Source: Candidatus Harpocratesius repetitus
GTDB taxonomy: Archaea > Asgardarchaeota > Lokiarchaeia > Sigyniarchaeales > Promethearchaeaceae
Assembly (NCBI GenBank): GCA_021498095.1
Contig: JAIZWK010000001.1
Span: forward strand, 1,740,001-1,772,000
DNA length: 32,000 nucleotides
Direction: 5' to 3'
In this document: positions 1 through 32,000 of the stretch, piece by piece
Layout of the letters: the number at the start of each line of letters is the position of its first letter
How positions within the stretch are numbered: the stretch's first letter is position 1
Made by a program: the position numbers and the translations under genes
Notes under the pieces: generated by a model
What the model was told of the DNA's origin: nothing
The model's database searches: none
The model's input: the letters and a program-made list of their open reading frames with translations, nothing else

Positions 1-2
1 CT

Positions 3-488
3 GATGTAGTTTGTCCTGCAGATGGAACTGTTGTATCCATAGAGCAAGTTAATGATTTACTCTCAATTTATATTGAAATGCACTATTATAATGTTCATGT
101 TGTTCGATCGCCTTGTAATTTGATTGTGGATGAAGTAATTCGGCAAAAAGGTAAACATCATTTGGTTTATTTTGTTAAAACATCTACAAAGACAACCACA
201 AAAGCAATATTGAAAAATGCTCGAACTATTGTAAAATTGAAGAATGAATCTGGAGAAAAAATTGATTATTATATGATCTGTGGTGCATTTTTCCGAAGAG
301 CCAAACCTTATGTAAAAGCTGGTGATAAACTATCTGCTGGCGATCGGGTTGGCATGATTGTATTTGGAAGTACGTTAAAAATGGTTATTCCCTTTCACAA
401 TCAGAGTTGTTGTGTAAAAGTAGGTGAAAAAGTTCGTGCAGGGAAGACTATATTATTTCAAAAAGAGGTTGATGTAAAAAATGGATGA
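3..488 (+). CDS. psd: Phosphatidylserine/archaetidylserine decarboxylase proenzyme, 5'-truncated by the window edge
   Basis: The frame is open from base 3 (DVVCPADGTVVSIEQ...), upstream of the track ATG at 78. It has the xPADG motif, HVVRSP, and C-terminal GDRVGMIVFGST containing the G|S self-cleavage site of PSD proenzymes. Confidence 0.85.
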   Translation, partial: DVVCPADGTVVSIEQVNDLLSIYIEMHYYNVHVVRSPCNLIVDEVIRQKGKHHLVYFVKTSTKTTTKAILKNARTIVKLKNESGEKIDYYMICGAFFRRAKPYVKAGDKLSAGDRVGMIVFGSTLKMVIPFHNQSCCVKVGEKVRAGKTILFQKEVDVKNG

Positions 489-1419
489 TTCAGATGAAAG
501 CGAAATAAGTGAAATGATCAATTCGTGGTTGGATGCGAATATGGAAGTTTTCGGTGAAATTTTAGAAGAGTGGGAAGAAAATAACTATGTTCAGCCCTTT
601 TTGGATAGTAAAGTCAATTTTCAATGCAATGATTGCGGAAAATGCTGTAATTTTCACGACCACTGGGTATGGGTGTATCCTTATGATATGGTACGATGGT
701 TACAAAAAATAGATGAAGAAGAAAAGATCCCACTATTTCTCAGTGCTTTGTTTCCTGTTGAGGATCTTGATGGAATTTCTGGGTATGGACTTCCTTCCCA
801 AAGAGAAATTTCTGAACGCTATGATGAAATGATTCGCCAAAATAAAAAAAATCCTTTGGTTCAGAAAACACTTCGGGCAATACTTTCTTATTTACGGAAA
901 ATCAACCCCCAATTTAATCCAAAATCGGAATTTTGCATCTATTATTCACCAAATCTCTCGGGTAAATCGGGACATTGTTTGATCTATCCATATCGGCCAA
1001 TACAATGTCGCTCCTATCCATATGATTATCCTCAATTTACTAAATTTGTAATTCCTGGCCTTGAAGAAAAGGAAAATACTCAAGATTCTCCTATGTGTCC
1101 TGAAGAAACTTATATTGGTGGGAGTTCCATAAATGGTGTTCAGATTTCAGAGGAACAGCTTGAAAATGTCATTATTGAAAAAGCGAATTATAAAACTTCT
1201 GCCGTAATTTATGACTGGAGTCAAGAATCGGAAGAATGGAATCAAATTAAAGAAACTGATTTATGTGATTTATTATTGCAGTATTTTCATAAAGATATCT
1301 TGGTGTTAAGCAGAGAAAAGCGGTTTTTTCAAGATGATTCACAAGAAAAAAATCAAAAAAAAAAAGATGCAAACAAGACTCATATTGCAGGGAAGCGACC
1401 TATTCGTAAAAAAAGGTGA
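481..1419 (+). CDS. YkgJ/FliB-like cysteine-cluster (Zn/Fe-S chelating) protein
   Basis: CNDCGKCC near the N-terminus, then C-x-YY, CLIYPYRPIQCRSYP and a terminal CP. Overlaps the psd stop by 8 nt. Confidence 0.8.
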   Translation: MDDSDESEISEMINSWLDANMEVFGEILEEWEENNYVQPFLDSKVNFQCNDCGKCCNFHDHWVWVYPYDMVRWLQKIDEEEKIPLFLSALFPVEDLDGISGYGLPSQREISERYDEMIRQNKKNPLVQKTLRAILSYLRKINPQFNPKSEFCIYYSPNLSGKSGHCLIYPYRPIQCRSYPYDYPQFTKFVIPGLEEKENTQDSPMCPEETYIGGSSINGVQISEEQLENVIIEKANYKTSAVIYDWSQESEEWNQIKETDLCDLLLQYFHKDILVLSREKRFFQDDSQEKNQKKKDANKTHIAGKRPIRKKR

Positions 1420-1425
1420 AAACAT

Positions 1426-1914
1426 ATGGCTGATAAATCGATTTTATCCGTAGTAGAGACCTTATCAAATCAATCTCTGGAAAAATATCAAAAATTAATC
1501 TATAATGCTGATTTTTGGCGTCCATTAATCCCTCTCAAAACTCCCGTTTTTCAAAAAACTTCAGAATTCACCTTTGAGTTTGAAATTGATGATGATATAA
1601 AGTTAGAACCTACAGGAAATTTAACCCGTCATTTTCATGCCAAAGGTAAGATTAATGTTGAAGATTGTGGTGTGCAAGATCATCGTGGTTCATTATGGAT
1701 TGTGCGGATATATTTAATAAATCCAGAGGTTCAAGTTGTTGCTCGAGTTCGTGCAAAAGATTTAACTGATAAAAAAGCGTTAAAAATTGGTATTTTTATC
1801 CTTTCCATTGATTATAACACAAGTATTAAAGAAAATATTGCTTTTGATGCAGTTCTTTTTGCTATACGCCTATACCTTCGGGAATTGATTCAAAAAGCCA
1901 GCTCGTTGCTTTAA
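1426..1914 (+). CDS. Hypothetical protein (beta-rich, possibly SRPBCC/CoxG-like fold)
   Basis: 162-aa ORF in operon spacing (6-nt gap). Alternating beta-strand pattern followed by a C-terminal helix. The fold call is tentative. Confidence 0.6.
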   Translation: MADKSILSVVETLSNQSLEKYQKLIYNADFWRPLIPLKTPVFQKTSEFTFEFEIDDDIKLEPTGNLTRHFHAKGKINVEDCGVQDHRGSLWIVRIYLINPEVQVVARVRAKDLTDKKALKIGIFILSIDYNTSIKENIAFDAVLFAIRLYLRELIQKASSLL

Positions 1915-1971
1915 ACAATATTGAACCATTTTTTTTTAATAAGATCTAATATTATAAACACAAGGGTTATT

Positions 1972-2475
1972 ATGGTTAAACTCAACTGGTTTCGAGGCAA
2001 ATCTTTAGGACTGGCATTAATTTATTTGGGAATAATGGGCATTTATCAACTTTTATTTATGGTTTTAGCCCAATATGGATTACAGATTGGCTCTCGCCCA
2101 ATTATTATATTAGTTCCTATTGGCGTTATTTTAGCAACTTTTTACAGCGTAATCATCTTATTTGAAACAAATACCACTATGATTCAATATCGCCAAAAAA
2201 TGAAATATAAAAATAAGAAGAAAAAAAAGAAGAAAGTTTCATCAAAACAAGCCTTTCTTTCAGCAATATCTGTTTTATGGAAAAACACATATATCAGACC
2301 TATCTTTTATACAGTGATTGTTTTTGCTACTGTTTTTGGTTTAAGTTATTGGGTTTGTACTTTGTTTGTTGAAGAAATTTCTTCAGTTTTTGTTTTAGCA
2401 GATAATATTGGAGCCATTGGATGTATTCTGTTTGCTAATTATTTCGATCAAACAACAAACAAAAAAGTAAAGTAA
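1972..2475 (+). CDS. Hypothetical membrane protein, about 4 TM helices with a poly-Lys cytoplasmic loop
   Basis: Four hydrophobic segments and a KNKKKKKKK loop. ATG at 1972 (MVKLNWFRG) is preferred over the track TTG at 1921. Confidence 0.7.
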   Translation: MVKLNWFRGKSLGLALIYLGIMGIYQLLFMVLAQYGLQIGSRPIIILVPIGVILATFYSVIILFETNTTMIQYRQKMKYKNKKKKKKKVSSKQAFLSAISVLWKNTYIRPIFYTVIVFATVFGLSYWVCTLFVEEISSVFVLADNIGAIGCILFANYFDQTTNKKVK

Positions 2476-2620
2476 ATTGATAATTTGAACATCTGATTGC
2501 TTAAATTCCAAATATATATCACATTTTTTCTTTAATCTTCCATTTTTCTTTACCCATGATTTTAAATTATTAGAATCCCAAAATTATATACGATAAGTAA
2601 AAGTTATAATTGTATTAGTA

Positions 2621-3340
2621 GTGATCAGATTGCACATTAACATTAATTGTCCTTATTGTGGTCATCGAATGGAATTTGATTTTCTTGCTTCACAGATTCC
2701 AGAAGTTATCTGTGAATTGTGTGGATCTCCGTTAAATGATGAAATTACAGAAGCGATCAAGAACTATAATCTTTCCATAAAAAGTAAAACTGAATCTATG
2801 TATCAAACAAATCAATATGGATCTGGTGCAAAACATCAGCAAGTTGGTTCACAAACTCCATTTCCTAAATCATCTAGTCGTCCGATACAAACACCTCCAT
2901 TTTCATCGCCAATTAATACTCCATCTTCATCTTCAACTCCTTCTTCATTACCACCTAAAAACGGTGCATTACTCGTCTTTCCGCAAATTCACAAGCAAAT
3001 TCAAATTTTACCCACAGAAACTGTATTTTATTTTGGAAGGAATACCATATTACCTTTAGTTTCACCATCTGAATATGATGTAGAATGGTTGAATTCAATT
3101 TCGAGGGTAAAAAAAGATAGTTATAAGCGAATAATTCACCAACATTTTATTATTCGAAAAGAACGTAATGGACAATATACTATCGAAGATAATCGTAGTC
3201 GATGGGGTACTTGGGTTAATCGCCAGCAAATAAAAGGTAGAGGGCCTATTCCTTTAATTAATGGGGATAAAATCGAATTAATGCTCTCTAAACCTGGTAC
3301 AAAAAAAATAGTGCCTTTCGAAATTATCTTTTATTCATAA
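2621..3340 (+). CDS. Zinc-ribbon + Ser/Pro/Thr-rich linker + FHA domain protein
   Basis: CPYCGH...CELCG, then the linker SSSRPIQTPPFSSPINTPSSSSTPSSLPP, then FHA motifs FGR, SR, QHF, DNRSRWGTWVN and LINGDKIEL. Confidence 0.8.
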   Translation: MIRLHININCPYCGHRMEFDFLASQIPEVICELCGSPLNDEITEAIKNYNLSIKSKTESMYQTNQYGSGAKHQQVGSQTPFPKSSSRPIQTPPFSSPINTPSSSSTPSSLPPKNGALLVFPQIHKQIQILPTETVFYFGRNTILPLVSPSEYDVEWLNSISRVKKDSYKRIIHQHFIIRKERNGQYTIEDNRSRWGTWVNRQQIKGRGPIPLINGDKIELMLSKPGTKKIVPFEIIFYS

Positions 3341-3369
3341 TTATTTTCTTAATTATTCTTTTTTTGACT

Positions 3370-4416
3370 TCATTCCTCGAATATTTTAGTGATTTCATCT
3401 ATGTGAGAATATTTTAAAGGAGTTCGACTACCATCTTCTTCAATATACTCGTATTCATCATCATTGCTTGTTAAATGACCAATTTTAGACACTTCAATTT
3501 CCTGTTGTTGGAGAAAATTAATGATCCGTGTAGAATCATTTGGATGAACCGCGGCAATTAAACAACCAGAAGAGATCAATCCAAAAGGATCAATATCAAA
3601 AATTCTACTGAATTTAGCAGTTAAAGGATGCACAAGTATTTTTTTTCGTTTAACGATCAATCCACATTTAGAATTTTGAGCTAATTCAACTAATCCCATA
3701 TTTAATCCTCCTTCAGTGGGACCATGTAATGCATGTATATCAAAATTTTGAGTAAGGAGTTCTGCTTCTTTAATAATGCTGATTCCAGGATGATATAAAT
3801 AATCTTGACCTTTTTTAATCATTTCAAGTGAAATTCCCTTTTGCTGTAGATATTTTGGGCGTTCTCTCGCCATAATTGAAGTTCCTTCTATCCCAATTGA
3901 ATTGATTAATAGTATATCATCATTTGGTTGTCCTCCAAAAGTGGAGACTACTTTTTTTTCAAATGGAATTAATCCCATCATGGTTCCGATTACAATTGGG
4001 CGGTTTAAACCAATTGTTACTTCTGTATGTCCTGCAACAACTGCAATATTCAGTTTTTGACATTCTTGAGAAATGCTTTGAAAGATAGAATTGCAAAGTT
4101 TTATATCTGTTCGCCTTTCAGGAAAAAGAATTGTGGTAGTGAACCATTTAGGGGTTGCACCTGATAAGGCAATATCATTAGCATTTAGAATTACAGCATA
4201 ATACCCGATATCATTAGTTGCAAAAGTAACTGGATTAGTTTTTACCACCAGGAACGATTTTTCTACCTTAAATACTCCAGTATCTTGGCCAAAAGTAGGC
4301 GAAATGACTATATTTGCATCTTTAGGTGCTAATTTGAAGTATTCTAAAAGTTTTTTCATTAATGAAGGTGGTAATTTTCCAGGTTCAAAAATTGGTAGGG
4401 GCGCTGTCATTTTCAT
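3370..4416 (-). CDS. AIR-synthase-related (HypE/ThiL/PurM superfamily) protein
   Basis: GKLP, GQDTG, NANDIALSGATP, VAGHTEVT, PTEGG and LISSGCLI motifs. 4-nt overlap with the upstream gene. Confidence 0.85.
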   Translation of the reverse strand: MKMTAPLPIFEPGKLPPSLMKKLLEYFKLAPKDANIVISPTFGQDTGVFKVEKSFLVVKTNPVTFATNDIGYYAVILNANDIALSGATPKWFTTTILFPERRTDIKLCNSIFQSISQECQKLNIAVVAGHTEVTIGLNRPIVIGTMMGLIPFEKKVVSTFGGQPNDDILLINSIGIEGTSIMARERPKYLQQKGISLEMIKKGQDYLYHPGISIIKEAELLTQNFDIHALHGPTEGGLNMGLVELAQNSKCGLIVKRKKILVHPLTAKFSRIFDIDPFGLISSGCLIAAVHPNDSTRIINFLQQQEIEVSKIGHLTSNDDEYEYIEEDGSRTPLKYSHIDEITKIFEE

Positions 4417-4973
4417 TTCCTCTGATATAAATTTTGATTGTGTGTATCTGCAGTAACAATTAATGGTCCAAATTTATTAACTTCAAAAAACCAGACCGCT
4501 TCTGGTGTCCCCAAGTCTAACCATTCAATATTTACGATTTTTTTTATAAATTTAGACATCAATGCACCTACACCCCCTGGAAATGAGAGATATATTGCAT
4601 TAATGCGGTTCCAATTGATATTGGACATTCCACCTTTACCTATCACGAAAGCGACACCTAATGTTTGACATACTTCTTCTTGATATGGTTCCATACGGGC
4701 ACTTGTTGTTGGTCCACCAGAAACTATTTGATATTCATTTTTTTCATTCTTCTTAACAATAGGACCCATATGATAAATCGCGCCCTTGTCAAAAAATGAA
4801 AATGAATCAGGAAGGATTCTATCTGAATTTCGATACTCTAAAATTCGTTTATGAACATGATCTCTTCCTGTGCCAATAGTACCAGAAAGATAAATGATAT
4901 CCCCTACATGAAAATCATGAATATCATAATCTTTCAGGGGAAGTTTGATATTATATGTTTTCATTAATTTCAC
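4413..4973 (-). CDS. Class I fumarate hydratase / tartrate dehydratase-type hydro-lyase, beta subunit
   Basis: VGDIIYLSG...TGRD, IYHMGP, GPTTSARM, IGKGG, WLDLGTPEA and FGPLIVTAD. Confidence 0.92.
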   Translation of the reverse strand: MKLMKTYNIKLPLKDYDIHDFHVGDIIYLSGTIGTGRDHVHKRILEYRNSDRILPDSFSFFDKGAIYHMGPIVKKNEKNEYQIVSGGPTTSARMEPYQEEVCQTLGVAFVIGKGGMSNINWNRINAIYLSFPGGVGALMSKFIKKIVNIEWLDLGTPEAVWFFEVNKFGPLIVTADTHNQNLYQRK

Positions 4974-5913
4974 CTAATCCTGCGTTCTTTTTTTCTGGTT
5001 GGAATTTATATTCTGAATTTAAAGTTCCAAATAAGACTTTCCCATTTTTTGTGATCTTACATGAGCGAATGCGGTGAGAATAGCAATCAATTACAATTCC
5101 AAGGGGGTATGTTGCGGGATGTCTCATTGAACGCTCAACATGAACATCTAAACACGTGCATGAGCCACCTAATCCCATTATTCCAATATCAAGTTTATTT
5201 ATTTCATGTAAAAGTTTATTTTCTAAATCTGCTAAGTCAGAATCTAAATTACGTGATGATATTGGTCTTAAAAGTGATTTTTTTGCTAAAAACATTGATT
5301 TTACTGCGTCACCTCCAATACCGACCCCAACAATTATTGGAGGGCATGGTTTACTTCCAGCTTGTTTAATGGTTTCAATGACTGTAGGAATAATTAGTTC
5401 TTTTCCAGAAGAAGCAGATAACATATATAATTTAGACATGTTTTCTGATCCACCTCCTTTATTTAGAAGTGTGATTATCAAATCTTCAGATTTTTGAATT
5501 ATTTCAATATAAATAGGAGGATAATTGAGACCTAAATTGTTTTGAGGATTCTTATTTGAAATTGGATCAACAGTATTGGGGCGTATTATTGCTTCATTAG
5601 TCAATTTTTCAATACTTTTTTCAATTTGCTTTTTAAAATCTGATATTATTGGAAATGAATCACCTAATTGAATGAAAAAATTCAGATGACCTGTATCTTG
5701 GCAAATTGGAATTCTATTCATTTTTCCATATTCTAAGTTTTCTTTCATAAGTTTCAGTTGAATTGCAGCAACTGATTCTGGTTGAATTTGATCTTGGCAT
5801 TCTTGTATCTTCTGCATTACATTATCAGGAACTGAAGTAGAAGATTTTAAAATCAATTGATATATTGCATTTTCAATAATTTTAGCTAAATGTATCTTGA
5901 AAGAAATCTCCAT
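4951..5913 (-). CDS. Class I fumarate hydratase / tartrate dehydratase-type hydro-lyase, alpha (Fe-S) subunit
   Basis: PICQDTG, IRPN, KGGGSEN, CPPIIVGVGIGG, GIMGLGG, HPA and DCYSHR. Overlaps the beta subunit. Confidence 0.92.
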   Translation of the reverse strand: MEISFKIHLAKIIENAIYQLILKSSTSVPDNVMQKIQECQDQIQPESVAAIQLKLMKENLEYGKMNRIPICQDTGHLNFFIQLGDSFPIISDFKKQIEKSIEKLTNEAIIRPNTVDPISNKNPQNNLGLNYPPIYIEIIQKSEDLIITLLNKGGGSENMSKLYMLSASSGKELIIPTVIETIKQAGSKPCPPIIVGVGIGGDAVKSMFLAKKSLLRPISSRNLDSDLADLENKLLHEINKLDIGIMGLGGSCTCLDVHVERSMRHPATYPLGIVIDCYSHRIRSCKITKNGKVLFGTLNSEYKFQPEKKNAGLGEINENI

Positions 5914-6160
5914 GATGTCTGGTTAAATAAGGTTTCCAAGTTAAAAAGTGTTGTATCAATGAATTATTAATATAGAAATTAAACGATTTTGATTAAAAGA
6001 AAAATAATTATAGGGATGGAGCACTCAACAAGAAATAATTGATAATTTGAAGATAAATTAGAAACTTTAATAAAGAAAAAAAATCGCATAATTTGTATAT
6101 AATAATACATTTCTATTAATTCCATAATTTGAATTAAGTAAATGAATTAAAGTTGATAAA

Positions 6161-8110
6161 TTGGGGATACAATTGACTGAAAAATTACATTCCTTTCTTG
6201 AGCGAATAGCAGCGAATTTTACTGAAAATTGGTACAACATTCGGAATTTACAAGATTGGATGTTAGATGAGATCTACCGAAAACGAAAAACATTTCCATT
6301 TTGGAGAAAGAAAGTTCGTTTTGCATTTGCATCTTGGCAGAGAAAATACTATAAAAGACATATTTCTCAAAAAGGCAAAAAAGAAAATCCTAATTTATCA
6401 CGATTTTTTTATTATAAGTTTGATTGGTTGTTTCGATATTTTTTCGAGAATATGTTTTTAGGATTTAATGTTAAACAGTTAAAATTGCTCAGTTTAGAAG
6501 GTAATATACGTCCTAATTCAGATCTATTCTTTTTATATGAGTATTCATTAAATAATGAAGAAATTGAGGAATTTCTTAAATTTAAAAAAAAATATCATCA
6601 TCCTGACCATTATTATCGAATTATATCTTATATTTTTAATTCAATAGTAATTGTTTTTAGTAAATTAATTACAGATATCATAAAAGCTAAAATTTCTTTT
6701 AATATAATATCTGCTAAAATTGATACAGATCCTGAAAAAAATACTCATAATCTAAATTTCCTAATTCATTTTCAAAAACCTGAGACTGAATTCTTAAAAT
6801 CATTTTTAAATTCACTTATTTATGATTTTGCTGAATTAATTCCTGGAATGGATAAAAATTTATTGTCAAAACTCTATCAACGAAAAGGGAAATTATATCC
6901 TATGGCTTTAAAAGTATATCCTTATAGCAAAACAAATGTTGTTAGAGTTTTTTATACATTACAACGTAAATCACAAGTTTTAGGTCATATTACACCTTTA
7001 CTTGATATTCTTAATTTTATTGCAGCTCGAGTTGAAGATTCTATCTATAATACTTCAGAATTAGTACATGAAATTCTTATTGAAAAACAGACCCACCTAA
7101 TTCATTTTGGACAACTTGAAGTATATGAAGAAGTATTTCGTTTTTTAAATGAAAGTGCCTCAATTTTTTCCACCTTTCAATCTAATAACAGGGCAGCCCT
7201 TTACCGACAGTATCAGTTATTTTTCTTCTACAGCCAATATTTTCTCCCCTTTGAAATTTTAGCAAATCCACAGCAAGAAACTTTCTTTTTTCCTGAAATT
7301 TTTGAGAAAAATCTACAAACTCATTTTTCGAAAAAATCAAGTTTTACTCAGTCTTTTTCCATCTTAAATTTATTTTTAATGCAAGGTATTCAATTTGGAT
7401 TGGATGAAGTATTAGATAAAATTTTTACCATAATATTTAAGCAGTCAATTCATCACCTAAATGTAAGTTTTTTTGAATCTCTGCTAAAATCCATAAATCA
7501 AAAACTTCATAACATACTAAATAAGTCAATCCCAAAATCAGTTCCATATTTTGTTTATTTTAACGAAATGGTTCATGTAATGTGCGTAATAATGAAAAAT
7601 TTAGTAATGCGCATTTTCATTCGAGAGGATCCTTCTCTAGCAATGGAAAACTTTCGAGATAATTTGACGCGATATACTCCTCAACAAATTGCATTACGTG
7701 TGTTAGAATTGCGTATTTTTAAAGAAATCCCTTTAGCTGATAACAATTGGCAGGATTATTACCTTAGTCGGAATAAAAATACTGTAAAGCGGGTATTTGC
7801 GAAATACTACGAGATCCCTGATAATTATTTCTTCACAGAAGAACGATTATTAAAGATAAATATGAATTACGAACGTGGCATTCTCAATGAAACGCCTTTA
7901 TTAGAAAAATGGCTTATAATGAATATTTTAGAGCCTTTTGATAATTTCTATAAAATCATAAAGAAAAAACTAGGTCGAAAACCAACTATCTCGAAAATCC
8001 GTCAGATAATTTTTGAACATTTCTCAAAGGGAATTATCGATGCAGCAAAACTCGAAAAAATTGAAGATTATGCAGCATATTTTGCTGAATTATGGGATGC
8101 TTGTTCATAG
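6161..8110 (+). CDS. Large hypothetical protein (649 aa), no recognisable domain
   Basis: Long uninterrupted ORF with a TTG start, divergent from the fumarase operon across an AT-rich gap. Confidence 0.75.
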   Translation: MGIQLTEKLHSFLERIAANFTENWYNIRNLQDWMLDEIYRKRKTFPFWRKKVRFAFASWQRKYYKRHISQKGKKENPNLSRFFYYKFDWLFRYFFENMFLGFNVKQLKLLSLEGNIRPNSDLFFLYEYSLNNEEIEEFLKFKKKYHHPDHYYRIISYIFNSIVIVFSKLITDIIKAKISFNIISAKIDTDPEKNTHNLNFLIHFQKPETEFLKSFLNSLIYDFAELIPGMDKNLLSKLYQRKGKLYPMALKVYPYSKTNVVRVFYTLQRKSQVLGHITPLLDILNFIAARVEDSIYNTSELVHEILIEKQTHLIHFGQLEVYEEVFRFLNESASIFSTFQSNNRAALYRQYQLFFFYSQYFLPFEILANPQQETFFFPEIFEKNLQTHFSKKSSFTQSFSILNLFLMQGIQFGLDEVLDKIFTIIFKQSIHHLNVSFFESLLKSINQKLHNILNKSIPKSVPYFVYFNEMVHVMCVIMKNLVMRIFIREDPSLAMENFRDNLTRYTPQQIALRVLELRIFKEIPLADNNWQDYYLSRNKNTVKRVFAKYYEIPDNYFFTEERLLKINMNYERGILNETPLLEKWLIMNILEPFDNFYKIIKKKLGRKPTISKIRQIIFEHFSKGIIDAAKLEKIEDYAAYFAELWDACS

Positions 8111-8146
8111 AATCGATTTATTCATAATAGTAGATAGTGTTCAAGA

Positions 8147-8752
8147 TCAAATTAAGTTAAATATTTTTAAAATAAGATTAGGGTTGGTTAGGCAGTTAAT
8201 CATAGGGATTTGAAGCTGTTTAGTAAGATTTTCAATATTATCCTGATTTGAAGTAATCTTTCCTGAAATTACTTTGATATTAGGATTCATTTGTTTTTGG
8301 ATATCTTCAATAGTATCAGCACAGAGAATATGGGGTCCAGGAAAATTGCGAAATCCTTCTGAGATTACTAAAATTTTTTTATCGGGATGTAGATCTTGAA
8401 AAAAGGCAATTGTTATTATACAATATTTTTCATATTGCTCATCATTTAACGATTCATTCATAAAAGATGCAATCTCGACCTGTGTTCGCCCAATAACCAA
8501 TCCTGCACCTTTTCGTGAATATTTCCAAGTATTTTTTCCAGGAGTATCGAAAATTGGAGAACTATGGTTGGTTTTTTTCATTACCACACATTGAAATCCA
8601 ATTTGTGTTGCAGATGTTATTATTTTTTCAATAGAAGCAGTTTTTCCAGAGTGGGAATATCCGATAAAAGAGATTAAAGGAATTTTTTTATCCGACAAAT
8701 ACGAAAACAATGGAGATTTGGATTTATTTGTTTCTTGTATTGAAATCACCAT
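8147..8752 (-). CDS. mobB: Molybdopterin-guanine dinucleotide biosynthesis protein B (P-loop)
   Basis: FIGYSHSGKT P-loop, the MobB signature FDTPGKNTW..SRKGA, and LVISEGFR. Confidence 0.8.
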   Translation of the reverse strand: MVISIQETNKSKSPLFSYLSDKKIPLISFIGYSHSGKTASIEKIITSATQIGFQCVVMKKTNHSSPIFDTPGKNTWKYSRKGAGLVIGRTQVEIASFMNESLNDEQYEKYCIITIAFFQDLHPDKKILVISEGFRNFPGPHILCADTIEDIQKQMNPNIKVISGKITSNQDNIENLTKQLQIPMINCLTNPNLILKIFNLI

Positions 8753-8859
8753 GATAAGTGTGTTGACATTCGATTTAATATAATTATCAAAAGGAATAAA
8801 ATTTTTGAACCTTCGTGCAGAAAAGTAAATAAGTTATATAAAGTTACGTTTGTGTTCCT

Positions 8860-10842
8860 ATGTCGACTCCAGATACACGCCCAGTTTTTATCTTTGATGC
8901 CAATTTTTTCATCGGATTGAAGGAAATAAAAGCAGAAAGTCCTTATACTAACTTAGCTCTTGCAAAAAAGAAACTTAACCTTCGTTTTTTTGTTTCTGCA
9001 CAAGTATTCAATGAGTGTCCATTTATTGTTGGAACAAATTTTAGAGATTTTAGTAAAGGTATAGAAATCGTAATGGTAAAGGATAAGGAATTGAATCAAG
9101 TAAAAGACGAACTCTTAAGGCGGGGGGTCAAATTGATGGCTCAAGATCCCGATTTGTCCCTTGTTGCTTTGGGAATTAAATTGAAAACTCCAGATAATGA
9201 AGTATATATTGTTAGTGATGATTTTAAACTTAGTCAAAATATTGAAAATTTAAATAAGGATATGAAATGTTTAACTCTTCCTTCATTCTTGCAAATGATG
9301 GGACAGAATTTAAAGGGAATATATCAAAAATACTGGAAATTGGTTCGTAAAAAGATACTTAAACTAAACTTGGATTATATGATAAGCCGTTCAGATATCT
9401 ATGCCCCTCAAGCGAAAATTGCATGGTTCATTGAAAATTCCATTGATATTGCAGGAATGGGGGTGAATCTTCGAGAATCAATGGATGAAAGCGAGAAAGA
9501 AAATGAAAAACTCGATTCTGAACGAAAACTGATAAAAATATGTTTCAATTTTATCCAAAATCGCAAACTTTCTAAAGAAGAATTCAAATTGATCAAACCT
9601 TTTGAAAAGTCGTTATTAAAAATTCGAAAAGAGCGAAAAAATCTTCAATTGGCTCAAGATTCTCTAATGAAGAATGATTTCAAAACAACTTTAAAAATTC
9701 TCAGACGCACTAATGAAATCTTAAATAGAAATTTCCAATTAATGGGCACAAAATTACAAGAAAAAGATTATCAACTGTTAGAACAGATCTTTGCATCTGA
9801 AATCTCAAAAGTTGTATTTTTACGATGTTTTGTCTTGATTGCATCCAACAAGTTCATTTCTGCATTAGATGCGCTTGATCAAACTGCTCTATTTGCCACA
9901 GTTGCTCGGTTACCAGAAACAGTTTTGGCTATAAACTATTTAAAGGCTCTTCTATATATTTTAAATTCTTATTACAATAAAGCAATAGATCAATTTAGAT
10001 TTAATTTTAGATTGGCTTCACATCTTCAAGTTCGTCCAAATATTGCAGAGATATTAAGGCTAAAAGCCGTTATTGGAAACTGTATTACGAATTATTTGAT
10101 TGATCAGCAACATGAAGCATTTGAATTGGTTTCTGATACGAAAAAAACTCTAACCAAAAAATCCATTCCAAATTTGATGCAAGCCTTACTTGATTCGGGT
10201 GAATATTTCTTAGCTATGGGTTTCCCAGAAATTGCATCTAATTTGTATTCAGAAGCTTTAGAATGTGCTATAGATTCAGGAAAGAAGTGGAAATATTCTT
10301 TTATTTTAGGAAAAATGAAAGAAGCTTATATGGCATCTGCTCTTATTGGAACAGAAACCCGTCCCAGTGCGGATATTTCTGTATTAATTGATAAATTCCA
10401 TGATCTTCAAGATGTCGATACCTACAATGAATTAATGGTTAAATTGGCCCAATTCACTAATAAATTTTACGAACCATTTCCATTTTATACCAAAGATAAG
10501 CGGAAAAAAACAGCATTTTCTCAACTTCCACATGAATTAAAAAATGAATGGCAATGTGTTAAGATCGAAGAAAGTCAAAAAAATGATGAAACAATTCTTA
10601 TTGGATTTAATGAGTCTGTTGGGTTAGTTGCATTTTCTGTATTGCTTGATCGAACCTTAGAAGGAGTTCCTGAAAATTATATTATCCAATTAAAACCGAC
10701 AGCAAAAGTTGTCATTGAAAAACCCAGCGAATCTGATCTCACCTCTTTTTTAATTAGAGCTACTATTAAAATCTATAAAGAAGAGCGTGATTTGAGCATA
10801 ATTCGAAAAATTCCAATTTTCTTCAAACAATTGCATAATTAG
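8860..10842 (+). CDS. N-terminal PIN domain fused to a TPR-like helical repeat region and a C-terminal beta domain
   Basis: PIN acidic motifs IFDANFF, VFNEC, DPDLSLVALG and VSDDFKLSQNI. Helical repeats such as YYNKAIDQF and FPEIASNLYSEALECA. Confidence 0.75.
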   Translation: MSTPDTRPVFIFDANFFIGLKEIKAESPYTNLALAKKKLNLRFFVSAQVFNECPFIVGTNFRDFSKGIEIVMVKDKELNQVKDELLRRGVKLMAQDPDLSLVALGIKLKTPDNEVYIVSDDFKLSQNIENLNKDMKCLTLPSFLQMMGQNLKGIYQKYWKLVRKKILKLNLDYMISRSDIYAPQAKIAWFIENSIDIAGMGVNLRESMDESEKENEKLDSERKLIKICFNFIQNRKLSKEEFKLIKPFEKSLLKIRKERKNLQLAQDSLMKNDFKTTLKILRRTNEILNRNFQLMGTKLQEKDYQLLEQIFASEISKVVFLRCFVLIASNKFISALDALDQTALFATVARLPETVLAINYLKALLYILNSYYNKAIDQFRFNFRLASHLQVRPNIAEILRLKAVIGNCITNYLIDQQHEAFELVSDTKKTLTKKSIPNLMQALLDSGEYFLAMGFPEIASNLYSEALECAIDSGKKWKYSFILGKMKEAYMASALIGTETRPSADISVLIDKFHDLQDVDTYNELMVKLAQFTNKFYEPFPFYTKDKRKKTAFSQLPHELKNEWQCVKIEESQKNDETILIGFNESVGLVAFSVLLDRTLEGVPENYIIQLKPTAKVVIEKPSESDLTSFLIRATIKIYKEERDLSIIRKIPIFFKQLHN

Positions 10843-10930
10843 TTAATGATTTAGAATTAACTTTTTTTCAGTGCTTTTTTATAGATGATTTCAGTTATTA
10901 TTATTTAGGAATAGAATTGAGTTGATTTTA

Positions 10931-11335
10931 ATGGGAAAAACGCGCTTCGTACATACAGAAGATTTGAAATATATTTTAAGTAGCCTTGTACTTCAAGGAG
11001 ATGTTTTTTCATTAGAACATGAAGTTCTTTTCTGGAAAAGCTTATATGATTCTATTGAAGCAGTTGAAGTATTAATCGAAACTCGTATTAAGCGATGGAA
11101 AGGATCTGACTTGGAAAAACCATTAAAATCTTTAAAAAAACAAACTACTAAATTCATTAAAAAAGTAAAAAAACTTGGAACAGAACATGGATCTTGGTGT
11201 GGTGCATCAGATGAATGCGCTCATCTTTTAAATCGTTATCGGATGCAGTGCATTCCAAACCTTTTGGAATTGGCAGGTTTTCTTGCTGAAGATGATCTCA
11301 CACGACAACAAGTCGAAGGATATTTGCTATTTTAA
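10931..11335 (+). CDS. Hypothetical alpha-helical protein
   Basis: 134-aa ORF from ATG 10931 (track TTG 10922), with amphipathic helical character. Confidence 0.65.
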   Translation: MGKTRFVHTEDLKYILSSLVLQGDVFSLEHEVLFWKSLYDSIEAVEVLIETRIKRWKGSDLEKPLKSLKKQTTKFIKKVKKLGTEHGSWCGASDECAHLLNRYRMQCIPNLLELAGFLAEDDLTRQQVEGYLLF

Positions 11336-11436
11336 AGATCAAGAAAGATAATATATAATATATCATTAAATCTAATCTTAATTTAAAATGAAACAAAAAA
11401 AATGCATTGTTAGTGTTTTTCAGCAGAAATATCTTT

Positions 11437-11724
11437 TTATCGAATTTTTTCATGCTTCCTTCTATCATCCCCTGCTCGAATATGAACCTTGTGTGTATGA
11501 ATTGCACATGAAACACAATACCAGTTCGTAACTTGGCGTCTGGGAACGATAGCGCCTGCATCTCGTAATTCTTTTCCGATAGTTGCATCAACTAAGGATA
11601 CATATTTCGTAACCCGCTTAGCTTTCCCACGAGGTACAAAACGACCACATTTGGCACATTGAACGGGTTGATCACGACCGGATTGTGAACCTGTTCGTCC
11701 ACCCGATCGTCGTTTTTTAGTCAT
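11437..11724 (-). CDS. rps26e: 30S ribosomal protein S26e
   Basis: MTKKRRSGGR...VQCAKCGRFVPRGKAKRV...YCVSCAIH...VHIR, the S26e zinc-finger signature. Confidence 0.97.
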   Translation of the reverse strand: MTKKRRSGGRTGSQSGRDQPVQCAKCGRFVPRGKAKRVTKYVSLVDATIGKELRDAGAIVPRRQVTNWYCVSCAIHTHKVHIRAGDDRRKHEKIR

Positions 11725-11922
11725 TAATAACTCACCATGTTAATCAGTTTATTTTCAATTAATAAAAAGGCTTATGAAAGGAAATTTAGCATTAAAAAAA
11801 AAATTTTGGATAAAAATCACAATTAAATCATATAATATTCAAAAATTAGCAATAAATTCATTACCCACAATTAATTTTGAAATGAAAGAAAAAACTTATC
11901 AACATTGAATTGGATAAGCAAA

Positions 11923-12615
11923 TCATTTATTAAGAGTTTTATACGAATAAACAATCCGTTGAATTAGTGTCCATGTGCATAGTGCACTAAAGATTAAAAA
12001 TAGAGCAGGAAACACCCAACGTATCTTGTGTTCACCCAAAATTTTTTCTTCTAGCGCAAACACTGCCCATTCGATAATATAAATAAATATTAAAATGAAA
12101 AATCTTTCAGCTCGTTCCATAAAACCTATTCCTTTCATGGAAATACCTTCAATTTCAGCTCTCGAACGGGTATATGAAATCATTAGCATTACTGTTAAAG
12201 TAAAAATACCAATTAAATAGTTAATTGTCGAATTCCAAGGCCAGATTATACCTCCAAACATTAACCCCATCATTGAAACTGCATCTGCAATCCTATCTAG
12301 TGTACTGTCTAAAAAAGCGCCGTACTTTGAAACCTTTCCAGATTTTCGTGCTACGGAACCATCCAATACGTCAATGTATCCTGATAAAAAGAATAGCCAA
12401 GGAGGAACACACGCCCACCACCACCAAATATTGGGAGTGATATAAGAATAATTATATAAAAATACAGAAGGAAAAGCAAATGCCACGCCTGCCAGAACTG
12501 AAAGAGCAAATCCGAATAAACTCAACTGGTTGGGGGTTATGTGATGCTTAATACACCATCGACTGGGGCCATCAACAAATTTTGGAAGTAGATAGCGATA
12601 ATTATTTAAAACCAT
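11923..12615 (-). CDS. CDP-alcohol phosphatidyltransferase (archaetidylinositol-phosphate synthase-like)
   Basis: ITPNQLS, the motif DVLDGSVARKSGKVSKYGAFLDSTLDRIAD, SYTRSRAE and GFMERAER, with multiple TM helices. Confidence 0.92.
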   Translation of the reverse strand: MVLNNYRYLLPKFVDGPSRWCIKHHITPNQLSLFGFALSVLAGVAFAFPSVFLYNYSYITPNIWWWWACVPPWLFFLSGYIDVLDGSVARKSGKVSKYGAFLDSTLDRIADAVSMMGLMFGGIIWPWNSTINYLIGIFTLTVMLMISYTRSRAEIEGISMKGIGFMERAERFFILIFIYIIEWAVFALEEKILGEHKIRWVFPALFLIFSALCTWTLIQRIVYSYKTLNK

Positions 12616-12757
12616 AATTTCGACCCTTTTTTATTTACAATCTAATTAAGAATACAAAATTAATAAGGTATCTTAAAGTAATTACAGAATTAATGGCAGA
12701 AAATAAGCTTTAGAAATAGAAAGAATCGAATAGATTAATAGTATAAAGAGTATTAAG

Positions 12758-13082
12758 GCATGATCTGTATCCGTTTTATAACCTTTGCGATCATTGTTAG
12801 GAAAAACCTAGTGCTCTCGCAACCTCTTCTCTAAAAACGGAAAATATGATTCATGCGGGCCAATATTTCTTGTTGCGGAGTAGGGTTGCTGACGATCTCA
12901 TCATTGCAAGCTCACGGCTGCCTCAGAGATGAGCCTAATTTCCGACTTAAAGAAATATTAACTCGGGGTTGTTGTCAGGATGCTTATGCTCGAAAATTTC
13001 ATTCGGAGACTTGATACAGTCAATTAACCGTCTATCTCGTCCTCGGTATCACATGACAAAAAAACGACCCGTCATTGTTCCC
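12758..13082 (-). ncRNA. Candidate multi-hairpin box H/ACA pseudouridylation guide RNA
   Basis: Non-coding and GC-richer than its flanks. Two hairpins (12944-12871 and 12841-12766) each have a lower stem, an internal pocket, an upper stem with tandem GA K-turn motif, and ACA (12873-12871; 12768-12766) 14-16 nt from the pocket top. TATA/BRE lie upstream. Confidence 0.7.
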
Positions 13083-13104
13083 TAAATTTATTAAAAGAAT
13101 AAAA

Positions 13105-13119
13105 TTATATATTCCTTCT
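13105..13119 (-). promoter_or_regulatory. Putative BRE-TATA promoter of the ncRNA
   Basis: Minus strand AGAAGGAA-TATATAA, with the TATA centre about 26 nt upstream of GGGAAC at 13082. Confidence 0.5.
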
Positions 13120-13135
13120 TATGATAATTTTTTAC

Positions 13136-13151
13136 TGATCAAAGTTGATCA
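13136..13151. repeat. TGATCA-N4-TGATCA box (copy 1)
   Basis: TGATCAAAGTTGATCA. It matches the reverse complement of 14047-14062 at 15 of 16 positions. Confidence 0.55.
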
Positions 13152-13311
13152 ACCACTATCATTGGTGGTTATTACAATAATAGATTGAGAGTTTATAAAG
13201 TTTTGGAAAAAAATTGAAGAGATCTCGCCTAAAATATGCCTAAAATCCACTGATTTGGCAATTTCAAAGAATTGGATTGTAAAAAAAAATTAAAATCTCG
13301 GAAATATTATG

Positions 13312-13446
13312 CTATCCATCAAATCCTTCTTCATTTTCTTCGCTCTGCTGCTTAGTAATCGGAGTATCTTCAATTTTTTTGGAATTCTCAGTATTTGTTT
13401 CACCAGAAACTGGTAGTTCTTCTTTTTTGGTTTGTGCATCAGCCAT
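13312..13446 (-). CDS. Small acidic, low-complexity ORF (44 aa), not in the track
   Basis: MADAQTKKEELPVSGETNTENSKKIEDTPITKQQSEENEEGFDG*, ATG to TAG. Its E/K-rich composition resembles the real disordered regions in this window. Confidence 0.45.
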   Translation of the reverse strand: MADAQTKKEELPVSGETNTENSKKIEDTPITKQQSEENEEGFDG

Positions 13447-13458
13447 AATGATCAACCG

Positions 13459-13512
13459 TTTGATAGATTATGGTATATTTAAGGGTTATACGGTTTTGAT
13501 TTGATAGATTAT
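13459..13512 (+). repeat. 13-bp direct repeat TTTGATAGATTAT (13459-13471, 13500-13512)
   Basis: Two exact copies 41 bp apart, at the point where tnpA homology ends. Confidence 0.6.
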
Positions 13513-13513
13513 T

Positions 13514-14010
13514 GATTATCGATACATCAAAAATTCTGCAAACATATTCTAAAAACGGAAATCCGAATCTTGTGAGCCGATCCTTATTGGCGATCAGCAC
13601 CTGTGCCACCTTTCTCTGCACAATTTGCTACATCAGCCGCCACAACCCTCTGCGCATCGGATTCAAGCCTGAACCGTATTCTTTAATAATTTTTGCAGGT
13701 GATTCCTCAGTAAAATGCTCTTTGTGATATTTTTTCAAGCGTTCAACTTGTCTGTCAAGATTTCCATCCTTTTCTGTTTGGCAGATGAGACTCTGGCATA
13801 AACATAGGTCGATTTTACCGTTTCCTCCGCTTGTTGGCATGGAAGATTAACCGATTCGGGCAGAAAATCCGCCAACTGTTCCTATAAGTATCGGCGGTGA
13901 TTTCCAAATGTCCTTTTAGGAACGAGGTATCCTTTTTTATCCCATCTGCGTAGAGTTGCGGGAGTAACTCCAAGAAGGCATGAAGTTTCGGAGATAGTTA
14001 GTATAGAATT
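13514..14010 (-). pseudogene. tnpA: IS607-family serine recombinase/transposase TnpA, decayed and 3'-truncated, with no tnpB
   Basis: Reconstructed reading: LTISETSCLLGVTPATLRRWDKKG...GNHRRY (MerR-like HTH), stop TAG 13884-13882, YARVSSAKQK, frameshift near 13770, DGNLDRQ...IKEYGSGLNPMRRGL, stop TAG 13630-13628, then NKDRLTRFGF. No start codon is visible. Confidence 0.9.
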
Positions 14011-14046
14011 AAATTTGGGGAAGATCTATATAAATTAAGCGATCAA

Positions 14047-14062
14047 TGATCAAGTTTGATCA
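14047..14062. repeat. TGATCA-N4-TGATCA box (copy 2), with a third partial GATCA at 14041
   Basis: TGATCAAGTTTGATCA, just upstream of the tnpA remnant and its TTTATATA box. Confidence 0.55.
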
Positions 14063-14188
14063 AAAATTTTTTTGCTGTTGATAAGTTTCATTATAGTTAA
14101 TATGTTGATCTAAATGATATCGTGATATTATTTGGATATCTCCTAAATATTAACCGAATCTAAATCAATCAATATTTTTTGGTTTTAT

Positions 14189-14593
14189 ATGGCATTCCCT
14201 GAAAGTGCAGTGGAAAAATATAATACAAATTCTGATGTAAAAATTAATGAATTAGAAAATGCGAATCAGGGTCTTCTAACACGCCAAATGCTTCAGAAAT
14301 TTACTTACTCAATTAAGAAGTGTTTTCCCACATGTGTGGCGACGGTTTTGACCGATCCTCATGGATTTCCTGTTTATTCTGAAATTGAAGCCGATTTGGA
14401 TGAAAATTTACTCGCACTTAGTGCCATTGAAGAACGGCGCAAATTTCTTGATTTGCATGAGTATCACAAGATTATTAAACCAGTCGGAAAAGAAATTCGA
14501 ATGATAATTCTTCTCAAAAAAGCAAGGCAAAACTACGTGCATTACGGCAATTTTGAGCGAACTTTCAAATATCATGCTAAACAGATGGGTTAG
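14189..14593 (+). CDS. Hypothetical protein, possible Roadblock/LAMTOR-like domain
   Basis: A helix (LTRQMLQKFTYSIKK), then CVATVLTDPHGFPVYSE and LDENLLAL, resemble the roadblock alpha-beta-beta-alpha start. Confidence 0.55.
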   Translation: MAFPESAVEKYNTNSDVKINELENANQGLLTRQMLQKFTYSIKKCFPTCVATVLTDPHGFPVYSEIEADLDENLLALSAIEERRKFLDLHEYHKIIKPVGKEIRMIILLKKARQNYVHYGNFERTFKYHAKQMG

Positions 14594-14684
14594 CCGCATT
14601 AAAAAAGAGATTTTGATAATGTTTTCAAAAATTGATTGATTATTTTTAGAAATTCAATAAATGATATTATTGTTATTTTTTTTA

Positions 14685-15641
14685 TTATTTATTACATCGT
14701 TTGGTTGGAAGTACAATATTTAGTTTGGTCACCAATTCTTTAAAGCGGTTCCTGACTGTAACTTCAGTTACTTGGGAAATACGCGCAATATCTCTCTGAG
14801 TTCGACGTTCTCTATAATATATCGATGCAACATATATAGCTGCGGCTGCCACACCTGTAGGACCTCTTCCTGATGTTAATCCTCTTTTCTCAGCAAGTGC
14901 TATTATTTGGTTGGCTTTTTTCGCTACTCTAGCGCTTAATTTCAATTCTGAAACAAACCGATTAACATAATCAGTAGCTTTAGTTGGATTGGAAGATAAA
15001 TTAAGTTTTGAAGCTACAAATCGATAACTTCTTCCAATTTCTTTTTTATCTACTCTTGCGTTTTCTGAAATTTCCTGCAATGTTCGAGGAATTTTGCACA
15101 TTCGACATGCTGCATAAAGAGATGCTGCTGCAACTCCCTCAATTGACCTTCCTCTTATTAAATGGTTACTAACAGCAGAACGGTATATTTTAGCTGCTGA
15201 TTCACGTAAATTTTTCGGTAATCCTAAAACTGAGCTCATACGATCTAATTCAGAAAGTGCAAACGTAAGATTTCTTTCGGTTGCATCAGAAACTCGAATA
15301 CGGGACTGCCAGCGACGCAATCGATAGATTTGACTTCGCAATCGAGAAGGAATTTCACGACCCGCATAATCACGATTTTTCCAATCAATGATGGTGCTTA
15401 AACCTTGATCGTGAATAGTTAAAGTCATTGGTGCACCAACCCTGGTACGTTTCTCTCTTTGATCTGAATCGAAAGCACGCCATTCTGCGCCTGGATCGAT
15501 TAATTTAGTACTCAAAACTAAGCCACAATGAGGACAGATTACTTCTCCTCGTTGAGTATCCATAATTGTATCATAACTATGGCATATTGGACAATAATCG
15601 TTTGTATCCATATCATCAAATTCTGTGCTTTTTTCCATCAA
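14685..15641 (-). CDS. tfb: Transcription initiation factor IIB (TFB)
   Basis: Zn ribbon CPIC...CPHCG, B-reader EWRAF, ERTRVGAP, two cyclin repeats (ERNL, RGRS, GRGPTG) and [13 protein letters not shown]. It reads on the MINUS strand (TTG at 15641); the track's '+' is wrong. Confidence 0.98.
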
Positions 15642-15674
15642 GTAAATACCTCTTGTTTAAAGATTAGATTAAGT

Positions 15675-16115
15675 TTAAGATTTTTGGAGATCTGATTTGT
15701 AAGATTTTGAATTAAAACTTTTAGGTTTGGGATTTTTATTTTTGAACGCTTTAGGATTTCCTTTTGGATTTGCAGTTAACCTTAATTTCGGATTTTTTGG
15801 ATTTGATTTAGAATGAAACTTTGCTTTTTTAATTTTAGTTCTCCGTGACTTTTGAGCAGAAGAGAGTGTGAATAAAGCAGATCCTTTTTTAATATTGTAT
15901 TTTTTAAAAATTTCTGCATCTGAATGAAATGGTTTGACCGAAACAAATGGTTTATTCACAGGACCAAAAATATCTGTGATGATACCTATTTTTTGCTTTT
16001 CTGAAGAATATACTTTTTCTCCAATATCAGGTAGCTTTTTATCAAAAGCTCCTTCAATACTTCGCAAAATGATATGATTTGAATGAGCAATGCCGATAAT
16101 TTTCCCAATGTTCAC
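15675..16115 (-). CDS. gar1: Gar1/Naf1 family H/ACA RNP protein with a Lys-rich tail
   Basis: IGEKVY...KIGIITDIFGPVNKPFVSVKP, directly upstream of tfb as in the usual archaeal gar1-tfb arrangement. Minus strand (GTG at 16115); the track's '+' is wrong. Confidence 0.9.
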   Translation of the reverse strand: MNIGKIIGIAHSNHIILRSIEGAFDKKLPDIGEKVYSSEKQKIGIITDIFGPVNKPFVSVKPFHSDAEIFKKYNIKKGSALFTLSSAQKSRRTKIKKAKFHSKSNPKNPKLRLTANPKGNPKAFKNKNPKPKSFNSKSYKSDLQKS

Positions 16116-16449
16116 AGTTCAAGAGCTCCCAAGGTACGATTATAAATTGATTAGGAAATATGAAAAAAAATCCCAAATGGTTGAGAATGGTTCAAATATA
16201 TTATAATAAAAAAGGGAATAACCATTTAAATCTTCGGATGAGACCCCATTTACTTAAAAAAATCTTGAAGTAAATCCAAATTTACCCGAACGAAAAAATA
16301 GAAGAAATAATATTTCCACTGTTCTTGTTTCTAAGCTTTTATTCGCTTTAGCGGATTTACTAAGAATTTAATTTTAAATGAAATTTAGGAAAATATTTTT
16401 ACCCAAATGGTAATCCAATAAAAAAAATTACAACTTAAAAGTTTTATTA

Positions 16450-17196
16450 TTATTTTTTTCTCACTAATTCTTTTTGGTTAATGGGTGGGAGATCCATTAA
16501 TTTATTACGAGAATCATATTTACTAAGATCAATTTTAGACGCATGTGAATTAATAATTTGCTTTAAAGCTTTAATTCCCTTATTCGTTTTAGTGGAAGTT
16601 TCAATAATCCCTATTAAGCCTTGAGATGATGAAGTATCATTATTTACATTTATATCAAATTCATTTAACGCAGTGTTAAGTTTTTCTTTCACAATGGCAA
16701 GCTTGTATGAATTCAGTTTGTCAACTTTGTTAAGAACAAGTAAACATGGAATATTAAGATTTATCATAAACTGAACAAGTTCAATAGATAATGGAATTGT
16801 TTCTTGATTTTGAAAAAACCACTTCTCTAGTTCTGATTCTAAACGATCTAAACTTATTACAATCAACATTAGGAAGATATTCTTCTGATCTAATTGGATA
16901 TAACGCAGAATTTGATCTTGAACCCGTCCTTCTGAACTTCGATCTAATCTTACCATCCTACCAAAGCCAGGTAAATCAATTACGTGATAGTTTAAAGCAG
17001 GATCGTTAATTATAGTTAATCTTATGGTAGAACCTGCTGTTTTACCTACTTTACTCTTATACCATTTTGGATGGCTTAATAAGAGGCGCGTAAGACTGCT
17101 TTTACCAACATTTGAATTACCGATTAAGCAAAGTCTGGGGAAATTTCCACGTGGGTAAGAAAATTTAATTCTATTTTTGGATGATTTTTTTCCCAT
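16450..17196 (-). CDS. engB: EngB/YihA-family GTP-binding protein
   Basis: G1 GNSNVGKSS, G2 GST, G3 DLPGFG, G4 NKVD, G5 TSTK. Minus strand (ATG at 17196); the track's '+' is wrong. Confidence 0.85.
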   Translation of the reverse strand: MGKKSSKNRIKFSYPRGNFPRLCLIGNSNVGKSSLTRLLLSHPKWYKSKVGKTAGSTIRLTIINDPALNYHVIDLPGFGRMVRLDRSSEGRVQDQILRYIQLDQKNIFLMLIVISLDRLESELEKWFFQNQETIPLSIELVQFMINLNIPCLLVLNKVDKLNSYKLAIVKEKLNTALNEFDINVNNDTSSSQGLIGIIETSTKTNKGIKALKQIINSHASKIDLSKYDSRNKLMDLPPINQKELVRKK

Positions 17197-17228
17197 CTAT
17201 TGTCACTTTCTTTGATTAAAATAGAATT

Positions 17229-18026
17229 TTATATATCTAGAAAATCATCTTTTAAGAAATCTTGAAACATTTTTGTTTTTTCAGATTTTGTTAATATAGG
17301 ACGCTCTGAGATAGGATCTCCAACTATATTTAAGATTTCTTTCATATGATCTGGATTTATTGCTAAAACTAATTTTCCATCTTTAAATTGAACTACTTTT
17401 TCATCATAAAGCTGTAAGCGAAGAATGAAACCCAGACCAAAATAAAATTTATGCTCTTCAATTGGCTCTACAGGATTTTTGCTAGTAACTTCTTTTAGTG
17501 CTTCATATAAAGTCTGTTTAGATGCTTGGTGATCTTCAATGTTGAAAACTAAATGCCATAAGGCATGATATATTATTTTATTACGCCGTTTACTTAGATT
17601 ATTGATGAATTGTTCTTTTGAAACGGTTTTTATTCCCATTTCTTTTCTTTTCTTTTGGATTTCTTCTTCCATACGGGCTTCTAAATCAGCGTCTATTTCT
17701 GGTTGAAATTCTATTTGGTTATTTTCTAATGGCTCTGTTTCTTCTTCAAATTCGCTTTCTATGTCTTCTATGTCCATCAAATTTTCAGCAATTGCTGCTT
17801 CCATGTCTTCTAAGTCTTGTTCAGTGAATTCATCTTGTTCCAATTCAGAAAAGTTCAATAATTCTTCTTTAAGATTTTTATTAGTAAGATTGCTTATCGT
17901 ATTATCTTCTTGATTTGGTGCACTCATATTGTCAATTTCTTTATTTTCGACAGAATTACTTTCATTTTCTTTTTTATCATCTTCAATTTCTTTATTTTTC
18001 TGATTAGGTATTGAAGGATCTTCCAT
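17229..18026 (-). CDS. Hypothetical protein: acidic disordered N-half plus a possible winged-helix C-half
   Basis: E/D/N-rich for about the first 125 aa, then three helices and a beta-hairpin (VVQFKDGKLVL). Minus strand (ATG at 18026); the track's '+' is wrong. Confidence 0.75.
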   Translation of the reverse strand: MEDPSIPNQKNKEIEDDKKENESNSVENKEIDNMSAPNQEDNTISNLTNKNLKEELLNFSELEQDEFTEQDLEDMEAAIAENLMDIEDIESEFEEETEPLENNQIEFQPEIDADLEARMEEEIQKKRKEMGIKTVSKEQFINNLSKRRNKIIYHALWHLVFNIEDHQASKQTLYEALKEVTSKNPVEPIEEHKFYFGLGFILRLQLYDEKVVQFKDGKLVLAINPDHMKEILNIVGDPISERPILTKSEKTKMFQDFLKDDFLDI

Positions 18027-18144
18027 ATCTCTCAGTTAATATCAAAACAATTACAAATTTAGAGTTATGTATATGAGAGCAATATTGGAGATTTTAAAGT
18101 GCAAAGCCGTATACTTTATGTGAAATCGTGTATTTTTAAAAACC

Positions 18145-18864
18145 ATGAAATCGAAAGAATTTCTGAACGGAATTGAGTTGATAATATTCGATTACGATGG
18201 AGTTCTTTACAATATGATTGATCCCTTACGTGAGACTGTTATTGAGGGTATTAATAAATTCAGTCTTCAATCAAATGGGCTTAATGAAGACATGCGGGAA
18301 GTATTTCGTGTGCTTGAATTCGCTTTAACGAGATCAGTTGCCGATCAAATTTTAGATTCTAAAGAAATGCTTGATATAAAATTACTTGATGGATTTCCTT
18401 TATTGAAGCGATTACGCATAGCTACATTCTTTTATGGTGATTTTCGCGCTAAAACTCAAGAACCTAAACTTTTTGATGGGGTCATTGATTTAATAAAGAA
18501 ATTGCATGCTAAAAGTATCAAATTGGCTGTTTTATCAAATAGTGCTAAAAAGTATATTGATAGCACTTTAGAAGCTTATGAATTACGCTCTTATTTTAAT
18601 ACAATTTTAGGTGCTGCAGAAGTGACGAAAGTCAAGCCAGATCCAGAAGGATTATTAAAAATCATGGAAATTGAAGGGGTGAAGCCTAAAAAAACTCTTT
18701 TTATAGGAGATATGGTTTCAGATATTGATGCGGGAAAAAATGCACATATTCACACCATTGCGGTCGCCAGTGGAATTCTACCGAGAGAAAAATTGGAAGC
18801 TGCACAACCCTATGCCCTAGTATCAAATATTAGGGAACTAATTGATCTTTTTGGGTTAAAATAA
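18145..18864 (+). CDS. HAD-superfamily IA hydrolase (phosphoglycolate-phosphatase-like)
   Basis: Motif I FDYDGVL, motif II LSN, motif III KPDPEG, motif IV IGDMVSD. Confidence 0.92.
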   Translation: MKSKEFLNGIELIIFDYDGVLYNMIDPLRETVIEGINKFSLQSNGLNEDMREVFRVLEFALTRSVADQILDSKEMLDIKLLDGFPLLKRLRIATFFYGDFRAKTQEPKLFDGVIDLIKKLHAKSIKLAVLSNSAKKYIDSTLEAYELRSYFNTILGAAEVTKVKPDPEGLLKIMEIEGVKPKKTLFIGDMVSDIDAGKNAHIHTIAVASGILPREKLEAAQPYALVSNIRELIDLFGLK

Positions 18865-18948
18865 CTTCATTGGAAAAGAAAAAAAGCAAAAAAGTCAAAA
18901 ATTACCTCTCGTTATTGCAACTATAATAATTCATGGAAAGTGATAGAA

Positions 18949-21024
18949 ATGAAAATATTGATGATACATAGTAATGGAGCTACAATGAAGAAGTATGCTC
19001 CTGCCACATCCAAACCTCAAGAGTACTCTGAGAAAGAACTTCAATTGGAAGGAAAAGTGCTTGTTTGTTTTATCTCAGTTGAAGATCAAGATACATTTGA
19101 TATAAATATTATTTCAAATCAAGCAGTTAATGAAATACTTAATGCTGTTGACTTAATTGAAACGTTTCCTGAGAAAATTAAGGAAAAAAATGCAGAAGTA
19201 GAGAAATTTAACGATGGTTTGAAAAAAGCGCAAGAAAAAGGATTTAGGAAAAATGAAAATCCCAAACAGAAAAAATCGTTAATACTAGACCCTTCTATGT
19301 ATAAAGTAGATAAGATTTTGGTTTATCCATGGGCTCATCTCAGCAATTTTCTTAGTCAAGAATCAACTGCCATGGAAGTATGTCCAACAATTGCTAAAAT
19401 CTTAAAAGAAAAAGGTTTTGACGCTTATTTCTCTCCTTTTGGATGGTATAAAGCATTTACTTTAGATTGTCTTGGACATGAAGTTGCAGAAATGTATCGA
19501 GACGTACCTTTGGCACTGTTGTCTACAGATGTAAGAGCAAAATCTGTTTTTAAAATTGTAAATCCTGACAAATCAATTGAATTTTTCTGTGATAGTTCTG
19601 AAGAGGGTAAGAAAAAGGCAAAAATTCCTAAAAAATATCCTAAAGACTTTAGAGATTTTATTAAAGCAGAAGTCCTCAGCTCACGTGAAGCTGGACGCGA
19701 AGAACCTGCGCACATTAAATTAATGAAAAGGTTTGAACTTGCTGATTTTGATGATGCAACAGATGCTGGAAATTTAAGATGGTACACAAAAGGTTTACTG
19801 ATGAAAAATTTGCTTCGTGAATATGTAGAGAATCAAGTTGTAGAACATGGTGCTATTTATGTTGATACACCTGTCATGTATACCGTTAAAAATAAGAAGT
19901 TGACAGCACAAACTGCTCGATTCCCTGCCCGTACTTATTGGGTTCACAGTGGAAATAATCGATTTTTACTCCGATTTGCTTCTGATTTTCTATTATTTAA
20001 TATGTTTTCTCAAATGAATATAAAAGCGGAGCAATTGCCCATTCGTGCTTATGAATATGAACAATATGCATTTCGAAGGGAACAGGCAGGAGAATTAGCC
20101 GGATTACGTCGTCTTCGTGCTTTTACAATGCCTGACATGCACACTTTATGTAAAGATCTTCCACAGGCTGTGAAAGAATTTAAAGATCAATTTATCTTAT
20201 CTAATAAAATCCTGCGAGATCTTGGCTTAAAATCATATATGATTATTAGAACAACTGAAGATTTTTGGGAAGAAAATAAAGATTGGATTTTAGAAATTAT
20301 TTCATCTGAAGGAGAACCTGCATTAATAGAACTTTGGCCAGAACGATATTACTATTTCATTTTAAAATATGAGCGCCCAGTTCTTTCTGCTCAAGGACAT
20401 ACTGCTTGTCTTTGTACAAATCAAATTGATGTTGAATCTGCTCAAGAATTTGTAGAACAATATGGAGAAAAAAGACAAAAATATAATATTAAGTGGCATG
20501 ATAAATCTGGTAATGAAGGACATCCTATAATTTTACATAATTCTCCATCAGGTGCAATTGAACGAGTAATTTGGGCTCTGTTAGAATCAAGTGAAAGATA
20601 TAAGGATACTAAGGTTCCTGGATTTCCATTATGGCTTTCACCTGTTCAATGTCGTGTTGTATCAGTAAGTGAAAAAGAAAAAGAGTATGCTGAAAAAATT
20701 GTCGAAAATCTGAATCAAATCAATATTCGCTGCGATTTTGATGATCGAGACGAAAAAATAGGTAAAAAGATTAGAAGTGCTGAAATTGAATGGATCCCAT
20801 ATACTATAATTGTAGGAGCGAAAGAAATGGAGAATAGGACAATATCTATTCGAAAAAGGTTAACAGGAAAACCTTTTGTTAATGGAAATTCAAGTGAGCA
20901 AATTAATGATATTTCACTTGATTCATTAATTTCGGAATTAGAACAAGAATTATCCGGATTTCCAAGAAAAACACTACCAAAACCATTCCGTCGTTTCAGC
21001 TCTCGGATATTTTTCAGACAATAA
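18949..21024 (+). CDS. thrS: Threonyl-tRNA synthetase, archaeal type with N-terminal editing domain
   Basis: MKILMIHS, VYPWAHLS, PFGWYKAF, FRREQAGELAGLRRLRAFTMPDMH, PIILHNSPSGAIER, and anticodon domain DDRDEKIGKKIR. ATG 18949 is preferred over GTG 18940. Confidence 0.97.
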   Translation: MKILMIHSNGATMKKYAPATSKPQEYSEKELQLEGKVLVCFISVEDQDTFDINIISNQAVNEILNAVDLIETFPEKIKEKNAEVEKFNDGLKKAQEKGFRKNENPKQKKSLILDPSMYKVDKILVYPWAHLSNFLSQESTAMEVCPTIAKILKEKGFDAYFSPFGWYKAFTLDCLGHEVAEMYRDVPLALLSTDVRAKSVFKIVNPDKSIEFFCDSSEEGKKKAKIPKKYPKDFRDFIKAEVLSSREAGREEPAHIKLMKRFELADFDDATDAGNLRWYTKGLLMKNLLREYVENQVVEHGAIYVDTPVMYTVKNKKLTAQTARFPARTYWVHSGNNRFLLRFASDFLLFNMFSQMNIKAEQLPIRAYEYEQYAFRREQAGELAGLRRLRAFTMPDMHTLCKDLPQAVKEFKDQFILSNKILRDLGLKSYMIIRTTEDFWEENKDWILEIISSEGEPALIELWPERYYYFILKYERPVLSAQGHTACLCTNQIDVESAQEFVEQYGEKRQKYNIKWHDKSGNEGHPIILHNSPSGAIERVIWALLESSERYKDTKVPGFPLWLSPVQCRVVSVSEKEKEYAEKIVENLNQINIRCDFDDRDEKIGKKIRSAEIEWIPYTIIVGAKEMENRTISIRKRLTGKPFVNGNSSEQINDISLDSLISELEQELSGFPRKTLPKPFRRFSSRIFFRQ

Positions 21025-21487
21025 AGGAAAGAGAGAAGCGATCAAGATTGTTACTTTTTTTTAGTTTTTACTTATCCCAAGAAACAAAATTTTAATTATT
21101 GAAAATAAGGGGAAATTTTTCCCATTTAGATTTATTATGAATTTTTTTATTTTTTCTTCGGTTCTATTCGATAATAATAATCAATTCTTATAGAACATTA
21201 TCAAAAAAATAAAAAAGCATTCTGTGTTTAATTAAAATAGAATTTATTATATTATTTCGTGATGTCCTAATGCCAGAAATTGAAATTGATTTTAATATTT
21301 TTTTCCCTTCAGAACATGTATTCAATAGTTATATTGAAATATTAAAAATACGCAATGTTTCACCAGAAATTGGTATCAACCCTGAAAAAAGAAAATTCTT
21401 CTAATTATATAACTAATTATCTTATTTTACAATTGAAAAAAGTTGTATTTTTTATTTTTTGTGTCATTTTAGATAAAATTAAAAATG

Positions 21488-22846
21488 TTATACATGATCA
21501 AAATCAATTTCTATTGACTTATTTTCAGGCCAATTAGCTCGAAGTAATATATCCCGAGAAGCTTCATGCGTTCTGATGATTGGGAATCCAGTAAATTCTG
21601 AAAGTTTTCTCGCAAAAATTAGTAAATCTTGGAAACTTGGTGCAAATTCACGTAATTCATGCCCCTTAGCAAATTGACCAAGACGATTAGTCAATTCCAA
21701 AGCATTGGCTTCCACAGTAAATCCTTTTATATCTATAAAATTTGGAGGGTTTTTTTTCAAAATTTCTGCATAATCTTCAACCATATCTAGATCGATGTTT
21801 AAAAATTTTACAGATGTTATTCTTACAACCGTTCGGCATGGTAATTTTGGTAGAAGAGCTAGAGTAGCATTTAGATTTTCCCAAGAATTTTTAGTTAGTG
21901 GTCGACAAATCTTTGAAAAATCAGATCTTGTAGGCGCAGGAAGGGTTACATAAAGTTGTGTCGGAAGCGAATTTTCTTTCCACATCTTCTTTATAACATC
22001 AGTATTAGAACCATTTGTTACAATAAATGTGCACATTTTTCGATTTCTGAATTCAGAAACGAGTTCACCAATTTTAGGATATAAAGTAGGTTCCCCCGCC
22101 AAAGAAATTGCTGCATGTTTTGGGTGTTTTGCACGTTCAAATGCTTGAATTATTTCTTCTCTAGTGGTAACATTTTCTTTGATAATCCGGGAAATATCTT
22201 CATTTGTATTAATATTTGGTAGAATATTTGGTCTTACCGAATAAATATCATCTGAATCAAGGTTTTGAAGAACTTTACAATTTTTTAATAAAAGAACAGC
22301 GCGATGAGTTTTAGTTTTCGTTTGATTTATTAGTTTTGCAATTTCTGATATTGTAAATCCTACTTTTTCTCTCGAAATTTCTTTGTGTTGAAATTTTTCA
22401 ACATATTTTTCCAAAACTTGATGCATGATTTCAAGATTATCCAACGAACGCTTGAGAGTAATATGTTCAACAACCAGATTTACTGAATGTCGAATCATTT
22501 CATCCACTAATTTTTTTGGGGAATCAACAGGACCTGTCCAAGAGGCTCCGAAAGATGCATTTTCAATATCGCGCCAACAAAAAACGCACTGGTGGTTACA
22601 GAACGGAAGTGCAGGTGTGTTTTGTATGCATGTTTCTGATTTAATTCCAAAATAACCTTTATAACAATTTCGATTATCTCTTCCAGTAAGTAATTTCTCA
22701 GTCAACCAATGACACGGTTTAATCGCAGAATGTTTAGACGGACCAATAATACGATAATTACTTTTCATATATGATTGGATTATTTTATTCCGGTAGGAAG
22801 ATTCACTATTAGAAGAAGAATTTGTAGATTTAGATTTGTTATCCAC
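21488..22846 (-). CDS. taw1: 4-demethylwyosine synthase TYW1/Taw1 (radical SAM) with an internal wHTH insertion
   Basis: HSAIKPCHW, CYK, CIQNTP, CNHQCVFCWR, HAAISLAGEPTLYP, FIVTNG, PTQLYVTL and FIDIKG. Confidence 0.93.
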   Translation of the reverse strand: MDNKSKSTNSSSNSESSYRNKIIQSYMKSNYRIIGPSKHSAIKPCHWLTEKLLTGRDNRNCYKGYFGIKSETCIQNTPALPFCNHQCVFCWRDIENASFGASWTGPVDSPKKLVDEMIRHSVNLVVEHITLKRSLDNLEIMHQVLEKYVEKFQHKEISREKVGFTISEIAKLINQTKTKTHRAVLLLKNCKVLQNLDSDDIYSVRPNILPNINTNEDISRIIKENVTTREEIIQAFERAKHPKHAAISLAGEPTLYPKIGELVSEFRNRKMCTFIVTNGSNTDVIKKMWKENSLPTQLYVTLPAPTRSDFSKICRPLTKNSWENLNATLALLPKLPCRTVVRITSVKFLNIDLDMVEDYAEILKKNPPNFIDIKGFTVEANALELTNRLGQFAKGHELREFAPSFQDLLIFARKLSEFTGFPIIRTHEASRDILLRANWPENKSIEIDFDHV

Positions 22847-22905
22847 GAGAATTCACTAAGTATAAAAAAAAAGGATAGAATTTATGTTTATTCAAAGTAT
22901 TTTTT

Positions 22906-25900
22906 CTATGCTTCTACTTCCAATAAAAATTCAGATATTTCTTGTTTTTTATATTTATAAAGAGTATATCCTAAGAGGAGATATGTGCATGCAAAAATTC
23001 CACCTAAAATAACTAAATATTCAACTATATCGAAAAATATAGGAAAATTGTAAATTTTTCCTCCTCCAGATAATCCATATAATCTACAAAAAGCAACTGA
23101 TGTAAAACTACCTGCAAATGTCCCAACAACTAGAGAAATAAGGAAGGATATGGACATTTCTGAAAAAACTAACAAATTTATTCCTTTCCGTCCAAATCCA
23201 CGAGCAATTAATTCTCCGTATAATCCTCGATTTTGATCTTGCATATTAATTATTAGAATTGCCATTCCAATTGCCAATATAATTCCAATTATTACAAGAT
23301 TAAAGTAGAATAATCCTAAATATGGAATATTCGATTGATTTAGAGAAGTACTTTCGATTTTAGTCCATTGATCATTATATAATTTATAATTTGTATTATA
23401 TAATCTATATGTGGTTGAACTTTTAATCAAATCTTTCATATCTTGAATATTAAATTCAGTTTTTTTTTTTAAATTTTCATTAATGTTTATGATTTCTCTG
23501 ATATTTTTACTTGGAAATATATTAATGTCATATTCTGAGAAGATCTGATCACTAATAACCATGAAATCACTGGGTGTATTTGTCTTTGAAAAATATAATC
23601 CAGGCATCACATCAATAACTTTTATGATTTTAGCTGAAATTTGTTTTGTAATATATTGTCCTGATGTGAAATTAATACTTGAATGTAGAAAGGTGATAGT
23701 TTCCCCTAATTGAAAATTATTGATTGTAAGAAATGTTGAACTAACAATAATTCCCACTTTATTCGTTTCATTTTTCAATTTTTCATTAAAATCAATTGCA
23801 TCTTGTATATCTTTCAGTAAACTTGTTGAAGGTAATAACTTGTTTTTATCTTCAGATATAAGTGAATAATAATCAGATAGATTCAAATAGAATATTTGAC
23901 GAAATCCATTCCCTGTGAATTGATTACGAATAAAAGCATGAGTGATATCGGAAAATATTGTTTCATTCTTCTCATTTTTTAAATTTCCTAGTTGATTTTC
24001 GAAATTGGTTAATTCTGAGTAGTTTGAAAAACTTGTCTTAGAAATTATAAATTCTAAATTAATATCTCCTCCACATTCAATATTAGATTTTACTTGTTCC
24101 AATCGAAATAGTGTATTTGTCGTTAAATTTGAAAACATTAACATTGCAACATAAAAACCAGCCAAAAACATAACTTGTCTAAATTGCTTCTGGCGTACCA
24201 TCTCTATTCCTACAAAGTAATTCTTTTTGCCAACAAAAATTTTAGAAATAAATCTTGAAATTCGAGCATATCTTGGTGGAGATTCGACAATTAAGTATCG
24301 AATTATTCCTACAACAAGTAGCAATGGTGAAATTATTGTCAAAATTATTAAGATATTAATTCTACTATAAAGCACATTTGAAATTTCGATTAATGTATCT
24401 GAAACTAGAATATTTTGGCCTGATATCATTAAAATAAAGAGTAGTATTGGTATTAAAGAACTAAAAACAGCAATTAATCCCCATTTTGGAATTAATTCTT
24501 CTTTTTTCTTCATAAAATTTTCAATATCTAGTTGATCAGATTTATTATTTTCACTATTTTTTTTCTGATAGTATAATGATGATTCATCATAGTCTACATC
24601 ACCTGAGATATTTTTTAATTCAGATGATAATTCAGATGTTTTCAGTTTATTTATATGTTTAATTGTTGACAATGTCGCTAAGATATTTAAAATGGTTCCA
24701 AATAGGAATGTTTCAATAATTGTCTGAGATGTGAAATGAAAATCAAGTCCAAATCCAGTTTGATTAAAATCTTTTAAGAATAGCGGATTTAACCAATGCT
24801 GACCTAAGAAAAATACACCTATTCCCAAAAATATTCCCAAAACAGAAACAAAAATTGAATTTAGCAATGCTTCCATCAAAAATTGATTACGAATCATTTT
24901 TTTTGGAAATCCTCGCATTCGCATTGAAAAGAATTCGTGATACCGTTTTCTTACTTTTGTTTTATTTGCCATAGAACCCATGTAAATTGCGAAAATGTAT
25001 AATGGTAAATTTGTAAATTGGATGGAAAGGCGAACTATTGCTTGGAAATGAAATTGATTTTGGAGGGAAATTGAGAGCAAATTATATGGTTTTATATAGT
25101 TGGGTAATTTTTTTATAAATTGGTTATATTCTGCAGAAATTTCATCTGCTGAAGCACTTAGCCATGAAACTTTTATTTTTGTTCGATCGGAAGTAAAAGC
25201 AACAAAAGTCTTAATGTTGAATAAAAAATTAGTTTTGTTCTCAAATTCCGTATGATTTTGTAAGTGGTTAATTAATATTCTGTTAGGTTTTAATTGAGAC
25301 TGTTCAGAAAAATTAATAGATTGTAAAAATATATTTGAATTGGGTTCAATAACATCTTCTGGAGCTCCAAATTGAAATAAATCTTTTTTAGGTCTGAAAA
25401 ATCCAACAATATTTATGTTTGGTATCTCAATTATTTCGATATTTGTTATACCTAATCTAAAAGGGATCGTTTGATTAAAACCAATTGATAAATTAAATTC
25501 TTGAGCAAATTGTTCATTCACGAGTATTTCATTACTTTGTTTTGGGATATTTCCAGATGTTATTAGAAAATATTGATTAAACCGCTCAGAATTAAAGAAA
25601 TCAGATTCTACTAGAAACCATGTAAATCCATTGTATTTGTTTTGACTTAAATAAAGAAAAAGACGGGGATTAGTATATAACTGATAATAATATGAATTTT
25701 CTATTTCTAAATTCGATGAAAGGAAAGCATTTTCAACTTCAATTTCAGAGGAAGTTATAGAAAAATTTAAGTTTTCTGTATTTGGATTATTTATTTGTGC
25801 ACAATAGTCAAAAACATTATAGTTTGTTTCTTGCATGATGAAAAATTGGGCTGAGTCAAAATAATATCCAAAACCTGCTACCATTGATATTGCTATTGCT

Positions 25901-25977
25901 AATGTTAAAATCGCCAATTTGGAATCATTTACATATTTCCAACTTTCTTTTATGTAAAAACTTAATTTTGTTCTCAT
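22906..25977 (-). CDS. FtsX/MacB-type ABC permease with duplicated architecture (1023 aa)
   Basis: N-terminal TM, a large extracytoplasmic domain (GNIPKQSNEILVN), a 3-TM block after MRMRGF, a second extracytoplasmic domain and a second block after LIARGF. ATGA overlap with the upstream permease. Confidence 0.88.
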   Translation of the reverse strand: MRTKLSFYIKESWKYVNDSKLAILTLAIAISMVAGFGYYFDSAQFFIMQETNYNVFDYCAQINNPNTENLNFSITSSEIEVENAFLSSNLEIENSYYYQLYTNPRLFLYLSQNKYNGFTWFLVESDFFNSERFNQYFLITSGNIPKQSNEILVNEQFAQEFNLSIGFNQTIPFRLGITNIEIIEIPNINIVGFFRPKKDLFQFGAPEDVIEPNSNIFLQSINFSEQSQLKPNRILINHLQNHTEFENKTNFLFNIKTFVAFTSDRTKIKVSWLSASADEISAEYNQFIKKLPNYIKPYNLLSISLQNQFHFQAIVRLSIQFTNLPLYIFAIYMGSMANKTKVRKRYHEFFSMRMRGFPKKMIRNQFLMEALLNSIFVSVLGIFLGIGVFFLGQHWLNPLFLKDFNQTGFGLDFHFTSQTIIETFLFGTILNILATLSTIKHINKLKTSELSSELKNISGDVDYDESSLYYQKKNSENNKSDQLDIENFMKKKEELIPKWGLIAVFSSLIPILLFILMISGQNILVSDTLIEISNVLYSRINILIILTIISPLLLVVGIIRYLIVESPPRYARISRFISKIFVGKKNYFVGIEMVRQKQFRQVMFLAGFYVAMLMFSNLTTNTLFRLEQVKSNIECGGDINLEFIISKTSFSNYSELTNFENQLGNLKNEKNETIFSDITHAFIRNQFTGNGFRQIFYLNLSDYYSLISEDKNKLLPSTSLLKDIQDAIDFNEKLKNETNKVGIIVSSTFLTINNFQLGETITFLHSSINFTSGQYITKQISAKIIKVIDVMPGLYFSKTNTPSDFMVISDQIFSEYDINIFPSKNIREIININENLKKKTEFNIQDMKDLIKSSTTYRLYNTNYKLYNDQWTKIESTSLNQSNIPYLGLFYFNLVIIGIILAIGMAILIINMQDQNRGLYGELIARGFGRKGINLLVFSEMSISFLISLVVGTFAGSFTSVAFCRLYGLSGGGKIYNFPIFFDIVEYLVILGGIFACTYLLLGYTLYKYKKQEISEFLLEVEA

Positions 25978-28900
25978 TTTTCTTTCCTTTGAACGTTTTT
26001 CATATTAATTTTTAAAGATGTTTCTTTCTTTTGAAAAAATATATTGATAAAATTGCTAATTGTGAAAATACTTAATGCTATAATTAAAAAAATGCATAGA
26101 ATTAGACTAATTTCATTTAAATCTGAAAAAATTGGAAAAGTAAAATCACTCGGAATCTCCTCAGCGATTCGTGAACTATTACTTAAAAGTTCAAATTTTA
26201 TAAAACTTAAAGCGGTCAAACTTCCAATTGGAATACTTATTATTAGTGATGTAATTAAAATAATTCCAAATTCAACTATTCTAATTGTAATTAGTTGATT
26301 TTTCTTCATACCTCTACCCAAAAGACGGTTTTCAATTGGTTTTGATGAATTAAGGAAAATTTGAGACAGAATTGCAATTTCTCCTATAACAAAAAACCCT
26401 ATTATTATAAAATCATAATAGAGTAAACCAAAAATATTCGATAAATTTCCTTCATTTCCGATCTTAATTGGTGAAACCTCATCCCAATTTGGATCTTGAA
26501 ATTGAATTACAGGAAATTTACAATAATTCGATAGAAACTTTAGCATTGTATTATATAATAATTCTTGATTTGTATCTTTAGAGAAATCCTTTAATTTTAT
26601 CAAAGAATGAAATTCTTCACCCAATAAAGCTTCATTTTCTGTTAAGGCTTCATTATAGTCAATTAAAATTATATCTGAGATATCATTCACGCTACTATAA
26701 TAAACTCCAGGAAAAATATCTATTGCACCAATAATTTGCACTGGGTGATCAATATATTGTTGATTGTCTGGAGTAGCATAATAATGAAGTGAAATCATAA
26801 TTCTATCTCCGATTTCTAAATTATTTTTTCTTAGAAAATGTGAACTTACAATAATACCGGTAAAATTTTCATTTTCTCGGTTAAATTTGATTAATTCTTC
26901 CAAACTGGAATAAAGATTTGGGTTTACATCTAATAGCTTATTTTGCTTGAAGATCGTGAAATATTTTTCTGTTTCAAGTGAAATTACTTGGATTTTTCTT
27001 TGGGTTACTGGATTTAAATCCATTGTTTGAGAATAATAACAATAATCGCTCTTATAGTAAAAAGCTAAATCTTGAATGATCTTTTGGTTTGTTAAATCAG
27101 TTAAATTTCTAAATTTGTTTTGAAACGATACAATATCACTTTGATTTTTAAAATAAGGATCTTCATAAGAAATACTAACATCTGCTCCAATCTGAAAGAT
27201 TTCAGGCATTCTTGAATAATTTGATGTAGTATTACTCAGAATATTTAATGCAATAACCCCTGAAAAAAGAAGGGTCAATTGAATTAAAATTGCATTCCAT
27301 TTTTTTTTTCCTATCAAATTAACTGAAATATATTTGTCAAATTCACCGAGGGTTATATGTGACATAATTTTTACTAATTTTGCATAGAATTTAGGGCGTT
27401 CTAATGAAATAATCCGAATTACTCCAATTATTATCATAATTACACCAATAAAAAAACTAAATTCGATAATTTCATAGTTATTTTGTAATGTTGAAAAGAA
27501 ATCTATCATTAAATCAGAAAAAACCATTTTATTTTTCAGAATTAATAAGAAAAATAAGATGATTGGAATAAATCCAAAAATAAGCAATAACCAGGTTTTT
27601 ATTGATACTTGGTTCTGCCATTCTTCTTTTTCTTCTTTAAAAATTTTAGTTCCAAATAATGATTTAATTTTATTGAAGAGTATATTGGGGTATTTTAATT
27701 TTTCATTTCTTCTTGTTTCTGTTTCTGTTTTCGCTTTATTATTAATATAATTCTCGATTTTTAAATCTGAATTTTTTGTTGAATTCTTCTTTTTTGTTTT
27801 AGTAGAAAATAAAATAAATTCATCTAAATTTGCAGAGTAATCTTCTTTTATTTTTATTTTTGGGGCTAATTTTTCCAAATTTAATCGAGAAATCATACGT
27901 AAGATTTGAATTATTGATATGAAATTAATTATAATACTTAAAATAAAGCCCCATAATAGCGCATTAATGTTCATTTCAAAGGTTAAGTTTACTCCTGTAT
28001 CTTTTAGAAATATATCATGGAAAACTTGATCATATAGGTAGAAAGTACCAATTCCTAAAGCAATTCCGAGAGATGAACTGATAAATGCGTTAATAAATCC
28101 ATCAAATATAATAATCTTCTTTAGAATTTTGTTTTTAAATCCCATTGATTTTAAATAGAAAAGTTCTTTTTCCTTCCTTTTTTTCGATGATTTCATCAAT
28201 AAAATACTAATTGTCAATGAGAATAGTATTATGGGCATATATATTAATTGAAAAAGAACTTTTGATTGTTTAAAATCATCATAAAATAATTTCATATTAC
28301 TGCTTAAAAGATCAACAAATCCATGATCAATTGGTAAATAAATAGATAAATTCTGAGAAGCAGATTGAATTGTGGATATTTGGTGCCGAATTTGATTGAA
28401 ATTTAATATTTCACGATCATATAATAAAAGATAACCTGATCGTGTATAAGAAGTGCGTAAATATTGATAATACCACTCATCTTGAGCAATTTCTTGATGC
28501 AATATTTGAAAGGGGTGTTGCATATCAGGACCACTAAAATTATAATATGAAAACATTGCAGGTTCATCAAATTTTGAAACAGAAAATGGAATTTCTCGAT
28601 TAGCGAGATAATCTTCATATGTATAAGAATATATAAAATGCTCTGTATCAAAGACATATTCATTTTGTACAGCTAAATATATGCCAGATATAGTTACATT
28701 CTTTAGTTGAAATGCTTTATATTGCACAATTGGAGGAGAATATTCGAGATCAGAACCAATTAACATAGTAATATTTGTGGTCTGTCCTGTCTTTAATCCA
28801 AGCTGTTGAGCAAAGCGATATTCTATAAGTATCTCATTAGGATTATTTGGTGTTGTTCCTTCAATAACTTTAAAGTATTGTTTAAATCGACTTGAATTAT

Positions 28901-29372
28901 AATAATTATTATCAAAAACAATGAATTCAATTTCAGTCGCATTTAATTTCCTTTGATAATCGAAAAGACTAACAGTAGATAAAGGATTAATCGTAGCCCA
29001 TTGATTATGTACCCAAAAACCTTCTTCAATATTTAAAATCCCGTATTGACATACTTCTTCGATTTGCAAACTCGATCTAGAGATGGCATTCATTACTTCT
29101 TTGTAATCTTTTTCAAAATTGAGAGAATACTCTAGTTTTGGGATTGCTGAATGATGTTCGCCATAGATTTGTTTATGACTTATCTCAAAATCAGGAACAA
29201 AATCAAAGGATTTATTAAATTGATATGAGAAAAGCGCATTATTATAATAACTTAGTCCAACAATCATTGAAATGGCAATACTGATACTAAAGATGATCAA
29301 CCATTGATTTTTTAAGTTGTAAATCGATTTTTTCCAATAGAATCCAATAAATGAACCCATAGAATCCCTCAA
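25974..29372 (-). CDS. FtsX/MacB-type ABC permease with duplicated architecture (1132 aa)
   Basis: Same layout (EGTTPNNPNEILIE, LKSMGF, LLGRGM) and visibly paralogous to the downstream permease. Confidence 0.88.
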   Translation of the reverse strand: MRDSMGSFIGFYWKKSIYNLKNQWLIIFSISIAISMIVGLSYYNNALFSYQFNKSFDFVPDFEISHKQIYGEHHSAIPKLEYSLNFEKDYKEVMNAISRSSLQIEEVCQYGILNIEEGFWVHNQWATINPLSTVSLFDYQRKLNATEIEFIVFDNNYYNSSRFKQYFKVIEGTTPNNPNEILIEYRFAQQLGLKTGQTTNITMLIGSDLEYSPPIVQYKAFQLKNVTISGIYLAVQNEYVFDTEHFIYSYTYEDYLANREIPFSVSKFDEPAMFSYYNFSGPDMQHPFQILHQEIAQDEWYYQYLRTSYTRSGYLLLYDREILNFNQIRHQISTIQSASQNLSIYLPIDHGFVDLLSSNMKLFYDDFKQSKVLFQLIYMPIILFSLTISILLMKSSKKRKEKELFYLKSMGFKNKILKKIIIFDGFINAFISSSLGIALGIGTFYLYDQVFHDIFLKDTGVNLTFEMNINALLWGFILSIIINFISIIQILRMISRLNLEKLAPKIKIKEDYSANLDEFILFSTKTKKKNSTKNSDLKIENYINNKAKTETETRRNEKLKYPNILFNKIKSLFGTKIFKEEKEEWQNQVSIKTWLLLIFGFIPIILFFLLILKNKMVFSDLMIDFFSTLQNNYEIIEFSFFIGVIMIIIGVIRIISLERPKFYAKLVKIMSHITLGEFDKYISVNLIGKKKWNAILIQLTLLFSGVIALNILSNTTSNYSRMPEIFQIGADVSISYEDPYFKNQSDIVSFQNKFRNLTDLTNQKIIQDLAFYYKSDYCYYSQTMDLNPVTQRKIQVISLETEKYFTIFKQNKLLDVNPNLYSSLEELIKFNRENENFTGIIVSSHFLRKNNLEIGDRIMISLHYYATPDNQQYIDHPVQIIGAIDIFPGVYYSSVNDISDIILIDYNEALTENEALLGEEFHSLIKLKDFSKDTNQELLYNTMLKFLSNYCKFPVIQFQDPNWDEVSPIKIGNEGNLSNIFGLLYYDFIIIGFFVIGEIAILSQIFLNSSKPIENRLLGRGMKKNQLITIRIVEFGIILITSLIISIPIGSLTALSFIKFELLSNSSRIAEEIPSDFTFPIFSDLNEISLILCIFLIIALSIFTISNFINIFFQKKETSLKINMKNVQRKEK

Positions 29373-29406
29373 TGTTCAGAAACTGTTTCACTTTTGTTTT
29401 TTTACT

Positions 29407-30456
29407 TTATTTTAATTTTGCTTTTTCTAAATCAAAAGCTGTGATTGTAATATAGGAGATTTCATTACATTCTTTGCAGAATATCGCTGTTCGTTCAATG
29501 ACTTTATTATCACATATTTGTGCAAAAACTTCATCAACATCTAATTTTTTCACAATATTTCTACTATGACAATGCGGACATATTTCAATATCTTTCAAAT
29601 ATGGATAATTTTTTTGTTGAATTATTTGAGATGTTTTTGTATCAGTACGAGATGAATGAATATCGATAATAAAATCATCTCCATTAAATGATTGATTATA
29701 GTTTTTCCCCTCTTTTTGCATACTCTCTATTCGACGTACAAATTGTCCATCTCGAATGACTAGAGTATAATCTGCTATTTTTCGAAGCGCAGGATCGTGA
29801 GTTACAATTAAAAGTGCTTTGTTAGGATTTGATGCCATAAATTCTTTGAAAACTGTCATTATATTTTCTGCTGAAACTGAATCGACATTTGCAGTAGGTT
29901 CATCTGCAATTACAATGGATGGATCGTTGGCAAATGCCATTGCAATTGAAAGTCGTTGCTTTTCTCCACCTGATAAAGTGCTAGGGCGATGGTGGATTCT
30001 GTGTTCTAACCCTACTTTTTTTAAAAGATCTTCAACTCTCGCGCGCCGTTCTGATTTCGATAATTTTCCCAAAACGATCATAGGTAATTCTACATTCCCT
30101 GCAGCTGTTAAACTAGGTATAAGATTAAAAGATTGGAAAACAATACCTATTTCTTCTTGTAGTAGTTTTTGAATACCTTCATCTCGTAATTTGGTAATTT
30201 CCATACCTTTGATTTTTACAGAACCTGCATTTGGGCGCTCAATTCCACAAAGGCAATTCAAGAGTGTAGTCTTTCCAGAACCACTTGGACCCATAATTAC
30301 GATAAGTTCTCCAGGATATATTTTTAAATCGATTCCCCTGAGCGCCATTACTTCAATTTTTTTTTGCTTGAAGATTTTGTAAACACCAGAAAGTTCTACA
30401 ATGGGAATTCGTTCCCCTTCTAATTTCGTTGTTGAAGACAAAACTTCATCTGCCAT
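29407..30456 (-). CDS. LolD/MacB-family ABC ATPase with a C-terminal zinc ribbon
   Basis: Walker A GPSGSGKTT, Q-loop VFQSFNL, signature LSGGEKQR, Walker B IADEPT, H-loop VTHD, and C-terminal CPHC...CKEC. Confidence 0.95.
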   Translation of the reverse strand: MADEVLSSTTKLEGERIPIVELSGVYKIFKQKKIEVMALRGIDLKIYPGELIVIMGPSGSGKTTLLNCLCGIERPNAGSVKIKGMEITKLRDEGIQKLLQEEIGIVFQSFNLIPSLTAAGNVELPMIVLGKLSKSERRARVEDLLKKVGLEHRIHHRPSTLSGGEKQRLSIAMAFANDPSIVIADEPTANVDSVSAENIMTVFKEFMASNPNKALLIVTHDPALRKIADYTLVIRDGQFVRRIESMQKEGKNYNQSFNGDDFIIDIHSSRTDTKTSQIIQQKNYPYLKDIEICPHCHSRNIVKKLDVDEVFAQICDNKVIERTAIFCKECNEISYITITAFDLEKAKLK

Positions 30457-30549
30457 AATAAGATAGAGAAGGTCTTATGATTTTAAAATATATTAATTAT
30501 AAGAAATGAAAGTTCATTTTTTACTGAATTAGGAAATAGAAAATTATCG

Positions 30550-31548
30550 TTATTTATCGATAAAATCGCCAAATGGTGGAACTTTGTATAAATCATTATA
30601 ACTTTTCAATAAACTTCGATTGATATGCATTCCCTTCTCGTCTTTAATTAAAATGTCTTTATTTTCCAAAGTTTTGACATGGTATTGAATTGCTCCATGG
30701 TAAACACCAAGTCTTCGAGCAATTTCAGATAAACCAATGTTTTCTTCTTTTAAAAGAATCTTGATAATATCTACGACTAATGGATTTGAAAAAAGGACAA
30801 CAAATTCATCAAATATTTCAGGTAAATTAGCTAAGAAATAATTAAGAGTTCTACCAATTTTCTTAGAACGAACTAGTCCAAAAGCTTCTAAAACCATAAC
30901 ATGTTTAATAAAGGGATTCCGAGTAATACCAATTACTTCTTCTATTCGGGTGTCTCTTGCATGAGTACCTGGATAATCATGAATAAAAGAAAGTACTTGT
31001 TGTAAGGTTTTTGTACCTAAAATTTCTCTACGCGTGCGACGTTGATCAGAAACAATCCAACGTTTTTCTGATAATGATTTAATTGCTTGGAATATTTGCT
31101 CTTTTGAATATCCTTTACTATGAGTTAATTTTGCAATGCACTTTGAATATAATTTCTCCATTAAAGGACTAAGCATTTCCACTCTTTCTACTTGAATATC
31201 TGCTTTATATCGCTTTTGTTTTAAGATGTCTTCAGCTATTCGAAGAACATTTTTTTCCAAATCCGAAAGATCTTCAAATTCTTTATGAATTTTTTCTAGC
31301 GGATCGATTTTTGCTGCTTTAAACGCTTGAATTGTTCGTTCACTTGAAATTGACTTAGATGATTTATTTGATTTAGTTGATTGGGGAAAAGGTGCTAAAT
31401 TAAGTGGTATTGAGCTTAAACTGGCATTATTTTTACGAAGGATTGAGGTATCAACTGTATTATTTAATGGCGTCTTAGGATTTTCTTCTTTTTTTTCTTT
31501 ATTAATTTCTTCTTTTTCAATGTGTTTAATAAGTTCTTTTTCAGCCAT
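30550..31548 (-). CDS. Multi-winged-helix transcription regulator (ArsR/MarR-like tandem HTH) with a disordered N-terminus
   Basis: HDYPGTHAR...KHVMVLEAFGLVRSKKIGRTLNYF and IGLSEIARRLGVYHGAIQYHVKTLE. ATG 31548 (MAEKE) is preferred over TTG 31560. Confidence 0.8.
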   Translation of the reverse strand: MAEKELIKHIEKEEINKEKKEENPKTPLNNTVDTSILRKNNASLSSIPLNLAPFPQSTKSNKSSKSISSERTIQAFKAAKIDPLEKIHKEFEDLSDLEKNVLRIAEDILKQKRYKADIQVERVEMLSPLMEKLYSKCIAKLTHSKGYSKEQIFQAIKSLSEKRWIVSDQRRTRREILGTKTLQQVLSFIHDYPGTHARDTRIEEVIGITRNPFIKHVMVLEAFGLVRSKKIGRTLNYFLANLPEIFDEFVVLFSNPLVVDIIKILLKEENIGLSEIARRLGVYHGAIQYHVKTLENKDILIKDEKGMHINRSLLKSYNDLYKVPPFGDFIDK

Positions 31549-31616
31549 ACTTTGATTCAATCCTGGTAAACCTTATGATTAAGAATTTTTTAATCATCTC
31601 ATTTCTTTTATTTTTT

Positions 31617-32000
31617 TTATTGATTTTTATTTGTTTTTTCTAAAATATATACAAATTCATCTAAATCTTCTTCTGGCAAATATTTCAATTGATTTATTAA
31701 AAAATCTTGTTCTTCCCTTGCCATATCTAAGGAACGAATGCGATTTATATATTGTGTATTGATTAAATCTTCTGATTTATTAACATTTTCAAGCTCTTTA
31801 ATATACTTTTTTTGAGCATTTTTGTTTAAATATAAGAACGCTTTGGAAATTTCATCCTTTTCTCCATTTGAAATGGGTAATTTAATTAATCGCGCTCTAA
31901 TTTCTGGATCCAGTACTGTGAAGATTATTTTCGAAATTTGTCCTTCAGGAGGGACTGGACGGATATTTTCTTGTTTAATTGAATGATTTGGATGTGCTAA
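31617..32000 (-). CDS. 3' end of a hypothetical protein, truncated by the window edge and not in the track
   Basis: Open frame from 32000 (LAHPNHSIKQENIRP...YILEKTNKNQ) to TAA at 31619-31617, 127 codons. Confidence 0.75.
   Translation of the reverse strand, partial: LAHPNHSIKQENIRPVPPEGQISKIIFTVLDPEIRARLIKLPISNGEKDEISKAFLYLNKNAQKKYIKELENVNKSEDLINTQYINRIRSLDMAREEQDFLINQLKYLPEEDLDEFVYILEKTNKNQ

Follow-up and report, generated by a model that had tools for sequence, protein, structure and literature searches.

A probable box H/ACA guide RNA gene with three H/ACA motifs in the archaeon Candidatus Harpocratesius repetitus

The locus and its predicted RNA

We analysed a window of 32,000 nucleotides from Candidatus Harpocratesius repetitus (contig JAIZWK010000001.1), and positions below are those of the window unless a contig label is given. 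The minus strand of this window carries a candidate gene for an RNA of about 325 nt, which lies between a phosphatidyltransferase gene and the gene for Gar1. The features referred to throughout are as follows.

11923..12615, minus strand: CDP-alcohol phosphatidyltransferase gene, downstream of the predicted RNA
12755..13083, minus strand: whole predicted RNA, about 325 nt; sharp conservation edges in eight relatives, GC island, no ORF
12758..12765, minus strand: 3' strand of basal helix ES3, GAUCAUGC; the predicted RNA ends just after it
12766..12841, minus strand: hairpin HP3 (hairpin B); covarying helices 6-9
12848..12859, minus strand: CCC (12859-12857, helix a'), then the 5' strand of ES3, GCAUGAAUC (12856-12848)
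12862..12870, minus strand: 3' strand of basal helix ES2, AGAAAUAUU, directly after the ACA of HP2
12871..12945, minus strand: hairpin HP2 (hairpin A); covarying helices in both alignments
12951..12959, minus strand: 5' strand of ES2, AAUAUUUCU; pairs with 12870-12862
12957..12969, minus strand: box-D-like strand of K-turn Kt-0, namely ACCCC (NC-stem), GA and GUU (C-stem)
12970..13058, minus strand: hairpin HP1, H/ACA unit 1; covarying helices 4-6
13065..13083, minus strand: 5' leader with helix a and the box-C-like strand of Kt-0; covarying helices 1-3
13105..13112, minus strand: TATA-like box AUAUAUAA, 23-30 nt upstream of GGG at 13082-13080
14189..14593, plus strand: orf134, an ORF of 134 aa
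15675..16115: Gar1 gene

The GC content is 44-45% across the element and 23-31% in its flanks. Neither strand holds an ORF of 60 aa or more within the element and no reading frame is conserved, and the idea that the element is a coding region was thus rejected. The element is present as a single copy in its own genome. To judge from conservation, the RNA would begin near AGGG and end right after the last helix, ES3, which is followed by a U-rich tail here and by T-runs in relatives. A TATA box and BRE had been placed about 26 nt upstream of 13082 by a first-pass annotation made from the sequence, and these elements are recognisable: the AUAUAUAA box is preceded by a purine-rich, BRE-like stretch, and relatives have UUAUAAAU-type boxes at an equal distance upstream. 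This arrangement suggests a promoter role for the AUAUAUAA box and transcription of an RNA of about 325 nt.

The order gar1-tfb-orf134-RNA is kept in the family of Ca. H. repetitus (f1) and partly in a second family of the same order (f3), and is tight in relatives. The distance of 2.6 kb from gar1 given in the first-pass annotation is correct for the window, but it is due to an insertion of about 1 kb (13100-14100) which splits the RNA from orf134. In a relative of the same genus the insertion is absent, and the RNA and orf134 are about 60 nt apart. The insertion holds a second GC island (13525-13975), a series of short ORFs on the minus strand whose frame shifts from one to the next. One of them gave a sub-threshold match to the Resolvase N-terminal domain (E = 0.049), and an LRRWDKKG-type N-terminal HTH can be seen by eye; this is probably a decayed IS607-like serine recombinase. 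A 30-nt AT-rich repeat with tgatcaaagttgatcaa lies at 13116-13150 and has about ten further copies scattered in the genome. Across the insertion, at 14047-14065, is a similar sequence, tgatcaagtttgatcaaa, and the two may mark the ends of a small mobile element. The ORF orf134 retrieved no Pfam or NCBIfam match; in f1 and f3 alike it is a conserved neighbour of the RNA gene and of tfb.

Searches for known RNAs and homologues

No Rfam match was found at gathering thresholds across the whole window, and a search of 12400-14400 at E values up to 10 retrieved no H/ACA, SRP or RNase P family. Because there is no Rfam H/ACA match, the RNA would represent a new sequence family. A match to SRP or RNase P RNA had been named in the first-pass annotation as evidence that would speak against a guide RNA; no such match was seen, and both RNAs were located elsewhere in the genome at full length (RNase P RNA at C1:709938-710219 and SRP RNA at C1:720759-721076), so the possibility that the element is either of them was rejected. 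As a side observation, these two RNAs score below the Rfam gathering cut-offs (58.5 bits against 84 for RNase P RNA, and 73.9 bits against 96.5 for SRP RNA), and standard annotation would therefore miss both in this lineage.

Eight relatives from the family of Ca. H. repetitus were retrieved by BLAST; their matches are 71-76% identical and have sharp edges. When genome and metagenome collections were scanned for exact patterns, the hits fell again in just three genera: Promethearchaeum species including P. syntrophicum MK-D1, Candidatus Lokiarchaeum ossiferum, and MAGs of the genus of Ca. H. repetitus. Two covariance models were then used, one covering HP2 and the 3' domain (R1) and the other covering the 5' domain (R2). 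These returned homologues, all of them full-length, in 9 of 13 cases in f1, 11 of 132 in f3 (with strict filters), and 12 of 19 in f14, a family related to f1 at the phylum level only, where the homologues come from 12 of the 15 genomes of one genus. The models thereby add a fourth genus of f1 and at least three genera of f3; in the other families searched with them, under Infernal's stricter filters, no homologue was found. By covariance model, full-length homologues of the predicted RNA are present in three families of the phylum.

Predicted architecture and covariation

The predicted structure comprises three H/ACA hairpins (HP1-HP3) set in a frame of extra helices and a fourth K-turn. From 5' to 3', the RNA begins with helix a (GGG/CCC) and Kt-0, within which HP1 is nested, and continues with ES2 around HP2 and ES3 around HP3. 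Each of the three hairpins has a P1 helix, an internal loop, a P2 helix of 5-7 bp, an N-GA strand facing NNU-GA, a covarying capping stem, and an ANA box after P1. The first-pass annotation had proposed a multi-hairpin RNA, and the two hairpins that it described, A and B, are borne out as HP2 and HP3; it had missed the third hairpin, HP1, and the fourth, C/D-like K-turn.

Helix a, in which GGG at 13082-13080 pairs with CCC at 12859-12857, links the first two units. The leader side of Kt-0 consists of an AAC C-stem, an AAU bulge, GA sheared pairs and a CGGG NC-stem, and the facing box-D-like strand is CUGA in f3. The basal helices ES2 and ES3 are 8-9 bp long. Since these helices and the K-turn enclose the motifs, each ANA box comes to lie in an internal loop.

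Two alignments of f1 and f3 sequences were used for the covariation counts. For the 5' domain (19 sequences), 90.0% of cells are paired, against 36-43% when the partners are slid, and 45 of 52 pairs show compensatory changes, with a covariation score of 0.576 against 0.08-0.11 in the slid controls. For HP2 and the 3' domain (22 distinct sequences), 92.0% of cells are paired against 35-44% when slid, with compensatory changes in 32 of 43 pairs. Over both alignments, 77 of 95 pairs show compensatory changes, a count to be read in the knowledge that alignments made with covariance models are fitted to the structure being tested; a sequence-only MAFFT and RNAalifold analysis of 19 sequences of both families recovered the HP3 helices alone. 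The f14 homologues were inspected by eye, outside these counts, and show the same helices.

By element, the leader helices 1-3 have 83-93% of cells paired and compensatory changes in 10 of 13 pairs, and in the P1 and P2 helices of all three hairpins 84-97% of cells are paired and almost every pair shows compensatory changes. Both ES2 and ES3 have 95% of cells paired, and compensatory changes are found in all nine pairs of the former and in five of nine in the latter. The P1 and P2 stems and the C-stems of the K-turns covary in related genomes and the ANA boxes are mostly kept; the first-pass annotation had named a lack of conservation or covariation in stems, K-turns and ACA as grounds for abandoning its reading. 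On its own, the single sequence does not fold significantly more stably than its shuffled versions (z of -1.36 and -1.55), and support for the element therefore comes from comparison rather than from energy.

The first fold returned by RNAalifold was a different one, in which the 5' end (GGG..UGAC) pairs with the 3' pocket of HP2 (GUCA..CCC) and GAGUU pairs with AGGCUC. The partners in this fold are 85% complementary, which equals the shuffled expectation, and sequence variation breaks the pairing without covariation; it was rejected as a conserved fold. Its complementarity arises because both partners are conserved, and it may be an alternative conformer.

The three hairpins as H/ACA motifs

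H/ACA RNAs are recognised by hairpins of the form P1-pocket-P2, with a K-turn or K-loop containing tandem G:A pairs after a P2 of 5-7 bp (PMC7991803, PMC7075261), and by an ANA box directly 3' of P1, whose A's are invariant and whose middle base is variable and which serves as the family signature (PMC7991803). All three hairpins have the P1-pocket-P2 form, as well as the K-turn or K-loop pattern GA ... NNU-GA with a covarying C-stem. In archaeal guides the K-turn or K-loop typically sits 5-6 bp above the pocket, with the distal G:A pair 9-10 levels from the base of P2. Here the distal G:A pair stands at level 8-9, above a P2 of 5-7 bp, or at level 10 for HP3 when two pocket-top nucleotides are counted. 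The ANA box is found in all sequences for HP1 and HP2, and for HP3 in the RNA of Ca. H. repetitus but not in every homologue.

HP1 is more canonical than hairpins A and B. Its P1 is UGUCA/UGACA, its pocket strands are at 13053-13040 (5') and 12990-12978 (3'), and its ACA is at 12972-12970. GA at 13032-13031 faces AAU-GA at 13003-12999 in the K-turn, the apical hairpin is variable, and in f3 the upper motif is a K-loop. P1 varies among homologues as UGUCA/UGACA, GGUCA/UGACC, CGCAU/AUGCG, GCCAAUC/GAUUGGC and GCCAU/AUGGC, the ANA is ACA, AUA or AAA in 19 of 19 sequences, and neither of the pocket cores, CGAGG and GCA, varies.

In HP2, P1 is (U)CGGA/UCCG(C), at 12944-12941 and 12879-12876, and P2 is AUCUC/GAGAU, at 12930-12926 and 12899-12895. 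The K-turn is formed by CUGA and AAUGAUGA (CUGA at 12926-12923, AUGAUGA at 12904-12898) and bears a capping hairpin; its second G:A pair is degenerate in part of f3. The 5' pocket ends in AGGCUC, the 3' pocket contains an invariant GCAACCC, and ACA is at 12873-12871. P1 is found as CGGA/UCCG or CAGA/UCUG and, in other families, as CUGCAAA/UUUGCAG, AUCCUG/CAGGAU or CCCCG/CGGGG, and the ANA is ACA, AUA or AGA/AAA in all sequences, with two fixed A's and a free middle base. The pocket cores GCAACCC and RGGCUC are kept in all three families and are the most conserved part of the RNA.

HP3 has the P1 UCCGUUUU/AAAACGGA (12841-12834 and 12777-12770) and the P2 UUGCG/CGCAA (12822-12818 and 12789-12785), and GA at 12816-12815 faces AAU-GA at 12795-12791 beneath an apical stem. 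Its 5' pocket contains GAGAAGA and its 3' pocket GUUA. All the motifs that had been described for hairpins A and B lie on the minus strand where the first-pass annotation put them, including the ACA of hairpin B at 12768-12766. This ACA is not general among the homologues: the box is ACA or AUA in the genus of Ca. H. repetitus, ACA in genus g7, and ACA or AAA in f3, but it is lost in genera g5 and g6 (Lokiarchaeum and Promethearchaeum), which have UCA, and in f14, which has AGCA. Lokiarchaeum and most Promethearchaeum copies (L012, L013 and others) also have an extra small hairpin between ES3 and HP3 (columns 245-262 of alignment A1), and these are the same genera in which UCA replaces the ACA of HP3; a metagenomic Promethearchaeum-like copy (L035) has no such hairpin.

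Distances from pocket to ANA of up to 17-19 nt are tolerated in Haloferax volcanii (PMC7075261). The spacings beyond the classical 15 +/- 1 are those of HP1, at 17 nt in Ca. H. repetitus, and HP2, where the top of the pocket is 18-21 nt from the ACA. We know of no ANA box flanked by a further helix that binds Cbf5.

In addition to the Gar1 gene in the window, genes for Cbf5, Nop10 and L7Ae are present elsewhere in the genome. The reading of the element as an H/ACA-type guide, first suggested from the single sequence, is supported by P1, pocket, P2, K-turn and ANA, by their covariation, and by the presence of these protein genes. We consider it likely that the gene encodes a box H/ACA-type guide sRNA of about 325 nt with three H/ACA motifs. 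Each motif would be expected to bind one protein set and to present its internal loop as a pseudouridylation pocket, giving a compact multi-helix RNA which would probably carry four copies of L7Ae. Protein binding and catalysis by such an RNP are proposed by analogy with known H/ACA systems.

Predicted rRNA targets

We scored every U of the LSU and SSU rRNAs of Ca. H. repetitus against the pocket strands of 13-14 homologues, with reversed guides as controls. Among HP1-HP3, only HP1 has a statistically clear rRNA target. Bipartite complementarity of at least 8 bp flanking UN was found for HP1; for HP3 it was not above the control, and for HP2 there was no conserved rRNA site.

The HP1 site is LSU U2616, with a mean score of 9.07 over 14 homologue guides, against 7.46 for the next site and 2.95 for the best reversed-guide control. 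The cores GCA and CGAGG pair with the UGC and CCUCG that flank UU in UGC-UU-CCUCG of the LSU rRNA. Guides of f3 and f14 form 4+8 bp (12 bp) with the site, with UN unpaired and the top pair 14 nt from the ACA; the RNA of Ca. H. repetitus itself forms 3+5 bp, followed by 4-5 more past one mismatch. The pocket-to-ANA distance is correspondingly 14 nt in f3 and f14 and 15-17 nt in f1. Five LSU rRNAs, drawn from both families, share the same target sequence. From these pairings, HP1 most likely guides pseudouridylation of LSU U2616.

The conserved motif CGAUGUCGG places this position at E. coli 2496, which lies in the peptidyl-transferase ring. Using the conserved flanks, we take U2616 to be equivalent to yeast 25S U2865 (Psi2865). 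As a consistency check, this mapping has a C at the place of yeast m5C2870, which is close by. Yeast 25S U2865 is pseudouridylated under snR46 (PMC5699541).

For HP3, the top-ranking site is in helix 69 (U2041, E. coli 1915), yet the reversed-guide controls score as high. In a pairing model for this site, one pocket strand contributes GUUA, opposite UAAC, and the other GAGAGA or AAGAGAG, opposite UCUCUU (a helix of 6-7 bp in f3 and f14); UAUA(AC) stays unpaired, and the spacing is 14 in Ca. H. repetitus and 16 in f3. The unpaired target stretch resembles that of SL2 in H. volcanii sR-h45, which makes Psi1940 and Psi1942 in helix 69 from an unpaired UVUN and so leaves more than two target bases unpaired (PMC7075261). 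Action of HP3 on helix 69 (U2041 and U2043, E. coli 1915/1917), a match that is not above background, is put forward as plausible.

For HP2, no conserved canonical rRNA target was found among all U's of the LSU and SSU rRNAs of Ca. H. repetitus with conservation checks in five LSU rRNAs. Several candidates were considered and rejected. Pairing with U2674 (E. coli 2554) in the A-loop is 4+3 bp in f1 and 4+6-7 bp in f3 and fails in f14. The best score was obtained for SSU U796, but this position is an A in L. ossiferum. For LSU U1862, U2748, U1815 and U2818, the target sequence is not conserved whereas the guide is, and three of the candidates other than U2674 and U796 lie in variable regions of the rRNA. 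Checks of target conservation in SSU rRNA are limited, since several of the MAGs have rRNA operons that are split or have not been assembled; at one f3 locus (L072, G042:C2:450044-451002), the SSU match covers model positions 4-828 and ends at the contig end.

A separate observation concerns the 16-nt sequence GGGGTTGCTGAGAGCC, which is the exact complement of the 3' pocket core of HP2 joined to its 5' pocket core. Two identical copies are present in the genome (L076 at C1:2054785-2054800 and L077 at C1:2061784-2061799), each inside a duplicated minus-strand ORF of 102 aa, and no copy was found in 40 relatives. The match may be due to chance, may mark a species-specific substrate, or may be a relic of the RNA gene.

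Alternative explanations

We consider it unlikely that the element is an L7Ae-binding RNA which uses the H/ACA fold but is mainly non-modifying, for example a folding or processing chaperone of pre-rRNA like snR30/U17 or snR10, whose pockets would dock on the LSU precursor. Such a role would suit the pocket of HP2, which is the most conserved across three families yet has no canonical UN target, and it would suit an RNA that forms one compact particle of many helices and four K-turns; the best sites of HP1 and HP3, in the peptidyl-transferase ring and helix 69, would also be late-folding regions. The textbook guide geometry of HP1 in f3 and f14, with 4+8 bp, an unpaired UN and a distance of n+14, nevertheless argues for modification; nothing speaks positively for a chaperone role, and no complementarity to the spacers was found.

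The fourth K-turn raises the question of whether the RNA is a composite of C/D and H/ACA types, in which Kt-0 would be a working box C/D that recruits Nop5-fibrillarin and guides 2'-O-methylation. Kt-0 does have AAUGA(N) facing (C/U)NGA beside the terminal stem; the helices on both of its sides, the C-stem and the NC-stem, covary, and in f3 its strands, AUGAUGG or AUGAAGG and CUGA, come near the consensus of a C/D K-turn. There is, however, no C'/D' pair, in f1 the D-like box has decayed to CCGA or CUGG, and the 10-12 nt upstream of that box are the 3' strand of HP1 P1 and its ANA box (ACA), which leaves no free C/D guide. With neither a C'/D' pair nor a free guide, the RNA was not classed as a C/D guide, and we regard a working box C/D as very unlikely.

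We give hardly any credence to the element being a structured 5' leader or cis-regulator of the downstream phosphatidyltransferase gene. Although about 140 nt separate the end of the RNA from the start of that ORF and this neighbour is conserved in f1, the RNA is still conserved at f3 loci that have no phosphatidyltransferase neighbour, U-rich tails follow the last helix, and the element has the anatomy of a guide RNA rather than of a leader. Finally, a non-functional origin, as a decayed gene or chance GC island, would agree with the single-sequence z values but has practically no probability, being refuted by covariation (compensatory changes in 77 of 95 pairs) alongside conservation in three families with no conserved reading frame.

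A guide RNA with three H/ACA motifs thus remains our preferred reading. Beyond it, we would give a small chance to a more speculative picture, in which the RNA forms a single pre-organised particle of three Cbf5 modules and four L7Ae, possibly with Nop5-fibrillarin on Kt-0, that would dock on the nascent LSU at two places at once, the peptidyl-transferase ring and helix 69, with the invariant but target-less middle pocket being non-modifying as in snR30 or snR10.

Relation to known systems and implications

Three-hairpin H/ACA RNAs occur in Pyrococcus and Archaeoglobus. Similar to archaeal multi-hairpin H/ACA sRNAs with two or three motifs, such as sR-h45 of H. volcanii, the RNA described here has several motifs, each with P1-pocket-P2, a K-turn or K-loop and an ANA after P1, and its predicted rRNA targets are in LSU domain IV/V. 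It differs from them in its length (about 325 nt rather than about 200 nt), in having no sequence or Rfam relationship to them, in the extra basal helices or K-turn that enclose its motifs and put the ANA into an internal loop, in the fourth K-turn outside the hairpins, in pocket-to-ANA distances of up to 17-21 nt, and in having one motif with no recognisable target.

The likeness to yeast snR46 seen here lies in the predicted target site, which is homologous by our mapping from conserved flanks (the first U of UU before C(C/U)UCGAUGUCGG); snR46 itself is a eukaryotic hairpin-hinge-hairpin RNA without K-turns. Eukaryotic U85-type scaRNAs combine an H/ACA domain with a C/D-type K-turn that frames it and has a terminal stem. 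The RNA described here shares this arrangement, although the likeness is architectural only: its C/D-like motif comes without C'/D' boxes, a free guide or Cajal-body signals. The departure of HP3 from the canon in g5 and g6 recalls the atypical H/ACA-like sRNAs of Pyrobaculum, in which, as they are cited in PMC7991803, the ACA or the lower stem is missing (Bernick et al. 2012); those are short single hairpins, whereas here P1 is kept and the ANA mostly kept.

We found no described H/ACA guide RNA for Asgard archaea in Rfam or in the literature searched. Asgard archaea encode the full H/ACA protein set, and the RNA provides a concrete guide candidate in the cultured MK-D1 and L. ossiferum. Its unusual architecture could explain why standard H/ACA searches miss such genes, and the ANA boxes in internal loops, the C/D-type K-turn framing an H/ACA unit, and the four K-turns would widen the known forms of H/ACA RNA. 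The predicted pseudouridine shared with yeast Psi2865 is relevant to the question of what part of the eukaryotic rRNA modification map is older than eukaryotes themselves, and the RNA as a whole bears on the origin of snoRNPs. If the picture of a pre-organised particle were true, that particle would be an archaeal precursor of both the composite and the assembly-type snoRNPs of eukaryotes.

Follow-up and report, generated by a model that had tools for sequence, protein, structure and literature searches.

In this study, we found that a 32,000-nucleotide stretch of DNA (the window, G000:C1:1740001-1772000) from a closed archaeal genome of 4.36 Mb and 31% G+C (G000, the host) carries on its minus strand a hairpin, here called hairpin A, which is, as judged from its letters and their conservation, a bona fide conserved H/ACA-type hairpin, and which probably guides pseudouridine formation at U2554 (E. 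coli numbering) in the A-loop of the large subunit (LSU) rRNA. We give a probability of about 0.65 to this A-loop reading as a whole, in which hairpin A would serve as one of the guide units of an Asgard box H/ACA small RNA with several domains. The A-loop positions aminoacyl-tRNA in the peptidyl-transferase centre, and U2554 is a pseudouridine in yeast and human. The support for U2554 comes from an anchored complementarity score, from the agreement between the conserved pocket letters and the letters predicted to pair, and from a compensatory guide-target change in a distant family. A preliminary description of the window had already proposed U2554 or U2555 as the target. This interpretation is partly supported, as U2554 of helix 92 (H92) has the strongest support of any target, albeit with other base pairs and a three-letter shift of the register, while U2555 falls away since the host has A at position 2555, making U2554 the only possible target of the two.

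With reference to the genome, it was observed that the host rRNAs fit archaeal models and that a full-length actin (436 bits against Pfam Actin) is encoded, which is absent from all four archaeal control genomes and supports an assignment to the Asgard archaea. Cbf5 (442 bits), Nop10 (58 bits) and Gar1 (47 bits) are also encoded, each above its cut-off; the gar1 gene lies approximately 2.6 kb from the sRNA gene on the same strand and is followed by a gene of the TFIIB family (TFB). The comparison with Rfam gave no match at the gathering threshold across the whole window and none at E values up to 10 across 12500-13300. The H/ACA families of Rfam are sRNA-specific, and the missing match is therefore compatible with the box H/ACA class. 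In our literature search, H/ACA RNAs from Asgard archaea were not the subject of any paper.

Hairpin A occupies positions 12945-12871 of the minus strand and is made up of a 5-bp lower stem, a pocket, a 6-bp upper stem, a kink-turn (K-turn), an apical stem-loop and an ACA box, the whole being enclosed by an outer helix that thereby places the ACA box in an internal loop (Table 1). Homologs were collected by BLAST in eight relatives and then with two covariance models built in this analysis, which added more genomes of the host family (f1), a second family (f3) represented by five genera, and a distant third family (f18). Compensatory changes preserve the lower stem, the upper stem, the apical stem and the outer helix. 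In a 9-sequence alignment, 89.9% of the cells are paired against at most 57% with slid partners, and in a 23-sequence alignment, which was fitted to the covariance model, the corresponding values are 91.3% and 34-45%, with both-side changes in 22 of the 23 pairs; in the host itself, U12945.C12875 is a mismatch in the lower stem. Beneath the K-turn, five Watson-Crick pairs and the closing pair give an upper stem of 6 bp, which fits the rule from Pyrococcus that the K-turn lies 5-6 bp above the pocket (PMC2377435). The ANA box after the lower stem reads ACA or AUA in all 22 homologs of f1 and f3 and ACA in all three f18 hairpins. One relative (G001, L005) was seen to carry AUA in place of ACA in both hairpin A and hairpin B, the latter being a further hairpin of the same sRNA.

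Table 1. Parts of hairpin A and neighbouring genes, numbered from the first letter of the window; RNA partners are predicted.
Feature	Positions	Strand	Remarks
Outer helix, 5' strand	12951-12960	minus	pairs with 12861-12870; 7/7 modelled pairs change on both sides (23 sequences)
Lower stem P1, 5' strand UCGGA	12941-12945	minus	pairs with 12875-12879; 5/5 pairs change on both sides
5' pocket strand, variable unpaired part	12936-12940	minus	lineage-dependent sequence and length, 5 to 10 nt
5' guide element GGC	12933-12935	minus	predicted partner LSU G2677-C2679 (E. coli 2557-2559); invariant in 25/25 homologs
Upper stem H2, 5' strand	12926-12931	minus	C12931-G12893; A12930-C12926 with U12895-G12899; compensatory changes in 5/6 pairs; C-G closing pair invariant
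K-turn, non-bulged strand UGA	12923-12925	minus	GA faces conserved AAUGA; GA kept in nearly all homologs
Apical stem-loop above K-turn	12906-12922	minus	stem pairs covary
K-turn, bulged strand AAUGAU	12900-12905	minus	AUGA kept in nearly all homologs
Upper stem H2, 3' strand	12893-12899	minus	C12894 bulged
3' guide anchor CAGC	12888-12891	minus	predicted partner LSU G2670-G2673 (E. coli G2550, C2551, U2552, G2553), directly 5' of U2674 (E. coli U2554)
Spacer AA	12886-12887	minus	predicted bulge in guide-target helix; AA, A, UA or CA by genus
3' guide element CCC	12883-12885	minus	predicted partner GGG run of H92 5' strand (E. coli 2547-2549, or run just upstream); invariant in all homologs
Variable linker, guide to lower stem	12880-12882	minus	UAC, UUU, UAU, AGA and others
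Lower stem P1, 3' strand	12875-12879	minus	23-sequence covariation
ACA box	12871-12873	minus	1 nt past lower stem; AUA in some relatives
Outer helix, 3' strand	12861-12870	minus	23-sequence covariation
gar1	15675-16115	minus	just upstream of sRNA gene
TFIIB-family gene	14685-15641	minus	just upstream of sRNA gene
CDP-alcohol phosphatidyltransferase gene	11923-12615		downstream of sRNA gene

The letters on which the preliminary description was built are present on the minus strand (AAUUAGGC at 12940-12933, CAACCCUAC at 12888-12880 and ACA at 12873-12871), and its observation is confirmed in part: letters and hairpin are right, pocket limits and target letters are wrong. Its 3' pocket strand began at 12888, whereas the upper stem closes at C12931-G12893, so that this strand begins at 12892 and takes in an omitted UCAG (12892-12889), whose CAG does not vary among the lineages that possess it. 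The target predicted from the narrower pocket, GUAGGGUUG...GCCUAAUU, is absent from both the LSU and the small subunit (SSU) rRNA of the host. The Haloarcula-type H92 cited in support of it also differs from the H92 of the host, GGGGCUGUACGCCCAUU, which has A at E. coli position 2555 and whose A-loop flanks are without GGUUG and GCCUA, an absence that the preliminary description had itself named as refuting its proposal and that, taken literally, does refute it.

The host H92 reads GGGGCUG-UAC-GCCC-AUU, with LSU U2674 aligning with E. coli U2554, and the same is found in six LSUs of the host family. Across lineages, the pocket letters GGC, CAG[C/U] and CCC are invariant, and they are complementary to H92, CAG[C/U] matching G2550-G2553, CCC matching G2547-G2549 and GGC matching G2557-C2559, with U2554, A2555 and C2556 left unpaired. 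This amounts to 4 + 3 pairs 5' of U2554 and 3-4 pairs 3' of it, with UNN unpaired and a bulge in the guide that is non-canonical. The anchor is CAG[C/U] in 22/22 homologs of f1 and f3, the U variant keeping a G.U pair with G2550, and the genomes of f3 and f18 have one extra G on the 5' guide GGC, for which C2560 is the predicted partner. All ten letters predicted to pair are invariant or change only from C to U (G.U kept). The letters predicted to be unpaired mostly vary (12936-12940, 12886-12887, 12880-12882, and 12892 between the upper stem and CAGC, which is U, C or A), with the exception of 12932, which is U or C, mostly U.

For the anchored score, only the invariant letters were used, the first guide letter had to pair beside the target U, and one interruption was allowed. 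Among all LSU and SSU U positions passing the 5'-guide pairing filter, U2674 of H92 scored 26 and the next position 15. Shuffled letters reached 26 in 14 of 500 trials (p ~0.03), under a one-bulge scoring model that was devised once the H92 register had been seen. Over the whole 4.36-Mb genome and both strands, the score of 26 was obtained at six sites, two of which are the two LSU copies.

In the mechanism that we propose, L7Ae would bind the K-turn of hairpin A and Cbf5-Nop10-Gar1 would bind its lower stem and ACA box, the sRNA being presumably expressed, and the resulting particle would open helix 92 of the LSU rRNA. The CAGC of the 3' pocket strand would pair with G2550-C2551-U2552-G2553 and, beyond the bulged 2-nt spacer, CCC would pair with the preceding G run, while the GGC of the 5' pocket strand would pair with G2557-C2558-C2559. 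U2554 (LSU 2674), A2555 and C2556 would stay unpaired at the junction, where Cbf5 would receive U2554 and isomerise it to pseudouridine.

In archaeal box H/ACA guides, the target U is expected 14-16 nt upstream of ANA. The distance from target to ACA, described earlier as 15-16 nt, is 18 nt raw in the shifted register, 17 nt with a 1-nt spacer, and 16 nt if the spacer of 1-2 nt is bulged out, and it is 15 nt in f18. Functional pairings in Pyrococcus lie 14-15 nt from the ANA box, and a 17-nt pairing failed (PMC2377435). With 18 nt against the working 14-15 nt, the U2554 model depends on a looped-out spacer, which is its weakest point. We know of no precedent for such a spacer bulge. The length of the spacer varies and all other distances are constant, and the anchor C lies 16 nt plus the spacer length from the box in 22/22 homologs of f1 and f3; in hairpin B of the same sRNA, a hand count from the sequence also gave 16 nt. 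The 5' guide of f1 makes only three pairs and leaves three target letters (UNN) unpaired, an arrangement that is tolerated in Pyrococcus, though unusual (PMC2377435). The minimum-energy left-arm duplex for the host pairs ACCCU with an upstream AGGGU and loops out three target G, so that the distal register is tentative and the anchor beside U2554 is unaffected. When the pocket and H92 were folded as two strands, intramolecular hairpins won and the three-way junction was not recovered.

The prediction of a bulge was recorded before the f3 genera g13, g15, g16 and g17 were retrieved. In the f3 genera, the spacer varies in both sequence and length (AA, A, UA, CA) and CAG[C/U], CCC and (G)GGC are held, as expected of a spacer predicted to be an unpaired bulge. 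For nine genomes of f1 and f3, both the LSU and the guide were read, and in all of them H92 reads GGGGCUG-U[A/U]C-GCCC. The host A-loop (L001, G000:C1:802841-805945, LSU 2675) was seen to read UGUAC, and E. coli position 2555, a U in E. coli itself, is thus occupied by A; A at this position, which is predicted to be unpaired, is common to f1, g9 and g16, and U is found in genus g13 and in family f18.

In f18, H92 is GGGGUUG-UUC-GCCC (G138, G157) and the hairpin carries CAACCC, giving six contiguous pairs beside U2554, four on the opposite side (GGGC with GCCC) and an ACA distance of 15 nt. The change of C2551 to U in the f18 target is matched by a G-to-A change in the guide, a compensatory guide-target change that counts as one independent event (f18 against f1 plus f3), and the f18 hairpins reach only 25-29 bits with the covariance model. 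Comparatively, the guides of four of the five lineages tested are anchored beside U2554 in the pairing with their own type of H92, and form a more stable duplex with it than with the swapped type (e.g. -12.0 vs -9.7 and -9.1 vs -6.8 kcal/mol). The exception is the host guide, which gives -13.2 kcal/mol with the f18-type H92, in the register first drawn, against -11.6 kcal/mol with its own H92, and this better fit is read as a relic of an older pairing.

The alternative that survives best, although we hold it to be unlikely, is that hairpin A is a functional H/ACA unit whose real target is another RNA, or which is an orphan, and that its match with H92 is a coincidence arising from G+C-rich triplets. 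The p value of only about 0.03 under a model chosen post hoc would agree with this, as would the non-canonical 18 nt to ACA, and the prediction of archaeal H/ACA targets is error-prone (PMC11077068; PMC2377435). It can be observed, on the other hand, that no rival site comes close in LSU, SSU, the 36 tRNA genes, 5S, SRP RNA or RNase P RNA, and that a coincidence leaves both the conservation pattern and the compensatory change of f18 unexplained. Canonical bipartite searches (uninterrupted pairing, at most one mismatch, UN or UNN gap) returned no convincing conserved site in the LSU and SSU of six relatives and nothing in the 36 tRNA genes, 5S, SRP RNA and RNase P RNA, and the best matches of the genome-wide canonical search all fall inside long ORFs, sense or antisense, which also speaks against another target. 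That a canonical pairing without a bulge yields no convincing target counts equally against the U2554 reading.

Several candidate sites were considered and rejected. LSU 1862 (H63) offers 5+6 pairs in the host and is not kept in relatives, LSU 2812 (H97) has a 9-bp left arm with no U at the junction and lies in a variable region, and neither SSU 244-255 nor SSU 796 is conserved. The 15-mer GGGUUGCUGAGAGCC, found at C1:2054786 and C1:2061785, is exactly complementary to GGCUC plus UCAGCAACCC of hairpin A, but it is antisense to a duplicated ORF and without an unpaired U, and was taken as chance. It lies on the plus strand of a 300-bp duplicated segment (95% identical) within two minus-strand ORFs (L071 2697-2996 and 9696-9995). 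A descriptor scan for other H/ACA hairpins, intended to calibrate the geometry, returned 263 matches, and the reversed or complemented controls gave 105; hairpin B alone could be recognised among the matches and the share of matches with an rRNA target was about that of the controls, making the scan uninformative.

It is improbable, in our assessment, that the register of the preliminary description works as it was drawn, with CAACCCUAC (12888-12880) on the 5' strand of H92, C12888 facing G2553 and the A.C at C2551 tolerated. This register selects the same U2554 at a canonical 15 nt to ACA, and it is free of mismatches in f18 (H92 GGGGUUG, guide CAACCC). On the host H92, the claim of at least 5+5 bp becomes 8/9 pairs on the left, interrupted by the A.C mismatch, and no more than GCC/GGC on the right. 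The earlier strands reach -12.8 kcal/mol there, and shuffled strands found an equal or better rRNA site in 73/100 trials, which makes the pairing as first drawn no better than chance. The UAC (12882-12880) from which the long left arm derives is specific to the host, relatives having UUU, UAU or AGA; the AA required for U2552 and C2551 becomes A, UA or CA in the f3 genera, and the invariant CAG (12891-12889) would be left without a role.

Some eukaryotic H/ACA RNAs act in processing. Hairpin A could likewise be a chaperone that binds H92 while the LSU is assembled and aids folding or processing without isomerising U2554, a reading that we regard as more improbable still. A bulged guide and a long ACA distance could misplace U2554 for catalysis, and yeast snR10 has a processing role besides guiding (PMC8307265); against this, all the parts required for catalysis are present and conserved, and the geometry of f18 is canonical at 15 nt. 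We attach hardly any weight to a smaller pocket, closed by GCU (12934-12932) with AGC (12890-12888) and guiding LSU U1448 (E. coli about 1314) through AAGGGUU with AACCCUU, since its conserved LSU site, 14 nt to ACA and 6-7 left-arm pairs in f1 are set against a right arm of 2-4 mostly wobble pairs, its loss in g9 or G008 (alignments judged by eye), an upper stem of about 10 bp where the rule allows 5-6 bp (PMC2377435), and f3 spacer changes that break AACCC.

As a predicted guide for U2554, hairpin A can be compared with known systems. It resembles yeast snR10, the guide of 25S Psi2923, in the predicted nucleotide, E. coli U2554 beside Um2552 and Gm2553, and in the enzyme family, Cbf5 with Nop10 and Gar1 (PMC8307265). 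That Psi2923, with its guide snR10, adjoins Um2921 and Gm2922, as stated in the preliminary description, is confirmed (PMC8307265). The likeness concerns target position and enzyme family, with no sequence homology claimed, and unlike snR10, hairpin A has a K-turn for L7Ae, belongs to a multi-domain sRNA and has a 3' guide interrupted by a spacer. To our knowledge, and by a rough position conversion, no mapped pseudouridine of Pyrococcus abyssi corresponds to E. coli 2554. In Haloferax volcanii, sR-h45 reportedly acts on the H69 loop and on the position equivalent to U2586, outside the A-loop. This RNA is a double-hairpin H/ACA guide (PMC7075261). In Sulfolobus islandicus, none of the pseudouridines that have been mapped lies in the A-loop (PMC11077068).

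The Pyrococcus sRNAs Pab35, Pab40 and Pab105 are similar in carrying several hairpin-pocket-K-turn-ANA units per RNA, with an upper stem of 5-6 bp, a dominating 3' guide and a tolerated unpaired UNN trinucleotide (PMC2377435). Their lower stems of at least 7 bp and ANA distance of 14-15 nt (PMC2377435) differ from the 5 bp and 18 nt (16 without the spacer) of hairpin A, and here, unlike in the Pyrococcus sRNAs, an extra helix closes an internal loop around each ACA box. Such a covarying helix surrounds each H/ACA unit, that of hairpin B consisting of GCAUGA (12855-12850) and UCAUGC (12763-12758), and as it begins right after ACA, the box lies in an internal loop instead of at a free 3' end.

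If Asgard archaea guide U2554, a eukaryote-type rRNA modification of the catalytic centre could trace to the archaeal side of eukaryogenesis, and an interrupted 3' guide together with helix-enclosed ACA boxes would broaden the rules for finding H/ACA RNAs and their targets. A longer history can be imagined, in which eukaryotes inherited the RNA-guided pseudouridylation of U2554 from Asgard ancestors, Psi2923 of yeast and the corresponding human site continuing an archaeal modification, and in which the guide tracked its target: with the change of H92 from GGGGUUG to GGGGCUG, AGC would have entered CAACCC as a new anchor and the relic spacer would have bulged and decayed. We regard this scenario as speculative and, taken in full, decidedly doubtful.

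The remaining parts of the sRNA were also inspected. Hairpin B (12758-12841, minus strand) combines a lower stem of 7 bp and an upper stem of 6 bp with a K-turn and AUACA; in genera g5 and g6, AUUCAGG stands in place of the box and ANA is missing. Among rRNA positions, hairpin B best matches LSU U2047 in CUAUAAC-UC-UCUU on the 3' side of H69, equivalent to yeast Psi2264, with 6+4 pairs in the host and only 4+4 in relatives. The 5' domain of the same transcript (12961-13082, minus strand) closes with a K-turn, where AAUGA near 13075 with CGGG faces CCCC-GA (12968-12963); its GGG/CCC pairs covary, and C'-like GAAUGA and CUGA letters occur inside. Much as in Pyrococcus Pab21, the 5' domain may represent a C/D-like or K-turn module joined to the H/ACA hairpins. 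The likeness to Pab21, an H/ACA sRNA with a C/D-box motif (PMC2377435), lies in the C-box-like AAUGA and the GA K-turn elements placed before the H/ACA hairpins, the putative C/D likeness being judged here from the letters of the 5' domain.

Regarding the rRNA genes, the LSU of one f18 genome (G157, L100 1465-1494) carries an insertion of about 30 nt after AUUAAAAAG past H92, just before GGGAACGUGAGCUGGG, which is absent from the other LSUs read. The host shows an unusual arrangement of its rRNA genes (G000:C1:2300729-2305614, 802841-805945, 724577-726072 and 1399892-1400758), as one locus contains the LSU followed by the SSU, while the second LSU and the second SSU are solitary and far apart. 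Its 5S genes are present as three tandem copies approximately 375 bp apart.

Follow-up and report, generated by a model that had tools for sequence, protein, structure and literature searches.

The genome of Candidatus Harpocratesius repetitus consists of a single contig of 4.36 Mb with 31% G+C, and carries two 16S and two 23S rRNA genes. We analysed a window of 32,000 nt from this contig, in which the neighbouring genes include those for rpS26e, TFIIB and Gar1. A block of ~325 nt on the minus strand, located in the intergenic space upstream of a gene for a CDP-alcohol phosphatidyltransferase, is kept in eight same-family genomes and corresponds to a predicted RNA of three hairpins. The ends of this RNA are approximate, as they were set by the limits of conservation. 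Its main elements, in window coordinates, are as follows.

12758–13083, minus strand: whole three-hairpin RNA, putatively a box H/ACA RNA of the HgcG/Pab40 type, recognized as a conserved block with the layout of RF00064 motifs 1–3
12849–12856, minus strand: 5′ side of an extra basal helix seen in the host clade, pairing with 12764–12758, beyond the ACA box
12871–12945, minus strand: hairpin A (motif 2), in which AACCC precedes ACA by 14 nt, an arrangement shared with Haloferax SL1 that points to U2586
12973–13060, minus strand: hairpin C (motif 1), predicted to target U2496 through GAGG and GCA(A) strands located 14 nt from ACA

The three H/ACA motifs are arranged in HgcG order, with the GAGG/GCA, AACCC and GUUA strands each positioned 14 nt before an ACA. 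By this layout we assign the RNA as the HgcG/Pab40 orthologue, but not as an Rfam member, as it lies below the gathering threshold. Neither the window nor the RNA by itself gave Rfam matches above chance, and RF00064 (HgcG) gave no match in the window or the host genome, even at an E value of 10. Because the same model also misses a Haloferax genome that carries sR-h45, this non-detection reflects the reach of the model, the Asgard RNA having diverged too far and being too rich in A and U for it to be recognized. Cbf5, Nop10, L7Ae and Gar1 are all encoded in the host genome. The gene for Gar1, a component of the H/ACA complex, is located at 15675–16115 of the window (minus strand), upstream of TFIIB and only 2.6 kb from the guide RNA. 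Identification of the RNA as RNase P RNA or SRP RNA was rejected, as there was no match to RF00373 or RF01857 and both genes are found elsewhere in the genome. [quoted passage not shown] Literature searches, the coverage of which was incomplete, turned up no publication on H/ACA RNAs of Asgard archaea or on maps of pseudouridine (Ψ) in Asgard rRNA.

Of the 77 homologues in which the (A/U)ACCC pattern of hairpin A was found, 74 have this strand at 14 nt; the equivalent Haloferax SL1 is a guide for U2586. The 5′ strand, GGGCUC, fits U2586 or U2554, both imperfectly, and a CAGC that would pair with the A-loop is 18 nt away and not conserved. The hairpin points to U2586 rather than U2554 as its putative target. 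A target in the D-arm of tRNA-Leu was dismissed, as the sequence is absent from the host tRNA-Leu. For hairpin C, 85 of 112 homologues have the GAGG and GCA(A) strands at a distance of 14–15 nt from the box. The pocket of hairpin C fits U2496 of the host 23S rRNA, a predicted target in line with motif 1 of Pab40, which by offset we take to be yeast Ψ2865. A 16-nt stretch complementary to both pocket strands of hairpin A was observed at two host positions (G000:C1:2054786 and 2061785) in duplicated DNA 7 kb apart, probably by chance. It should also be noted that ARAGORN identified a tRNA-Sec(UCA) in the host (G000:C1:1668826-1668915), and that many host tRNAs seem to have introns at non-canonical positions.

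We focused on hairpin B, the pocket of which had originally been predicted to guide pseudouridylation of U1921 (E. coli numbering) in helix 69 (H69) of 23S rRNA. The architecture of the hairpin is listed below.

12766–12841, minus strand: hairpin B (motif 3), predicted H69 guide, defined by covariation, Asgard-wide homologues and alignment with haloarchaeal SL2 and HgcG motif 3
12832–12841, minus strand: lower stem, 5′ side, 9–11 nt in homologues
12825–12831, minus strand: 5′ guide strand GAGAAGA, of which GAGA pairs with U1921–C1924 (conserved register) and AAGA with U1923–U1926 (host-clade alternative)
12817–12824, minus strand: upper stem, 5′ side, two non-canonical layers plus 6 bp
12791–12816, minus strand: K-turn with an apical stem-loop (12810–12798); GA at 12816–12815, AAUGA at 12795–12791, and an invariant G–C pair in the C-stem
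12783–12790, minus strand: upper stem, 3′ side, from the covariation alignment
12779–12782, minus strand: 3′ guide strand GUUA, pairing with U1911–C1914 (target U1915) or U1917–C1920 (target U1921)
12770–12778, minus strand: lower stem, 3′ side, from the covariation alignment
12766–12768, minus strand: ACA box, replaced by AUA or UCA in certain close relatives

Hairpin B is a real structure: 88% of alignment cells were paired, compared with 33–52% in slid controls, and 10 of the 19 pairs had two-sided changes (9 homologues). Six base pairs, two non-canonical layers and two G–A pairs make up a 10-layer GA stem, which together with the 14-nt ruler marks productive archaeal guides (PMC4652768). 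The UGA, AG and G–C elements of the K-turn are invariant in the alignment, and the K-turn is a predicted L7Ae-binding site. Amongst homologues the 5′ side of the lower stem varies in length, whilst the 3′ distance stays at 14–15 nt. The first G of GUUA, a strand that is near-invariant across Asgard archaea, haloarchaea and HgcG, lies 14 nt before the ACA. An ANA or NCA box was found 14–17 nt from the top of the pocket in 52 of 55 homologues (14 nt in the host; UCA in two genera). The hairpin combines the characteristics of archaeal box H/ACA guides, namely a covarying stem–pocket–stem fold, a K-turn and an ANA box at 14–16 nt, with bipartite complementarity of at least 8 bp to an rRNA uridine.

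These results agree with the original prediction that hairpin B is an H/ACA pocket aimed at H69. The pocket strands had been placed correctly, at 12833–12823 (UAGAGAAGAGG) and 12784–12777 (AGGUUAUA) of the minus strand with the ACA at 12768–12766, except that the two uppermost bases of either strand (GG/AG) are part of the upper stem, being Watson–Crick paired in homologues from genus g6. The host H69 is eukaryote-like, as the prediction required: both 23S copies have A1909 and U1921, so that the C1921 named beforehand as the case against the prediction is absent. A scan for targets of the pocket considered every U in the host 16S and 23S rRNAs, 36 tRNA genes, RNase P RNA and SRP RNA, under a strict geometry in which 'UN' is left unpaired. 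U1921 ranked first, the predicted 6+4 Watson–Crick pairs at 14 nt from the ACA being the best canonical fit amongst the host RNAs scanned. A tRNA target was rejected, the best tRNA match being wobble-rich and located within an intron. However, 19 of 300 shuffled pockets reached at least 10 pairs somewhere in rRNA, and the U1921 fit in this one genome alone is borderline above chance and weak evidence. All six 3′-arm pairs can be reached in the host, but two of them use bases that are paired inside the lower stem of the guide itself (A–U in the host, U–A in seven of nine homologues), and the other eight close homologues have GUUAA. The conserved fit to U1921 is consequently 4+4 rather than 6+4.

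H69 contains UAAC-U twice, at 1911–1915 and 1917–1921, and because of this repeat GUUA can present either U1915 or U1921 at an equal distance from the ACA. In the U1921 register, AAGA forms the 5′ arm, which leaves the invariant GAG below it unpaired. For the U1915 register, pairing of GAGA with U1921–C1924 explains the GAG, U1921 is base-paired and U1915 occupies the pocket; the G after the bulged A can additionally pair with C1920. The U1915 register is missed by the strict 'UN' rule, because guides of this family can accommodate a longer segment, 'UNUN', in unpaired form (PMC7075261).

To which register the hairpin belongs was addressed with homologues. Covariance models recovered hairpin B at E<0.001 from 134 of the order's 151 genomes, in almost every case as a single copy, and gave matches in most other Asgard families sampled. 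Model R2 reached no genomes outside Lokiarchaeia; these came within reach of model R3, to which haloarchaeal and HgcG rows had been added and the seed of which included two junk partial rows. The GAGAAGA strand was present in only nine genomes of three genera, host included, and GAGAGA in 43 of 55 Lokiarchaeia copies. One genome carried two copies of hairpin B ~590 bp apart (G034:C17:42377-43051), a possible tandem duplication of the RNA.

A1909 was paired to U1921 in 58 of 58 Asgard genomes matched by the H69 pattern, plus 29 copies from family f31 (probably Thorarchaeia, a name we inferred); an extra CCCUC copy of H69 in genome G171 is probably contamination. The euryarchaeal and other archaeal loci fetched by the CCCUC pattern had G1909–C1921. 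The eukaryote-type A1909–U1921 pair is, on this showing, general in Asgard archaea, occurring in every Asgard 23S examined. Family f31 has C1910–G1920 in 28 of 29 H69 copies. In one genome (G310:C23:101408-102208, locus L394) some 800 bp seem to interrupt the 23S gene, either inside H69 or adjacent to it, and may represent an rRNA intron.

Guide strands GAGGG, GAGAG and GAGAC track CCCUC, CUCUC and GUCUC, respectively, at rRNA positions 1920–1924. The first change, at the partner of 1921, distinguishes haloarchaea (GAGGG with CCCUC) from Asgard archaea (GAGAG with CUCUC); the second is seen in family f31, where the partner of 1920 is C in 20 of 20 guides (18 GAGAC, 2 GAGGC). These two compensatory guide–rRNA changes fix the U1915 register as the conserved one, and pairing of GUUA with H69 positions 1911–1914, as in motif 3 of HgcG/Pab40, is backed by this guide–target covariation. 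The U1915 register reached 8 bp in 117 of 117 homologues under lenient scoring that allowed more register freedom than the U1921 count, and the U1921 register did so in 91 of 117. The 26 failures of the latter include 20 of 20 from family f31, in which both arms are broken, 5 of 5 haloarchaea, and G005, a member of the host's own family in which GAGAGUU pairs with A1918–C1924 and cannot serve U1921. The homologues behind these counts are not independent, and represent two evolutionary events rather than 25, with each covariation a single event. In lineages with G1918, the 3′ strand stays GUUA or GUUG and is never GUCA. The U1921 register, then, lacks the family-wide conservation and covariation of an snR3-type guide.

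Comparison with known systems leads in the same direction. Motif 3 of HgcG/Pab40 makes the 1915 equivalent in vitro (PMC2377435; PMC2584109), and SL2 of Haloferax volcanii sR-h45 guides Ψ1940 and Ψ1942, equivalent to E. coli 1915 and 1917 (PMC7075261), making Ψ1915 and then Ψ1917 in vivo with four target bases unpaired (PMC7075261). We located Haloferax sR-h45 by its published H box, and found SL2 in four more haloarchaea. The match between Haloferax SL2 (CAC-GAGGGU...GUUA-GUG) and most Asgard copies (CAC-GAGAGA...GUUA-GUG) is near letter-for-letter. Like SL2, hairpin B is the 3′-most hairpin, has a K-turn, pairs its 5′ strand with 1920–1924 and leaves an enlarged unpaired target loop. Unlike SL2, the Asgard hairpin has GAGAG for GAGGG, following U1921, and the U that pairs with A1919 is mostly replaced by A; in the host clade there is an additional A and the ruler is 14 nt instead of 16 nt, and the Asgard RNA has three hairpins whereas sR-h45 has two. 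Motif 3 of the Pab40, Pf7 and Afu-4 RNAs (RF00064) shares with hairpin B the three-motif context, the GUUA 14 nt before ACA, the H69-loop target and a similar apical K-turn element. The HgcG copies of Archaeoglobi and Thermococci likewise have GUUA 14 nt before ACA in the 3′-most of three motifs; however, the HgcG 5′ strand GGGUYA pairs with 1917–1922 in canonical UN geometry, unlike that of the Asgard RNA. In yeast, snR3 directs Ψ2264 and snR191 directs Ψ2258 and Ψ2260 (PMC2794176); Ψ2264 and human Ψ3747 correspond to U1921 (PMC2794176). The snR191 sites equate to the conserved target of hairpin B and the snR3 site to a possible side target, but these are two-hairpin snoRNAs without K-turns and with a separate pocket for each site. 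Hairpin B resembles snR3 in the helix addressed and, possibly, in the target site; no homology between the two was seen.

Hairpin B is best explained as the third motif in an Asgard RNA orthologous to Pab40/HgcG/Afu-4/sR-h45, and very probably guides Ψ1915, probably followed by Ψ1917 by analogy with Haloferax SL2. L7Ae would bind the K-turn, and Cbf5–Nop10–Gar1 the lower stem and ACA box. GUUA would pair with U1911–C1914 of pre-23S rRNA, placing U1915 14 nt from the ACA in the Cbf5 active site, whilst the 5′ strand would pair with C1920 or U1921 to C1924, leaving loop bases 1915–1919 unpaired. The A in GAGAG is presumably a compensatory change that followed the Asgard/eukaryote substitution of C1921 by U, which makes U1921 a pairing partner in the U1915 register. 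The analysis shows conservation of structure, homology, covariation and the presence of the protein genes; expression, RNP assembly and modification are inferred. U1921 is accordingly hard to maintain as the main target, given the homology to Ψ1915(/1917) guides and a covariation that makes 1920 and 1921 partners of the 5′ strand.

Could the pocket nevertheless have been retargeted in the host clade, to guide U1921 only? U1921 is the best strict-geometry match in the host, and UCA replaces ACA in two related genera. Relatives with UCA may be poor at the atypical reaction, which in Haloferax needs the ACA box (PMC7075261). A further point against the Ψ1915 reading is that, within the U1915 register, the inserted A of the host clade breaks the 5′ arm (four pairs plus a bulge, against five contiguous pairs) and leaves 5–6 target bases unpaired, above the four tested in Haloferax. 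However, the lower GAG, used only by the U1915 register, is retained in 9 of 9 genomes of the host clade, and family-wide covariation backs that register. A descriptor scan of the host for guides to U1911, 1915, 1917, 1921 and 1923 revealed no other convincing H69 guide and returned many weak chance matches, amongst which hairpin B ranked first by lower-stem strength for 1915 as well as for 1921; retention of the near-universal Ψ1915 function is favoured for this reason, and exclusive guidance of U1921 appears very unlikely. We consider it least probable of all that hairpin B makes no Ψ in H69 and acts as an H69 folding chaperone or on another RNA. On paper, GUUA and GAGA could form a near-continuous duplex with 1917–1924, but the 14–17 nt ruler, the K-turn and the ANA/NCA box are all kept, the orthologues are proven Ψ guides, and no better target was found amongst the host stable RNAs.

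A reading compatible with the Ψ1915 explanation, as an addition to it, is that in the host clade the hairpin shifts by six bases on H69 to make Ψ1921 in addition to Ψ1915(/1917). The extra A, present in 9 of 9 host-clade genomes, turns an arm of three Watson–Crick pairs and one G–U into four Watson–Crick pairs flush with the top of the pocket, in a canonical geometry (10-layer GA stem, 14 nt, UN unpaired). The resulting 8 bp, with at least three per side, is the minimum reported in eukaryotes (PMC7991803), the host can reach 6+4, and single archaeal motifs can guide several sites (PMC2377435). In addition, genome G101 (UUAAGA) and family f20 have independently lengthened the U1921 arm to 5–7 pairs. 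Against this, the repeat within H69 yields the fit as a matter of course, and the A–U-rich arm is weak (5′ arm −0.3 kcal/mol, against −2.3 kcal/mol for the conserved arm). It is also lost in f31 and G005, and no GUCA variant accompanies G1918. Furthermore, family f6 carries a different insertion (G) at the same place, and the spot therefore tolerates changes in length. We regard this second activity as possible but doubtful. Judged by their arms, the best candidates for genuine Ψ1921 activity may be L325:1501-1577 (minus strand) of G101, the 23S of which is not assembled, and L328, L331 and L357 of family f20 (UUUGAGA).

The RNA that contains hairpin B is, by homology, an Asgard representative, hitherto unannotated, of an established guide family, and hairpin B in Asgard archaea represents a clear case of guide–rRNA co-evolution. 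We speculate, tentatively, that the ancient pocket for Ψ1915/1917 acquired an additional register in the host clade (perhaps also in G101 and family f20) and there produces Ψ1921 too. If true, Ψ1921 would be a eukaryote-type rRNA modification in a lineage of Lokiarchaeia, a stem pseudouridine that the literature we found lists for yeast and human only, and would show how a new eukaryote-type site could arise when a long-established guide shifts along the repeat within H69.

Follow-up and report, generated by a model that had tools for sequence, protein, structure and literature searches.

A predicted winged-helix domain inserted in the radical-SAM barrel of Taw1 in a clade of Asgard archaea

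Taw1/TYW1 is a textbook radical-SAM tRNA-modifying enzyme, and the Taw1 protein encoded in the window (the whole 32,000-nucleotide stretch of the Candidatus Harpocratesius repetitus genome analysed here) carries ~95 extra residues between barrel helix α1 and strand β2, a site occupied by ~12 residues in the solved Taw1 structures, other Asgard Taw1 proteins, and eukaryotic TYW1. Structure models and fold comparisons predict, with high confidence, that the insert is a canonical winged helix to which a single helix has been added. The insert was gained once on the Taw1 tree, was then inherited throughout a clade, and is under purifying selection. As we discuss below, the winged helix of this two-domain Taw1 is a putative accessory module for binding or holding tRNAPhe, with tRNA as the presumed ligand, a role to which we give about an even chance.

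Taw1 with an intact catalytic core and an internal insert

The family score and the sequence and fold matches to solved Taw1 enzymes identify the 452-residue protein as Taw1. The reverse-strand open reading frame at 21488-22846 is the sole Taw1/TYW1 gene of the 4.36-Mb genome, with no second copy. First, TIGR03972 (rSAM_TYW1) was the top family for the protein, leading the next family by more than 200 bits. The score was 250.6 bits over two stretches, a match split by the insert, compared with an NCBIfam equivalog cut-off of 317.95 bits and with 338–399 bits for short Asgard forms. Second, PDB entries 2yx0, 2z2u, and 6djt were matched by sequence with the 452-residue protein as query, and Foldseek showed that the full AlphaFold model folds like the solved Taw1 enzymes, also in the N-terminal and C-terminal extensions of the partial barrel (2yx0, E 5.5e-25 and TM-score 0.85; 6djt, 0.88; 2z2u, 0.86; TM-scores normalised to the target). 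The C-terminal Wyosine_form domain (PF08608) matched at E 0.015 and 16 bits, relative to a Pfam cut-off of 22 bits, and a precomputed PF08608 match is present in the close homologues P0015, P0057, and P0069.

The radical-SAM cysteines (Cys83, Cys87, Cys90), the auxiliary-cluster cysteines (Cys45, Cys61, Cys73), and the Schiff-base lysine (Lys63), which the earlier note had read as intact, are all present and were invariant across 120 homologues. Cys45, Cys61, Cys73, and Lys63 aligned with Cys26, Cys39, Cys52, and Lys41 of the M. jannaschii enzyme and with the corresponding P. horikoshii positions, and the columns from His244 to Glu252 were also invariant in the homologue alignment. P. horikoshii PH1705 (2yx0) and M. 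jannaschii MJ0257 (2z2u, 6djt) have their family, fold, CxxxCxxC motif, auxiliary cysteines, and Schiff-base lysine in common with the window enzyme but differ from it in the segment between α1 and the pre-β2 helix, which consists of ~12 residues in PH1705 and MJ0257 and holds the ~95-residue winged helix in the window enzyme.

In the alignment to 2yx0, residues 20–126 of the window enzyme corresponded to residues 22–123 and residues 235–404 to residues 135–301, leaving 108 residues versus 11 at the insert site. The spacing from CxxxCxxC to the ...SL.GEP motif was 163 residues in the window enzyme and 154–163 residues in 36 long forms, compared with 65–73 residues in 8 short Asgard forms and 63–66 residues in 22 eukaryotic or fused TYW1 proteins. 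The coordinates first proposed for the extra residues (22163-22468, residues 127–228) and for a winged helix-turn-helix stretch within them (22232-22369, residues 160–205) are right. Also borne out is the statement that characterised archaeal Taw1 proteins have only a short linker here, as this linker has 11 residues in 2yx0 and archaeal TYW1 homologues are treated as single-domain proteins (PMC8941971). We rejected an intein or a mobile element as the identity of the insert; Pfam searches of the protein and of the insert gave no intein, endonuclease, or transposase domain, and the segment is in frame, folded, and conserved.

Table 1. Positions of the long-form Taw1 gene, its catalytic motifs, and the elements of the predicted inserted domain in the window.
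Feature	Position	Strand	Details	Basis
Taw1/TYW1 gene (tRNA 4-demethylwyosine synthase), long form	21488..22846	(-)	452 aa + stop, GTG start	ORF list, translation, TIGR03972
N-terminal segment	22628..22714	(-)	auxiliary [4Fe-4S] ligands C45, C61, C73; pyruvate Schiff-base lysine K63 (CYK motif)	alignment to M. jannaschii KLCGW / NCYK / RCIQ blocks
Radical-SAM cluster motif CxxxCxxC	22577..22600	(-)	C83, C87, C90	translation, invariant columns
Barrel helix α1	22460..22519	(-)	residues 110-129, continuing straight into the insert	DSSP of AlphaFold model (H110-129); alignment to P. horikoshii helix up to residue 123
Inserted domain	22157..22468	(-)	residues 127-230; predicted winged helix + one C-terminal helix	alignment with short forms, insert-only model, structural matches, dN/dS
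Winged-helix H1	22388..22456	(-)	long helix, residues 131-153; conserved R133, N137, Y/L138, M141, L145	AlphaFold/DSSP, column statistics
Winged-helix H2	22331..22351	(-)	residues 166-172; short β1 before it at ~163-165	AlphaFold/DSSP
Recognition helix H3	22280..22318	(-)	residues 177-189; motif S176-K177-x-K179-[IV]-x-R182-A183...L187-K188-N189	column statistics
Wing	22235..22270	(-)	β-hairpin, strands 193-195 and 202-204; acidic variable loop	DSSP, column statistics
Extra helix of insert	22172..22204	(-)	residues 215-225, back to the conserved pre-β2 helix	AlphaFold/DSSP, alignment
Strand β2 with SAM-binding block HAAISLAGEP	22088..22117	(-)	residues 244-253; barrel resumes	alignment to 2yx0 from residue 135

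Fold of the insert

Two independent AlphaFold models, one of the full protein (pLDDT 92.3; 87–98 in the insert blocks) and one of the insert alone (pLDDT 90.2; pTM 0.85), gave a winged-helix topology for the insert by DSSP (H1-β1-H2-turn-H3-β2-wing-β3; elements H131-153, β ~163-165, H166-172, H177-189, E193-195, and E202-204), with radical-SAM barrel elements on both sides. The winged helix that the earlier note had suspected is therefore predicted at a pLDDT of ~90, and fold comparison agrees. Almost all of the Foldseek matches listed for the insert were winged-helix proteins or enzymes that contain such a domain (E of at least 0.017; TMq 0.39–0.56), with IclR, MarR, CRP, or Zα proteins in the lead. 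In the VIA search, all 50 of the top 50 matches were winged helices at Z 7.3–8.9, values that are middling on the scale of this tool, so the weight rests on the uniformity of the matches. The Foldseek and VIA matches listed included no PqqD or RRE chain, and an ESM Atlas search with the insert gave no usable match.

A profile of 36 inserts detected TFE, FadR, MarR, IclR, Lrs14, and BirA in the PDB at E 0.0015–0.2, and nearly all of its matches were winged helices. Library-wide, matches of this profile outside Taw1 at E ≤ 1e-3 were proteins of HTH_11/HTH_24 repeats, and no donor family was singled out from the profile matches. The divergent Taw1 insert P0170 scored above the Pfam HTH_24 cut-off (26.3 bits), and the window insert alone matched HTH_IclR in Pfam below threshold (E 0.062). 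We also looked for a free-standing progenitor among small proteins and rejected the candidates: P0158 (133 residues) and P0170 (122 residues) are pieces of Taw1 genes that align to residues 107–239, including barrel helix α1, and P0159, P0160, and P0192 contain radical-SAM sequence.

The best structural and profile matches, namely IclR, MarR, GntR/FadR, Rrf2/IscR, ArsR, and archaeal TFE, share the topology of the insert. The insert differs from these classical factors in lacking an effector or dimerisation domain, in being embedded in an enzyme, and in having an acidic wing, and its sequence similarity to them is marginal (E 0.0015 at best in the PDB; 0.062 to HTH_IclR with the query alone). 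Pfam searches of the 452-residue protein gave no regulator domain, IclR and MarR included. The label "IclR/MarR-like" accordingly holds for the fold and fails for the effector or dimerisation domain and for the subthreshold HTH_IclR match.

Some VIA matches were RNA-binding or nucleic-acid-binding winged helices that are not transcription factors (SelB-SECIS, ADAR1 Zβ, and ZBP1 Zα). The C-terminal domains of SelB, which bind SECIS RNA, and the Zα/Zβ domains of ADAR1, ZBP1, and PKZ superimposed on the insert at Z 8.4–8.7, with rmsd values of 1.4–3.2 over 61–73 residues. These winged helices hold RNA via backbone contacts; their likeness to the insert is one of fold only, with no detectable sequence relationship.

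Distribution, origin, and selection

Of 285 Asgard genomes with a match, ~80 carried the insert, among them 74 of the 75 genomes sampled from the window's order and members of three other Asgard families that belong to other classes. Neither of the two genomes sampled from other orders within the window's class had it, nor did the other Asgard families sampled or the eukaryotic TYW1 sequences examined. When insert columns were excluded, insert-bearing Taw1 proteins formed one clade, both in a quick PMSF tree (SH-aLRT 97) and in a second tree, of 30 taxa under LG+F+G4 (1000 ultrafast bootstraps; UFBoot 95), as expected for a single gain followed by clade-wide inheritance. In close pairs, dN/dS for the insert was 0.14–0.32, establishing purifying selection, and its mean pairwise identity of 39%, compared with 59% for the core, shows the faster evolution of the insert. 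NCBI labels for these organisms are inconsistent: "Hodarchaeota" is attached to P0091 (L020, from the window's order) and to P0225 (L037, from family f6), and one divergent long-form Taw1 is labelled Sigynarchaeota.

The Asgard-wide survey of Taw1 that the earlier note had called for delimited the insert-bearing clade, with short forms elsewhere. An insert peculiar to one gene is at odds with an inherited trait of one origin in so many genomes. The alternative that it is a common known feature of Taw1 holds in part, in that the insert is common within the clade, but our literature search found no paper describing a winged-helix insert in Taw1.

Eukaryotic TYW1 and the Asgard enzyme have the catalytic core in common, and both gained an extra domain. 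In eukaryotes the added domain is an FMN-binding flavodoxin at the N terminus, used for reduction (PMC8941971), whereas the Asgard addition is an internal winged helix. Because 20 flavodoxin-bearing or other eukaryote-type TYW1 proteins had the short 65–66-residue spacing without an insert, we rejected the insert as a trait shared by Asgard archaea and eukaryotes, and it is therefore uninformative about eukaryogenesis.

Candidate roles of the winged helix

In the model that we propose, a winged helix of ~95 residues entered the α1–β2 connection a single time, in the forebear of one Taw1 subclade, and has since been inherited under purifying selection. The catalytic machinery (radical-SAM cluster, auxiliary cluster, and Schiff-base lysine) is unchanged, and conversion of m1G37 and pyruvate to imG-14 is therefore predicted to be retained. 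The basic face of the recognition helix (S-K-x-K-x-x-R-A...K-N) would contact the phosphate backbone of tRNAPhe outside the anticodon loop, and this contact would improve the affinity or positioning of the tRNA.

Several lines of evidence bear on tRNA as the ligand. First, no macromolecular ligand of Taw1 other than tRNAPhe is known to us. Second, in column statistics for 36 inserts from five families, Ala183 and Leu187 of the recognition helix were conserved in all 36 sequences, Lys179 in 33, and Lys177, Lys188, and Asn189 in 30 each. The basic Ser-Lys-x-Lys-x-x-Arg-Ala motif was kept in all five families and, together with purifying selection and clade-wide presence, suggests a nucleic-acid ligand such as tRNA. 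Third, the presence of RNA-binding and nucleic-acid-binding winged helices among the structural matches would be consistent with such a ligand. Finally, the genome encodes a G37-containing tRNA-Phe(GAA), in a gene interrupted by two introns (G000 C1 ~2043557-2043709), and two Trm5/Taw2-type (TRM5-TYW2) methyltransferases, from which a functional Taw1 is predicted. This tRNA gene was missed by ARAGORN and RF00005 and was found by a stricter scan for the acceptor and T arms, a loose regular-expression scan being uninformative in this AT-rich genome. TYW3 was not found in the genome in a PF02676 search.

Other features argue against tRNA as the ligand. Wing loops are usually basic in winged helices that bind nucleic acids, but in the 36 inserts the wing-loop columns had a negative mean charge and high entropy, and the net charge of the insert ranged from -6 to +9 among orthologues. 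In radical-SAM barrels, moreover, α1 is joined to β2 on the N-terminal ("bottom") side of the barrel, remote from where the active site opens, and the insert may therefore not reach the anticodon arm.

The variable charge and acidic wing would also fit a protein–protein module, serving in dimerisation or in docking a partner, such as another enzyme of the wyosine pathway or the donor of electrons to the radical-SAM cluster. The structural matches include winged helices that contact proteins (the C-terminal domains of Rpa2/RPA32, ESCRT-II, and the extended winged helix of TFIIIC) as well as the N-terminal dimerisation winged helix of small-molecule O-methyltransferases. The flavodoxin added to eukaryotic TYW1 for electron supply provides a precedent within the family for domain accretion toward partner functions. 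However, the most conserved surface-type residues of the insert are four basic residues and a serine on the recognition helix, the usual pattern for phosphate contacts, and no conserved neighbour gene hints at a partner, although a PNP_UDP_1 phosphorylase recurs in a sister family. We consider a protein-binding role possible but somewhat unlikely.

The neighbours of taw1 are not conserved in the window's genus and differ between genera; in family f2, the recurrent neighbours are the PNP_UDP_1 phosphorylase, a small HTH protein, and a GTPase, and the comparison of gene neighbours revealed no tRNA-related partner. This variable context makes a conserved operator unlikely and bears on a further alternative, in which the winged helix binds DNA and Taw1 moonlights as a regulator, for example by repressing its own gene. 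BirA, a biotin ligase and repressor whose N-terminal winged helix is among the insert-profile matches, is an enzyme with a winged helix for DNA. The best fold and profile matches are DNA-binding transcription factors (TFE, FadR/GntR, MarR/AdcR, IclR, and Lrs14), and the recognition helix is basic and conserved. Such a regulator is a poor fit, however, to a monomeric-type enzyme that has a single winged helix and lacks both dimerisation and effector domains, and the acidic, variable wing together with the variable net charge would argue against a classical operator-binding repressor. Upstream of taw1 in the window, the preceding gene stops ~60 bp before the taw1 start, and a T-rich, TATA-like stretch right before the GTG is the one visible element in this spacer. 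DNA binding therefore seems very unlikely to us.

That short-form Taw1 works without any such domain and that the insert evolves faster than the core count against a tRNA-binding module and favour a ligand-free domain, a tolerated decoration integrated into the structure, which in this lineage would stabilise the barrel. The highly conserved H1 residues Asn137, Met141, and Leu145 may likewise merely form a barrel interface. Retention of the insert in every member of a deep clade of at least five families, dN/dS values well below 1, and conserved charged residues on the recognition helix, which would be unexpected for a mere spacer, make this explanation quite improbable. There is only a slim chance that the domain confers a second activity or new specificity. 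In one version it would recognize a trait specific to the intron-rich tRNAPhe precursors of these Asgard lineages, so that wyosine formation at position 37 would be coupled with splicing at 37/38; in another it would be a regulator that binds nucleic acid and links gene expression to the state of tRNA modification.

Placement inside the catalytic barrel distinguishes the Asgard module from those of BirA, RRE enzymes, and PheRS, which are terminal. The PqqD-like RRE of RiPP radical-SAM enzymes is winged-helix-like, binds the substrate peptide, and usually lies N-terminal to the barrel, and archaeal/eukaryotic PheRS α has winged-helix-like N-terminal domains that bind tRNAPhe; the top matches of the insert included neither RRE nor PheRS domains.

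The enzyme itself is known; what is new is a two-domain Taw1 with a predicted internal winged helix across an Asgard clade that includes cultured Lokiarchaeia-type lineages. The insert is a clean, single-origin marker of a Taw1 lineage that cuts across Asgard class-level taxonomy, being present in three families of other classes and absent from two genomes of other orders within the same class. We know of no structure of an enzyme–tRNA complex that would show how Taw1 recognizes tRNAPhe. If the domain binds tRNA, then it would exemplify accretion of a substrate-binding domain inside a radical-SAM barrel and would provide a handle for trapping and solving the enzyme–tRNA complex.

Identity and fold of the Taw1 insert

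The Taw1 protein of the window found its best family in TIGR03972 (4-demethylwyosine synthase TYW1), with a match in two stretches whose score of 250.6 bits does not reach the equivalog cut-off (317.95 bits), and in Pfam it matched the Radical_SAM domain and, below threshold, the Wyosine_form tail. In alignment with P. horikoshii Taw1 (2yx0), residues 20-126 and 235-404 of the window protein corresponded to residues 22-123 and 135-301, and 108 residues stood where 2yx0 has 11. The extra segment that an earlier note had placed at 22163-22468 is therefore real and comprises residues 127-228. The same note described the catalytic CxxxCxxC, auxiliary cysteines, and Schiff-base lysine as intact, and we found this to be so: C83, C87, and C90 make up the radical-SAM motif, C45, C61, and C73 fall on the auxiliary-cluster cysteines of the M. 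jannaschii enzyme, K63 falls on its Schiff-base lysine, and all of these residues were invariant among 120 homologues. A full-length AlphaFold2 model matched three solved Taw1 structures with TM scores of 0.85-0.88 (normalised to target). The closest recorded protein, at 93% identity, bears the label Candidatus Harpocratesius sp., and labels of further close relatives read Lokiarchaeum ossiferum, Lokiarchaeia, or Promethearchaeota. The first 11 residues were modelled with pLDDT below 50, and the exact start is thus uncertain.

Insert borders were set by aligning 36 long forms, which carry the insert, with 8 short Asgard forms, which lack it, all taken from genome loci. The insert starts just past barrel helix alpha1 (...MIRHSVNLVVEH) and ends just ahead of the conserved pre-beta2 helix, and the spacing from CxxxCxxC to SL.GEP is 154-163 residues in long forms compared to 65-73 in short forms. 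AlphaFold2 with a 120-sequence alignment gave pLDDT 92.3 and pTM 0.89, with insert blocks at 87-98. An insert-only model from an alignment of 36 inserts of five families, the check that the earlier note had proposed, also predicted a winged-helix fold (pLDDT 90.2, pTM 0.85). The wHTH stretch that the note read from the sequence at ~22232-22369 was correctly located and corresponds to residues 160-205.

Features of the window Taw1 and its neighbours
Feature	Position	Strand	Remarks
Taw1 ORF	window 21488-22846	minus	452 residues, GTG start
H1, long helix	residues 131-153		both models; short strand next
H2	residues 166-172		both models
H3	residues 177-189		both models
Wing, beta-hairpin	strands 193-195 and 202-204		both models
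Further helix of insert	residues 215-225		both models
Flanking ORF, 694 aa	window 18940-21024	plus	presumably archaeal threonyl-tRNA synthetase, from its translation
Flanking ORF, 1023 aa	window 22906-25977	minus	presumably multi-pass membrane protein, from its translation

Structure and profile searches agree with the models. Foldseek matches of the insert in the PDB were nearly all winged-helix proteins (IclR, MarR, CRP, Sso10a, Zalpha, ArsR, SelB), the few others being enzymes with a winged-helix domain, at weak E-values (best 0.017). VIA, which works independently of Foldseek, was run against 48,161 chains and returned winged-helix domains for 50 of the best 50 matches, with Z scores of 7.3-8.9 that are middling on the tool's own scale, so that the weight rests on the uniformity of the matches. 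A profile of the 36 inserts matched TFE, FadR, MarR/AdcR, IclR, Lrs14, BirA, RPA32C, and Zalpha in the PDB (E 0.0015-1). Against 1.84 billion representative proteins, it gave 82 matches at E 1e-3 or better, comprising long-form Taw1s and proteins of tandem HTH_11/HTH_24 repeats; one divergent Taw1 insert alone exceeds the Pfam HTH_24 cut-off. A winged-helix fold is thus well supported by the two models, Foldseek, VIA, and the profile matches. IclR and MarR, to which the segment had initially been likened, are among these matches, but assignment to any single wHTH family is not supported.

Distribution and origin

We searched the window protein against 300 further genomes of the phylum, giving lineages as family codes because NCBI organism labels of the MAGs are inconsistent. 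The match ran continuously through the insert in 6 of 6 genomes of the window's family and in 68 of 69 of the sister family in the same order; the lone exception, G300 (71% complete), had weak partial matches only. Other classes also gave insert-spanning matches, in the three families f17 (3/4 genomes), f11 (1/1), and f6 (2/2). In all remaining families sampled, the match was split around the insert, with ORFs of ~300-375 residues. Two genomes from other orders of the window's class (families f3 and f4) have ordinary Taw1 genes whose ORFs (323 and 341 residues) match TIGR03972 over the full length, and 20 eukaryote-type TYW1 proteins, most with a flavodoxin domain, have the short spacing (65-66 residues). 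This distribution makes the insert a subfamily trait, neither unique to the window gene nor universal in Asgard, and one that eukaryotes do not share. In one short-form Asgard genome, Taw1 is present twice, as nearly identical copies ~3.5 kb apart with ORFs of 324 and 302 aa (locus L041, G026 C1 168500-174500).

On a quick IQ-TREE phylogeny of 54 Taw1 sequences (LG+C20 PMSF, insert columns removed), one change of state to the long form sufficed (branch SH-aLRT 97), and a separate 30-taxon LG+F+G4 tree gave ultrafast bootstrap 95 to the branch parting long from short, fused, and eukaryotic forms. Since most Asgard have short forms, as do eukaryotes and the euryarchaeal enzymes of solved structure, a single gain is the simpler reading. 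Short forms in f3 and f4 together with long forms in other classes indicate that either gene transfer or replacement also occurred, or taxonomy and gene history differ. Mean pairwise identity among the 36 long forms was 39% for the insert compared to 59% for the core, and dN/dS in six close pairs was 0.14-0.32 compared to 0.03-0.17. These values place the insert under purifying selection, looser than on the barrel.

Genomic setting and possible role

The window belongs to a closed 4.36-Mb genome in which this Taw1 is the sole copy. The genome encodes two TRM5-TYW2-type methyltransferases, a PF02676 search found no TYW3, and the tRNA-Phe(GAA) gene has G37 and two introns, one at the canonical 37/38 site. 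As substrate and preceding pathway step are present and Taw1 is single-copy, the long form must work alone; with its intact catalytic core, it is predicted to be a working imG-14 synthase. The tRNA-Phe gene (153 nt; contig 1, ~2043557-2043709 (+), outside the window; other intron in the D-arm region) was missed by ARAGORN and by Rfam RF00005 (25 matches); evidently, this genome has many interrupted tRNA genes that are under-detected. Also outside the window, at minus-strand offsets ~4.189-4.228 Mb of the same contig, a regularly spaced ~36-nt repeat (CTGCAAGCTTGAAACTATCAAAGAGATAATTGAAAT and a CATGC variant) with spacers of ~35-40 nt looks like CRISPR arrays.

Taw1 has tRNA(Phe) as its sole known macromolecular ligand. 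The most economical explanation, to which we give an even chance, is that the added winged helix would be an accessory tRNA-holding module making backbone contacts outside the anticodon loop. The best-conserved columns lie in H1 (R133, N137, Y/L138, M141, L145) and in the recognition helix (S/T176, K177, K179, R182, A183 and L187 in 36/36, K188, N189), whose conserved basic stripe speaks for such a role. Against this role stand the wing loop, which is acidic on average and variable among inserts, the whole-insert net charge, which ranges from -6 to +9, and the insertion point, as the alpha1-to-beta2 connection of radical-SAM barrels is located opposite the active-site opening. The domain might instead serve protein docking or dimerisation, which we consider rather unlikely, or be a structural decoration without a ligand, which seems improbable. 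Were it a DNA-binding module, Taw1 would be a moonlighting regulator; however, the insert consists of one winged helix and lacks a dimerisation domain, the gene context of long-form Taw1 is not conserved, and in the short spacer upstream of the gene nothing but a T-rich TATA-like stretch is apparent, just ahead of the start, making a classical repressor role the least likely of these rivals.

That spacer (window 22846-22905 (-)) leaves ~60 bp between the stop of the same-strand upstream 1023-aa ORF and the Taw1 GTG. The TATA-like stretch, TTTTTTTTTATA, lies ~16-27 nt upstream of the start, and the transcript may thus be leaderless or nearly so. Next to long-form Taw1, the sister family (f2), unlike the window's genus, recurrently has a PNP_UDP_1-superfamily phosphorylase (L007:2860-3672, and at the corresponding position in 24 loci from families f2 and f1); this neighbour of a radical-SAM gene may act in the salvage of MTA or 5'-deoxyadenosine.

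A two-domain variant of a known enzyme

Archaeal TYW1 homologues are described as single-domain proteins, with a flavodoxin domain added in eukaryotic TYW1 (PMC8941971). By contrast, the window Taw1 has two domains, and its addition is an internal winged helix rather than a flavodoxin domain. Our full-text literature search, with most subscription journals outside its coverage, found no description of a winged-helix Taw1. P0122 and P0123, prokaryotic Taw1 proteins 568 and 603 aa long, are fused to PF01887 and PF20257 (N- and C-terminal domains of the SAM hydroxide adenosyltransferase type) and form their own clade among short forms on the 54-sequence tree; this fusion is another domain accretion in the Taw1 family. 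Across a large Asgard clade, Taw1, a known enzyme, is inherited in a two-domain, winged-helix variant that is apparently undescribed.
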